Positions 1 through 64,000 of a stretch of 64,000 nt of DNA are shown piece after piece. How positions within the stretch are numbered: position 1 is the stretch's first letter; every line of letters begins with the position of its first letter. This DNA is from the human T2T-CHM13v2.0 reference genome, Homo sapiens. The translations under genes were made by a program, and so were the position numbers. The stretch lies in assembly GCF_009914755.1 (NCBI RefSeq), contig NC_060927.1; one strand, written 5' to 3'. Below the pieces are notes generated by a model. It saw only the letters and a list, made by a program, of their open reading frames with translations, searched no databases and was not told the DNA's origin.

Positions 1-1115
1 ATTCACATTGACCTCCTTAATGGTTTCACAGATTACAAAAGGCACACTCCTACCTCTGGATACTTGCTGTTCCCTTTGCTGGGACTATGATTTCCCTAGA
101 TAATCACATAGCATGTTTCCTCACTTTATTTGAGACTCTGATGAAATGTTACTTTATCAGTGAAGGCTTTTCTGACTAAATTATTGAAAAAAGCACTCTT
201 CCCATCTTTGTCCCTTTATTCTAATTTTATTCTTTGGCCATTGTTACCTCTGGTCCCTATTTTCTGTCAACACACTTAATACCAGCATACATATATATGT
301 ACCACACACTTATCACTACCATATGTATATATGTAAATATATAGTAAAGAACTTAACCTATCCAAAGAGAGGTTTGGCCTTTGTCCTTGGCTTTGGGGGA
401 GGTAATTTCTAAGCCCTTGGAATGTCATAGCCGAAAATAGTATCTTTGTTTGTCTGGGGGCCTTGGACCAGCAGATAGTAACAATGTGTTTTTGAGAGGG
501 GAGTTTTGGGCATTCTGTATCAACTTGGCCTCCTGGAGAGCCAGAAAGAGATATCAGTCATGTGAGTAGTCAACCATGCTTACCCTTGCTCCTATCATGA
601 TGCAGCCCCAGGAAGGACTCTGGACACCAAGGTTCAGTTGAGATTTTCTGCTTGGCAGTAGTCTGTGCAAGGTGTCACACATCGTCGCCAAAGAAAGTAA
701 TGCCGTCCATGACTCCATGGGGAGAGTACCATAGAAGTTCCACATTTACAACTTTTCCTGGACTTGGCTCTATGACCTCTTCTCTAGGCTGATTTTATTC
801 TGTATCCTTTTGCTGTAATAAACCATAACCATGAGTACACAGTTTTCTATGAATTCTGTGAGTCCTTCTAGTGAATTATTGAAACTAGCAGTGGTTTTGG
901 GAATTCCTTGAATTTGCGATTTGTGTCAGGAGTGAGAGCAATCTTTTGTGGACTGTGTTCTCTGACTTTGTGGTTGTCTCAAACTCACAGTAAATGTAAA
1001 AACATATATTTGTTTTGTTTGAGTTTTGTTCAAAAGTTATAAAACCAAGTATCTAGAACAATTTTTAGTATGTAGTAGTCATTTATTAAATATTAGAATG
1101 AAGAAATGAATGAAG
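1..1115 (+). mobile_element. L2 3'-end fragment interrupted by an LTR
   Basis: L2-like text at 40-240 and 1045-1115, ending in a (GAAT)n-like tail. Confidence 0.5.
340..990 (+). mobile_element. ERVL solo LTR, MER77/MER68/MER21-like
   Basis: Begins tagtaaagaactt...ccaaagagaggtttggcctttg. Contains the group-typical ctctggacaccaagg and aataaaccataaccatgagta...gagtccttctagtgaatt. Confidence 0.65.
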
Positions 1116-1218
1116 GTAGCTGAAAAGTATAAGAAATTAAGAGAAAATCGATTTGTAAAATCCAATATTATAGAACCACATCAAGAAAAGCTTCCAAAAA
1201 ATGCATAACTAAGACTCT

Positions 1219-1224
1219 TTTATT
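1219..1224 (-). terminator. Candidate distal polyadenylation signal AATAAA
   Basis: TTTATT on the plus strand at the edge of the unique region; T-rich sequence follows on the minus strand. Confidence 0.45.
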
Positions 1225-1353
1225 ATATTTTTAAGTAATATTGTGCCATTTGCTATCTTCAAAGAGTTGCCTCTGTCAGTCACAACTCTCAGAAGTCTTA
1301 GGGATTATATATTAGGTGTTTATACTATTTGGGAGTCTCGGGGATTACGTGTT

Positions 1354-1387
1354 TGCAGTTTATAGGAGTCACCACCAGATGGTGATA
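1354..1387 (+). promoter_or_regulatory. Candidate CTCF site with upstream (U) module
   Basis: Core CCACCAGATGGTG at 1372-1384 resembles CCASYAGRKGGCR. TGCAG begins 18 bp upstream at 1354, the spacing expected for the ZF9-11 module. Confidence 0.55.
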
Positions 1388-3956
1388 TTTTTATTAGGTA
1401 ATAAGTTTTTGCCTTCAGATACATCAATTTATAGAGAAAAGAGAAAACTATACAAAATATAGTATTTATTAATAAGAAGAACAATATAACTATACAAGGG
1501 TAAGGTATTTGGCTATATCACAAGATATCTAGAAAGGTATTTCCTCTACTAGAAACACACTTTTATAATCAATCACTCTAAAGAGTAAGCAGACTTAAGT
1601 AAACTTATGTAGTTTAACCTTCTCCTCCCTTAACAAGGATTTGGAGCGTCATTCATGCTTAGGCACAGCTCTAGTAGATTTTTCTTGTATATTCAGCTAT
1701 TGTTGGCTTGGAGTTTGAAGTGTTACAGGTTAGTAATATGGTGCTGATTAGCCTTTCAAACTAAGACTTTGGGCTAAATAATACTGGTGTTGTTTCAATG
1801 CAGCAGAATTTTTATGTGCATCCATTATACAGTTAATTCAACAACCAAGGGCAATTAAATGGGAATATCCTAATTATTTTTCCAATTCCCCCAGTTTAAG
1901 CCCTTGTCCAGTTAAAATAAAATGAGACGGAAAATGGGTATTATTGTCTTCTATCTATTTCTTAATGCTCTTTAAACCTTGATTTCTGTTATAATCTCCA
2001 TCCCATTCAAATTGCTGTGCAGTTATAAAGAATTTGTTTGCCTTCAAATCTTTGCTATTTTCTTCAGCTTTATTATGATCCTGTGTCTAATTTCCTTTTT
2101 GCCTGAAATTGCATTTTAAAGCAGCAATATCACCTTTCTCTTTCAGAAAATTATACATCTAAGTTTAAGATATCAAAGCCTATCTTCTACAAAGCATTAT
2201 GAGAATATTCAATTCAATTTTTCTTTTATAAAGACATTTAATGCTACTGATTTATAATATCTGATTTATCTGTCCATTTGTCACTGTGTTAAAATAGCTG
2301 TTAATATTGGTGATACAGTCTTTTAAAATAAAATATATTTGTAACGAGAATACATTTGACTTTGAATTTATATGTTACACATTATTTGAGGCTTGCTTTA
2401 CAAACATTATTAGTGGTAATACATATGTTTCCCAAATTTAGATAACTAGATATTGAGAAGTTAAAGATTGAGAAAGTCCATTGAGATAATTATTTTGAAA
2501 ATGACTCATGCTTGTGGCAACAAAAGATGAAACATTCTGAAAGCCGATGTCAAGTAATTTTGAATTCTAATTCAACCTAATAAAACAGAAACCAAAATAA
2601 ATCATTCTAAAACACAATTCATTCAATCTGTAAATAAATAAATAAAGTATGTGAGTGATGTGAGGGGCACAAAGTCTAAGACTATGTAAAGTGTCAACTC
2701 AGTAACTTTGGAAAATAAACTTTTAGGTAATACATTTCATATATGTTTACAGGAAGGTTAGAATAAAGCAATTTGAAGGAAAATCACTTTATAATTTTTG
2801 AAATACATCTTACTATTATTCTGCCAAGGTGATTCCTGCATTTTTGCAATGTAATGCATTCTAGAATTATCTTGAAATGTATACCTTACAATCACTTAAT
2901 AAAATAGGTTCAACTGTTTCTTTGAGACAACACGTCTTTAGAGAAGAAACAAAAAAGCAGCTAAACTTGATATAATATTTGAAGTAAACTTTTCTATTTC
3001 AAGAATGACTAAGAAAGGTTGCCCAATCCTCAGCTTTAAAAACAGATACTTTTGTTTTAGACTTAGAGGATTTTGCTCTGCTGTATCCAGAAGCCTACCA
3101 TGTTTGGATGTACCTCTCATAACTGAATCTGCCAGTATTTTCTCCCAATTTCCACTCAAGTTAAAAAAAAAAACAATTTTAGGATAAAGTATACAATTAC
3201 ACAATTACAACTTTTTTCCAATAATGTTTGAGTTAAAGATACTTCTAATTCCACCTCTAACACACAACATATTTGTTTTATGGGACAGTCTTGACATACT
3301 GAAAAGATGAAAGGAAAACTGTTATAGGTAAGAAAAAAAGAAAAAACAGTAAACAATTTATATTTGGTAGAAATGAAGGAAACAACTATTTATAGACTAG
3401 GAACCTGCGTGTTTCTCAGTTGGAAGCTAATTTTTCATTTTACAGAAGAATGTAAAGCTAAAGCAGTAAGTGTAATAAGCTTGTTTTGCTAGCCACATTT
3501 AGGCAAGTTCCTTCAAATATAATTTGGGGTTTTGTTACATTTCTTCCATTCCCAGAATTCCTCTTTTTTCCCCTTTGCAGTAAAGGCCAACATTGTATAT
3601 AGAAACATATGCATGGAACAGTATATTCACTGAGTTTATACAATTTTCTGTTTACTAGGAAGTTGACAAGCAAAAACATTGGTAAACTAGGCCAAGATTT
3701 GATTTAGAAAATATTTTTTAGAAGTCAGATAAGAAGTAAAATCTTTTCATTACCACAGTGTGTGATCTTTAGGTAACACATCAAATGCACTTAAGTGTTT
3801 ACACTAGTTCCAGTTGTTCCCACAAAAAAATTAACTATTAAATCAGTAAAACTAATGTAAGCCAACAAATAAAAGGAAATCAGTCTCATAACAAAGGTGT
3901 TAGTTTCACAGTTGACGTTGCAGATCCATTCTTGCTCCTGTTAGACCAAATACCCA

Positions 3957-4529
3957 CTAACTACCCTTGCTTTCTTCCTCTCTTTTTCTGTAAGCTTTAT
4001 TTAACAACTGGATTTCCTCCTGGTAGCCATCCCTCTCTTGATGCTGCCTTTTACTGTTCTGCCTGTGTGCTTCTACTGTGTCTGGAATGGAGATATTAAT
4101 ATCACCATCAGGATTACTGGTGGGCAAAAAGAGGGAGTATGAGGCTGTTTCCCCTAGGTCACATGAAACAAATCTGTTTTCTTTCCTGGAGTAACGTAGG
4201 GATGGAGATCTGACTTGTGTGGAGGACTGACTGATGTTACTAATGATTGACACAGTGTCCAAGGCCTCTTCATTATCACAAATTTCAAGAACCTCCAAGT
4301 GTATTTTCACACTGGTGTCCACAAACGTGGATGAAGAATCTTCTGAGTTTGGTTCATGGCCAACACTTTTGGATCGATAGACTTCTATTTTCTTAGAGGC
4401 TGGAGTTATTTTTTGCCCTTCTGCGCTTACCTCATAGGTAGAAAGAGATAGGGTTTTCCCTGTAGGTGCATGGAGAGACACAGTCCCCTGGAATGCACAC
4501 AAGGGAATGGCAAGGGCATAACCGGAACG
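3957..4529 (-). CDS. GPR149: Terminal coding exon of G protein-coupled receptor 149 (C-terminal intracellular tail, 190 aa + stop)
   Basis: Open frame [15 protein letters not shown]...[22 protein letters not shown] ending in TAG at 3957-3959. It is preceded by a polypyrimidine tract and acceptor (ttttgtttttgtccccag|CGT) at 4530-4531. The peptide matches my recollection of the GPR149 C-terminus. Upstream exons are not in the window. Confidence 0.9.
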
Positions 4530-5394
4530 CTGGGGACAAAAACAAAATTGTTATTGTTGAAAGCTAGGTTCTGAGGTTGAGACATTTAGAAATTCATTTT
4601 GTTCATCAGAATGATAAAGGTTTTCTATTTCAGATCCATTTCCCTAGAAACATTTTACAGATACGGGATTTAAATACTGCCACCAAAGCACCATACCTCA
4701 GTTTCTCCTAGGCCAAATCAGACATTTAATGAGGGTAGTTAGGAACCTTTATTTGAAGATGAGGGGCATATTTCCCCAGTTAAAGGCAAAGGTGTGTACT
4801 GATGGGAAGCAATAGATGTTTTCAAAGGCAGAATTTGAACATAAAATTGAATGCATATTTACAATCTGAAATTACTTTTATATTTTTGTTACATACTCAG
4901 TTACATTAAAACGTTTGCAAAAGTTGGAAGAAATGTAGACTGTGTTATCAACATGAACTTTTTTTTTCTGTTTAGTATGCCAAAGTAAATGATAATTGTG
5001 AAACGGTGGCTTAAGGACAAAAGATACTTCAACTGTTAGAGTTGAGCATACATAACAGGAACCGAATGTCACCAGAACTATGCTACAAAGAGCGTACTTT
5101 TCCACAGAGAAATCAGTCATTAAAGTAAACCCAATAATAAAGAATACTATTCCACCTCTTTCAAAAACTTGCCTAAAAGGGTAAACATTTTCTATTATGC
5201 TTTATGTATTAAGATTTTTTTAAAACTGTACTTACCACTGAGAGGTGCTTCAGAAATGAAGAAAATAAGATTGATTCTTAAAATAGTCTGTACTTTTTAT
5301 TGCTGATTCATGTCTTCATACTTTCAACTGACATGTTTTGATTTTTGATTATGTGTTAGTCCCAGAAGATGATAATGTACCAAACTTCTAGAGC

Positions 5395-5584
5395 AGTAAT
5401 TCTCAAAACTGAGTTTCCAACCCAGCATCGTCAGCAGCTTCTGGTAACTTGTCAGAAATACAGGTTTTTAGCATTATCCCAGACCTACTCAATTAGGTCT
5501 CAACCCAGGTACAGGGTCAAGCAATCTGTATTTTAACAAGCCTTTCCGGTGATTCTGTTGCATAGTAAAGTTTGGGATCCATTG
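5395..5584. mobile_element. MER5A-like hAT-Charlie MITE
   Basis: cagtaattctcaaa ... aatctgtattttaacaagc...ggtgattctg...agtttgggatccattg; flanked by TCTAGAG/CTCTAA-type target. Confidence 0.65.
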
Positions 5585-5758
5585 CTCTAACTAAAGAAAT
5601 GTTGTAGTCCAGAAAAAAAGGGGTAATGGTGGAGATAAACAGACACTTTTTATATAAGTGCTTACCACTTGTAAAACCTACAGTTACTAACTGGACTGGC
5701 CTAAATGTGTCTGTCCACCTGGGGAATTGGCATGGGAGATAATGGTATTTTTCCAATT

Positions 5759-5892
5759 TAGGATGACCAGCTTTCTCAATTTTCCTGGGACTGTCCCATA
5801 TTTAGCACTGAAATTTCTGCATCCCAGGAAATCCCTCAGTCTTAGTTAGACAAATGGGCAGGAGTCGGGGCAGTGGGAGATTGATCACCCTA
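5759..5892. mobile_element. MER94/MER81-like hAT-Blackjack MITE
   Basis: Imperfect TIRs taggatgacc ... gatcacccta, with internal cctgggactgtccc. Confidence 0.55.
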
Positions 5893-5985
5893 CTTGCTAT
5901 GGGCATTTTCAATCTGGACCCAACAGTGGCTAGACGAAGACAGGTTCTCACTATTGGAGAACAGTTTAGATTATTTTCTGTTTAA

Positions 5986-6349
<364 letters not shown>

Positions 6350-6978
6350 CACGCTCTACTTCTTGAATTGAGAGACTAGAAAAAAATACAGTCTGGGCTG
6401 TGTGAGACATATGATCATTCTTTCCTGGTTATTCTCTGTGGAGTGGTCTTGAATTCTCTTTACTCATAAGGAGACCTAGGAACCTAACTGTAGAGCCTTG
6501 CACGATAAAGTTTTGGAAATTTTGAAAATTTACACTATAATGTTCAGTCCAGCCGTCTGCCAAGGCAAAGAACTTCATTGACTCTACATGTGTAATGCTG
6601 GCTGAAATAAGTGAGACAGAGGGACCACACAGGTTCATCACAGCATCAGACTACTATTAATATTTGAGTGGTGGCAACTTTTGGCAAAAGAGAAGTAGGT
6701 TTCATTCCTATTATTATACATCCACTTATTAAACATTTGCTAAGTAAGGATGTACATGATTCTGAGCTTGCATTGGATGTATGGAGATGCTATCTCTTAA
6801 GACCCCACAGATGATTGGATGTAAATAAACAAAATAAAAATTTTAGTTCTAAATGTAGTAATTGAGAGATAGTTACCAAGTTCTATAAGGTCCAAGGAAT
6901 GACTATCTCGGGTAGGGAGATGTCATATTGTGGAGGGGGGACATGTGAAATTGATCTTAAAAATCAAGAAAAGATTTA

Positions 6979-7277
<299 letters not shown>

Positions 7278-7489
7278 AAGATTTACAATTTTAAAACCTT
7301 GCTTTCTGAGTGATAAACCACAAGTTAAAGGGTTATATTGAAAACTTTCCATCCTGAGAAAACATTTTTGTTATCAAAGACTGAAACAATAGACCCAGGC
7401 TGGGGTGCCTAACTTAGATGGGGTGAGAAAAAAGAAGACTTGAGAATCCTTCCCAGAGCAGGGCTCAGTTTTTATAGATAATATCCATA

Positions 7490-9600
7490 TTATTGTCTAA
7501 CATTGTTCTGGAGGTCCTAGCTGTGCAAAAAATCAAGAAAAAAATAAGACATATATATATATATATATATATAAAATGAGTAGGAAGAGACATTATTGTA
7601 ATTTACAGATGAAAATATTATCTTCCTAGAAAATTCTAAAGAAGTAATCTAAAAAAATTAGAGAGTTTAGTAAGGTGGCTGAATTTTAGGTAAAAATGTT
7701 AAGAAATCAATAGCTATTGCCAATCAAAAATAATTTTTAAAAGGTACCATCCAAAATAGCAACAATACTATAGAAGTATGTGAGACCTTATGAAGAAAAA
7801 ACAGCAATAATAAAAGAAGTCTTGAAAAAGTAAGAGAGAAAGAATAATGTTTCTGCATGAGAAAACTATTTCGCAACTATGGCAGTTTTCTTTTAATTTA
7901 TTGATTTAATACAATATTAATAAAAGTTCCACTGAAATTTTATTTTGAAAGTTTCTCTTAAGATATAGTTGCAGGGGTAAATGCTTGCAGATAACCAAGA
8001 AAACTTGGAAACAAACAATAAGGTGGATTCCCAAGTATAATATGTAGCTACAGCAATTAATACAGGGTGTTCATTGCAAGATTTGGTAAATCCATGAAGG
8101 AAGACAGCCAGCCAAGAAAGTAGATATAGTATACCCTGAAGATGGCATTTCAAAATAAGCAGGGTAATTATACTTTAAAAACAAACAAACAAAAAACAGA
8201 ATGAGTTAATCAAATAAACTTCTTACATATTATTAGTTATCCATTACAAAATTAAGTTAGATACCTATCTCATGTTACATGCAAAAATTTTAAAAAATTC
8301 TTAATAATTCTTTTAAAGTGCTGAGTGAATAAGACCTTTCCAAATCTGGAATGAAAACTGGAAACCACAAAGTAAAAGATGGACAGATTTGATTGCAAAA
8401 AACTTTGAAATGTCTGTATAGAAATATATACTATAAACAAAAGTGAAAGACTAAAGGCAGCTCAGAAGGATATATTTGTAGTCTATATAGAACAAAGTTT
8501 AATAGTGATGCTATGGAGAATTCTTCTCAACCAGTAAGATAAACAATCTAGCAGAAAAATGGAAAAGGGAAGTGGGCAAAACAATTAAAGAAAAATGGAG
8601 AGTAAACACATAAAAATATGTGCAATTTGACCAATTATTTTATTTTATTTTTTATTGAGAGAGTCTTGCTCTGTTACCCAGGCTGGAGTGCAGTGGTACA
8701 TGCGATCTCAGATCACTGAAACCTCCACCTCCCAAGTTCAAGTGATTCTTGTGCCTCAGCCTCTCAAGTAGCTGGGATTAAAGGCGTACCCCACCAGGAC
8801 TGGCTCATTTTTGTGTTTTTAGTAGAGACAGGGTTTTGCCATGTTGGCCAGGCTGGTCTTGAACTCCTGACCTCAGGTGATTCACCCTCCTCAGCCTCCC
8901 AAAGTGCTAGGATTACAGCCATGGCCACCATGCCTGGCCTTACAAATAATTTTAAAAGTAAGTAAAAACAATGGTCATTTTAGCTTTTCAGAATGCCCTC
9001 CATAAAACATAAACAGAAAAAAACCCCAGCAGAAATAAAAAGATTGATGCCATCTTTAGAGTATATTTTGATTGTGTATTTGACTATAAAATAAAAACTA
9101 CGTATACTTACCATTGATCCTATGTCTGTGAGTCGGTTCCTCCAAATACCAGAACATCATAATGTTTGTTTATTTCAGCACTTTTGTAAGCCCCAAATTA
9201 GAAACAATCTAAAGATCTACATTTAGAAAATAGTTTAATAAATTGTGATACAGTTATGTTCTGAAAAGCTATCTTGAATAGATGAGGTAAGGCTGTAAGT
9301 TCTGCCTGGGTAAAATAATTTCGATATATTGTAAGATATAAAAGCAAGCAAATTGCAAAACAATGTGTACAGTATGATCTAGTTTTCTTGTTAAAAATAG
9401 TCATGAGAAATCAGCCCAGAAAATTAAGCATGTATAGGAATGAAAATAGATTCACAGACATACAAGCATACCTGTATATGACAGTCATAGAAAAAAGTTT
9501 GAGAGGCTACACACCAAGAATTTCTTCCTCTGGGAGTGAATAGTGGCTTGGCATTTCACTTTCGGTATTTCTATATTTCTAAATTATTTTCTTATTATCA
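7490..9600 (+). mobile_element. Old, highly diverged L1M (ORF2 RT to 3' end), with Alu and (TA)n insertions
   Basis: cattgttctggaggtcctagc...tttacagatga...cctagaaaattc resembles the L1 RT region; A-rich plus strand. Confidence 0.55.
8636..8939 (-). mobile_element. Alu (S/Jb)
   Basis: Full dimer with (TTTTA)n tail. Confidence 0.88.
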
Positions 9601-9916
9601 TGATTACTCTTTTGATCAAGGAAGTTTATTAGGTAGTGAGGGAGGCAGAGATTACAAAATATTACTAGAAAGGCATCCAGGAGGTAGGGGTAGGGTAGTG
9701 AGTGTGTGTTGCTGATGCTGGATGCTGGTAGTTAGCCTCAGCGTTCATCATCTGGAGTATGTGTTGGGGTTTGTTCTATTTTTAGGTTAAGAGACAGGAG
9801 ACAAGTTGGGTAGAGGGCACTATTTCAAAAATTTGCCCTAATGGTTTGGTTGACTAGAATGAGAGTCTCAACTGGGGTATAGCTAATTTCCCATTCACAT
9901 TTGAAAAGGGTGGAGA

Positions 9917-10308
<392 letters not shown>

Positions 10309-10693
10309 TTAAATAATCCTATGGTTCTAGTAAGACAAATATTTATAGCACTCTCAAAGAGTCCACTGTCTGTAATAAGTCAGATTATCCTCACGAATTT
10401 TACTAGAAAACTGTTATAAACATTTGAGTCCAACAAGCTGTCAATGTGAAGTTCAAATAAAGAGTCTCATCTCAGGAAACAATAACAACAAACAAGAAAA
10501 TACTATACAACTTGAGTCACAAACCACAGTGTAGCCAACAGATTTGAAAATCATTCAAAAAGTTTAAGGACAACTTCAAAAAGAGACTTCAAAAGTAAAA
10601 GGCAATAGTATCTTAACAGAAAATGAACATTAATTGAAAGAAGTAGAATATGATACAAAAACTGTTAATATTGGTTTAATTTATGTTCATGTT

Positions 10694-11145
10694 TGTAATG
10701 AGTTGAATAGCATCCCCCTCCAAATTCGTGTCCCCCTGTAAACTGTGAATATGACCTTATTTGGAAATAGGGTTTTTGCAGGTGTAAGCAAGTTGTATGA
10801 GGTCATACCGAATGAAGATGGGCCTTATCCAATGACTCTTATCCTTCTAAGAAGAGGGAAATTTGGACGCAGATGTACCTGGGGTAAGACAGTCATGTGA
10901 AGATGCAGATAACAATTGGAGTTATGCTGTCACCAGTCAAGGAACACCAAGGATTGCTGGGAGCCACCAGAAGCTAGGGAGAGGCAAGAAAGGATCCTCC
11001 CCAAGAGCTTATAGAGGGAGCATGGTCTTCCCAACACCATATTTCAGACTTCTGGTTTCTAGAAATGCGAGACAACAAATTTTTGTTGTTTTCAACCATC
11101 TTAATTTGTGATAGTTTGTTACAGCAGCCTTGGGAAACTAATTCA
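10694..11145 (+). mobile_element. MLT1C-like MaLR solo LTR
   Basis: tgtaatgagttgaatag...gaccttatttggaaatagggt...ccaccagaagctagggagaggcaagaaagga...aaactaattca. Confidence 0.8.
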
Positions 11146-12816
11146 ATTTTGTATGCAAACAGTACAAAAATACATTTCGAAAAAAACTTATTTTTAAAAG
11201 TCCTGCAACAGACCATCTTTTTCTGGACACTGGGGCTATGTGGCCCTTTCTGTCAAATCCACATGTGATGTAATCTCTTCAAAAGAAGTGAACATTCTCT
11301 TGTTGATCTTTTTCTTCTCTGCTACCTATAACAGTGTCTGGCATATGACAGGCCCTCAAAAATATTTGTTGAATGGACAAACAAAAGTGTGCATAAATTG
11401 GCAACACTGACCTTATGTCCTTTTCAGATTTCATATTTTAACTTTTCGCACAAAAAATAGGATCATCTTTTAAAACATTGCTGTTTAAAATTTATACTTA
11501 AACAGCCTTATATAATAAATGATGATAGTTACAAGTACATCAGAAGGTCATATTAGAATAGATTGTTTTTATGAAAATAAAATATTATGGCACTGAATTT
11601 TATGTGAAAGTTATTGAATGACAAAGAATGATACATTCAGAGAGCATAAAACGATTCCTTTTGTAATCTCTGCTTTCTTTTCATTTAAAAGTCTATGAAT
11701 TAGCATATGCTGTCAGGAATAATGATAATCCATTATTGCTATATTCTTGAGTGTAGGTGGCAAGGAGCTTTTTATTTGGTAATAAAGAGCAGTCTTTAAG
11801 CCACACAAATGCTCCAGGAGAAGACAGCATGCCATGTAAACACACTAGCACACATAATCTCCTGTGATAATTGATTCAGAGTTACTGACCTTCGGCACAT
11901 TGAATGTTTTGATTTCTTCACTACGAGCCTCCAGGTGAATCCAGGGTGAAATTATAATATAAAAAGAGTTGCAGCAAAATTTTCTCCTAAGAAGGTGAAG
12001 TAGTCTGTTGATAATCTGAATCATTCAATTTTAGAAAGACATTATATAGCACCTAGGATCATGGCACTTATCAGAAACCATGGCATTTTAATTTCTTATT
12101 TTATGAAAAAAGAACTCATAGCCAGAGAGGTCAAACACTTGCCCAGGGTCACATAGGTAGTATCAGGACTGGCATCAGGACTCAGGTTTCTTAACTCTCA
12201 GTTAAGTGCTCTTTCTATTATTTGTATCATGTTGTTATTTTAAAAGAAATCTGCTCTAGCTAAGAGTCAGTTGTTGGTTTTCTGCCCTAGAAGGTAGAAT
12301 TCTGTCACTAACTCATGAGTAACCCAAATGACTGACAATTTTAATCCCAATTAAACTCATATAGATGATCGTTAGGTAATTTAGGTGACTTTAGGCCTCT
12401 TAAAGTACAGACATTGAGGAATTTAAGTGGAACACGACCATTTAAGATGGTTAGTAGAGATAAGGACATTGAGAGGGAAAAAATAGCACTAAGAACAAGA
12501 ACTTTGTGAGAAAAACAAAAGTAGATTTTTAATAATTTACTTTTTGGAATTTATTTTTTATTCAATATGCAAAACTATGTCGTTACTGTTTTCACATATT
12601 CAACTCGCAGAATATACCTTGTGTCATTCTGTCATTTTCATTTAAATGTTTGATGAACACAAATTAGAGAAAACACAAGAATTCCTCAAGGAAAGAGAGA
12701 ACAAGGGCAAGAAAATGAGGGCCTTCATCAAGGGTCTGTAAGAGGCATGAAAAGTGCTAAGAATTTTAACACATTTCACATTTAATCCTCAAAGGCCTTC
12801 AAGCTACAAATTAAGG

Positions 12817-13128
12817 TTTTTCTTTTCTTTTCTTTTTCTTTTTTTTTTTTGAGATGGAATGTCACTCTGTCACCCAGGCTGGAGTGAGTGGCACAATCTT
12901 GGCTCACTGCAATCTCTGCCTCTTTCAAGTGATTCTCATGCCTCAGCCTCCCGAGTAGCTAGTGTTACAGGTGTGCCCCACCATGCCTGGCTAAATTTTT
13001 GTATTTTTAGTAGATAAAGGGTTTTGTCATGTTGGCCAGGCTGGTCTTGAGCTCCTGACCTCAGGTAATCTGCTCGCCTTGGCCTCCCACAGTGCTAGGA
13101 TTAAAGGCATGAGCCACAGCATCTGGCC
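12817..13128 (-). mobile_element. Alu (S/Jb)
   Basis: Full dimer with poly-T. Confidence 0.88.
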
Positions 13129-13427
13129 AGCTTGTTGTTTTTAATGATGAAAACTCTAACAACTGAGTAACAGATTTTTAGGATTGATATCCATCCCCCA
13201 AAATATTTACTGATCCTGCTGAATAAGAGCCTTGTATCAACCTTCTTCCTAAGCACTGTCTATGCACTTTCTTATTTAATATTCACAACAACCTTATAAA
13301 ATAGAGATAGTAATTATCCTGAACTCATAGATGATATAATTGAGTCATAGGGAGGTAATAAGGGAAGGTAATGAATATATATGAAGTGTGTACTATATGC
13401 TGGCATTGCACTTGGCATTTTACATGT

Positions 13428-13803
13428 TGTATTAGCTGGTTCCCATGCTGCTAATAAAGACACACACGAGGCTAGGTAATTTATAAAAGAAAGAGATTTA
13501 ATTGACTCACAGTTCAGCATGGCTGGGGAGGCCTCAGGAAACTTAGAATCATGACGGAAGAGGACACAAGCACATCCCTCGTCACATAGTGGCAGCAAGA
13601 AGTGCTGAGCAAAAGGGGGAAAAGCCCCTTATAAAATCATCAGATCTCATGAGAATCCACTCACTATGATGAGAACAGCAGCATGGGGGTAACTGCCCCC
13701 ATGATTCAATTACCTCACACCGGGTTCCTCCCATGATGTGTGGGGATTATGGGAACTACAATTCAAGATGAGATTTAGGTGGGGACACCGCCAAACCATA
13801 TTA
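13428..13803 (-). mobile_element. THE1-type MaLR solo LTR
   Basis: tgtattag...gactcacagttcagcatggctggggaggcctc...aaaccatatta; 5-bp TSD CATGT on both sides. Confidence 0.88.
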
Positions 13804-14189
13804 CATGTGAAATCTACTACATGCGAAATATATAATATAATCACACGGGTGGTAAAATTATTTACATTTTACAGACAAACAAATTTATATGTGAAGAGAT
13901 TAACTAACTTGCCCAGGTAATATAGGAAGGTAAAGTTTTAACTGTGATCTAAATTCAGCTCACATTCCAAATCCTTTCCATGATGCCACTGAGGATCTAA
14001 GATGAATTGGAGAAAGGAGAGTGTGGTGGAAGGGAGCACCAATAGAAGGTTTTTAAAATCATACGTGGAAAGAAAAAACAAGATCTGAACTTCAGTAGGT
14101 AGCAAAAATGGCAAACGTGGGATGGACTATTGAAGTATTGCAAAGGCAAAACTATTGAGGCTGTGGAGGGTAGTGGTGAAGTACTGCTG

Positions 14190-14350
14190 TGGAGTCGCAT
14201 ACACCTGAGTCACTATCTCTATAATCCTTACTTCTGTAAGCCTCAGTTGTCTCACTTGCAAAATATAAAGATTAAATGAGTTAATGCGTGTGAAATGATT
14301 AGGGGAGTGCCTCATACATAGTAAGTGCTCCATAAATGTTAGTTATTATT
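14190..14350 (+). mobile_element. MIR fragment
   Basis: gcctcagttgtctcac...attaaatgagttaatgcgtgtgaaa...catagtaagtgctccataaatgttag. Confidence 0.7.
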
Positions 14351-16164
14351 GGAAGCTGAGTAAGAGAGAGGAATCCAAGATGTTTTTAAGCTTTCTAATC
14401 CTAGTGTCTAGTGCCAGTAGTTGAGACTAGGAAGAGGTAGATAATAAAACTTGATTTCTACAATCTTTATCTCTGAATTAGACAGCAGATTCCTCTGCAG
14501 TAGTTTATTCTTGTAGTCTAAATAAACCAATTAAAAGCCAGACATTGGCAGAATGGATTAAAAACACAACTCAGTTATATATTGTCTATAAGAAACTCAT
14601 TTCAAATATAATAATATAAGCAGGTCGAAAGTAAAAAAAGAAGATATATCATGCAAACATCAATCAAAGGGAAAACAAGAGTGGCTATAGTGATATCACA
14701 TAAAATAGATTTCAGACAAAAGAAAGTTATCAGAGACAGGGAAAATTACTATATAATAATAAAGTGATCCATCCACTTAGAAGACATAGCAATCCTAAAT
14801 ATGTATAGAGCAAGCAACAGAACTGTTAAATATATAAAGCCAAACTGATAGAACTGAAAGGAGAAATAGTCAAATTTACAAATACTGTTGGAGACTTCAA
14901 CCCCTCTCTCGCAACAATCCATAGGATAACTAGAAAGAAAATCAACAAGAGTGTAGAAGAGCACCATTAATCAATAAGATCTAATCAACATTTGTAGAAA
15001 ATGTTATAGATAGAAAATTTTTATTTATAGGACACTCCATCCAACAACAACAGAATACACATTATTTTCAAGTGCCCATGAACCATATACTGAGATAGAC
15101 CCTATCTAAGCCATAAGACAAACCCTAGGGAATTTAAAGGAAACACAATTAAACAGTATGTTCTCTGACCACAACAGAAATAAGGTAGAAATAAATAGCA
15201 GAAAGATAGCAAGAGAATCTCCAAGCCCTTGGAAACTAAACACTTCTAAATCATCTAAGAGTTAAAAAGGTAGTCTTGAGGGAAATAAAAAAAAAAGTGA
15301 ATGAAAATGAAAATACAACATATTGAAATTGGTGCTAGGGAAGATCTGAGAGAGAAATTTAAAGCACTAAATGCATACATTAGAAAAGAGTAATAGTCTT
15401 AAACCAATAGTCTAGCCTCCCACCTTGATAATCTGGAAAAAGAAGAGCAAAATAAACTGAAAGCAAATATAAAGGAGGAAAATAGATAAAAGCTGATATC
15501 AATGACATTGAAAACAGAAAAACAAAGAGGAAATTAATGAAACAAAAAGTTATTTTTTTAACAGATCAATAAAATTGAAAAGCCTCTAGCAGCAGTGACA
15601 AAGAGAAGACACAGATTACCAGTATTAGGAATGAAACAGGATATCACTGCAGAGTCTGCAGCCATCGAAAGTACCATAAGGGAGTACTACAAACACCTTT
15701 ACACATTCAAATTTGACAACTTACATGAAATAGATTGATCCCTTGTAAAACAAACTACTACAATGTGCCAAATGCGAAATAGGTAATTTGAATAGCCCTG
15801 TAACTATTAAGATAATTAAACTTGTAGTTTAAAACCTTCAAAAAGAAATCTCTTCAGCCTTATGTTTTCTCTGGAGAACTCTAGCAAATAGTTAAGTAAG
15901 GATTAATATAAATTCTGCACAATCTCTTACAGAAAATACAAGACAAAGGAATACTTCTTGATTCATTTTATAAACCTAGTTTTACCCTAATAATCAAACT
16001 CTACAGACACTACAAAAAAATAAAACTATAGATTAGTATCACTCATGAATATAGATGCAAGCATCCTTAACAAATATTAGCAAATAGAATTCAGCAATCT
16101 ATAAAAAGAATTATGTACAATGATCAAGCAGGGTTTCTTTCAGAAATTCAAGACTGCATCAATA

Positions 16165-16450
16165 TTTATTTCTTTACTTATTTGAGATAGGGTTTTGCAC
16201 TGTCACCAAGGCTGAGTGCAGTGCTATGCTCACAGCTCACTGTAGCCTCCACCTCTATCTGTACAAAAAATAAAAAAATTTAGCTAGGCATGGTGGTGTG
16301 TGCCTGTAATCCCAGCTACTGAGGAGGCTGAGGTGAGAGGATCACTTGAGCCTGGGGATTTGAGGCTACAGTGAGCCATAATCATGCCACTGCACCCAGC
16401 CTCAGTGACAGAGTGAAACCCTGTCTCAAAAATAAAAAAGAAAAGAAAAG
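16165..16450. mobile_element. Head-to-head fused AluJ-type fragments (antisense 3' end joined to sense right arm)
   Basis: T tail plus antisense Alu end at 16165-16255, then sense linker, right monomer and A tail at 16256-16450. Confidence 0.85.
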
Positions 16451-16983
16451 GAAACAAAAATTGTACAGACCAGAAAGGAAGAAATGAAACTTTTGCAACT
16501 TGCAGATGACATGATTGATTTATGTAGAAAATCCCAAGGAATCGACAAAAAATCCTCAAGCTAATGATTGAGCTAAGCAAGGTCACAGGATATAAGATAC
16601 ATGTACAAAATCATTTGTACTTCTATGACTAGCAATGAACTCTTGGACATCAAAATAAAAAATGCAGTACCATTTACAATTGCTAAAAAGGTTAAAGATT
16701 TAGATGTAAATCTTATGAAACATGTATAGGACTAATATACTGGAAACTACATGACACTTTAAAAAGTTGACAATCTGAATAAATGAAGAGACATATTGTG
16801 TTCATAGACTGGAAGACTTGACAGTAAAGATATCAATTCTGTAGAAATTGATCTATACATTTAATATAATTCCTACAAAAATCCCAGCAAGATATTTTCA
16901 CAGTTATAGACAAGATCATTCTAAAATTAAAATGAAAAGGTACATGAACCAGAATAGCTAAAATTATTTTGAAAAAATAAATA

Positions 16984-17318
16984 CAGTTGATCTTTGGTAT
17001 CTGTGGGGGATTGGTTCCAGGACCTCCTGTGGATAGCAAAATCTTCAGATGCTTAAGTCCCTTATATAAAATGGCATAGTATGTGTATATAATCTGTGCA
17101 CCTCCTCGCATATACTTTAAAATCATCTCTAGATTACTTATAATACCTAATATCATGTAAATGCTATGTCAATAGCTGTTTACTATATTGTTTAGGGAAT
17201 ACTGACAAGAAAAATGTCTGTATGTGTTTAGTACAGGCATAATTTTGTATCTGAATATTTTTGATCCAAAGTTGGCTGAATTCACATATAGGAACCCACA
17301 GATACAGAGAGTTGACTG
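16984..17318. mobile_element. MER2 (TcMar-Tigger MITE)
   Basis: cagttgatctttggtatctgtgggggattggttccaggac ... gatacagagagttgactg; TA target duplication on both sides. Confidence 0.85.
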
Positions 17319-17797
17319 TATAATGGGAGGAATCAGGATATCTAATTTCAATATAGCTATAATAATCAAAATTGAGTTGTTGCTAGAGGGATAGAGACAC
17401 AGAAAAATGGAACAGAATAGAAAATCCAAATGTAGACTCACTCAAATATACCCAACTGACTTTTTACAAAGGTACAAAAACAATTCAATGGAGGAAAGTT
17501 AGCCTTTTCAATTAACAGTGCTAGGGCAATTAGACATCCACATGCAAAAAAAAAAAAAAAAAAAAAAAAAAAATAACCAGCTACATCTGTTTCATAGTTT
17601 ATTCAAAAATTAACTCAAAATGAATTGTAAACTTAAATGTAAAATGTAAAACTAAAAATTTTATTTGAAAGATATAGGAGAAAATCTTTGAGATCTAAGG
17701 CTAGGAAGGGGTTATTAGACTTGACACAAAAATCATGATCCATAAAAGGATATTTGATAAACTGGACTTCATTAAATTAAAAACTTGTTTTGTGCAA

Positions 17798-17908
17798 ATG
17801 CAAATTTTGATTCAGGGAGTCTATTGTTGAACCTGAGATTCTGCACTTACTAAAAGTTTTCAGATGATGCTGAAGCTGCTGGTGTAGGAACCATACTTTG
17901 AATAGCAA
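17798..17908. mobile_element. MER5A fragment
   Basis: ctgagattctgcact...cagatgatgctgaagctgctggt...accatactttgaatagc. Confidence 0.6.
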
Positions 17909-18149
17909 AAGACAGACAATCTGTTTGGCTCCTTACAGTCCTAAAATTACAGGGATAAATAATTTAATGGACAAATAAATTTTGTTATTTTATAGGGTTC
18001 ACAATTAAGAGAAGTAGAGGAGATAATTTCAGTGGAAGGAATAATAGAAACCCCTCAAAATCCAATTTTATAGCTGTATAAAATGAAGAACAAAATGTTA
18101 TCTTTTCAAATGTCTTTAATTATCTAATATTCTCATTTTTTCTAAAAAG

Positions 18150-21098
18150 ATAATAAAAGGAGGTTTTTTAATTCAAAGGTATAACTGAATAGGTAGATTT
18201 GTTTATAGCTATTCTTGTGAAACACTTTTAAAAAAAAATACGACCAACTTCTGTGCAAATAGCAGACACATACCTCAACTATCATGAGCTAATTTTTGGT
18301 GGATAATATACATAATTAGGCACAAATAGGCAAGTTCACACTGGTAGATTAAGTATCAAATATTCAGTCAAAACTCCATTTGTGGCCCCCACTTCTTGAT
18401 CGAGTTCTATTCCCACTTCATCTTCTACCATCTTGTCGACTTCCTGAGTGACTCCCTTGTCGACTCTGTCTACCTGATAGGCCACCAGATGGACCACCTG
18501 ACTGGCCTGACCCGCCTGACCAGCCACTTGACCAGCCATTCCTCCGTTGGGGATTAGAAGACTTGTTTCCATCATAATATTCTTCAATTTCAGGTAATTT
18601 GGCTGGCACTGAGAGTATCCAGTTGGAATCGTGCCACACTGCCTGTAACCTTTCTGATTCAGTTGTAGGAACATCAAAGCAAACACCCATATTTCCTTTC
18701 AGGAGGCACACACTGGTAATCTGAGACGCTGTATTACTACTTAGCTTTCTGTTAAGTTCTTTCCAGGCACAGGTGACATCCTGTATTTCCTCTAGGCTTT
18801 CCAGAGTCATGGTCATCAGAGGCGATCAAAGACTGTGGTTCAAAACTTGATGCACCAGAAATGTGGGCTAAAGTTGCAGCCAATGCATCCACTGCCCCTT
18901 TCTCTTCTATCAGTCTCTGAGCTGATGGTCAGAAAAAATCAACAGCAGCATAAGAAACGGAAGTCAGAAACCTGATGGTATCCATGCTTTTAGATTTAAC
19001 TAAATCCATTGTAGAAGGAACACCTACACATTTAAAAGTAATTCTTGCTTTTTGTTCCACATATCTTAGTTGACCTCTTTCTCTTGGTTGATAAAAACAT
19101 ATACAAATCCCTGTCCAGCTCTACCTGTGCATCCAGAGCGATGGATACGGGCCTCAACATCCTGAGGAGGAGAATGTTGAATCACCAGGTCTACTTCAGG
19201 AATGTGCAAACTATGGGCAGCCACATTGGTTGCCACCAAAACTTTAAAACTATCTTCTCTGAAGCCTTTTAGTGTAATTTCTCTTTGTGACTGTGCAATA
19301 TCCCCATGTAAACACTGGGCATTCTGTTTTATGTGTGGATTCATGGCCATTTCAGTTACATTCTTCCTGGTCTCACAGAAAATAATAGCCCTCCCTTCAG
19401 ACCCACTGTAGACTTGAAGGACATCTCCAATAACTGCTGGCCTCTGAGACCAATGACACTGAATGGCCAAGTGTTCCACAGTAGTTGCAGCCTTTTGAGT
19501 CATTTATCCAATAAGGTCAACCTGTTCATATCTGGATTTCATGTATTTATTTGCAACTTTGTATACCCACTGTGGGCAAGTTGCAGAAAAAAGTAAAGTC
19601 TGAGGATGGTCTTCAGATTCAGTTTTGTAGGATTTGTGAATCACATCTTCAACTTGTTCATTAAAATCTAAATCTAACGTTTGATCCACTTCATCAAGCA
19701 CAACATGGCACAGTTTAGAAAGATCCAATCAGCCACTCTGCAGATGATCTTTGATATGACCAGGGGTTCCAACCAAGATGTCAATACCATTTTGCATATG
19801 ATTAATTTGGCTTTGATATGGTATTGCACCATAAAAACACACCATGCTGAGTTTCCTAGTTTTATCTTTGAAGTCTTTGGCTACTTGGTTTGCCAGTTCC
19901 CTTGCTGGAGCCAAAACAAGTACCTTTGTTGAGCAGCTTTTTAAAAATTGTTTCTTGATTTCTTTGGAGTCTTTCAATCAAGGGGATGGCAAAAAAGAAT
20001 GTCTTTCCTGTTCCTGTCCATGCTCGAGCTATTAAATCTTTTCTTTCAAATACAGGACAAGGTCCTAACTTGAATAGGAAAGAGATATGTTACCCTTTGA
20101 TGTTTCAGAAGCTTTACAGTCTCTTCAGAAATACGGAAATAGGAGAAAGCTCTTTCTTTCTGTTCACATGTTAAGGTCTCCTCTAGTTTATTATCACTTG
20201 ATTTATGAGTAGAACTATCTAAGGATGATACTTGCTTTGATTTTTTTTTTCATATTCATCAATATTTCCATTTGGTAGATCTTTTCTTCCTATGAGATTT
20301 AGAGAATTTATCTGAAAGTCTACAAATCCTTCTTCAGTGTCTCCATTTAGCTTCTCTTTCATTTTAGTTTTTTTTGGCCTTGGAAGCATCCAGGTCATCT
20401 ATAACAACATTTTCTCTTGTTTTTGATTTCTCATCTGGGTCATAATGGTGCCTTGACTTCCTTCTGTCACTCCAGCACTGTGTAATGTGTTTTCAGCTTA
20501 TCTTGTTTAAATCTTCATAACAACCCTATAAGGGAAGTACAGGTCTATAATCCCTTATCTGAAATTGCAATATCGATAGAGCTCTTAGTGATAAGGTCAG
20601 GGGGTAGATTCTGCTTTCTAAGGCTATACAAAATAAGTCTCATTCTCTTGTTGAATGTCAGCCTTCAAATACTGCCACCTTAGCCTCTTCAGCTGATTTC
20701 TTTTTTGCAGGTCAAATGTTTCCAGTAAAAATTTTACCTGTGCATTTTCCAGCACCCTGTGATCCTCTGAGTGTTTCAGGATTTTTTTTTCCTTTTCCTT
20801 TTTTTTTTGGAGGGCAGGCGGGTGGGAGGAGGAAAGACTCTACAACTCCTCTACAGGCTCCTTGAGGGCAGGGACCATTTCTTAGTTTAAGCCCCTCGGT
20901 GCTCAGCAAAGAGTATAGTACAAATTAGGTTCAATAAATACCTTTTGCCTGTCCTTCTTCTGGCTCTCGGACTCCTCCAAGGGTGTTTTCAGCTCCATAA
21001 TGTCGCCCCAAGGAGTTTCCCAGGCATTACTGGCCACCACCTCCCTCCACGCACAGTGGCCACAACTACCTGTGGGCAGTGACAGCATGGAAGGAAGC
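18150..21098 (-). pseudogene. DDX50P2: DDX50 (nucleolar DExD-box RNA helicase Gu-beta) processed pseudogene, likely DDX50P2
   Basis: Intron-less homology from the 5' UTR and ATG (21027; MPGKL-WGDIMEL) through [31 protein letters not shown] and the GUCT/RS-GG tail to TGA at 18364-18366. 3' UTR has ATTAAA at 18167-18172. Many frameshifts and stops. The P2 suffix is recalled, not verified. Confidence 0.9.
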
Positions 21099-21256
21099 TG
21101 GGCCTAATGCTTTACTCAAATCACACTGATATTGAAAATGATGAATCATTCTGATGAAAAATGATCAAGTTTCTGCATGAAACCTCATTTTACATTGATT
21201 TTATGGCCAAAACGTAAGCTTCTGAAATGAATATATCTTGATACTTAAGTTACTAT

Positions 21257-21553
<297 letters not shown>

Positions 21554-22431
21554 ACTTCATTTCTTATTATGGAAATTTGTATTCTCATATTTTCAATTCA
21601 TACTTTTTAGCCCTGTGTGAATCCGTGTGTACAATCATCACAGACTGCAATAAATCCTTAGGGAATTTTGGATTTAAGTGTGTTGTTTCTCTTGGGATTA
21701 TTAGACAGGGTTTTTCATTCTCTGTTCTAATAGAAACGAAACCTCTAGTTTTATCTCTTAGAATGGCATTTCAAATCAGATATGATATGTATCCAAATTT
21801 ATTTCCATATTTTATCCTTTATTTCTGTTTTTCTAACAAAATAAAAGAGGATAAACTAGCTTGAAAGAAAGCATACACTGATTCTAATTTAACAAGAAAA
21901 TAAAATTTCATCAGGAATAAATGAATCCTAAGAAATGAAATAATTTTTTATATCCTAATGATAAGCACTCATTCAATTGGATGTTAGGAATATCCTACAA
22001 AAAATGTTTGCAAGAAAAAAATTTCTCATACCTAATTCACCAGAATTAGGTCAGAAATGATATATTTTCATTCGTAAGACAGTTTCAAAGGATAAATACA
22101 ATGTTTTTGTAAGGTTGCTATACTCCAGAAAAGGTGTTAAAGTTTACATTGATGATATTCATGTAAGTATGGAAGACAAGAATACTTTCGTCAAACATCA
22201 TATTGGGATACAAAGAGCATCAAACTAAAAAGCAAATTTAAAGAGGCAAATAGAGTAGGCAGTGTCCTAGGGTAGAGGAGGCTAGTGACAGGGAATAAGA
22301 GTAAATGAGTACTTGGGACCTTCCTGGTGTGATGAAATGTTCTAAAACTGATTTATGGTGATGTTTGTACAACTTGGTAAACTTACTAGAAATCATTCAC
22401 TTGCTCACTTGAAGTGGATGACTTATGGGCT

Positions 22432-24548
<2,117 letters not shown>

Positions 24549-26386
24549 GTTGGGCTAAATAAACCCCAAAGTATCTCTTATGTCTTCCTATTCCAACATT
24601 CTATGGCTATTTTGGCAAAGTAGCCTCAATGAAATCACTTTTTTTCCTTGAAAAATATCTAAGTATAAAAGCTCTTCTAAAAAAAATTAAAATCACCAAA
24701 CCTTTAAAAACTTCCCCAAAGAAATTACAGATCCAAGATACTTGAAAAGAAACTTTATTTATCAATAAAGCATTGTTGTTGAAGGAATATTTTTATCCTT
24801 CCAAAATATATGAAATCAAAGCCACTACGCAGCCTACAATGAAAATGTCTGAGGTGGGAAGATACAACAAGAATGAAAAGAAAGCAGATTATAAACCCAT
24901 GTTTATGAGTTTCATAGACCTTTATGAACTAGAAAGAAACCTGTAAGGATGATTTAATGATGCTTATACACTTCTAATTTATACCCTCTTTCAATAGGAA
25001 ACACTTATTAAGCTCGAATACAGGTAAGAGACCATGTAAGATCCTGTAGATATGGTCATATACAGGGATGTGCATGTCTTATGTATTTGTGCGTGGGTGT
25101 TTGTATATATAATGTATAGTTAACTCTTTTCTGGTGATAGAAATAATACATTACTGCTTCATTTTGCTATTGAAATATATCTAAAGAACATGCACCAAGA
25201 AGTGCCTTAGGTCATAGAAAATTAAGGATGACTTCTATATCACTATAACTTTAATAATTTTAACCCTTGTGAAAAAAATCGTTTAACTCCATAGAGCCTA
25301 TACGGGTAGTATGCATTATTTAAATCAATGGAATTTTCTTCTCAGTTTTTTTTTGTGCAAAATAAGGGACATTCTTTAGAAAATTCTGTGATACTTCTTA
25401 TCTAGAAAATAATTTGATAAGTTTAATATTTATGCCTTAAAAACATAACATATGGCATTATACTCTGGTAGTTTGTATTCTTGTCAGTGAAGCTAAGCTG
25501 GGAATTAATTACATTTTCCATATGTCTCTTACTTGTATCCCTGCAGATTGAAGTTGGCCAAGAAAGGAAGTTACATGCTATTTGGAAGGTGGAAAAAGCA
25601 ATGGCCATAACCATTTGAAAAATCTTCTCATAGGCAGAATCAGAGACAGACAGAAGAAAGGGTACCAGAGAGGGGCCAGCTTGTCATCACTCACTTCTGC
25701 TCCACATCTAGCTTTTCTTGACTACTGGTATTGTTGACCAACAGAGCCTCCAATCCACCCCAGATGCTTGGCTATGGGCCCACAGAGGTCGTGGTTATTC
25801 AGAGGCAACAGCTTTTCATAGACCTCTCCACAAATTTCCCCTTTGTGGTCCTACTTTGCTGGCTAGACATACTTGGTTTCTCAAGCTGACTGAGTGGTAA
25901 CTCTGTCTCTGATCCTCAAACTTCTCTTCAAGTCCTCTTCTTCTCCAGCTTTCTCCACAATTCTAAACGAAGTATCTTATCCCATAACACCCATAGTGTT
26001 TTTGCTCCTTGGACTAAACCTTAATAGATACAAATTCCTAATCAATGGAAGAGAAAACCTAACTAAAATAATGAAGAAAAATATGATGATTTTAATTAAT
26101 TAAAAAACCCAAAAACATTTATGGATGAAGGTGGTGGAAGGTAGTCCAATCACAGAATCTCTCTCATCCAGTAAGATGAAGAAAGACAACAGTCACAGAT
26201 TCACCAGGAGCAACCAAACAAGGAAAGTGTCCAGTCTCATGCAAAAGCTTCTAAGAGTGCTGGCCACCAAACAGAAACAAAAGATTCATCCACTTCTGTA
26301 AGCAGTTGCCCAGAAAGAAGACGATTTGAAAAAATCTGAGAATTCTGGCTATGAATGAATTCCATTTTGGTAAGAGATGGTTTAAA

Positions 26387-26699
26387 GTAATGATTCTCAA
26401 AATGAGGGCTGCAAGCAGTTTCAGGGGATCTGTGGTCAAAACCCATCTTACAAACAGTTTCAGGGGGTCTGTATGGCCCAAGCTATTTTAATGACTATAC
26501 TAAGGTTTTATTTATCATTTTCACCATGGTAACATTTTTACTGAAGGTACTAAAGCAATGGTGGGTAAAACTGCTGGCAATTTAACAAGAATCAAGGCTG
26601 TGGCAACACATTTTCTTGGTAGCCACTGTATATCTAATCACTGCACATATAGAGTAAAAAATAAACCAACAATTTCACTTAAGAATGTCCTTGATGAAG
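26387..26699 (+). mobile_element. Charlie1-type hAT transposon fragment, followed by MIR (to ~26830)
   Basis: gcaatggtgggtaaaactgctggc...gaatcaaggc...tttcacttaagaatgtccttgatgaag. Confidence 0.7.
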
Positions 26700-28288
26700 G
26701 TGTGTATTACGATTATCCCCATTTTACAGATGAGAACATTGAGATGCACAGATGTTAAGTATGTTTTTCAAGGTCAAACAGCCAATAAGTGGTAGAACTG
26801 GAATTCCAATCTGGGCAGTATGGCACTAGAAAAAAATAGATAGTACAATTCAATTTATTCATTCACTATATTTTTATTGAGTACTTAATATGAGGCAGAT
26901 ACTACTCCAGGGATCGGAGATACAAAATGATTATCCATCTGTCCATCCAAACATCCATTCATTATTCTCTCTGCATATGTGCATAGAGACCTATAGTAAT
27001 TTCTAGGCAGTATAATTTTAGGTTAGATGCCTCTCTCTTCTTGGTAGTTTTCTGTACTGCTTGAATTTTACAAATAATGAGCATAAGCTATTTTTATTAA
27101 AAACAATAAAGTAATTATTCTTAAGACAAAACTGAACACAACTAATTTCTCTTTTGAAGAAAATACAAAGTAAAATTTCAAGTCTTAAAGGAGTATGAAA
27201 AGACTGCTCTGTTCTTTCTTCCACTTTTAAGTATTCTTTCTTCCCACTACCTACATAGCAACAGAATATAGTATACGGAAAATTCTTTTCTAAAATTGAT
27301 TTAGAAGACAAAGTCTCCAAAATCTTCCCATCCCACACAGCAGATACTAAAGCAATTCTTTTTAAAATACATTATTACAAAGATTCTTTATAAAAAATTA
27401 ACTGAAAATTCTAGTGGTATTATTGAATCTCAAATAAAAAGAATGCTAATGATGAAGTTATACATAGAACATCACTCATATGCACACTTTTCAGAAATTA
27501 GACACTTGCCTTCAGGGGAAATGAGTTCTGTGAAAGTGAAAATGGCATATTCAACTAGTCTTCTTATTCCTGGGGAGAGAATAGCATACACATTTTAACA
27601 ACAACATCAGGAATACATAAAAGTACGTGTCCTAATAAAATCTAGATGTTTCTTTGTAACCTGATTGATAGTGCTTTTTCAATTGATGGAATTACTAAGA
27701 TATTTGCATTTAAATTTTTTCTCAGTTTTGGTTTTAATTCACATTCATTATTTATATAGTGGATAGGACAATCATATGCACTAATGTATATTTTAATTTT
27801 ACAGGGTGAAAATTTGTGATGCTCCAAAGCTTTTGTTTTCAAAAATTTTGGACCAGTACGGGGTGCTTTTTTTCTTTTCTCTATCAAAACTTGTTAGGGT
27901 TTCAGAATAAATTGGCCATCCTAATGTGGAAGTCTAGGAATCTGGGTATCCACCTTCTTAGAACCAATAATTCCCTTTATTATAAAAGTATTCGAGGAAC
28001 ATTAAATGCACTGATTGAACCTATTTGTTCTTCCAGGGTCCAGACCTCTAATCTTTATTCTTTAGACATGTTGTTTACAAATGCCAGTCTTAGATTGGTG
28101 CTGAACTGACCACATACAAATACAAGCAGAGCTTATTAAAAAGATACATTTATAGTCTCTACTTTGAGAAATTTTAATTTAGTAGTTTAGAATTGGAAGC
28201 CAAAATTTATATTTGTGAAGAGTTCTCCAGATTATTTTCATATATAGCCAGATCTGAGAACTACTGACTTAGAATATCCTAAAAAAGA

Positions 28289-28580
<292 letters not shown>

Positions 28581-29786
28581 TTAATTTACTGTCACCCCAA
28601 AAAAGACATGGAGAAATATCTTGCTAGATTTCCATATTCTCCTGTTTCCCAAGTTTTAGTCAGAATTACAACTAAAGAAGCCAATAAGCATTTTTGTTAG
28701 CTGAAACACTTAAAAACTATTAAAAATATCAAAACTTCAGGGGGAAGAAACATTTATCATGAAGCTAATGAAGCTTAAGTTCCACAGCTAATCACATGCA
28801 TGGGCCACTCTGAGTGCTGATTATTGTTGAAAGTGGCAGTGCCCTGAGTGAAGAGTGGAAGCCAGGTTGCAATCAGAATGCATTCTTTGTAAGTGTATCT
28901 GGGAAATGGCCTAAAGAGATCTCAGACAATGTGTGTCTGAATCTCCAAGGCACCAATACACTTATTATTATATTTTTTTATTATAAATAAATATTCATTT
29001 TTGTATCTAATTTTGTATTCATGATTTGCATACTTTTTCTTACAGTTGTTTTTCCCAAACAAACACTATTCAAGTCCTATATAACCTGGATCCATCCATG
29101 TGTCAATGATCAATATTAAGGATTCAGTGCAGAAATATCAGGGCTATTTAGAGGTATTCCATTGGAAAATGATTACACATGAGATCACTTGAAAATGCAC
29201 ATTAGCAGATAATCTTTGAAGACTCCTCTAAGAAGAATCTGGGTAGAGGGTGCAAAGGTCTTGTAGAAAGAAAGAGCATGGCATATTCAAGGAAATAAAA
29301 TTAATAGGTTAGAAACTGAAGCAAATAGTTCAAGGGGAGGTTGAGGGGAGATGAAACCACAGGAACCAATCACTGAAGCCACATTAAGGAGTTTTAACCT
29401 TGTCCTTAAGGCGAAAGGAACTACCAAAGTGTTCTAAGCATAAAATTGACAGGAGAAAAATTATATTTTTGCAAATTTATTCCGGGCTGTGATGTGTAGA
29501 TCAGAGGGTTGTCTCAGTACACTTTTGCTGCTATAACAAAATACTACAAACTGAATAATTTACAAATTATTCAGTCTTGAATAATTGGCCTCCTGGTTCT
29601 GGAGGCTAGGAAGTTCAAGATCAAGGTTCCAGCATTAGTGTTTGGTGAGGGGTGCTCTCTGCTTCTAAGATGCTGTCCCATTGCTGCAGCCTCCAGAGGG
29701 ACAAACACTGTGTCCTCTCATAGCAAAAATGACAGGGAAGAGGGTGCTCTCTTCAACCTTGAGCCCATTTATAAGGATGTTAATCC

Positions 29787-30417
29787 TGATAGTGACAGGA
29801 AACAGACAAATTCCTTAGGCAGACAGGGACAAGTCCCCAGTGAAATCCAACCTTCAAGCCAAGGACAGTCTAAAACCTGAAAACCAAGCTGCCACTTCTG
29901 GATAGAGTCCATGACAGGAGTGAGAACTTCCATCCCTGTCTTGCCCAGTCTCTCTTGGTTGGTTCCTTCTGAATGATGCCTTTTCAATCCAAAGGTGCTT
30001 TTTCCAAGACCAGCCATGGACAAATCAGCGTGCATTCCCCTATTTTAAGCCCATAAAAACCCCAGATGACAACCCACTTTTGGGTCCCCCTCCCACTGAC
30101 AGCTTTCTTTCTGTGGCTCAATAAAATTCTACTCTGCCTTACTCACTCTCCAGTGTTCATGTACCTTATTCCTCTTGGTTGTGGGACAAGAACCTGGAAC
30201 TCACTGAAATGCAGGAGTGGAAGCTGTGCTGAGCTGTGGGCAGCAGGAATAAAAGAGCTGTAACTCTCTCTCCCTCTCATGGAACAATGGGAGAGAAGAA
30301 GCGAAGCTGCTGGGCACCACTCCCTCCTACTAACCAAGGTATGGGAGTGAAGAAGTGAAGCCACTGGGTGCCACTCCCTCCTGCTTGCTGAACTATGGGA
30401 GTAAAAAAGCTGCAACA
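29787..30417 (+). mobile_element. ERV1 solo LTR, MER61/LTR9-like
   Basis: TG...CA ends (tgatagtgacagg...gctgcaaca), perfect 4-bp TSD ATCC, internal AATAAA. Confidence 0.8.
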
Positions 30418-32299
30418 ATCCCATTCATGAGGGCAGAACCCACAGGTCTAATAACCTTTCAAAAGTCATACTTCTTAATACTACTGCATTGGGCATTAAG
30501 TTACAACATGAGTTTTGGAGAAGACATCATGATTTAAACCATAGCATTCCACTCTTGGATCCTCAAAATTCATGTTTTTCTCACATACGAAATACATCAT
30601 TCCATTCCAGTAGACCCCAAAAGTCTTAACTTGTTTCAGAATCAACTTTAAAGTCTAAGTCCAAAGTCTTATCTAAATATCATCTAAATCAGATGTGAGT
30701 GAGACTCAAGGTATAAATCATCTCAGGCAAATTACTCTCTAGCTATGAGCCTGTGAAATCAAACAAATTATCTACTTTCAAAATACAATGGTGAGATAGG
30801 CATGACACAGACATTTTCATCTCAAAAGGGAGAAATAGGCAAGAAGAAAGAAGTAATACGTTTCAAGTAAGTCCAAAACCTAAAAGGGAAAACAACGTTG
30901 AATATCAAGTCTTGAGAATAATCTTCTTCAGCTCTATCTCCTGTCTTACGGACTTACTGAGACTGAAGTTGGGCTCCAAAGGCCCTGGGGGATCCCACCC
31001 CCATGGCTTTGCTGGATGCTGCTCATGCAGCAGTTCTCATGAGTTGGAGTCATGTGCCTGCAAGCTGGGATTGCACTCTGGCAGTTCTAGAGTTCTGGAG
31101 TTTCAGGGCAGCCTTACTCCCACAGCTTCATGAGACATTGACTAAGTAGAGACTCTGTGGTGGCCCCACCTTCACAGACCTGCTAGGCATTGCCCTGGTG
31201 GGGACTTTTTGCAGTGGCCCCACCCCATGACTCTGCTAGGCATTGCTCTACTGGAGACTCTCTGCAGCCACCCTGCTCCTGTGGCATTTCTTTGCCTGGC
31301 CACCTGAGACTCTCTGAGTCATCCTTTGAAATCTAGGTGGAGGTAGCAATACCTCCACAGCTTGTGTACTTTGCATGCTTGCAATCTTAGCACCACTTCA
31401 ATGATGAATGTTGATACCTTTTAACCCCACAGCTGGGAGCAGTTCACCAGAGTATGGGGGAGGAGAGACTTGAGGTGACCCTGGGCAGCAAACCCCAAGG
31501 TTCCACAGGTGCCCTGGGCCCCTCCTTTGAAACTTCTGCCTTCAAGTCTCTGGTATTCTTGGCCTGTGATGGGAGTGGCAGTCTCAAAGATCTCCAAAAT
31601 GCCTTCAGAGTTATTCTTCCATTGTTTTGATCAATAGCATCTGGCTTCTCTCTATTCATACTAATTTCCTTATCAATGAGTAGCTTGGCCACATCCTCAG
31701 TTTTCCCTCCTTAACCATACTTTTGTTCTTTATATAACCAAGCTGAAATTTTTTCAAATCTTTACCTTCTGCTCTACTTTTGACCGTAAATTCAATCTCG
31801 AGCATTTTTTCTCTTCTCACACTTTACTATAAGCGGTTAAGAAAAGCCATGCACCACCCTGAACACTTTGCCTAGAGATTTCTTCCACCAAATGTCTTAG
31901 TTCATGGCCCTTAAATTTTGCCTTCCACAAAGGATTAGGACATGAACATAATTCAGGCAGTTCTTTGCCACTTTGTAACAAAGATGACCTTTCCTCCAGT
32001 TTCCAATAAGATATGCCTTATTTCCATCTAAGATGTCTTCAAAATGCTCTTTTCTATCCATATTTCTACCCACAGTCTGTTCATGACCACTTAGATAATA
32101 TCTAACACTGAAGCTTTTATACTGCTTTTCTCTTCTGAGACCTCACCAGAATTGCCCTTAATGCTCCATTCACAGCAATCTAGGCTTTTTCTAGCACGCA
32201 CTTTAAAACTGGTCAAGCCTCTACCCATTATCTATTTCCAAAGCTGTTTCCATATTTTCAGGTATTTGTTATAACAATACCTTACTTATGGTACCAATC

Positions 32300-33182
32300 T
32301 GTAAGCCAAAAATAAAATCCTAGGCCCTCAACCAAATGACTGGACCCTCTTTGGGCCAAACAGACCCCTAGAGAAACCTGAAAAACTGAATTCTCAGCCA
32401 TGACAAAAAGGGAGGTCAGACACTCCTTGTTATACTCTCTTCCTGTTGGAGTTTAGGCACAACTGACCAGCATTGACATTAAAATAGAGATCATAAGACT
32501 GATCTCCTTGAGGCAATAAGATATCATATTAGAACCTACTCTGGTACAGCATTACATGACAGATAGCAGACCCTGAAGGAAATCAAAATACTTTACTCCA
32601 AAATACATTTCTGTGACATAATTTAAAATGGCCCTGCAAAGCTGCCTTTGGTGGGGGAAATTTGCATCTGTAGACAATCTCCATTAATGCAGCCAGGACT
32701 TTCCCTGATTTAGGAAAGATTAACTAAGAGTCTAACACCTTTTAAGGTCCAAAAAGAGACATTTACATCTATTCTCTGTGATGGCTGTTACCTATAAAGC
32801 TTCATCTGTCTTTGGTCTCCACAACTCCCCTTATGTTAACTCAAGAATGTCTTTCTACAGACTTTAAGTCTTTAGGTAAAGCTTAACTCCTTTCAACCAA
32901 TTGCCAGTCAGAACATCTTTGAATCTACCTATGACCTATAAGCCCTGGCATTGAGATGTCCTGTCTTTCTGGGCCAAATCAAGGTATACCTTACATGTAT
33001 TGATTTATATCTTTGTCTGTGGCTTCTGTCTCTCTAAAATCTGTAAAACCAAACAGTAACTTCACCACCTTGGGCACACTTTCTCAGGATTTCTTGAAAC
33101 TGTTCCCCAGGACATGGTCACTCATATTGGCTCAGAATAAACCTCTTTAAATATTTTGCAGAGTTTGGTTTTATTGTCAACA
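32300..33182 (+). mobile_element. ERV1 solo LTR, MER4D-like
   Basis: tgtaagccaaaaataaaat...ggctcagaataaacctctttaaatatttt...gtcaaca; TSD AATC/AATT. Confidence 0.82.
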
Positions 33183-33333
33183 AATTTCCATCTTAGTTCA
33201 TTTGTGCTGCTTTAATAAAATACCTGAGACTGGATAAAGAACAGAAATGTATTGCTCACTGTTCTGGAGGCTGGAAAGTTCAAGATCAAGGCTCTGGCAG
33301 GATTGGTGTCTGGTGGAGACTACACGCTGCTTC

Positions 33334-34031
33334 TGAGAGGAGGTTCCAGCTGAGCTTCCTGGGTCAAGTAGGGGCTCAGAAAGCTGTGAAACTCACTCCT
33401 TTCCTGCATCAGGACTTATTTTGGTCTTGGATGAATAATATTGAAGATATATGCTGAAAATATTCCTAACATCAGAATTTGTGCCTCTGTTTTCTTCCCC
33501 AAGAAAGCTATAAACAGTGAAAATTTTGTTGTAAGCTTCCCTGTGTCCTCTCTCCCTCTCTCCCTTCCCCCCCCCTGAAACTAAAAGGAATGTTAAAAGC
33601 CAGTTTTTCTGTGATCAGCAGACCTTATCTATGCTTCCAATTCCAATTCCTTGTAAACACAGTTTGTTAAGTCCTGTGAGATCCTGTCTCCTTTGCCATG
33701 CCACTGCAAGGTCATAAAGTAGATAAACTTAAGTTACAATTCCGGTTCTCCTCAAGATCTGAGACATGTTAATTGTCTTTGTTTCTCGCTCTGGTAACAT
33801 CTTCCCACTGCACGTATTTCCCTCCTTAAAGAGTTTAAAATGTAATTGAAAAATCTAACACTGGCTACCCACTTGGGACCCCTTCCATGCTGTGGAAGCT
33901 TTGTACTGTCACTCTGCTCAATAAAACTTACAGCTTTTTTTCTCTTGGTCTGATCCATGTCTCTCTCTCACCATGGGCGGCCGCCCCACCAAATCTTTGG
34001 CATGGCTAAGGCAAGAACCTTTGGAGTTACA
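33334..34031 (+). promoter_or_regulatory. Complete 5' LTR (698 bp, LTR30-like)
   Basis: Direct repeat of 38374-38763; AATAAA at 33920-33925; ends ttaca immediately before the PBS. Confidence 0.85.
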
Positions 34032-34034
34032 TTT

Positions 34035-34052
34035 TGGCGAGCCAGCCAGGAG
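34035..34052 (+). promoter_or_regulatory. Primer-binding site for tRNA-Arg(ACG)
   Basis: TGGCGAGCCAGCCAGGAG is the reverse complement of the tRNA-Arg(ACG) 3' end (...CTCCTGGCTGGCTCGCCA). Splice donor-like ATG|GTGAGT at 34086. Confidence 0.85.
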
Positions 34053-34380
34053 GATCTCCAGGAAAGGCATCTCGATCCTCACATGGTGAGTACGATTAGA
34101 CCTCTTTCGCTTGCTATTCTGTCCTGTCTTTCCTTAGAATTCAGAGGCTAAACTGGGCACCTGTCAGCCACTTAAAGGCGATTAGCGCGGCCGCCGGACT
34201 AAAGACACGGGTGTCAGGCTGTCTGGAAAAGGGCTGTCTAACAACCCCCGACCCTCCAGGGCTGGGAACGTTGGTTAGTTTGGACCCAGTTCCTACTCTT
34301 TCACTTTCTGTGGTGGTCCCGAAGTACACCCGGGAGTTATCAGTAGACATTCTAGTCTTCCAGATTTCCTGGTTGAGACC

Positions 34381-35261
34381 ATGGCCCCGCCAGAGGCTCC
34401 CCCTGCAAGGGTTACTGAGCGTGAGACCACCACATCTTCTGACCCCTGTCTCCTGGGTCCCAATGTCCACTGGCTAGACTTCTTTTCTCATCTTGCAAGC
34501 AAGGTTATTCCCACTAGGCAGGATCAAGATTCCCTATTTAGAAGTCTTAAATTTTTGGGGTAGTGCCCAGAGGATCCCTGTTCATGGTACCTTCCAGGGT
34601 TTAGGCAGGTATCATCGTTTGATGGCTATTTTAAAGGGCCAGTTCCCCACCATAGGGTATGGTCCCCTACATCAGGACAATTTAAAGACAGGCCTGTAAT
34701 TTTCATGTGAATAGTAAAAACCTTAAGGCATTTCCTCCATTGCTTCCCACATAGGTTTTCCCCTTCCTTAGGGCCTCTCAAGTACAATCTGTGGTGCATG
34801 GGTACAGCTCTTAGAGCCGTTGAATTGCTATTTCAACCATTCAATAGTTGGTATTGGAAGGAAGAAAATATAGTCAGTTGGGACACAGGATACTGGTACT
34901 GCCTTAAGAGAGGGGCTTACTCCTTTGATGGCAAGTGGGGACAGAAGGCTAGAGTACAGCAGCTGTTCTCTCAGCCCTGGCCTAGAAGACATCTACCACC
35001 CCTTTATGCTTACTAAGCCTCCTGTTGCTAATTCAGAGATTCCTCCTTGAAGGACAGTTTTATGGCCAGGCCCACGTAAATTGGGCCTTAGCATGCAAGC
35101 ATCAGTGGTGCCCCAGACCCGGGCCTTGCCACCCTGGAACAGGTAGAATGCATTGGCAGAAGGATCACAATAAATCCAACAGTCCTTGTGCCCCATTTAG
35201 TGGTCAATGGGCGCACAGCAGGGGCAAGGGAAGTTTCCATCCCGCTGGTAAGCATGGTTAA
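34381..35261 (+). pseudogene. Disrupted retroviral pre-gag ORF (~293 codons)
   Basis: Kozak gagaccATGG. One frame runs to ~35000 with only TAG (34561) and TGA (34708); a 1-bp frameshift then joins it to ORF 35025-35261. Confidence 0.65.
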
Positions 35262-35398
35262 ATCCGGTACATGGAGGGCTCAGGAAAAGCAGCCATGAGC
35301 CTTGAGCACAACTGGACCTGACCCTCGGGGGATGCCATAGGGAAGACGAGTCCCAAGACTAACCACGGGTGTGGGAATCCCTGTGTTTAAAATTCCAA

Positions 35399-36851
35399 AT
35401 GGGCACCATGCCTTCAAAACTGGACACTCCCTTAAGATGGGACAAATTCGACCCTGAAACCTTAAAAAAGAAGCGGCTGATTTTCTTCTGTACCACTGCC
35501 TTGCCACAGTATTCCTTACAAAATGGAGAAACTTGACCCTCTGAGGAAAGTATTAATTATAACACCCTTCTACAGCTAGATCTTTTCTGTAAACAGAAAG
35601 GTAAATTTAGTAAAGTCCCTTATGTACAGGTTTTCTTTGCCCTTCGTGACAATACTGCCCTGTGCCAAGCCTGCAAGCTTTGCCCAAATGACAGAGGCCC
35701 ACAGTTGCCTCCACACTCAGGGCCTCTTCCCTCAACCCCACTCTCCTCCCCAACTGACTCTCCTCCATCCGGTCCCACCGAAGTGTTAAAGGCACACCGG
35801 AAAGAGAACGTAAACTCCGTGAGCCAGGCACCCAAACTATCTCCCTTACAAGGGACTATGTCCCTTACAAGGAGGAGAATTTGGGCCCATTCACGTGCAT
35901 GCCCCCTTCTCACTCTCAGATTTAAAACAAATAAAGGCAGATTTAGGGAAATTCTCAAATGATCCTTATAACTATATAGATGTCCTGCAAGGATTGGGGC
36001 AGTCCTTTGATCTAACATGGAGAGATATCATGTTGCTTCTTGATCAGACCTTAAGTCCTACTGAAAAAGAAGCAGCTTTAGCTGTAGCCCGGCAATTTGG
36101 GGATCTGTGGTACTTTAGCCAGGTAAATGATCGAATGACCCCGGAGGAGAGGGAAAAATTCCCCACAGGGCAACAGGCAGCCCCCACTGTAGACCCTTAT
36201 TGGGATACTGACTCAGATCATGGAGATTGGAGCCGCAGGCATTTGCTAACTTGCATTTTAGAAGGGTTGAGGAAGACTAGGAAAAAGCCTATCAACTATT
36301 CAATGCTATCCACAATTACACAGGAAAAAGAGAAAAACCCCTCCGCTTTTCTAGAAAGGCTAAGGGAGGCCCTAAGAAAGCACACCTCCCTAACTCCATA
36401 TTCTGTAGAAGGTCAACTTATTTTAAAGGATAAATTTATCACCCAATCAGTGTCTGGCATAGTCTGCTTTAGGCCCAGAACAAAATTTGGAGACATTATT
36501 AAACCTGGCAACCTTGGTATTCTATAACAGGGACCAAGAGGAACAGGCCAAAAGGGACAAGCAAGATAAGATAAAGGCTGCAGCCTTAGACATGGCCCTC
36601 AGACAGGCAGACCTTGGTGGCTCAGAGGGAACCAAGAGAAGAGGAGGCCAATCGCTTAGTAGGGCTTGTTATCAGTGCAGTTTGCAAGGACACTTTAAGA
36701 AAAATTGTCCAACAAAAAACAAACTGTCCCCTCGCCCATGTCCAATATGCCAAGAAGGTTTGAAAGGAAGGTTTGGAAGGTGCACTGCTCCAGAGGATGA
36801 AGGCCCTCTGGACCAGAGGCACCCAACCAGATGATTCAGCCACAGGACTGA
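35399..36851 (+). pseudogene. gag: ERV gag remnant
   Basis: MGT...[29 protein letters not shown] (QEKEKNPSAFLERLREAL), CCHC knuckle CYQCSLQGHFKKNC, ending QD-TGA; frameshifted. Confidence 0.9.
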
Positions 36852-37486
36852 AGGTGCCTGGGGCAAGTGCCAGCTCATGCCATCACCCACACAGAGTCCC
36901 AGGTAAGGTTGACTGTTGAGGTCCAGGAAGTGGACTTCCTCCTGGACACTGGTGTGGTCTTCTCAGTTTTAATCTCCTGCCCTGAACGACTGTCCTCAAA
37001 GTCCATTACTATCCGAGGAATCTTAAGACAGCCTGTAACCAGGTATTTCTCTTGCCTCCTCAGCTGCCATTAGGAGACTTTGTTCTTTTCACATGCCTTT
37101 CTTGTTATGCCCAAAAGTCCCACACCCTTATTAGGGAGGGACATATTAGCCAAAGCTGGGGCCATTATCTACAGGAATATGGGGAACAAATTACCTATTT
37201 GTTGTCCCTAATTAAAGAAGGAATCAACTTTGAGGTATGGGCCTTAAAACGACAATTTGGAAAGGCAAAGAATGCCCATCCAGTCCAAATCAAGCTAAAA
37301 GACCCCACCACTTTTCCTTATTAAAGGCAATATACCTTAAGGCCTAAAGCTCTCAAAGGATTACAGGATATTGTTAGACATTTAAAAGCTCAAGGTTTAG
37401 TAAGAAAATGTAACAGTCCTTGCAATAACCGAATGCTAGGAATACAAAAAACAAATGGTCAGCAGAGACTAGTGCAAGACCTCAGG
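36852..37486 (+). pseudogene. pol: ERV protease and start of RT (truncated)
   Basis: FLLDTG protease motif, PLLGRDIL, then RLVQDLR, where homology ends. Confidence 0.88.
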
Positions 37487-38363
37487 TTTCACTTGTCTAA
37501 CTTCAGGCATTTTTTTCATCTATAATAACACAGCCTATTGATGCCTAAATGGCACTCTGAAAGAACAATGCTTTCTCTCCTTTCTAGCACCTCCCATGTC
37601 CATATATACTGAACAGGAGTTACAAAGTCTCCTTATACCCCAATCTCGCCACACGTGAGCCCTTATTGTCCCTTTTATTGTAGGAGTCGGAATACTGGGC
37701 AGGCTTGGGACTGGAATTGGAGGCATAACCTCCACCACCAATTTATTATAAATTATCACTAAAATTAAATGATGACATGGAATGAATTGCCAACTCCCTA
37801 GTGACCCTACAAAGCCAGCTTAATTCTCTAGCTGCAGTAGTCCTTCAAAACCGGAGAGCCCTAGACTTATTAACAGCTAAAAAAGGAGGAACTTGCCTCT
37901 TCTTAGGAAAAGAATGTTGCTATTTTGTTAACCAGTCAGGAATCATTACTGAAAAGGTCAAAGAAATAAGAGAACAAATAGAAAGTAGAAAAAAGGAGCT
38001 TGAACACTCAGGGCGCTTGAATATGTTTAACCAATGGATACCTCGGCTCCTCCCCTTTCTAGGCCCTGCGACAGCCATCCTACTCGTTTTTGGGCCTTGC
38101 ATTTTTAACCTCCTTGTCAAATTTGTTTCCTCAGGATCGAGGCCATCAAGGTACAAATGGTCTTACAAATGGAACCTCAAATGAGCTCAACTCACGGCAT
38201 CTACCAAGGACCCCTGGATCGACATACTGGTCTCTGACTAGCCTAAAAAGTTCCCCTCTGGAAGACACCACAACTGCAGGGCCCCTTCTTCGCCCCTCAT
38301 CAGCAGAAAGTAGCCAGAACGACTGCCGCCCAGTTCCCAACAGCAGTTGGGGTGTCCTGTCTA
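37487..38363 (+). pseudogene. env: ERV env remnant (end of SU, TM and tail)
   Basis: Furin site mutated to RHT* (37656), fusion peptide, ISD LQNRRALDLL, CX6CC (CLFLGKECC), TM segment and QMVLQMEP tail. Confidence 0.9.
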
Positions 38364-40358
38364 GAGGGGAGACTGAGAGGAGGTTCCAGCTGGGCTTCCT
38401 GGGTCAAGTAGGGGCTCAGAAAGCTGTGAAACTCACTCCTTTCCTGCATCAGGACTTACTTTGCTCCTGGATGAATAATATTGAAGATATATGCTTAAAA
38501 TATTCCTAACATCAGAATTTGTGTGTGTGTTTTCTTCCCAAGAAAGCTATTAACAGTGAAAATTTTGTTGTAAACTTCCCTGTGTCCTCGCTCCCTCTCT
38601 CCCTTCCGCCCTCCAAAACTAAAAGGAATGTTAAAAACCAGTTTTTCTGTGATCAGCAGACCTTACCTATGCTCCCAATTCCAATTCCTTGTAAACACAA
38701 TTTGTAAAATCCTGTAAGATCCTGTCTCCCTTGCCATGCCGCTGCAAGGTCATAAAGTAGATATACCAATATCTCACCTTCCAAAGGTTACTGCTATTGT
38801 TGTATTGGGGATTAAGTTTCAACATGAATTTTGAAGGGGACACCATTATTTTCAAACCAGAGCAAGGGGTTCAAACCTAAAGGCCAGAGGACCAGTATGG
38901 AGGTCATGGAGAGAGAATGGTGATGAGGATAGATGAGAAATAGTGGCTATAATGAGATATTGGTATATCAAGACATATTTAGGTTGTAGGATTTGGTCAC
39001 TGCTTTGATGTGAGTTGCGGCAGAGAAAGAGGAGTTAAGAATGTAGACCAAGTACGTGGCTTGGGCAACTGAATGATGATGGTATTATTTTCAGAGACAG
39101 GAAACACAGAAGAGAAGCAAGTTTGGGAGGATGGGATAGTGGGTTCAGGAGAAGATAATAAATTCAGTGTTGTAAAGCTAAAATTGAGGTGAAATTGGAT
39201 GTCCAATTTTAGAAATTCAGTAGCAGGAGATTGGGTCTAGGGCATGGTGCTCAGGAGATATTTTTTCTGGAATATATATTTCAGTAAATATTTGGGTATA
39301 TATTTGAAATAAAATTGAATCAGGAGTTTGTGTGAAATGAGAAGAGGGTATTAAGGAACATGGACATTTAAAGAATGGGCAGAGATAAAGGAGACAATAA
39401 AGGAGGCTGAGAAAAAGTGGGCCAAAGAGGTAGGAGGATTGTCAGGAATGTGTCATGTCATGGAAGTCAAGGATGGAGTAGAACAGTGTCAAATGCTGCT
39501 TAGATATCAGGTAGGATAAGAACTGAAAAGCTCATTGATCCCTGGAAGAGCAGGGAACACAAGATAAGCAATCAGGCTACTAAAATGGAATCAATGCAAA
39601 GATGAACATACACATTCTTTACTACCAGGGGCCCATACTGGGACAGTGGCTGATGAAATTTACATCGAAAAGCACTTGGAAGATTTTGAAAGGAACCCAG
39701 GAGCTTTCATCACGGATTGCCAAGTACTTTAATTAAATAGCCTGTGTTTTATCTGACAGTTTCAATTTTATAAAATCCTCTCTTGTTATGTTTGTTTGTA
39801 TCTGTCAGAACTAGTCATCAGATGTTTTTGTTCAAGGAAATATGGTGCTTGTATATTTTAGGAACAGACATGATTAGAACAAGAGATACAACTCACCCTG
39901 TTTTCTACCTTCTTGTACTTAAATGACTTAGACAAGAACATACATGGGTTGCATCTAGAATTCTCTGTCTTCTACTCCTCTCAGGACTCCTTTATTCAGG
40001 CATCTATACCTCAAATCTTCTGCACCAGTATGATGTGTGAGATTTTAGGTAAAGCTAACCTACCATGAATAGAGTAAATGATTGTTCATTGCTGTATTCA
40101 CAGTGCCTGATACAGGTCTGACATATAGTAGGCACTTAACAAATGTTTGTTCAATTAATGGATGAAAGCAAAATGGGAAAATCAATTTTAAGTTTTGTGT
40201 CTAACAAAAAAGGGAAAAAATAAACAAACAAACAAAACAACAAAAACAGCCACAGAAAATATCTTTTGGATGCTTAGAGTTTGTTTTCCTGACCAGTTTA
40301 AAAAATTTATGAGCTGTTCGAGAGCTCAATCATATATCTGAAGTGACCAACAAAAGTC

Positions 40359-40385
40359 TTTTTTTCCTTCTATTTTCTTTCTTTC

Positions 40386-40421
<36 letters not shown>

Positions 40422-40710
40422 TTGAGACAGAGTCTCTTTCTGTTTTCTGTTGCCCAGGCTGGAGTGCAGTGGCACAATCTTGGCTCACTGCAACTTCTGC
40501 CTCCTGGGTTCAAGCGATTCTTGTGCCTGAGCCTCCTGAGTAGCCGAGATTACAGGTGTGCTCCATGACACCCAGATAATTTTTGTATTTTTGTAAAGAT
40601 GGGGTTCGCCATGTTGGCCGGGTTGGTATCGAACTCCTGGACTCAAGTGATCCGCCCACCTTGGCCTCCTAAAGTGCTGCGATTACAGGCATGAGTGAAC
40701 ACACTCAGCC
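40359..40710 (-). mobile_element. Alu (S/J) with long T-rich tail
   Basis: Full dimer; TSD CAAAAGTC at 40351 and 40711. Confidence 0.88.
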
Positions 40711-41889
40711 CAAAAGTCCTAATATTCCCCAAGGGTCCCCAAATGGTAGGTAGCTGAAGGTGAGGGCTCTCTAGTCCCTCACAATATCCAGAAATAGAGG
40801 GATGTTTTAGACTCAAACTAGGGTTAGTCAAAATGCATAAAAATTAATATTCTGATTTTCAAAAAGCAAAGAAGAGGAACATTGGCATGCCAAATTTATT
40901 TGGGTTATAATATGGGTCCAAACGGCATATATATATATTAGAAGAAATCATGGCAAATCTTATGAACCAAGGGAGGATTGAAAAGCAGTTGACTGCTGGC
41001 TTGCCTTATGCTTTTCTGATACCATCATTAGTGAGGCAGCTTTTGGTCCTCAGAGAAACACTTGAAATGGGCTAAGCAAACCTACTGGCATTTCCAATAA
41101 CACATCCAACCTTTCTAACAGACTGCTATTACAGTTACTTAGCCTTGTTTCCTCTGGCTAGCCTTCCAAGCTATATAATGTGGTACAGTTTGAGCAAAGA
41201 TAAGTATTTAGAATTAGTTATATGGCAGCTTTTGGCAGAGGTTTGTTCCTGAAAATTCACATTTCATATGCTCCTTAAGAAATATTCAATATGAAATGCT
41301 AATTAAAGTGTTTACCCAAGAGCCACTTTTTAATATCACTTGCTTCCCTTTCTTTCATTTTCTTTCACTTTACTCTCCTTTTCCTACTAGAGGCACACTG
41401 GGTCAATATCCAATTTTATTTGGGTTAAATAGGAAACATTACCTTCAAAAATTTAACAAATGATTTGAGGACACTTTGTCTTCAATAGTTCCATGCCAAA
41501 ACATTACATTTTGTACATGTTGTATTAATTCAAATGACTGTAATCTTTTTAAGAGAGTTTTTTTCCTCTATTTCCTCTATTGAACTCTATTCAGTACCAT
41601 CATCATAGCCTATCACAGGGCATTTTTGTTGGTATTAACTCCCTATAAATTCCTGTCCAAAATACCTGTAGGCTATTTTGTCAAATTGAAGCTAAAACAT
41701 TATTTTTACCAGAGGACTGTATGTTCCAGAATGTAAACTTTTAACATGCTGAATGAATCCTAATACTGAAATTTATCATGAATAAAATTATGTTTTCTCA
41801 TATTCCCTAGTTGCAGTCAGTCTTATCAAACATTTTAACAGATGAATTATGTTGAAAATAGACAGATATTCATGTCCCTGATTATGGAA

Positions 41890-42419
41890 AGTATATCATT
41901 TTATATGTCAACTTGACTGGACTAAGGGATCCTCAGACAGCTGGTAACACATTATTTTTTGGGGGGTGTGGGTGGTCTGTGAGGGTGTTTCTAGAAGAGA
42001 TGAGCATTTCAGTCAGCAGACCCAGCAAACAATATTGCTCTCACCAATGCTGGTGGGCATCATCCAATCCACTGAGGGCCTAAATAGAACAAAAAGCCAT
42101 AGAAAACACAAATTTGCTCCCTGTTTTAGCTGGAACATCCATCTTTCCCTGCTCTCTAACATCCATGCTCCTGCTTTCAGGGCCTTTGGCCTTAGACTGG
42201 AACTCACACCATCAGCTCCCCTGGTTCTCAGGCCTTCTGACTTGAACTGAATTATACCACTGGCTTTCCAGCTTCTTCATCTTCTAAATAGAAATTTGTG
42301 GGACTTCTCAGCCTCCATAATGATGTGAGCCAAATTCTATAATGAATCTATTACTCAGTCTATCTAGCTAGCTAGCTATCATTTATCTATTGTTTCTCTA
42401 GGAAACCCTAGTTAATACA
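41890..42419 (+). mobile_element. MLT2 (ERVL) solo LTR
   Basis: ttttatatgtcaacttgactgg...ggcatcatccaatccactgagggcctaaatagaacaaaa...gggacttctcagcctccataat...taataca. Confidence 0.8.
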
Positions 42420-43585
42420 AAATGTATACAATGTATTCCTGTTTTTATCATGTATTTGTTAAGATTTAATTCAATCTTTAGTTGCTGGAAGCAGCATCTC
42501 TCAGGGTACTCATCTCATTGTTTGTAAAGAAGTCATATGGTCAGGACTTCAAGTTAGTTAAAGAGATTTTAAGTTTCTCTGCTATATATCAATAATCAGT
42601 TTCTAAAAAGACATCTGTAGTAGCTGTGTGCTTATATAAGTCAATTTTCCCTGTTCAGGTTGATGTCAGGATGAAACAATATGTATAAAGAGATTAGTTA
42701 TTGGGATTAATGTCAAAGTTCTACAATGAAGTCAAATAAATGTGTAAGTGTGTACATGTATATGTATTCATATAGTATGTGAATTTATAATTTTTTCCAG
42801 TTACCAACACCAAACAAATATTTTGGAGGAATGGAAAACAAATTCATATAATGTGTTCACATATTTCATGTTTTGTCTTAGAGAAACGGGAGGAAAGCAG
42901 CAGTGTTCACTGGGCATTTCTGTTTTGGAGAGCTTTATCTAAAAATATACATGTCTATTATAACATGGAAGATAAAATGCAAAAACACTCCCTCTCTTGC
43001 ACTGCTCCTGAGAGGCAGTGCAGCTCAGTGGTTAAGAGGTTGGGTAGAGGAGTCATATCTTGGCCTTACCATTTTACAGATGGATGCCCTTGAGCAACTT
43101 CTCTGTGCCTCAGTTGCCTTTACATAATAAAAAGATAACAATAATGACCACTTCATAGAATTATTTTGAGAATTAAATAAAATAAGGTGAAATAATGAAA
43201 TAAAACAAATGTGTAAAGTATTTAGAAGACTGTATACTTCAAAAATATTAGCTATTAGTGTTAGCACTGGTAGCCCTGAATTAAAAAAAAAAAAAAAAGA
43301 GGATAACAAGCAATAAAATACATGGGGTAGAGGATAGTAGAAAATCATAGCAGGTATTTATAAAGTAAAAAGACGTGAATTGCCAGTGGAACATAATTTT
43401 AAAGTAAATCGAATAGAAATGTGTTATGACTTAGTGAATATTTGATAGTGTGGCCTTTCAACAAGAATATTAAATAAAAGGGATTTTAGGCAAAGGATGT
43501 TTTGTCCTTAAATTTATAAAGCATGTCTTTGGAAGCTAATATTGAACAGTGAACTTTGGGCTAGAAGATCTTGATCTGCTCTGTA

Positions 43586-43908
<323 letters not shown>

Positions 43909-43929
43909 CACTCTGCAATTATTTTTACA

Positions 43930-45810
<1,881 letters not shown>

Positions 45811-46063
45811 AAAATATAAGATTTAAACACAGGATAAATTTGGGGATATATATGTGTATGTGTGTTTTCTGTTCATCTTTTGGTAGAAACAAGCAAGCAA
45901 ACAAATAAAAATAAACAACTCCCCCAACAAAACCCAAAATGATCTTCTATTGTCTAGAGAATCAAATAATTAGGCTCATATGGTAAGTGAATATATATAT
46001 ATTTTGTTTTGGTACACAGTTTACATTTGCTAGCTCTTATTTATTAACACCTCTGACAAAATT

Positions 46064-46078
46064 TGTGTGTGTGTGTGT

Positions 46079-46132
<54 letters not shown>
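46064..46132 (+). repeat. (TG)n(GA)n compound microsatellite
   Basis: Direct reading. Confidence 0.95.
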
Positions 46133-46134
<2 letters not shown>

Positions 46135-46465
46135 CTTCCATTGGCTAAACTGGCAAGTATCAATGGTGTGCAGTGGACTGGAACTAGCTTTTATGCTTTC
46201 ACTGTGCTTCCAGAAAGTTAACTGCATGCATTGTATCGCACAGCAGAAACCCTCAAAATCAAAAAATTATTGTTTGGTGTAAAGGTTTCTCTACTATTTG
46301 AATTGATGTCCATCTCTCCTAATCCCCACTGTTGTCCCAGTCATTTAACAGAAATAAGGAAGACAACAAAATAAAGTTAACGAGAAAGGCACAAACCATA
46401 TTTTGCAACGGAACTGCCTCTACACTATTCCTACATTTATATGATTGCACTAAATTATTTATGTG

Positions 46466-46527
46466 GATCTTTCTGCCTCAGCCTCCCAAAGTGTTGGGAT
46501 TAGAGGCAAGAGTCACTGTACCCAGCC
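46466..46527 (-). mobile_element. Alu 5'-end remnant (~60 bp)
   Basis: gcctcagcctcccaaagtgttgggatta...cccagcc, flanked by taaattattt direct repeats. Confidence 0.7.
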
Positions 46528-48377
46528 CTATAAATTATTTCAAGGTCAAATTTTTGTCCCTAAATCAATTAAATTCAAACTGCCAATATCCAACTCTATA
46601 AAAGCATTTAAGAATTAAATTATTCATATAGAGTTTTTTTTAATGAAAACCTACTAGCTTAACCACTTGCTATTAGACCAGGTGTCCACATAAATCCCAA
46701 GCAAATTCAAGCTCAGTATCTTTTGAGCTAAGCCAATGTCAGATATGGGGTTTTAAAAGGAGGAACATTAAAGCCAATGACCAGGCTCCATTAGCAGAAA
46801 GAGCTGAAAGAAAATTCCTATAGCTATTTTATTTTTTGAATCCAGCAGATATTTTGCTCAAAACCAGTGTTTTCCAACCTAGGTTCTCATCAGAATCTCT
46901 TGGAGAAAATTTAAAAAATACAAGGATCAGGTCTCCACACTCAGAATTTTTTAACTTAATTAGTCTATATGAAACAGGACATCATTAGATAATTCTAACG
47001 TGTAGTCAGTTTTAGAAAACCATTATTATAAATAAAGCCTCCAAAAGGCAGTTAAGCATGCCATCATGATGGATGCAATTGAAATATTTTTTTCCAGGTT
47101 AAAATACTTATACTGAATAAAACATGGATACCCTTGGAGAAGGTCACTGTAGACCATCATGGTGTATTCACTGGACCCCAGCACCTGTTGCTATTCACAT
47201 GATCTCATCCGTTCCATTCACATTGTCACAATCTAACAGAAAATAACCCAAAGAACTGATGTGTTCTCATTGCTCCTCATATACTTGCTTTTCTGATAAC
47301 TATACCTTATACATGTGGCAGTTCAACAATTGCTACAATATTTTTATCTGAGAAATCAAGCTTTTTAAACTAGCATTTTTCTTGAGTGCCAAGAAAAATA
47401 AGGTTTTACTATTTTAATGGCTGTATTTACAAATTAATACAGCTCTGTTAGTCGTCAAGTTTTTAGGATTTAGTTTTTTTATAACTGATAATTATTTTGA
47501 AATGTTTCATACCATACCAGAAATCTCTAATTGGTTTAAGATATTTAATATAAAGTCATTATATCTGTGGTGAGGATGAGGATCTGCAAGGTAAAAAAGA
47601 CTTTAGGATGTTTGGTGGAACTACTCTAACAACTTATGTAGGTCTATTTGAAGAAATAAAGGTAATTATTTGAAGTCTGTTTATGAAAGACCAGGAAAGC
47701 CTTGTTGATAAGTCATAATATCCAAAATTGAATTTGGTGATGTGCACTATTAAAAAAATATGTTATTACTTCCTAGCATAAATTGTTTAGGAATACATAT
47801 TTGTCTTTATAAGGAAGTAAGGGAAAATATTATTCTTAACCCAGATGCGTCAAATAGATGCTAAAAATGATCCACTTTCTTGCCCAGCTACTTCTATCAT
47901 ACCCTAAATGATAAGGTTTTTTCTAATAGAGATAGTTGGTTAAAAGCCAGAGAAGATTTTTTTCTACATAGTGAGTCAATCTTAATACATATCTCTGAGA
48001 GTTTTCAAGTTTTCTTATCCCCTTTGCATGATTATGAGAGACTAGAAGACATTTAAAATCTGGGTTTTGAAAGTAGAAGAGCACAGGCTGTTGGTTCTGT
48101 CATAGCTCAAGATTCACCAGTGATGCTGAGCAGGAGATTGGAAGAGGAGTTGGGTCTTAGAGCTATGTGGCACCATTTGGGTAGGGCAAGGCATCTAGCA
48201 ATGGTGTTTCAGTCACATAAGTAAGACCCAGCTACTTCAGGGAATGGCATTCTCCAGTCAACACCAGGGGTCAGATGTAGCAGAGCTCAACCAAGGTGGA
48301 TGGTGTGGGGAAACACTCAGAAATCCAGGAAGGCTGCTGGTAAGTATAGAAGTATGAACACAGCACTCAGATGGCTC

Positions 48378-48853
48378 GAGATCCCATTGACAAGTCAATT
48401 TGCAGAAAGCTAATTCACTACAGGGTCAAATGTCAAATGACCACTTGATCAAATTTTTCAATTATCAAAATATCATATTGAAAAATAGTCCTTTTGAATA
48501 TCTTCAATTAATATATTTTACTCAGCTGTATTTTAAATAATGCTCAAATTTATAAATGCTGAAAATCACGAGTCATTTAGTTTTCTTATGAGTATGAGTA
48601 TGTTCCTGAAGAATAGGTTCATGAGAATATTCATATTTCATATACTCAAGAAGAATACATTCTTAATCATATCTAAACAAAGTGTGTCTTCAATATTGTT
48701 TTAATTTAATATACTCAAATTAATTTAATATACTCAAAATAAATGTTTCAACAAAATTGTTGGCACACTAGAAAATTTATTACATTCAGTGAATTAGTCA
48801 TTCAAAAAATTGCTCCTTCAGGGAACTGATTTTTGATGACTTGGTCTGTTTTC
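48378..48853. mobile_element. Ancient DNA-transposon-like element with imperfect terminal inverted repeats
   Basis: caagtca...ctaattcact at the left end and agtgaattag...tgacttg at the right end; AT-rich interior. Family not identified. Confidence 0.4.
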
Positions 48854-49617
48854 AATGCGGACTGAAATTAGTGGGGCAGGATTAGGGCTGGGATGAGGGT
48901 GGTGGGATCTGGAAACAATACAGAATGGCTCTCGTTGAGAATGAAGTGAGGGCAGCCTAGGACATAGTGCCTGTGTCCATTGCTGGGGCCAGCCTGCAGG
49001 AAAAGGGGTGCTATAATAAGCCTAGATAAATGGAGGCATTGGGCTTGAGGCTACTTATTTATATCCTGCTAAAACTCAAATTGCTCTGAAAATAAATAGT
49101 GAGGCTGGATCTGTAGAAGATTAAATGAGTTGACCCAGCTGTGGGAGAACTGGGGCAGGCAGAAGCTGGGGAAACAGGAATGGGGGCGAGACATTCCACT
49201 GAGCAGGCCAAATTTATGCCATCTCAGACTTAACATATCATCTCTGCTTCTTTGAAATCATGGGCAGTTCCATTAAAGGAAATGATTCAAGTTAGGTTTG
49301 GCTGAGATTGGGGGCACCTGATTCTATAGATTTATTTCCTAGGAAGGAAGCAGTATTTCTATTTCTTACTTTGTGCGAGTCCTTCACAGTGAATATGGGG
49401 CACACTGCTTGCCATATCGAAGTAGTTAAAAAAAATGCCTGTTGACTTGATACAGTCATATGTGGACACTTGCAGACTCTTTTCAAGTCATTTATGGACA
49501 CTTCCATGACAAAGTTCTGATTTATACTTTGTGTGGCAAATTTTTCAGTGTTTAGAGTTCATGGGCATATGCTTGGAAAACAGAGGTACTATAGTCATTC
49601 CTTGATATTTGAGGAGA

Positions 49618-50005
49618 TGCTATGGTCTGGATGTTTGTGTCCCCCCAAAATTTGTATGTTGATCTTTAATCCCCCAAATTATGGTATTGGGGGACATTTT
49701 AAGAGATGATTAGGTCATGAGGGTAGAGCCCTCATGAGTAGGATTAGTGCCCTTGTAAAACAGCCCAAGGGAGCTTGTTTGCCCTTTCTCTACCATGCGA
49801 CGACACAGTGAGAAGACGGCTGTCTCTGAACTAAAAAGCAGACCTTTACCAGACACCGACTTTGCCAGTGCCTTGATCTTGGACTTTCCAGCCTCCAGAA
49901 CTGTGAGAAATAAGTTTTTGTTGTTTTTAAGCTATTCGGAGGAAATAAGCTATTTATAAGCTTATTTATGGTATTTTGTTATAACAGCCTGAGCCAACTA
50001 AGACA
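49618..50005 (+). mobile_element. MLT1A/MST MaLR solo LTR
   Basis: tgctatggtctggatgtttgtgtcccc...ttggactttccagcctccagaactgtgagaaataa...ctaagaca. Confidence 0.85.
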
Positions 50006-51556
50006 AGATGAGAGAAATTTACATACAAGATACTGCATTGAGACAATGTACTTTGCACTCAGAGTGCTGAAACTTAAAGGACATTTAGAAAACTGTGAAG
50101 ATTAAAAAGCCCCAGGCGTTTACATAAAGCCTCCGGTGAGATCTTATTTTCAGTAAACTAAACTCACTTTCTCATAGCTTCTATATGTTCAGGCTCTTTA
50201 ATTACATATAGCAATTAGGAACACCTCAAGCATAAAAAGAATTATTCAAGACCAAGGTTATTTGCCTCATCAGTAACTGCACCAATAATCAAGGTACATA
50301 CCTCTACAGCTGTTCTAAACAACATCAGTGAGAAATACCAACTGAGACAATTATATAGTAACCATGGAAGCCTAAAAGTTGTGTTGATATGACTGGGATG
50401 GGGAAAACTCTAATACTCTGGAGACAGAAGCTTTTCAAAGTGGAACTTGGGGCTGTGCAATGTCTGAAAGAATTACAAACTATAGCATTTTTAGGGCTGA
50501 AAAAGACCTGAGGCTATTTAGCTCCAATCTTCCTGTTTTTCTCAAATGCCTCATTTTTCAGATGAGAAAACACAGGCAAAGAGCCTGCTCACTGTTACAC
50601 AATTAATCAGTCCCAGAGCCAGAGCTAGAGTCCAAAATCTACCCAGCAACAAGGAAGCCATCCAAAGTTCTGGGGTTTTTGTGCCCTTTTGTAGAATTAC
50701 TCTGTGCCAGGTTAGAGCTAATTTAGGGCTTGTCATTGGAATTCTAACATCAGGATGACCACTGTTTTTGGCTATGGCACAACTATAGAATAGTTATCAA
50801 TATTTCTCTTGGGCAGAAGAGGGCAAAATATGAATCATTGCTGCCTCCTCTTCATCTTCATTCCTGGCAAATTCTCCTATGGACTTTCTCCAAATGGATA
50901 TATAAATAAAGCCTTTGATGAATATCTTTTGCGTGTGATAGTATGTGTGTCTGTGCTTCAGAAATACTATTTCTCAAAGGATATGAGTGTGTTTCCTAAA
51001 GGATAAAAGTGTGAGTGCATAGCTGAGCTTATGTGTTGAACTTGGATCTGTTTGTGCTTGGTGTTTAGATATTTTTAGCTAGAGATGACTAGATTTTCAG
51101 CTAATTTGCTGAAAAGAAATTTGTGCTATGTCTGCTGTAGGGCAGGATGATGGAATTGGAGATTATTTCACCTGGCTTTCATCCCCAATCCCTGCGAATT
51201 CTTTGGAGATGGAAAATTCAGAGCGGGCTTTCATATTTTTTGTACCGGTTGTGAACAATAAGAAGCTTGAAAATCAGAAGAGGCACTCTTACTACAGGAA
51301 CAACACCCTTGGGTACAAATGTTTTGTAAAATTCCAATAAACCAATCATTGTCCTCTTTGTGAATTACTGCCTTGTCTTCTGGGGAGTGAGCAGGGCAAA
51401 AAGAGTTGAAAGTGAATACTGGAGTCTGACACTCTGGGTAAGATGTTGATTAGGCTTTTTACCAGCTGTGTGATTTTAAGGAAACTCTTTTTGGTTTGTT
51501 CGTTTTTATTATACAATCACATCTACACATGAACTTCACTCTTAGGAGCTGTATAA

Positions 51557-51902
<346 letters not shown>

Positions 51903-54784
51903 CACAAATTTCTATAACTCTCTGACTCTTCAGGTACAGGTAAGGGGAATGACTAATGGCTTGTGACAAATATTAGTTGAATGAATACATTATTAAATAC
52001 ATATTTAATGAATAAAAATATCTAATATTTGAAGGATATTTCATACTTTTATCTTGTTTTACCTTAATATCTGGTGAAGTGAGTGTTTTCATCCTCCTTT
52101 TTAGTTAAGGGAATTGAGAGTCAAAAAGAGGTCTAACAATAGTTGTGAATCAGGACTAGACAATACCAGTTTTGAAGTACCTGGTTCTGACTCCAAAGAC
52201 CTGCAATTATAACTTACACAATTGCAAAGAGCTACACATCATTTCTAAAGACGCAAGAATGTCTGTCTACCTTTGTTTGCAACAGTACAGGCTCAGCCTG
52301 ACGAATTCCCACCAGAGATTCATACCTGATGTCAAGGGCATACTCTGTTGAGAAACCTGGGTGGCACTGTCTCATAGTGTGACTCTGTTGTCATAAGAAA
52401 AGGCTGTTTGTACAGACATTTAAAAACAGAAGATCAGAGTTTCAAGGTTGAGCTTGTATTCATCTCCTTACTGCACAGGAAGCCCTTTGTAGTGCAAACC
52501 AATTCCTTCAAGCAACATGTGTCATCCCCTCAGGAGATATCACCTTCTACTCTTTGATTTCACCTAGAACCTGCCTTAGGGAGACTGTGTTCTATGGACA
52601 AGCTACTCCTGTAAAAGACATGCCGAAGAAAACAAAAGATTAAGGACAAAAAAAGAAGCAAAACCACTGCGATTGAATTCTCATATAGCTGATGTTAAGA
52701 TTTGGATAGCTAAAAAATAATGTTATAATTTTTTCTTATAAAACAATTCCCAATAATAAGGTTAAATATATCTGAATAGAAGAGCCAATATTTTAAAAAT
52801 TTTATAATAATGTATGTATTTCCCTCCTATTCAACTGGGATAAATTCAGCTTTTCTTTTTTGGAAGAAGGAGCTAAAGTATATTTTTCTCCTTTTTTTTC
52901 CCTATTAAGGGAAATAGCCGAGAGAATCTCAGGATTATGCTACAACATATGTTAACATTTAAAACCATTAACTGAATATATATAAAACAATACCTATCAT
53001 GACAATTTTTGAATATACATTTTATACTGAAAAGAAATGCGAAAAGTTCCTGGACATTTTATGCTTATGGGTGTTGAGCACACTCTCTTCCTCCCACCTT
53101 TTCTGCAGGGTGAACTATTATTCCTTTCAAGGCTCACAGTGAAAGCTGTAATGACTTCACTTCTCTTTTTGGCAAAATTACCCGTGCCTGTAACACTTTT
53201 GCACAAACTGTAGAACTCAATTTTCTTGAGGTACTGTCATTATCTGTGCCCTCCTGTTCCTTCTGATCTCTGAGTTACTTGAGAACAAGGGCTTGGTCTT
53301 ATTTGGCACTGAATGTTTCAGACCCAGCCTTGGGCTCAATGAATGTTTGTTGAGTGAATAATATAGGCCATGTCAGAAGCATACTCATATTCTTCTCACG
53401 GTGTCTGAGGTTGAAATGCAGTGAGCCTGACATAAGCTCAAACCTGTCTGGAGCCAAGTATAGGTCAGATCCCATGTCTCCTTCAATTTTGGTAGAGTAT
53501 GAGTCAGTGAGCCTAAATTATTTCCCCAGTTCAATCATCTACTATCTCTGGTTGTCTTAATTAAGCTTCAAAAATCTGTGTCTTCTTCCATCTCATGGGA
53601 ATGGTGAAAAATAAATGAGATCACATCTAAAGAACCAGGGTTTCTTATTAGAGAGTACATTATTATCATTATATCAAGCAAGCTCCGGGCACTCTCCAGA
53701 GTGCTAAAAAATCTACCCTCAGGAAAAACAAAACAAATCAAAACTGGAAACATTTTTACTCTACCTATGCTGTTTCTATTATTAAACAATACACGTCTTG
53801 TGAACCTCTATGGCATGACCTTAAAAAAACTGAAAAAATAATAAGACAAACAGCAAGAAAAACAAGTCTAAGCATAGCTTATTTTTTTAATGTGTGGGGA
53901 CACTGATTTTTATAACTTGCCTCAATGTGCAGAGATATTTAAAATAAAGAAATAATCATTTTTGCCTATTTTGAATTGCAGGAAAGCATATTGATATGTG
54001 AACTATATAGATTCTAATAAAATACTTTTAAAAACACTTGTTTTTCAGGTTATTTTGGAAAAGTATGCTTTAGTTAATGAGTTATTTAGAAAAATCCACT
54101 GATCTATGTTACCTTACATTTATAGTGCTTTTACATTTACTGTTTTTTCATCTATAAATTAGTTGTGAAAAATACACTGTAAATTGATGAGTAAACAGCA
54201 GTATTCATATATATATACACATATATATACACACACACACACACCCTTATGGACTGTAGTTTGTGGGAAAAGTGCCAATTTGGAATCCAATTTTCCTTTT
54301 GCTTTTCCTAAGTGTGTTAGGAGAATTCAATTTCTCTACATCTTTTTTCCTCTGTCTCTGTCTCTCTTTCTCCCCAGCTTTCCACTGTTCTCTTAGCTAC
54401 TATTTCTGTATTTTTCTTAGTTTCTATATACTTGAGCCTCCAATTGTGCTTTTACCTGAGGGCTAATTTAGGAGTAATTTTCTGGTACCTTAGAAACAGC
54501 ATTCAGAAAGCATAGTCCTTGCCTCCTTCCCAGCAATGCCTGTGGAGCTGACAGGCAGGAACAGAGGCAGGCAGGCTATAATCCATTACTCAGCATTCCC
54601 TAACTCTATTCCACCTGACTCTATTGCCCTTAACTTGACCCCAGTCTATCTGTATGTGCTGGAGGTTGACCATCCTAACACTGAACTTTATCATTCATAC
54701 CACAGACACTAGAAAGGAGAATTCTTTCTGATAAATTGACTACTGTCAGAAGAACCAGGGTTATGGTAACATTTCACACATATG

Positions 54785-54787
<3 letters not shown>

Positions 54788-54826
<39 letters not shown>
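54788..54826 (+). repeat. (CA)n microsatellite
   Basis: Direct reading. Confidence 0.95.
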
Positions 54827-54829
<3 letters not shown>

Positions 54830-55087
54830 GAACCACTTCATCTTGCATAAAAGCACTTCCTCAGGAATGGGAGTGGGAGTTAATCCAGGTGAGGAGGAAG
54901 AGCAAATGGATTTCCTCAAAGCTCCATAAAAAGGTAAATCACTTGTAGGAAAATACGGGAGAAAGTGGTTGAACCCCAGGGCATTCATCCATTCATTCAT
55001 TCGTTCATTCTTATGGAGTATTAATTTCACACTAGGCACTATACTAGGCTCTTGGAGATATAAAGATTTGAAAATTCAATCAGTAAT

Positions 55088-58000
55088 GTCAGCAAGATGG
55101 TAGAATAGAAGCCCTGGATCCATCTTTCCTCAATGGAAACAATGATTCTATAATAAAATACAAACTAATTTACTTTGTGAGAAATCCAGAAACTAGTTAC
55201 AAGTCTCCTGCATCCTGGAGCAAGTGTAAAACCAACTACATGAAAACCAGCAAGAGAGACAAGGACACCCTCTTGCCAAGGGCCCTACCCCTGGCATGGT
55301 CATGGTGCCATACAACTGGGGGAGATCCTAGCTCCCAGCTTTTCTCTGAGGAGGGAAGAAAGGACAAGACCATACATTCAGCATTTGAATTTTTTTTGGA
55401 GGCCACCTGAGATACTGGCTTCTGTCTCACTTGCCTTGGAGAGCTGATGGAACCAGGAACACTACAGCCACCTGGGGCTACTGAGAATAATGACTGTGGT
55501 TTGAAATGGCAAGCTAACACATGAAGCAGCCCAGCTCAGCACAAGGGAAACAAGCAGAAACAAACAAAAGAGCTCCCAGTGTCTCTATGGGAAGGGTAAG
55601 AAAGAATAGGACAATGAATCCAATGCTCTAATATTTTTGGAGGGTTCCCAAAGCACTGAATCCTGTCTTGCCTGCCTTAGAGGATTAATGAAATCTGGCA
55701 TATTATAGCTACCTGGGAGCTAATGAGACCAGAAACTGTGGTTTGAAATAGTAAGTTAACACATGCCACAGCCCCACTCCCTTGCTCCATGCAAAGTGTT
55801 TGGGTAGGAAAAATCCTTAGCTCCAGATTTTCTCTTGTGAGGGAAGAAAAGAATTGGACCATACTTCCAAAACTCTGATTGTGCTGAGGGCTGCCAGAGG
55901 CATTGACATCTGTCTTATCTGTCTCAGAACTCTGATAAGACCTAGCATGTTCTAGATGCCTGATGATCAGTGAGAACAAAGGTCACAGTTTTATCTAGCA
56001 TGAGGATTTGAGGGGCCCCTGGAATCTCTGGCTGGTCTGACTGGTGAGGATCCTCTCCTGTACAAGGTCAATCCATGAAGACTGGGAGTGCGGACATAAA
56101 CACAAAGAGTCGAGAATAAAGAAACAGGAAAATATGTTCCAAACAAAGCAACACGATAATCTTCCAGAAACCAACCCTAATGAAACAGAGATATGATTTA
56201 CCTGATAGAAAATTCAAATAGATGCTTGTAAAGGTGCTCAGTGAGTTCAGGAGAACAAAGCATATAAACAAAAGGAGAATTTCAACAAAGAGATAGAAAA
56301 TATAAGAAAATGTGAAACAGATCATAGAGATGAAGAGTAAATAACTGAAATGAAAAATTAACTAGAGAAGTTCAACAGCAGACTAGATCAAACAGAAGAC
56401 AGGATTAGTGAAATTCAAGACAGGTCACTGGAAATTATCTAGTTAGAAAAGCAAAGAGAAAAAAGAATGAAGAAAGCTTAAGGGACTTATAGGATGCCAT
56501 TGAGTGGACTAATATACACATTATGGGAGTGTAAGAAGAAGGAGAAATAGAGATAAAGAGACAGAAAGCTTATTCAAAGAAATAATGAATGAAAACTTCC
56601 CAAATCTAGGGAAGGAAATGAACACCCAGATCAAGGATGTTCCACAAATTCAAATAGAGTAAACCCAAAGAAATTCACAGTGAGACACATAATTGAACTG
56701 ACAAAATTTGAAGACAAAGAGAGAATTTGAAAGCAGCAAGAGAAAAGTGACTCATTCCATACAAGGAAATCTCCGTGGGGTTATCAACAGATTTATCAGC
56801 AGAAACATTGCATGCCAGAGAAGGTAGATGAGAATAAATTCAAAGTGCTGAAAGAAAAGACCCCTGCTAAGAATACTATACCTGATAAAAATGATCTCAA
56901 AAATAAAGGAGAGATAAAGACTTTCCTTCACAAATAAAATCTGAGGGAGTTCATCATTACCAGACCTGCCTAACAAGAAATGCTAAAGGAAGTTCTTCAA
57001 GTTGAAACAAAAGGAAGCTAAACAGCAATAATAAAATATATGAAAGTATAAAACTTGCTGGTAAGGGTAAATATAAAGACAAATACTATAATACTGTAAT
57101 GGTAGTGGGTAAACTTTTAATCATAATATAAAAAAGTCAAAAGTACTGAAATAATTATAACCATAAAATGTGTTAATTGATACACAATATAAAAAGATAT
57201 AAATCATGACATCAAGAACATAACGTGTGTGGGGGGTTTGTGGGGGGAGAAGTAAAAGTGTAGCTTTTGTATGCAACTGAAGTTAAGTTGTTTAAAGCTT
57301 AGAATAAACTGTTATGACTATGAGTTGTTTTATACAAGCTTCTTGGTAACCACAAAGAAAGTACATACAGAAGAGCCATAAAAAAAGAGAAGGAAATCAA
57401 AGTATAGCAATAAATACAAAACAAAATACAGAAGAATACAGCAAGGAAAAAAAGATGAACAAAACAACTACAAGGTAGTAAAAAAAACATGGCTATAGTA
57501 AGTACTCGCCCATCAAAAGGAAGTACATTAATTACTCTAAATATAAAGGGATTAAACTCCTCAATCAAAAGACATAATGTAGCTGAATGGATGAAAAAAA
57601 ACAAGATCCAACTTATGTTGGATCAATTTATGTAAACTTCTTAAGTTTGACAACTTATTAAGTTTACATAACTTATTATTATTAATAAACTTAATAAACT
57701 TATTAAGTTTAGATTTAAGGACACATATAGGCCAAAAGTGTAGGGATGGAAAAAATCATGCTGCAAATTTTAACCAAAAGAAAGACTGGCTATACTTATA
57801 TTGGACAAAATAGACTTTAAGTCAAAAACTGTCATGAGACAAAGAAGGATATTATACAAAGATAAAATGATCAACTCACCAAAAAGATATAACAACTATG
57901 AATGTATACACATCCAACATCAGAGCACTTAAATATACAATGCAAAATGTAACATAACTGATAAAAGAAATAAATAATATGATAATTGTGAGAGACTTCA

Positions 58001-60828
58001 ATATCTCACTTTTAATAATATAACATTTGAAAAAAATCAATAAGGAAACAGGATCTGAACAACAGTATAGAACAAATTAATCTAACAGATCTATACAAAA
58101 CATTTCACCAAAGAGCAGCAGAATATACATTCTCCTCTTTTCCAATCACAATAGAATAAAACTAGAAATCAGTAGCTGAAGAAAAACTGGAAAATTTGCA
58201 AAATGTGACAACTAAACACACCTTGAACAACTAATGGGTCAAGGAAGAAATCAAAAGGAAAATTAGAAAGTCTCTTAAGACAAATGAAAACAAACAAACA
58301 AACAAAAAAACCCAAACAAAAAAACCCCAACATACCTGAACTTAGGGGATGCAGCAAAAGAGGTACTAAGAGAGAAGTTTATAGCAGTCAATGCCTATAT
58401 TTAAAAAGCAGGAAACTCTCAAATAATCAACCTAACTTTACGTCTCAAGAAGCTGAAAAAGAAGAACAAACTAAGGCCAAAGTTAGCAGAAAGAAGGAAA
58501 TAATAAAGATTAGAACAAAACTAAATGAAATAGAGAATAAAAATGTGACAAAAATGGACAAAAGTAAGAGTTTATTTTTTGAAAGTATAAACAAAATAGA
58601 CAAACCACTAGTAGATTAAAAAAAAAGAGGGAAGGCCCAAATAAATAAAATTAGAAATAAAACAGGAGACATTACAACTGATGGAACCAAACTATTAATA
58701 AAAAGATTGTAAAAAACTACTATGAGCAACTATACACCAATAAATTGGATTACCTGGAAGAGATAGATAAATTCTCAGAAACATACAACCTACCAAGGTT
58801 GAGTCATGAAGAAACAGAAAATCTGAACAGACCTATACCCAGTGGAGGGATTGAAATAGTAATCAAAAACTTCCTACCAAAGAAAAGCCTAGAACCAAAT
58901 GGCTTCAATAGTGAATTTGAACAAACATCCAAAAACGAATTAATGCCAATTCTTCTCAATCTCCTCTAAAGAATTGAGGAAGATGGAACACTTTCAATCT
59001 GATTTTATGAGGCCAGTGTTGCCTGATACCAAAGCCAGACAAAAATATCAGAAGAAAAGAAAACTACAGGCCAATATCCTTGATGACCATAGATGCAAAA
59101 ATCCTCAAGAAAATACTGACAAACCAAGTTCAACAACTTACTAAGAGGATCAGACACCCATGACCAGCTGCAATTTATCCCTGGAAGGCAAGTATGGTTC
59201 AACATATAAAAATCAATTAAGGTAATACACCACACTGACAGAATAAAAGATAAGAACCACATGATCTTAATAGATGCAAAAAAGCATTTGTTAAAATTCA
59301 ACATCCTTTTATGTTAAAAACTCTCAACAGACTAGAAATAGAGGGAAATTACCTTAACATGAAAAGCCATACATGAGATTATCATAGCTAACATTACACT
59401 CAATAGTGAAGAGCTTTTAAAAGTGTTTTCTTTAAGACCAGGAACAAGGCAAGGATGCCCACTCTCGCTACTTTTATTCAGCATAGTAGAGAAATCCTGG
59501 CCTGAGTAATTAGGCAGGAAAAAAAGGCATGTAGGTGAGAAAGAAAAAGTTAAAGTTATCCATGCTTGCAGATGGCATGATCTTATATATAGAAAACCCT
59601 AAAGACTCTACCAAAGAACTATTATAATTAATAAATGACTCAGTAATACAGCAGGATACAAAATCAACATACAAAAATTAGCTGTGTTTCTATATACTAA
59701 CAATGAGCTATTTGAAAGGAAATTAGGCAAACAATCCTGTTTACAATAGCATCAAAAATAATAAAATACTTAGGAATAGACTTAACTAAGGAGATGAAAG
59801 ACTAATATACTGAACTCTATAAACCACTGACAAAAAATTAAAGAATATAAACAAATGAGAAGATATTCCATGTTTGTGTTGGAACTTAATATTGTTAAAA
59901 TGTCTATATTACTCAAAGCAATGTAGAAACTCAATGCAATCCCTACCAAAAAACCCAATCACATCTTTTACAGAAAGAGAAGAAATAGTTCTAAGATTCA
60001 TATGGAATCACAAAAAACACCAAATAGCCAAAACAATTTTAAGAAGGAAGAGCAAAACTGGAGGCATCACATTTCCTGATTTTCAAAATACATTACAAGG
60101 CTATAGTAATTTAAACGATATAGTACTGGCATAAAGACAGACATATGGACAAATGGAACAGAATAGAGAGCCTAGAAGTAAACCCACATTTATATAATCA
60201 ACTAATCTTTAAGAAGGGCACCAAGAATAAACAATGGGGAAAGTATCATATTCTCAATAATTGGTGCTGGGAAAATTGCACATCCACATGCAAAAGAATG
60301 AAAGTGGACCCTTGCTCAAAATGGTTTAAGTGCTTAAACATAAGTCCTGAAACTGTAAAACTATCAGAAGAAAATATAGGGAAAAAACTTTATGATGTTA
60401 CTATTGGCAATGATTTCATGGATGTAATGCCAAAAGCATGGGCAACAAAACGAAAAACAGACAAGTGGAAATACATGAAACTAAAAAGCTTTTGTCCAGC
60501 AAAGGAAACAATCAATAGCATGAAAAGGTAACCTACAGAATAGAAGAAAATATTTGTAAACCATATATCAGATAAGAGGTTAATATCAGATAACAGGTTA
60601 ATTTTCAGAATATATAAGGAACTCATACAACTCAATGCATAGAAAAAGCAACAATTAATAACCAACTTTTAAAAATATGCTCTGGGGTTGAATAGATATT
60701 AGTCCAAAGAAGACATACAAATGGCCAACAGATATGTGATGAGATGCTCAACATCACTAGTCATCAGAAAAATGCACATCAAAATCACAGTGAGATATCA
60801 CTTCACATGTGTTAGAATGGCTATTGTA
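55088..60828 (+). mobile_element. Old near full-length L1M (L1MA/L1M2-type): 5' UTR, ORF1, most of ORF2; 3' end missing
   Basis: Starts caagatggtagaatag. ORF1 remnant at about 56130-57020 (gaaaacttcccaaatct, gcagcaagagaaaag). ORF2 remnant at about 57500-60828 (LNRPI, QGCPLS, ADGMI, WCWEN). No 3' UTR or poly-A. Confidence 0.88.
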
Positions 60829-61439
60829 ATGATCTTCTAATAGCATTCCAACACTTAGTAGCTTCCATCTACTATTTATTATTGTAGTTAACTCCTCCCT
60901 TCTTTATTTATAAAACAAATAATTGCCTTCTTACAGATTACAAGGCAGAAATATATTGTCTTAAATCAGCAAGTCTATAGTTCATGTAGGTAAAAAACTA
61001 TAATGAGGAAGGATTTTTAAATATCAGAAGATTTTAGAAAGAATAGTGAGTGCTGGGATACCAACTTGCTAAAAAACCAGAACAGATATGAAGATTGAGA
61101 TACTGACCAAAAAAAGCAATAAATAATACTTCTAAGAAGAACTGACTTATTCTTAGAATGTGAGCAGCAAGTTAAGAAGGCAGATTTTGGGAAATACCTT
61201 TAAAATCAAGTTTTATCGTAATTTCTAGAGCAAGACTAAAACCATGAATACCTTAAAGAACATATACACTCTACCAGTTAAAGGTAATGTTTTTTAAACC
61301 TTGATATATATATATCTAAATGTAAACAAAATATGATTCTAAAAACACAATATATGTAAAATTATATATATATAAGTATATATATATATAATTTTAAAAA
61401 TAGTAGGAAAGCAGGAAATCATTTATAAGTTACTTTTTG

Positions 61440-61753
61440 GGCTTTAGCCCATGCCTGTAACCCTAGCACTTTGGGAGGCCAGGGCAGGAGGATTGCTTGA
61501 GCCTAGGAGTTGGAGCCCAGCTTGGGCAACATAGTAAGACCCTGTTTCTACGAAAATAAACTAAACTAAACTTTAGCCAGGCATGGTGGTGTGTGCCTGT
61601 AGTTCCAGCTGCTCAGGAGGCTGAGGTAGGAGGATCCTCGAGCCCAAAAGTTGGAGGCTTCAGTGAGCTATGACTGTGCCACTGTACTCCTGTACTCCAG
61701 CCTGGGTGACAGAGGGAGACCCTGTCTCAAACAAACAAATAAACAAACAAACC
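61440..61753 (+). mobile_element. AluJ with (AAAC)n tail
   Basis: gcaggaggattgcttgagcctaggag...gaggcttcagtgagctatgact. Confidence 0.85.
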
Positions 61754-63326
61754 AAATGTGATTTCTTTATAGAAAAACACAGCCAAGGGATTCAAAATAT
61801 TTAATATTTGAAAGTGTATAATTTCTTGACTATTCAATATTTTTCCTGATTCCTTAGGCTCAGATAGAGGAACCAGCAATCAAGAATTATAAATATGCTA
61901 ATGTGTGTCTAGTTTTGAACCTAAGTCTAAAAAGCACTGAGGTGGTCTGAATTCTGAGATTCTCATTGGAACATTTTGTTCCAAACAGATTTTTTTTAAC
62001 GTTGCCTAGCTGAATTTTAACTTATAAATCATATAAAATTACATAAATTTTTCATTCGGATCAACTCCCATTTTTAAATTAGGAAATGTTTGTTTAGTGT
62101 GGGATCAACTAACAATTCTCATTTTACAAGACAGGTCACAGACACTTAAGAAACAAATTCAAGCACCTAATTAATTGTTGAGGAATAGTAGAGTTCACAT
62201 GTTTTTTATTTCCATTATTAAGAAATTTTCATTTTTGTTTAAGACATTACTAAAGCAACAGTATTCTTGATTATAAATATATCTGTTTAAAATACATTTT
62301 CTTTTGATTTATGAATTTTAACTTGTAGCAATGGGAGGCTTAAAATGTTTCTGTCTGTAGTTAGATGACTTCGTTACTCTTCTTTTGCTTCAAAGTCTCC
62401 ACAAATCTAAATTTGTTGTGACTTAGTATGAGGGCATTGGTAGGGTGTCATTTTTAGACAGTTTAAATTAATCATTATATAATTTGGTAGGGTATCATTT
62501 TTAGGGAGTTTAAATCTAAATTATAATATATCTAAATGTAAACAAAATATGATTCTATAAAACACAATTACAAATAAAGCTTGATATCAACAAAATATTT
62601 TTAGGAATATAAATATCAAGATCAGACTTTATTATGTATGTAAGAACTTTGTAGGTGCGAGTTCCTATTGCTCTTCCCTTTGTCTTTTTAACACTTTAGC
62701 TCTTCATGAATCATTTCTATCAGACTATCAGACTGGAGTAGTGAGGGAGTAGAGGTTAAAAAAAATAGATGGTCTTTTCTGTTATCTCCTTATTTTAAAG
62801 AAAGGGTTTTTATTTTTATTATATTATATATATATTTTTTGTCATTGTTGTTGTTGTTGTTTTTAAGAGCACTAAAATTGAGTCAGAAGGTATGACCTTG
62901 AGTTTAAAACGTATAATAATGCCAGCCTTGTAACTTGGGTGTTTGAGTCTTTCCCACTGATTATTGTGTCTTTTGGATATGGTGAGAGGAAGGAGAGAAG
63001 TAAGTGTTGCTGAATTAGAGCTTGAATTTGAAATGGAAGCAAATCCAACTCCTATTAATTGGGGAAAGTTGAGAGTCAAATTGGGAAGACCAGACACCTA
63101 AACCAACTCTCAGGTGAGGTGTCTGGTAAAGGACAGGCTCATAAATGAAAAAACAGAGCAAGAATCAAATTTTAAGAAGGGTCAGAAAAGACCAGTCTAA
63201 GAGAGGGCAGAGAGGGAAAGAGCAGTTGAGGACAGCCAGCTTGGAGGGATTATGGCTTATATGATCAGACTTTGGTTGTTTTTGAATGCATTTTATGCTG
63301 TATTTTCTTAAAGAATGGATTATGTC

Positions 63327-64000
63327 AGGAGTGTGCTAGAGTTGGCTCAAACTGGCTCATGCAATTTTTAGAAATCTTGCAAACTGATTATTAAAAATAA
63401 ATTATATAAACTTAAACTGAATTATATGAAAAACAAAGGCAATAAATACTCAAAACTCATCACTCCCAATTATTCTAATATATTTTGTTATTACTCATGT
63501 TCTTGAGATTATTTCCATCTATTGTATCTGTATGTTGAAAATACTATATAATATTGTGTTGCTGCACATCACGAGTCCTAATTTGTCGCATTTTCTGACT
63601 TGCATGCTATAAATACTCCCACCATGGCTGATTTAAAGCTAGCACTGTGACATCATTGAATGCAGACTTGGGAAGAGATGCACAGGAAATTGTATATTTG
63701 AAAACTATTGTGTAATTCAATAAAAAATTACTCATTGACAAGTGAGTTTAGCATATACCTTAGTTATTTAATTTTTATCTTACTCATTAGTATATATAAA
63801 TGTTAACCAACATTTATATTGTCAGTTGTAACTACAGGTTGGCAATGGTTATAAGATTTTTGTAAAAATCAACCAAAGTATTCTGTGAGAATCAGGTAGT
63901 TGTATGGAAATTACAATACAAAGTAATATCTATGTTAATATCTATGTTAATATTATTTGTAAATTATGTGCTACACATTCTTTATATCAGTAAAGGTCAT
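63327..64000. mobile_element. MER63-like hAT-Blackjack element (runs off the window)
   Basis: gtgtgctagagttggctcaaactggctc...aaaacaaaggcaataaatactcaaaactcatcact. Confidence 0.6.

What the first reader, a model, noticed from the sequence alone, without database searches (positions are those of the whole stretch)
20472..20941. DDX50 retrocopy preserves a 470-nt extra 'poison' exon between exon 1 and exon 2
Seen: the otherwise fully spliced pseudogene has 470 nt inserted precisely between ...CAA AAG (RQK) and AGT GAC AGA (SDR), with no TSD and no poly-A. In minus-strand reading the insert starts with an L2-like segment (gtatttattgaacc...ggtccctgccctcaaggagc) and ends in a MIR-like segment (tatagggttgttatgaagatttaa...acagtgctgg). 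It adds a stop after 12 codons (VFIEPNLYYTLC*) and is not a multiple of 3. Known: L2 and MIR were inactive long before this primate-age retrocopy, so they could not have inserted afterwards. From recall, this position (codon 29/30) is the DDX50 exon1/2 boundary. Inference: the retrotransposed mRNA included a TE-derived cryptic exon from DDX50 intron 1. It would be a fossil of an NMD-type isoform expressed in the ancestral germline, suggesting poison-exon regulation of DDX50. An internal donor-like CAG|GTAAAA at 20738/20737 suggests a shorter variant too.
Basis: partly seen in the sequence, partly recalled or inferred. Interest (0 to 1): 0.8.

Follow-up and report, generated by a model that had tools for sequence, protein, structure and literature searches.

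The report
DDX50 retrocopy preserves two extra exons
The 470 extra bases in this dead copy of DDX50 are two spliced, repeat-derived exons from the parent gene's first intron that put an early stop in the message, and an alternative exon at this spot in the live gene has already been shown by RT-PCR.

Summary
Exactly 470 nt sit between the copies of DDX50 exon 1 (…CAA AAG) and exon 2 (AGT GAC…) in DDX50P2.

The insert is two exons, not one. Both map to DDX50 intron 1 on chr10 and both have canonical AG/GT borders there.
- Exon A is 358 nt here (window 20941-20584) and 377 nt in the parent.
- Exon B is 112 nt (window 20583-20472).
- The parent introns removed around them are 579, 3799 and 373 nt.

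With A, the message stops at codon 42. With B alone, it stops at codon 52.

A separate retrocopy on chr2 reads exon 1-B-exon 2 at the same junctions. It shares no indel with the chr3 copy. So B was captured in 2 of 2 retrocopies that keep a 5' end.

Dispersed repeats supply A's acceptor and B's donor. The names L2 and MIR rest on recall only.

The exon slot is not new. A 2013 Frac-seq paper amplified a DDX50 cassette exon with primers that I mapped to exon 1 and exon 2. The inclusion form sat in lighter polysomes.

Regulated "poison-exon" control is not shown. B is as stable in the parent as real exons, but so are the UTRs. A is compatible with neutral drift.

This is a neat, ordinary case of a retrocopy recording a splice isoform.

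The parts
20942..21102 (-). Retrocopy of DDX50 exon 1 (5'UTR plus codons 1-29). It starts at the same base as the parent exon 1 alignment and as the chr2 copy.
   Evidence: window 21102-20940 aligns to L002 757-923 (C10:69770116-69770282) at 89% identity; alignment, with a 1-nt and a 3-nt deletion; the chr2 copy starts at the same base.
20584..20941 (-). Copy of cassette exon A of DDX50 intron 1 (358 nt here, 377 nt in the parent, C10:69770860-69771236). It carries the first in-frame stop (codon 42).
   Evidence: 88% identity with gaps, 333/356 aligned bases identical. Parent flanks are ccgcag|GTGTTT and CACTAAG|gtaaac. Translation.
20851..20941 (-). Part of exon A derived from a dispersed repeat (L2-like by recall). 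In the parent the repeat also covers about 43 nt upstream, so it supplies the acceptor site.
   Evidence: the 20-mer at window 20857-20876 has 1143 genome matches at <=2 mismatches, against 2 for the reversed control; a profile of 11 copies aligns to C10:69770817-69770959, E 8.5e-11.
20472..20583 (-). Copy of cassette exon B of DDX50 intron 1 (112 nt, C10:69775036-69775147). Included alone it shifts the frame and stops at codon 52.
   Evidence: 107/112 identical. Parent flanks are ttttcag|AGCTTT and GTGCTGG|gtaggt. The chr2 retrocopy has exon 1-B-exon 2. Translation.
20472..20540 (-). Part of exon B derived from a second dispersed repeat (MIR-like by recall). In the parent the repeat runs on through the donor site into the intron.
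   Evidence: the 20-mer at window 20509-20528 has 425 genome matches, against 19 for the control; a profile of 10 copies aligns to C10:69775079-69775148 (envelope to about 69775168), E 5.3e-10.
20732..20740 (-). Internal donor-like CAG|GTAAAA inside exon A. It is a motif only.
   Evidence: kept in the parent. No evidence of use.
18144..20471 (-). Retrocopy of DDX50 exons 2-15, canonically spliced, ending at the parent's poly(A) site.
   Evidence: each stretch maps to a separate chr10 block between C10:69775520 and 69816263; the 3' end matches the parent's 3' end.
18100..18143 (-). Decayed A-rich tail of the retrocopy.
   Evidence: AGAAAAAATGAGAATATTAGATAATTAAAGAC... follows the parent's last aligned base. 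No target-site duplication of 8 nt or more was found.

Best explanation
DDX50P2 is a full-length processed pseudogene. It was copied, most likely by the L1 machinery in the germline of an ancestral primate, from a fully spliced and polyadenylated DDX50 mRNA with the structure exon 1 - A - B - exon 2 ... exon 15.

A and B are two cassette exons inside DDX50 intron 1. Each was created when an old interspersed repeat supplied one splice site. An L2-like repeat gives A its acceptor. A MIR-like repeat gives B its donor.

Including either exon makes the message unproductive. A brings a stop at codon 42. B alone shifts the frame and stops at codon 52. Both stops lie far upstream of the last exon junction, so the isoforms are predicted NMD targets, or at best very short reading frames.

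B is a recurrent exon and still exists. An independent chr2 retrocopy carries it, and a cassette exon in this intron is detectable by RT-PCR in human cells.

Shown: origin, borders, reading-frame effect, independence of the two copies, and repeat derivation.
Inferred: L1 mediation, germline source, NMD sensitivity, and that the RT-PCR exon is B.

Whether inclusion is a regulated brake on DDX50 or tolerated splicing by-product is open. I put regulated control at about 0.25-0.3.
For: - Mapping: the insert hits chr10 in two blocks, query 1-358 and 357-470. Exon 1, A, B and exon 2 lie in order in the parent with introns of 579, 3799 and 373 nt.
- Borders: all six splice junctions flanking exon 1, A, B and exon 2 are canonical GT or AG.
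- Rest of the copy: it maps exon by exon to 15 chr10 blocks. Those blocks rebuild a 2214-nt, 737-codon open frame.
- Reading frame: exon 1+A(+B)+exon 2 stops at codon 42, exon 1+B+exon 2 at codon 52, and the canonical join stays open.
- Second record of B: the chr2 copy aligns to exon 1+B+exon 2 without a break, 536/574 identical.
- Independence: 0 shared indel columns out of 26 (chr3) and 27 (chr2). Sites where both copies differ from the parent are 11 synonymous and 6 non-synonymous, against 34 and 125 in the copies (Fisher p = 0.0004). Three of the 6 are parallel CGA/CGT to TGA/TGT decay.
- Repeats: 1143 vs 2 and 425 vs 19 genome matches. The profile alignments span A's acceptor and B's donor.
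- Living gene: Frac-seq (PMC3787259, passages read) assayed a DDX50 cassette exon. Its primers map to exon 1 (C10:69770193-212) and exon 2 (C10:69775527-546). Inclusion was enriched in lighter polysomes, as a short reading frame would predict.
Against: - No target-site duplication of 8 nt or more was found around the retrocopy, and its A-tail is decayed. L1 mediation is therefore inferred from the structure only.
- Exon A has a single witness, the chr3 copy.
- I could not see which intron-1 exon the Frac-seq RT-PCR amplified.
- The stops lie only 126 and 156 nt from the start codon. By recall, start-proximal stops often escape NMD, so 'NMD-type' may overstate the fate of these isoforms.
- The names L2 and MIR come from recall, not from a call.
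Confidence: 0.9

Rival explanations
1. One reading: A and/or B are regulated poison exons. Their inclusion is kept by selection to tune DDX50 output through NMD or translational silencing, and it was high in the ancestral germline.
For: - B is present in 2 of 2 retrocopies that keep a 5' end. If isoforms are sampled by abundance, this implies inclusion of at least about 22% at 95% confidence (my arithmetic).
- B has 0 parent-specific changes in 112 sites, against 7 (chr2) and 5 (chr3) in the copies (binomial 0 of 7, p = 0.008). At non-CpG sites the counts are 0: 6: 2.
- The parent keeps both CpGs of B that decayed in the copies.
- The inclusion isoform is visible in the cytoplasm and shifted to light polysomes (PMC3787259).
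Against: - The same skew holds for the UTRs (non-CpG 2: 12: 17). B is not distinguishable from ordinary exons (Fisher p = 0.62). The test therefore cannot separate selection on B from a generally lower rate of change at the parent locus.
- A is compatible with neutrality: 19/348 non-CpG differences against 7.4% expected, p = 0.09.
- No cross-species data were available.
- No paper in the library pairs DDX50 with 'unproductive splicing' (0 papers). The only paper with 'poison exon' mentions DDX50 in another context.
Confidence: 0.27
2. The 470 nt entered the retrocopy after it was inserted, as a transposon or other insertion into the pseudogene.
For: The insert contains repeat-family segments. 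RefSeq draws it as a gap in the pseudogene model (hub table).
Against: - The same sequence lies in the parent's intron 1 in two blocks.
- It sits exactly at an exon junction.
- It has no flanking duplication or terminal A-run.
- Block B sits at the same junction in the chr2 copy.
Confidence: 0.01
3. The retrocopy came from a partly processed pre-mRNA (intron 1 retention or an alternative exon 1 donor), not from extra exons.
Against: - A starts 579 nt after exon 1 ends.
- 3799 nt between A and B and 373 nt between B and exon 2 are precisely missing.
- Every border is AG or GT.
Confidence: 0.02
4. The chr2 and chr3 copies are not independent: one descends from the other, with A removed later. 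B would then have been captured only once.
For: Exon A begins with GT and ends with a pyrimidine-rich stretch plus AG. In principle it could be spliced out of a transcribed retrocopy.
Against: - 0 shared indel columns out of 26 and 27.
- 111 and 90 private substitutions, against 24 shared-against-parent sites in 2259.
- Within the coding sequence, the shared-against-parent sites are mostly synonymous in the parent's frame or parallel CpG decay. That is the signature of change in the living gene, not of shared decay.
Confidence: 0.03

Closest known systems
[quoted passage not shown]
   Same: A retrocopy preserves a non-canonical exon structure of its parent's mRNA and so reports an isoform expressed in the germline.
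   Different: Here two independent retrocopies of one gene record two different unproductive isoforms (A+B, and B alone). None of the 5'-complete copies records the canonical mRNA. I found no paper describing this for DDX50P1/P2 (3 papers, judged from titles and abstracts to be GWAS, expression and survival-prediction studies).
The DDX50 intron-1 cassette exon assayed by Frac-seq (Sterne-Weiler et al. 2013, PMC3787259; passages read)
   Same: The primers lie in exon 1 and exon 2, so the assayed exon lies in the same intron as A and B. The inclusion form sat in lighter polysomes, which fits a 41- or 51-codon reading frame.
   Different: The paper's text does not say which exon was assayed or give its coordinates. 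A second RT-PCR of a 'DDX50 cassette exon' (PMC5029452) does not name the exon either.
Exonization of ancient repeats (MIR, L2) creating alternative, often unproductive exons (general knowledge, recalled)
   Same: Each exon takes one splice site from a dispersed repeat, and both are non-coding with stops in all three frames.
   Different: The family names were not tested with a repeat library. The rest of exon A (about 280 nt) and the first 43 nt of B matched no repeat in my limited tests.
Poison exons of RNA-binding proteins (AS-NMD; cited in PMC3787259 as Ni et al. 2007, seen in a passage)
   Same: A cassette exon with a premature stop in an RNA-helicase gene.
   Different: No evidence here for NMD sensitivity, for regulation or for deep conservation. 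The stop is start-proximal.

Membership tests
Processed pseudogene (L1-mediated retrocopy) | Intron-less copy of the parent mRNA with exact exon-exon junctions | tested here: met
   17 consecutive blocks map to separate chr10 exons. The junctions were checked.
Processed pseudogene (L1-mediated retrocopy) | Ends at the parent's poly(A) site and is followed by an A-tail | tested here: met
   the copy ends where the parent's last exon alignment ends and is followed by a decayed A-rich stretch.
Processed pseudogene (L1-mediated retrocopy) | Target-site duplication flanking the copy | tested here: not met
   the longest shared word between the flanks is 7 nt and is not positioned at the ends. This could be decay over an estimated 22-49 My.
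Processed pseudogene (L1-mediated retrocopy) | Disabled reading frame | tested here: met
   there is a frameshift in exon 1, and 26 indel columns against the parent.
Cassette exon of the parent gene | Bounded by AG and GT in the parent genome | tested here: met
   for both A and B.
Cassette exon of the parent gene | Independent transcript evidence | tested here: inconclusive
   B: met through the independent chr2 retrocopy. A: one witness only. RT-PCR shows a cassette exon in intron 1, but which one was not resolved.
Poison exon (AS-NMD) | In-frame premature stop more than 50-55 nt upstream of the last exon junction | tested here: met
   stops at codon 42 (A) and codon 52 (B alone), with 14 or more junctions downstream.
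Poison exon (AS-NMD) | Inclusion isoform rises when NMD is blocked | not testable with these tools
   No expression data are held. No paper was found.
Poison exon (AS-NMD) | Sequence constraint on the exon beyond the neutral rate | tested here: inconclusive
   B shows 0 parent-specific changes against 7 and 5 in the copies (p = 0.008 and 0.03). The UTRs show the same skew, and A is not below neutral (p = 0.09).
Repeat-derived (exonized) exon | The segment belongs to a high-copy dispersed family and a splice site lies inside it | tested here: met
   1143 vs 2; 425 vs 19; profiles span A's acceptor and B's donor.
Repeat-derived (exonized) exon | The family is identified as L2 or MIR against a curated repeat library | not testable with these tools
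No Dfam or RepeatMasker library is available.

The most novel reading that the evidence does not exclude
Exon B is a selectively maintained, MIR-derived poison exon of DDX50, and its inclusion was the dominant germline form in ancestral anthropoids. Both 5'-complete retrocopies stem from unproductive isoforms and none from the coding mRNA. That pattern could reflect strong germline down-regulation of DDX50 by splicing. It could instead mean that poorly translated, stop-bearing mRNAs are preferentially taken up by the L1 machinery.
Probability: 0.2. Interest if true: 0.55.

Novelty: new member of a known kind. Interest (0 to 1): 0.3.

Why it matters
It shows that the 'gap' in the RefSeq model of DDX50P2 is part of the retrocopy. 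It corrects the structure to two exons. It also gives two independent records, roughly 18-49 million years old, that unproductive DDX50 isoforms were abundant enough in the germline to be retrocopied. That makes one question directly testable: is DDX50, a nucleolar RNA helicase, tuned by a repeat-derived exon? The exon slot itself and the idea of retrocopies as isoform fossils are both already known, so the gain is modest.

Tried and rejected
- The Shemesh 2006 paper is not held, so I cite it only from reference lists and from recall.
They probably hold the event coordinates and gel sizes that would say whether the assayed exon is A or B. The primer table of PMC5029452 (Supplemental Table S4) was not seen either.
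- The first whole-genome DNA search with the insert found only 4 places. nhmmer of A and B with flanks against 103,361 bases of held DNA found no dispersed copies inside the exons. It found only a repeat in the intron after A. Both methods were too insensitive for old repeats, and the 20-mer counts settled the point.
- Literature leads that proved irrelevant: PMC11368187 names DDX50 only as a candidate risk gene. PMC6440020 reports a mid-gene mouse exon. PMC7290577 has nothing on isoform capture.
- Zero-hit searches: DDX50 + 'unproductive splicing' and DDX50 + 'exonization'.
- Constraint tests on A and B were run in two ways and remain inconclusive.
- My first exon borders were off by 1-4 nt in several exons. 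I corrected them until the parent frame was open over 737 codons. The synonymous/non-synonymous counts are superseded.
- The internal CAG|GTAAAA donor has no supporting evidence of any kind.
Full report
**What is in the window.** On the minus strand the DDX50P2 retrocopy runs from about window 21102 to 18144. Between the copy of exon 1 (…GGCAAAAG, ending at 20942) and the copy of exon 2 (AGTGACAGAAGG…, starting at 20471) lie exactly 470 nt. They have no flanking duplication and no terminal A-run. In the frame set by CAA AAG the insert reads VFIEPNLYYTLC and then a stop.

**Where the insert comes from.** A search of the window's own genome found the insert at four places:
- itself;
- chr10:69770860-69771236, matching insert bases 1-358 at 88% identity;
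- chr10:69775034-69775147, matching bases 357-470 at 96%;
- chr2:32250218-32250332, matching bases 356-470 at 90%.

Aligning the whole retrocopy to the chr10 loci places four blocks in order:

| Block | chr10 coordinates | Length |
|---|---|---|
| Exon 1 | 69770116-69770280 | 165 nt |
| A | 69770860-69771236 | 377 nt |
| B | 69775036-69775147 | 112 nt |
| Exon 2 | 69775521-69775817 | 297 nt |

The introns between them are 579, 3799 and 373 nt, and intron 1 is 5240 nt in all. The borders in the parent are all canonical:
- exon 1: CAAAAG|gtgcgc
- A: ccgcag|GTGTTT … CACTAAG|gtaaac
- B: ttttcag|AGCTTT … GTGCTGG|gtaggt
- exon 2: ttcacag|AGTGAC

The rest of the copy maps exon by exon along chr10 up to 69816263. 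Weaker hits to a paralogue lie just beyond. The chr10 exons rebuild an open frame of 2214 nt, or 737 codons. Primers published as 'DDX50' map to this locus, and the hub table names the pseudogene DDX50P2.

So the insert is not one exon. It is two spliced cassette exons of DDX50 intron 1: A at window 20941-20584 (358 nt) and B at window 20583-20472 (112 nt). This rules out a later insertion into the pseudogene. It also rules out intron retention and an alternative exon 1 donor.

**Effect on the message.** All translations below start from the parent's start codon.
- Exon 1 + exon 2 stays open.
- Adding A, with or without B, stops at codon 42 (VFIEPNLYHTLC*).
- Adding B alone shifts the frame (112 = 3×37+1) and stops at codon 52.
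- A has 6-8 stops in every frame and B has 1-3.

At least 14 junctions lie downstream. By the usual 50-55-nt rule (recalled) these isoforms are predicted NMD substrates. The stops are only 126 and 156 nt from the start codon. By recall, start-proximal stops often escape NMD, so the real fate may be a short, poorly translated reading frame.

**A second, independent record.** The genome holds three DDX50 retrocopies:
- chr3, the copy in this window;
- chr2:32250087-32252751;
- chr4:108989958-108991222, which covers only query bases 1668-2951. It is 5'-truncated and so says nothing about the 5' exons.

The chr2 copy aligns without a break to parent exon 1 + B + exon 2 (536/574 identical). It carries B at the same junctions and lacks A.

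The two copies are independent.
- They share 0 indel columns out of 26 (chr3) and 27 (chr2).
- Over 2259 three-way aligned canonical sites there are 111 chr3-private and 90 chr2-private changes. There are 24 sites where both copies differ from the parent, and 4 sites where all three differ.
- Within the coding sequence, 17 sites have both copies differing from the parent. They split 11 synonymous to 6 non-synonymous, against 34 to 125 for the private changes (Fisher p = 0.0004). Three of the 6 are CGA/CGT in the parent against TGA/TGT in both copies, which is parallel CpG decay.

That is the pattern of change in a living, selected gene, not of shared decay. B was therefore captured in 2 of 2 informative retrocopies, and A in 1 of 2. 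If retrocopying samples isoforms by abundance, two of two implies B inclusion above about 22% at 95% confidence (my arithmetic).

**Age.** Private divergence is 4.9% for chr3 and 4.0% for chr2. With recalled neutral rates of 1.0-2.2 × 10⁻⁹ per site per year, this gives 22-49 and 18-40 million years. No other primate genome was available to check this.

**Repeat origin.** Two first attempts found no dispersed copies of the exons. One was the genome DNA search. The other was nhmmer against 103,361 held bases. Counting near-matches of one 20-mer from each claimed segment settled the point.
- The exon A motif (window 20857-20876) has 1143 genome matches at ≤2 mismatches, against 2 for the reversed control.
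- The exon B motif (window 20509-20528) has 425, against 19.

Profiles built from 11 and 10 unrelated copies align to the parent as follows.
- The first aligns at chr10:69770817-69770959 (E 8.5e-11). This is about 43 nt upstream of A's acceptor plus A's first 100 nt.
- The second aligns at chr10:69775079-69775148 (E 5.3e-10). This is B's last 69 nt through its donor, and the envelope runs on into the intron.

So one repeat supplies A's acceptor and another supplies B's donor. The consensus lines of those profiles look to me like the L2 3' end and MIR. That is recall, and no repeat library was on hand.

**Is it known?** Frac-seq (Sterne-Weiler et al. 2013, PMC3787259; I read the passages that mention DDX50, NMD and cassette exons, plus the oligo list) tested a DDX50 cassette exon by RT-PCR across polysome fractions of HEK293T cells. 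[quoted passage not shown] Its forward primer maps to exon 1 (chr10:69770193-212) and its reverse primer to exon 2 (chr10:69775527-546). The assayed exon therefore lies in intron 1. The event came from an existing catalogue of annotated events (MISO). B is my guess.

A RASL-seq study (PMC5029452, passages read) also validated 'DDX50 (cassette exon)' from a pool of 5502 annotated events, without naming the exon in the text.

The idea that processed pseudogenes record splice isoforms goes back at least to Shemesh et al. 2006. I saw only the reference entry, and the content is recalled.

I found no paper on the structure of DDX50P1 or DDX50P2 (3 papers which, from their titles and abstracts, are a GWAS, an expression study and a survival-prediction study). 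None links DDX50 to unproductive splicing (0 papers) or to exonization (0 papers). The only 'poison exon' co-mention is unrelated.

**Is it a regulated poison exon?** The only test open to me was a lineage test of substitutions.
- B has 0 parent-specific changes in 112 sites, against 7 (chr2) and 5 (chr3). The binomial p values are 0.008 and 0.03.
- With CpG sites removed the counts are 0: 6: 2 (p = 0.016).
- The UTRs show the same skew (2: 12: 17). B does not differ from canonical exons (Fisher p = 0.62).
- A differs from its chr3 copy at 19 of 348 non-CpG sites (5.5%), against 7.4% expected if both lineages were neutral (p = 0.09).

B has therefore been as stable in the living gene as real exons. 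That is compatible with constraint, but not specific evidence for it. A looks neutral. Regulation remains an open inference, and I put it at about 0.25-0.3.

**Verdict.** It needs three corrections. There are two exons, not one. The exon slot was already known and assayed. Nothing supports the internal donor. This is a new, tidy example of a known phenomenon. The most interesting residue is that both 5'-complete retrocopies descend from unproductive isoforms.

Noticed in passing
window 20940-20941 and 20584-20600; parent C10:69770860 and 69771236: Exon A begins with GT directly after its acceptor, so joining exon 1 to A regenerates a donor-like AAG|GTGTTT. A also ends in a pyrimidine-rich stretch plus AG. 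This is the layout of a recursive-splice exon, but GT at an exon start is common by chance and the intron is only 5.2 kb.
   Followed up: no
window 18144-21094 (hub table): RefSeq draws DDX50P2 as two 'exons' (18144-20471 and 20942-21094) with the 470 nt as a gap. The gap is an artefact of aligning to the canonical mRNA, because the 470 nt belong to the retrocopy. The pseudogene lies inside an intron of GPR149 on the same strand.
   Followed up: partly
L007, G000:C4:108989958-108991222: A third DDX50 retrocopy on chr4 is 5'-truncated. It covers only bases 1668-2951 of the chr3 copy at 86% identity.
   Followed up: no
L004/L008 about 2150-2448 (chr2 copy): The chr2 retrocopy lacks the stretch matching window 19943-19732 (end of exon 4, exon 5, start of exon 6). 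At that place it holds about 300 nt that include an Alu-like piece matching window 21399-21319 in reverse.
   Followed up: partly
window 21256-21399: An Alu-like repeat lies just upstream of the retrocopy. It matches several places in the chr10 and chr2 loci at 77-85% identity and ends in an (AAAT)n-like tail.
   Followed up: no
parent codons 285 and 720 (C10:69782296, 69815993): Both retrocopies independently turned the same two CGA arginine codons into TGA stops. This is parallel CpG decay, and a naive reading could take it for shared ancestry.
   Followed up: yes
window 43969-44089: This stretch matches a repeat in the parent's intron just downstream of exon A (nhmmer E 2.3e-4). It is an unrelated dispersed repeat.
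   Followed up: no
window 20780-20812; parent exon A: Exon A holds an internal A-rich tract that is longer in the parent (about 22 A, then GGAAAAGAAAAAA). It may be the tail of an old retroposon in the intron. Most of the length difference between the parent's exon A (377 nt) and the copy (358 nt) lies here.
   Followed up: no

What the first reader, a model, noticed from the sequence alone, without database searches (positions are those of the whole stretch)
34381..35261. Hidden ~293-codon accessory ORF in the ERV leader, upstream of gag
Seen: three short track ORFs (34381, 34798, 35025) join into one frame from a strong Kozak ATG (gagaccATGG): MAPPEAPPARVTERETTTSSDPCLLGPNVHWLDFFSHLASKVIPTRQDQDSLFRSLKFLG*CPEDPCSWYLPGFRQVSSFDGYFKGPVPHHRVWSPTSGQFKDRPVIFM*IVKTLRHFLHCFPHRFSPSLGPLKYNLWCMGTALRAVELLFQPFNSWYWKEE...HLPP/LCLLSLLLLIQRFLLEGQFYG...HPAGKHG*. 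It needs only two stop reversions (plausibly TGG to TAG/TGA) and one base in a C-run near 35000. It is Trp/His/Cys/Pro-rich and resembles no retroviral domain I recognise. Known: 'pre-gag' ORFs of unknown function have been reported for ERV-W-related gamma-like ERVs. Inference: a once-functional accessory protein of this virus lineage. It ends ~140 nt before the gag ATG, so gag would need reinitiation, an IRES or splicing from the donor at 34086.
Basis: partly seen in the sequence, partly recalled or inferred. Interest (0 to 1): 0.72.

Follow-up and report, generated by a model that had tools for sequence, protein, structure and literature searches.

The report
Decayed poxvirus-like gene in HERV30 leader

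Summary
Window 34381-35261 (+) carries a 293-codon frame broken by two stops (TAG 34561, TGA 34708) and a one-base loss in a C-run (34999-35002).

Across 21 genomic HERV30 copies, the shared frame is 882 columns. No internal codon is a stop in more than 6 copies. The other two frames are closed in most copies at 11 and 25 codons.

The protein is 35% identical (E 4e-31 to 1e-37) to a poxvirus protein that occupies the MC132 slot of a 190,289-bp poxvirus contig.

This is exactly the gene published by Zhang, Ni and Frith (Bioinform Adv 2023, PMC9927554): the MC132-like ORF upstream of gag in HERV30.

Added here:
- A sequence fitting the Elongin BC-box pattern sits at one homologous place in HERV30, distant ERV relatives and the poxvirus protein. 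A Cys-x2-Cys...His-x3-Cys set is also conserved.
- Four in-frame stops, each kept in 14 to 20 of 21 copies, separate the ORF from gag, which argues against a gag fusion.
- No copy is intact in this assembly.

The fold is unresolved, and how gag is translated remains open.

The parts
33333..33728 (+). Part of the 5' LTR that matches the 3' LTR. The LTR probably runs on to about 33965; that end is inferred, not measured.
   Evidence: 33333-33728 against 38373-38766, 24 mismatches in 394 aligned positions (93.4% over 396 columns).
34086..34091 (+). Splice-donor-like GTGAGT in the leader, upstream of the ORF.
   Evidence: GT kept in 18 of 19 other copies and the hexamer in 14 of 19. Grandi et al. 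2020 (PMC6995185, passages seen) state that donor and acceptor sites are conserved at the ends of the HERV-30 pre-gag, with data not shown.
34381..35261 (+). Broken copy of the 293-codon MC132-like pre-gag ORF of HERV30.
   Evidence: Start ATG kept in 16 of 17 other copies, -3 A in 19 of 19, +4 G in 16 of 17.
34561..34563 (+). In-frame TAG at codon 61.
   Evidence: A stop at this codon occurs in 3 of 21 copies.
34708..34710 (+). In-frame TGA at codon 110.
   Evidence: A stop at this codon occurs in 2 of 21 copies.
34999..35002 (+). C-run holding the private one-base deletion that shifts the frame at codon 207.
35001..35030 (+). Ten codons (family codons 208-217) that fit the Elongin BC-box pattern [TSP]-L-x3-[CSA]-x3-hydrophobic. 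They lie directly after the frameshift.
   Evidence: pattern taken from PMC6232478. The motif starts helix 209-242 in both AlphaFold models.
35262..35398 (+). Spacer between the ORF and gag. In the family it holds three further in-frame stops.
   Evidence: stops in the ORF frame at the places of window 35259, 35268, 35319 and 35360 in 20, 16, 17 and 14 of 21 copies.
35399..36834 (+). gag remnant. It starts MG..., has a stop at 35534-35536, and has further frame changes.
   Evidence: Gag_p30 E 7.1e-16 in 35823-36527 and a weak zf-CCHC in 36463-36834. The gag ATG is kept in 14 of 20 other copies.
37786..38184 (+). env transmembrane-subunit remnant. Most of pol and the env surface unit are missing between about 37500 and 37786.
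   Evidence: TLV_coat E 1.7e-32, profile positions 441-559 of 560..
38373..38766 (+). 3' LTR, truncated relative to the 5' LTR.

Best explanation
This is a decayed copy of the MC132-like accessory gene of HERV30, inside an internally deleted provirus (5' LTR, leader, gag remnant, env TM remnant, truncated 3' LTR).

What is shown: while the virus lineage was active, the leader carried a 293-codon gene between the major splice donor and gag. Its product belongs to one protein family with MC132 of Molluscum contagiosum virus.

What is inferred (about 0.5): the retroviral protein worked like MC132. According to reviews, MC132 binds NF-kB p65 and hands it to the Cullin-5/Elongin B/C ubiquitin ligase for degradation. 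The ERV protein would dock on Elongin C through the conserved BC-box-like helix at codons 208-217, perhaps stabilised by a conserved C-x2-C...H-x3-C set.

Also inferred: the protein was translated from unspliced leader-containing RNA. gag would then have been reached by removing the pre-gag stretch as an intron, or by internal initiation.

The window copy itself is dead. It has two stops and a frameshift placed right at the putative BC box, and it differs at 4 of 36 family-wide conserved residues.
For: Open family frame. 882 match columns, and indels almost all private to single copies. No internal stop is shared by more than 6 of 21 copies, against 11 and 25 majority stops in the control frames.

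Constraint. Pooled pairwise pN/pS is 0.59 in frame, against 0.82 and 0.81 in the control frames. This used 153 pairs of 18 full-length copies, and 149 pairs were below 1. Variants shared between copies have N/S 1.93, against 3.01 for singletons (Fisher p 0.022).

Homology.
- A profile search of 1.84 billion representatives gave 30 hits. One was P0019, 229 aa, E 1.9e-31.
- BLASTP of the window piece against P0019: 35% identity, E 4e-31.
- BLASTP of a full-length copy read with X at its stops: 35% identity, E 1e-37.
- An 80%-identical relative of P0019 lies in a 190,289-bp viral contig between A26/A27-like genes and next to Pox_A28 and Pox_RNA_pol_35. That is the MC130-MC135 neighbourhood listed in PMC8515872.

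Print. PMC9927554 describes the same 879-bp ORF upstream of gag in HERV30 and reports 36% identity to MC132.

Mechanism lead.
- MC132 recruits p65 to Cul5/Elongin B/C, according to reviews PMC8399815, PMC8695901 and PMC6115930 (passages seen).
- The BC-box pattern is met at the homologous place in 15 of 20 HERV30 copies, 2 of 2 poxvirus rows and 9 of 12 distant ERV rows. In the HERV30 copies it occurs nowhere else except one hit at codon 205.
- 36 residues are shared by HERV30, the poxvirus rows and at least 80% of distant ERV rows. They include C67, C70, H117 and C121.
Against: - No Pfam family matches the ORF. Both AlphaFold models are poor (mean pLDDT 55.2 and 54.4, pTM 0.57), so the fold and the motif's exposure are not established.
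- The BC-box pattern is short and degenerate, and it lies in a Leu/Ser-rich stretch.
- I could not read Brady et al. 2015, so I do not know where MC132 binds Elongin B/C.
- The selection signal is modest. Codon-position counts of variants are flat, and control frame +1 also shows a shared-versus-singleton trend (p 0.059).
- The table in PMC8515872 names the gene MC132R among L-strand neighbours, whereas in L022 the homolog is on the same strand as its neighbours.
- Calling the contig Molluscum contagiosum virus rests on its gene order and on my recall of that genome's length.
- The ORF start is not the first ATG after the donor in 18 of 20 other copies.
Confidence: 0.88

Rival explanations
1. 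The ORF was an N-terminal extension of Gag, either one long pre-gag-gag frame as Zhang et al. considered or a glyco-Gag-like form, and not a separate protein.
For: In 15 of 21 copies, the distance from the ORF's stop to the gag ATG is a multiple of three (141 nt in 13 copies), so the two are in the same frame. PMC9927554 raises this possibility.
Against: The terminal stop is present in 20 of 21 copies, and three more in-frame stops in the spacer are present in 16, 17 and 14 of 21 copies. A fusion would have to read through four conserved stops.
Confidence: 0.05
2. It was a real accessory protein of the MC132 family, but with a different activity in the retrovirus: another target, or no Cullin-5 recruitment.
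For: Identity to the poxvirus protein is only 35%. The ERV protein has a roughly 50-residue C-terminal tail that the poxvirus protein lacks. No p65-binding region is known (PMC6115930 passage).
Against: 36 residues and the BC-box-like helix are conserved across the three lineages.
Confidence: 0.35
3. The frame is an accident of a non-coding leader (a packaging or intron sequence) and never made a protein.
For: No Pfam hit. Flat codon-position counts. All 21 copies in this genome are broken.
Against: A 293-codon frame without majority stops, while both other frames are closed. E 1e-37 to a poxvirus protein. Intact 293-aa versions exist in public protein sets: P0004 and P0005.
Confidence: 0.02

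Closest known systems
MC132-like ORF of HERV30, HERV17 and HERV9 (Zhang, Ni and Frith, Bioinform Adv 2023, PMC9927554; whole text read)
   Same: Same gene, same place upstream of gag, same 879-nt length, same start of the protein, and the same poxvirus homolog. Roughly two dozen HERV30 hits in human in both (23 in their Table 2, 21 places), plus many shorter hits in related ERVs.
   Different: The window copy is one of the broken ones. They report one intact copy on chromosome 4 of GRCh38. In this assembly, all three chromosome-4 copies that I found carry at least one break.
Molluscum contagiosum virus MC132 (Brady et al. 2015, not held; known to me through reviews PMC8399815, PMC8695901 and PMC6115930, passages only)
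   Same: 35% identity over about 220 residues. Shared motifs include the BC-box-like helix and four Cys/His residues.
   Different: It is a poxvirus gene of 229 codons without the ERV protein's N-terminal 19 and C-terminal roughly 50 residues. Its function has been tested; that of the ERV protein has not.
ERV-W pre-gag region with putative ORF and intron (Grandi et al. 2020, PMC6995185, passages seen)
   Same: A long leader between PBS and gag in related gamma-like ERVs, with a donor at its 5' end. The authors state that HERV-30 has conserved donor and acceptor sites too.
   Different: The Catarrhine HERV-W putative ORF they describe runs into gag-pro and is a different stretch. According to Zhang et al., HERV17 keeps only frameshifted parts of the MC132-like gene.
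Glyco-Gag of murine leukaemia virus and relatives (named in the PMC6995185 passage)
   Same: A protein started in the gammaretroviral leader upstream of the gag ATG.
   Different: Glyco-Gag is continuous with Gag. Here four conserved stops intervene.
Lentiviral Vif (recalled, no call)
   Same: It works like the proposal here: a retroviral accessory protein with a zinc-binding Cys/His set and a BC box that recruits Cullin-5/Elongin B/C.
   Different: No sequence relationship was tested or is claimed. The target is different.
ERV-V pre-gag gene (mentioned in bioRxiv 10.1101/2024.12.11.627920, one passage seen)
   Same: Another pre-gag coding region in a primate group I ERV.
   Different: Relationship not tested. 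The genome-wide protein search listed chromosome-19 places, but I did not check whether any of them lies in ERV-V.

Membership tests
MC132-like pre-gag gene of HERV30 (Zhang, Ni and Frith 2023) | Lies between the leader/PBS and gag of an ERV1-type provirus. | tested here: met
   LTR pair. Gag_p30 and TLV_coat downstream. The ORF ends 137 nt before the gag ATG.
MC132-like pre-gag gene of HERV30 (Zhang, Ni and Frith 2023) | Significant protein similarity to the poxvirus MC132. | tested here: met
   E 4e-31 for the window piece and 1e-37 for a full-length copy against P0019. A relative of P0019 sits in the MC132 slot of a poxvirus contig.
MC132-like pre-gag gene of HERV30 (Zhang, Ni and Frith 2023) | Shares the 293-codon frame with other HERV30 copies. 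| tested here: met
   882 match columns and no majority internal stop.
MC132-like pre-gag gene of HERV30 (Zhang, Ni and Frith 2023) | Intact reading frame, i.e. a possibly expressed protein. | tested here: not met
   Two stops and one frameshift in the window copy. It is a relic of the gene, not a working member.
Elongin BC-box substrate adaptors of Cullin-2/5 ligases (functional class) | BC box [TSP]-L-x3-[CSA]-x3-hydrophobic (PMC6232478). | tested here: met
   Codons 208-217 fit in the window copy, in 15 of 20 HERV30 copies, in 2 of 2 poxvirus rows and in 9 of 12 distant ERV rows. This is a pattern match only.
Elongin BC-box substrate adaptors of Cullin-2/5 ligases (functional class) | Cullin box downstream of the BC box. 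| not tested
   No search was made. PMC6232478 notes that viral BC-box proteins can lack it.
Elongin BC-box substrate adaptors of Cullin-2/5 ligases (functional class) | Physical binding to Elongin B/C and Cullin-5, and degradation of a target. | not testable with these tools
   No Elongin C sequence was obtainable. The Skp1_POZ search of the genome gave only SKP1-like retrocopies, so no complex job was sent.
Glyco-Gag-type N-terminal extension of Gag | Uninterrupted frame from the upstream start into gag. | tested here: not met
   Four in-frame stops are kept in 14 to 20 of 21 copies.

The most novel reading that the evidence does not exclude
The MC132 family, in both its poxviral and retroviral members, is a Vif-like Cullin-5 adaptor. 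A conserved C-x2-C...H-x3-C set would hold a metal ion, and the helix starting at codon 208 would be the Elongin C docking site. If so, an ancient primate gammaretrovirus carried its own ubiquitin-ligase hijacker against NF-kB. The motif I point to may not have been mapped in print. The three held papers that contain both 'MC132' and 'BC box' gave no location in the passages I read. Brady et al. 2015 could not be read.
Probability: 0.4. Interest if true: 0.55.

Novelty: already known. Interest (0 to 1): 0.25.

Why it matters
The gene itself matters. It is an immune-evasion gene shared between a human poxvirus and extinct primate retroviruses, which is a rare case of gene flow between unrelated virus families. 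It also adds an accessory gene in an unusual place, before gag.

That story was published in 2023, so this window adds one more dead copy.

The pieces added here are small but testable:
- a candidate Elongin C docking helix and a Cys/His set conserved in all three lineages
- evidence that the ORF was separate from Gag
- the observation that this complete assembly holds no intact copy, which bears on the published suggestion that humans may still make the protein

Tried and rejected
- Pfam scan of the ORF pieces: no family.
- Word-based protein search: 13 close ERV relatives only, no poxvirus protein.
- Two AlphaFold2 runs, with 16 and 40 alignment rows: mean pLDDT 55.2 and 54.4.
- Fold searches gave nothing usable. 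Foldseek against BFVD had best E 1.0, and the poxvirus relative was not among the 50 rows shown. Foldseek against PDB had best E 2.6. VIA-align wide had best Z 5.1, with generic helical matches. With such poor models this says nothing about the fold.
- A crude acceptor-site score found no convincing acceptor just upstream of gag. The best conserved candidates lie at 34136, which is too near the donor, and inside the ORF, for example at 35199. An AG at 34362, 18 nt before the start codon, is kept in 18 of 20 other copies, but its surrounding 18 nt are identical in none of 20.
- The idea that the ORF start is the first ATG after the donor holds for the window, but not for 18 of 20 other copies.
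- The ATG that abuts the donor at 34083 is private: it is kept in 2 of 19 other copies.
- Search for an Elongin C stand-in found only SKP1-like retrocopies.
- Brady et al. 2015 is not held.
- I inspected 8 of the 30 profile hits. The other 22 were not looked at one by one.

Full report
**What is there**

The window holds an internally deleted ERV1-type provirus on the + strand.
- LTR: 33333-33728 matches 38373-38766, with 24 mismatches in 394 aligned positions. The 3' copy is truncated.
- gag: a remnant follows the leader. It contains Gag_p30 at E 7.1e-16 in 35823-36527 and a weak zinc knuckle.
- env: a transmembrane remnant gives TLV_coat E 1.7e-32 in 37786-38184.
- Most of pol is missing.

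According to the hub's table the provirus lies in GPR149, on the opposite strand.

**The observation**

From the ATG at 34381 (gagaccATGG), one frame runs to 35016 with TAG at 34561 and TGA at 34708. A frame shifted by one base is then open from 34986 to the TAA at 35259-35261.

**Is it more than chance?**

A DNA search of the same genome found 21 places including the window, at 84-93% identity. Nineteen are full-length or nearly so, and two are partial. Two of the 21 are identical duplicates (L017 and L018).

I did not build a consensus. I aligned the copies and used only column occupancy to register frames. The findings were as follows.
- The shared frame is 882 columns, which is 293 codons plus a stop.
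- Frame-breaking indels are almost all private to single copies. The window has one, a one-base loss at codon 207. It lies in a C-run that is one base shorter than in all 19 other copies covering it.
- In this frame, 26 internal codons hold a stop in at least one copy. None does so in more than 6 of 21 copies.
- The terminal stop is present in 19 of 19 copies covering it.
- In the two other frames, 11 and 25 codons are stops in at least 11 copies.
- The window's own stops are shared by 3 and 2 of 21 copies.

The frame was therefore open in the lineage that gave rise to these copies, and each copy broke it separately. Every one of the 21 copies has at least one break. In a protein search of the genome, none of the 104 matches was both full-length and free of stops.

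**Constraint**

Pooled pairwise pN/pS among 18 full-length copies (153 pairs; the duplicate and the two partial copies were left out) is 0.59 in frame. It is 0.82 and 0.81 in the two control frames. In frame, 149 of 153 pairs are below 1.

Variants shared by two or more copies are less often amino-acid-changing than singletons: N/S 1.93 against 3.01, Fisher p 0.022. However, control frame +1 shows a similar trend (p 0.059), and codon-position counts are flat. Within HERV30 the signal is real but modest, as expected if most differences arose after integration. The stronger evidence for constraint is the deep homology described next.

**What it is**

Pfam has no family for it. A word-based search found only close ERV relatives, two of them intact 293-residue proteins in public sets.

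A profile search of 1.84 billion representatives gave 30 hits. I inspected 8 of them. One, P0019 (229 aa), has a different, GC-rich style and matches at E 1.9e-31.
- BLASTP of the window's first 206 codons, with X at the two stops, against P0019: 35% identity, E 4e-31.
- BLASTP of a full-length copy with X at its stops against P0019: 35% identity, E 1e-37 over residues 20-241.

An 80%-identical relative of P0019 lies in a viral contig of 190,289 bp. Its neighbours are Pox_RNA_pol_35, Pox_A28 and three A26/A27-like genes. This is the order MC135-MC134-MC133-[MC132]-MC131-MC130 given for Molluscum contagiosum virus in PMC8515872.

There are two caveats. That table writes MC132R, while in the contig the gene is on the same strand as its neighbours. 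And I recall, rather than looked up, that 190,289 bp is the length of that virus's genome.

**Already in print**

Zhang, Ni and Frith (Bioinform Adv 2023, PMC9927554; whole text read) describe exactly this.
- They report protein fossils homologous to MC132 in HERV30, HERV17 and HERV9, always upstream of gag.
- Their reconstructed HERV30 sequence has an 879-bp ORF.
- They report 36% identity to MC132.
- They report one intact copy on chromosome 4 of GRCh38, and relatives in apes, monkeys and bushbaby.

The start of their protein is the start of the window's ORF.

Grandi et al. 2020 (PMC6995185; passages seen) describe the long pre-gag region of ERV-W relatives as a putative intron. They state that HERV-30 also has conserved donor and acceptor sites (data not shown). 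A search for later papers holding both 'MC132' and 'endogenous retrovirus' found only the 2023 paper.

**How it probably worked**

Reviews state that MC132 binds p65 and recruits it to the Cullin-5/Elongin B/C ligase for degradation (PMC8399815, PMC8695901, PMC6115930; passages seen). Brady et al. 2015 itself is not held.

I looked for what the three lineages keep in common. Thirty-six residues are shared by the HERV30-type row, both poxvirus rows and at least 80% of 8 to 29 distant ERV rows. They include C67, C70, H117 and C121, a C-x2-C...H-x3-C arrangement.

Codons 208-217 fit the Elongin BC-box pattern [TSP]-L-x3-[CSA]-x3-hydrophobic of PMC6232478.
- The pattern is met in 15 of 20 HERV30 copies, the window's included.
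- It is met in 2 of 2 poxvirus rows.
- It is met in 9 of 12 distant ERV rows. Of the three failures, one misses only the first position and two are decayed. These counts were read from the alignment printed, and one database row may be the same locus as one genome row.
- In the HERV30 copies the pattern occurs nowhere else, except for one hit at codon 205.

In both AlphaFold models the motif opens a long helix, 209-242, but the models are poor.

This is a lead, not a proof. The pattern is short, the stretch is Leu-rich, and I could not test binding. The Elongin C chain could not be obtained, so no complex job was run.

The window copy's frameshift falls immediately before this motif. The window copy keeps 32 of the 36 conserved residues.

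**Relation to gag**

Zhang et al. wondered whether the ORF was really fused to gag. In 15 of 21 copies the gag ATG is in the same frame as the ORF, with a 141-nt distance in 13 copies. But the terminal stop, present in 20 of 21 copies, is followed by three more in-frame stops present in 16, 17 and 14 of 21 copies. A fusion is therefore unlikely for HERV30.

The donor GT at 34086 is kept in 18 of 19 other copies, and the hexamer GTGAGT in 14 of 19. The ORF lies downstream of this donor, so it is present only in unspliced RNA or in RNA spliced within the leader.

I found no convincing acceptor just before gag with a crude score. There are many ATGs between the ORF start and gag, most of them kept in most copies, so leaky scanning to gag looks unlikely. 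How gag was translated stays open among splicing, internal initiation and reinitiation.

**Fold**

No usable match was found in BFVD, in PDB by Foldseek, or in 48,161 PDB representatives by VIA-align (best Z 5.1). Given the low model confidence this is uninformative.

**Verdict**

The finding is a known gene, and this copy of it is dead.

Noticed in passing
Loci L004 (G000:C4:72666835-72667715), L007 (C4:72711761-72712641), L020 (C4:72242343-72242886): Zhang et al. report one intact copy of the ORF on chromosome 4 of GRCh38. In this assembly, all three chromosome-4 copies that I found carry at least one break, and no match anywhere in the genome is both full-length and stop-free. In L004 the only break is a single one-base deletion, and it is not in a homopolymer run. 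Whether this reflects an allele difference or a different locus was not resolved.
   Followed up: partly
window 35259-35399 and the same stretch in L002-L021: In 15 of 21 copies the gag ATG lies in the same frame as the pre-gag ORF (141 nt in 13 copies), yet four in-frame stops are conserved between them.
   Followed up: yes
genome-wide: Besides the HERV30 copies, about 70 further places match the protein at 25-43% identity, mostly over residues 16-100 or 100-250. This fits the HERV17- and HERV9-type fragments reported in print. Twenty were fetched (L023-L042) and used only for conservation counts.
   Followed up: partly
L017 and L018 (G000:C24:17319811-17320683 + and 17077758-17078630 -): Two copies on contig 24 are identical and inverted relative to each other, about 240 kb apart. 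This looks like the two arms of a large inverted duplication.
   Followed up: no
window 33333-33728 and 38373-38766: The LTR pair differs at 24 of 394 aligned positions (6.1%), and the 3' LTR lacks the last 230 or so bases. Copies of the ORF differ from the window by 7-16%. I did not reconcile the LTR figure with the published view that these ERVs spread before apes and Old World monkeys split.
   Followed up: no
window 33973-34089: A 38-codon upstream frame starts at a strong-context ATG (caccATGG) and ends just past the splice donor. An ATG also abuts the donor at 34083. Both ATGs are private or nearly so (kept in 3 of 19 and 2 of 19 other copies), so they are probably decay products.
   Followed up: yes
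window 37325-37786: The provirus jumps from a short pol-like stretch to the env transmembrane domain. Most of pol and the env surface unit are deleted. No Pfam match was found for 36852-37525.
   Followed up: partly
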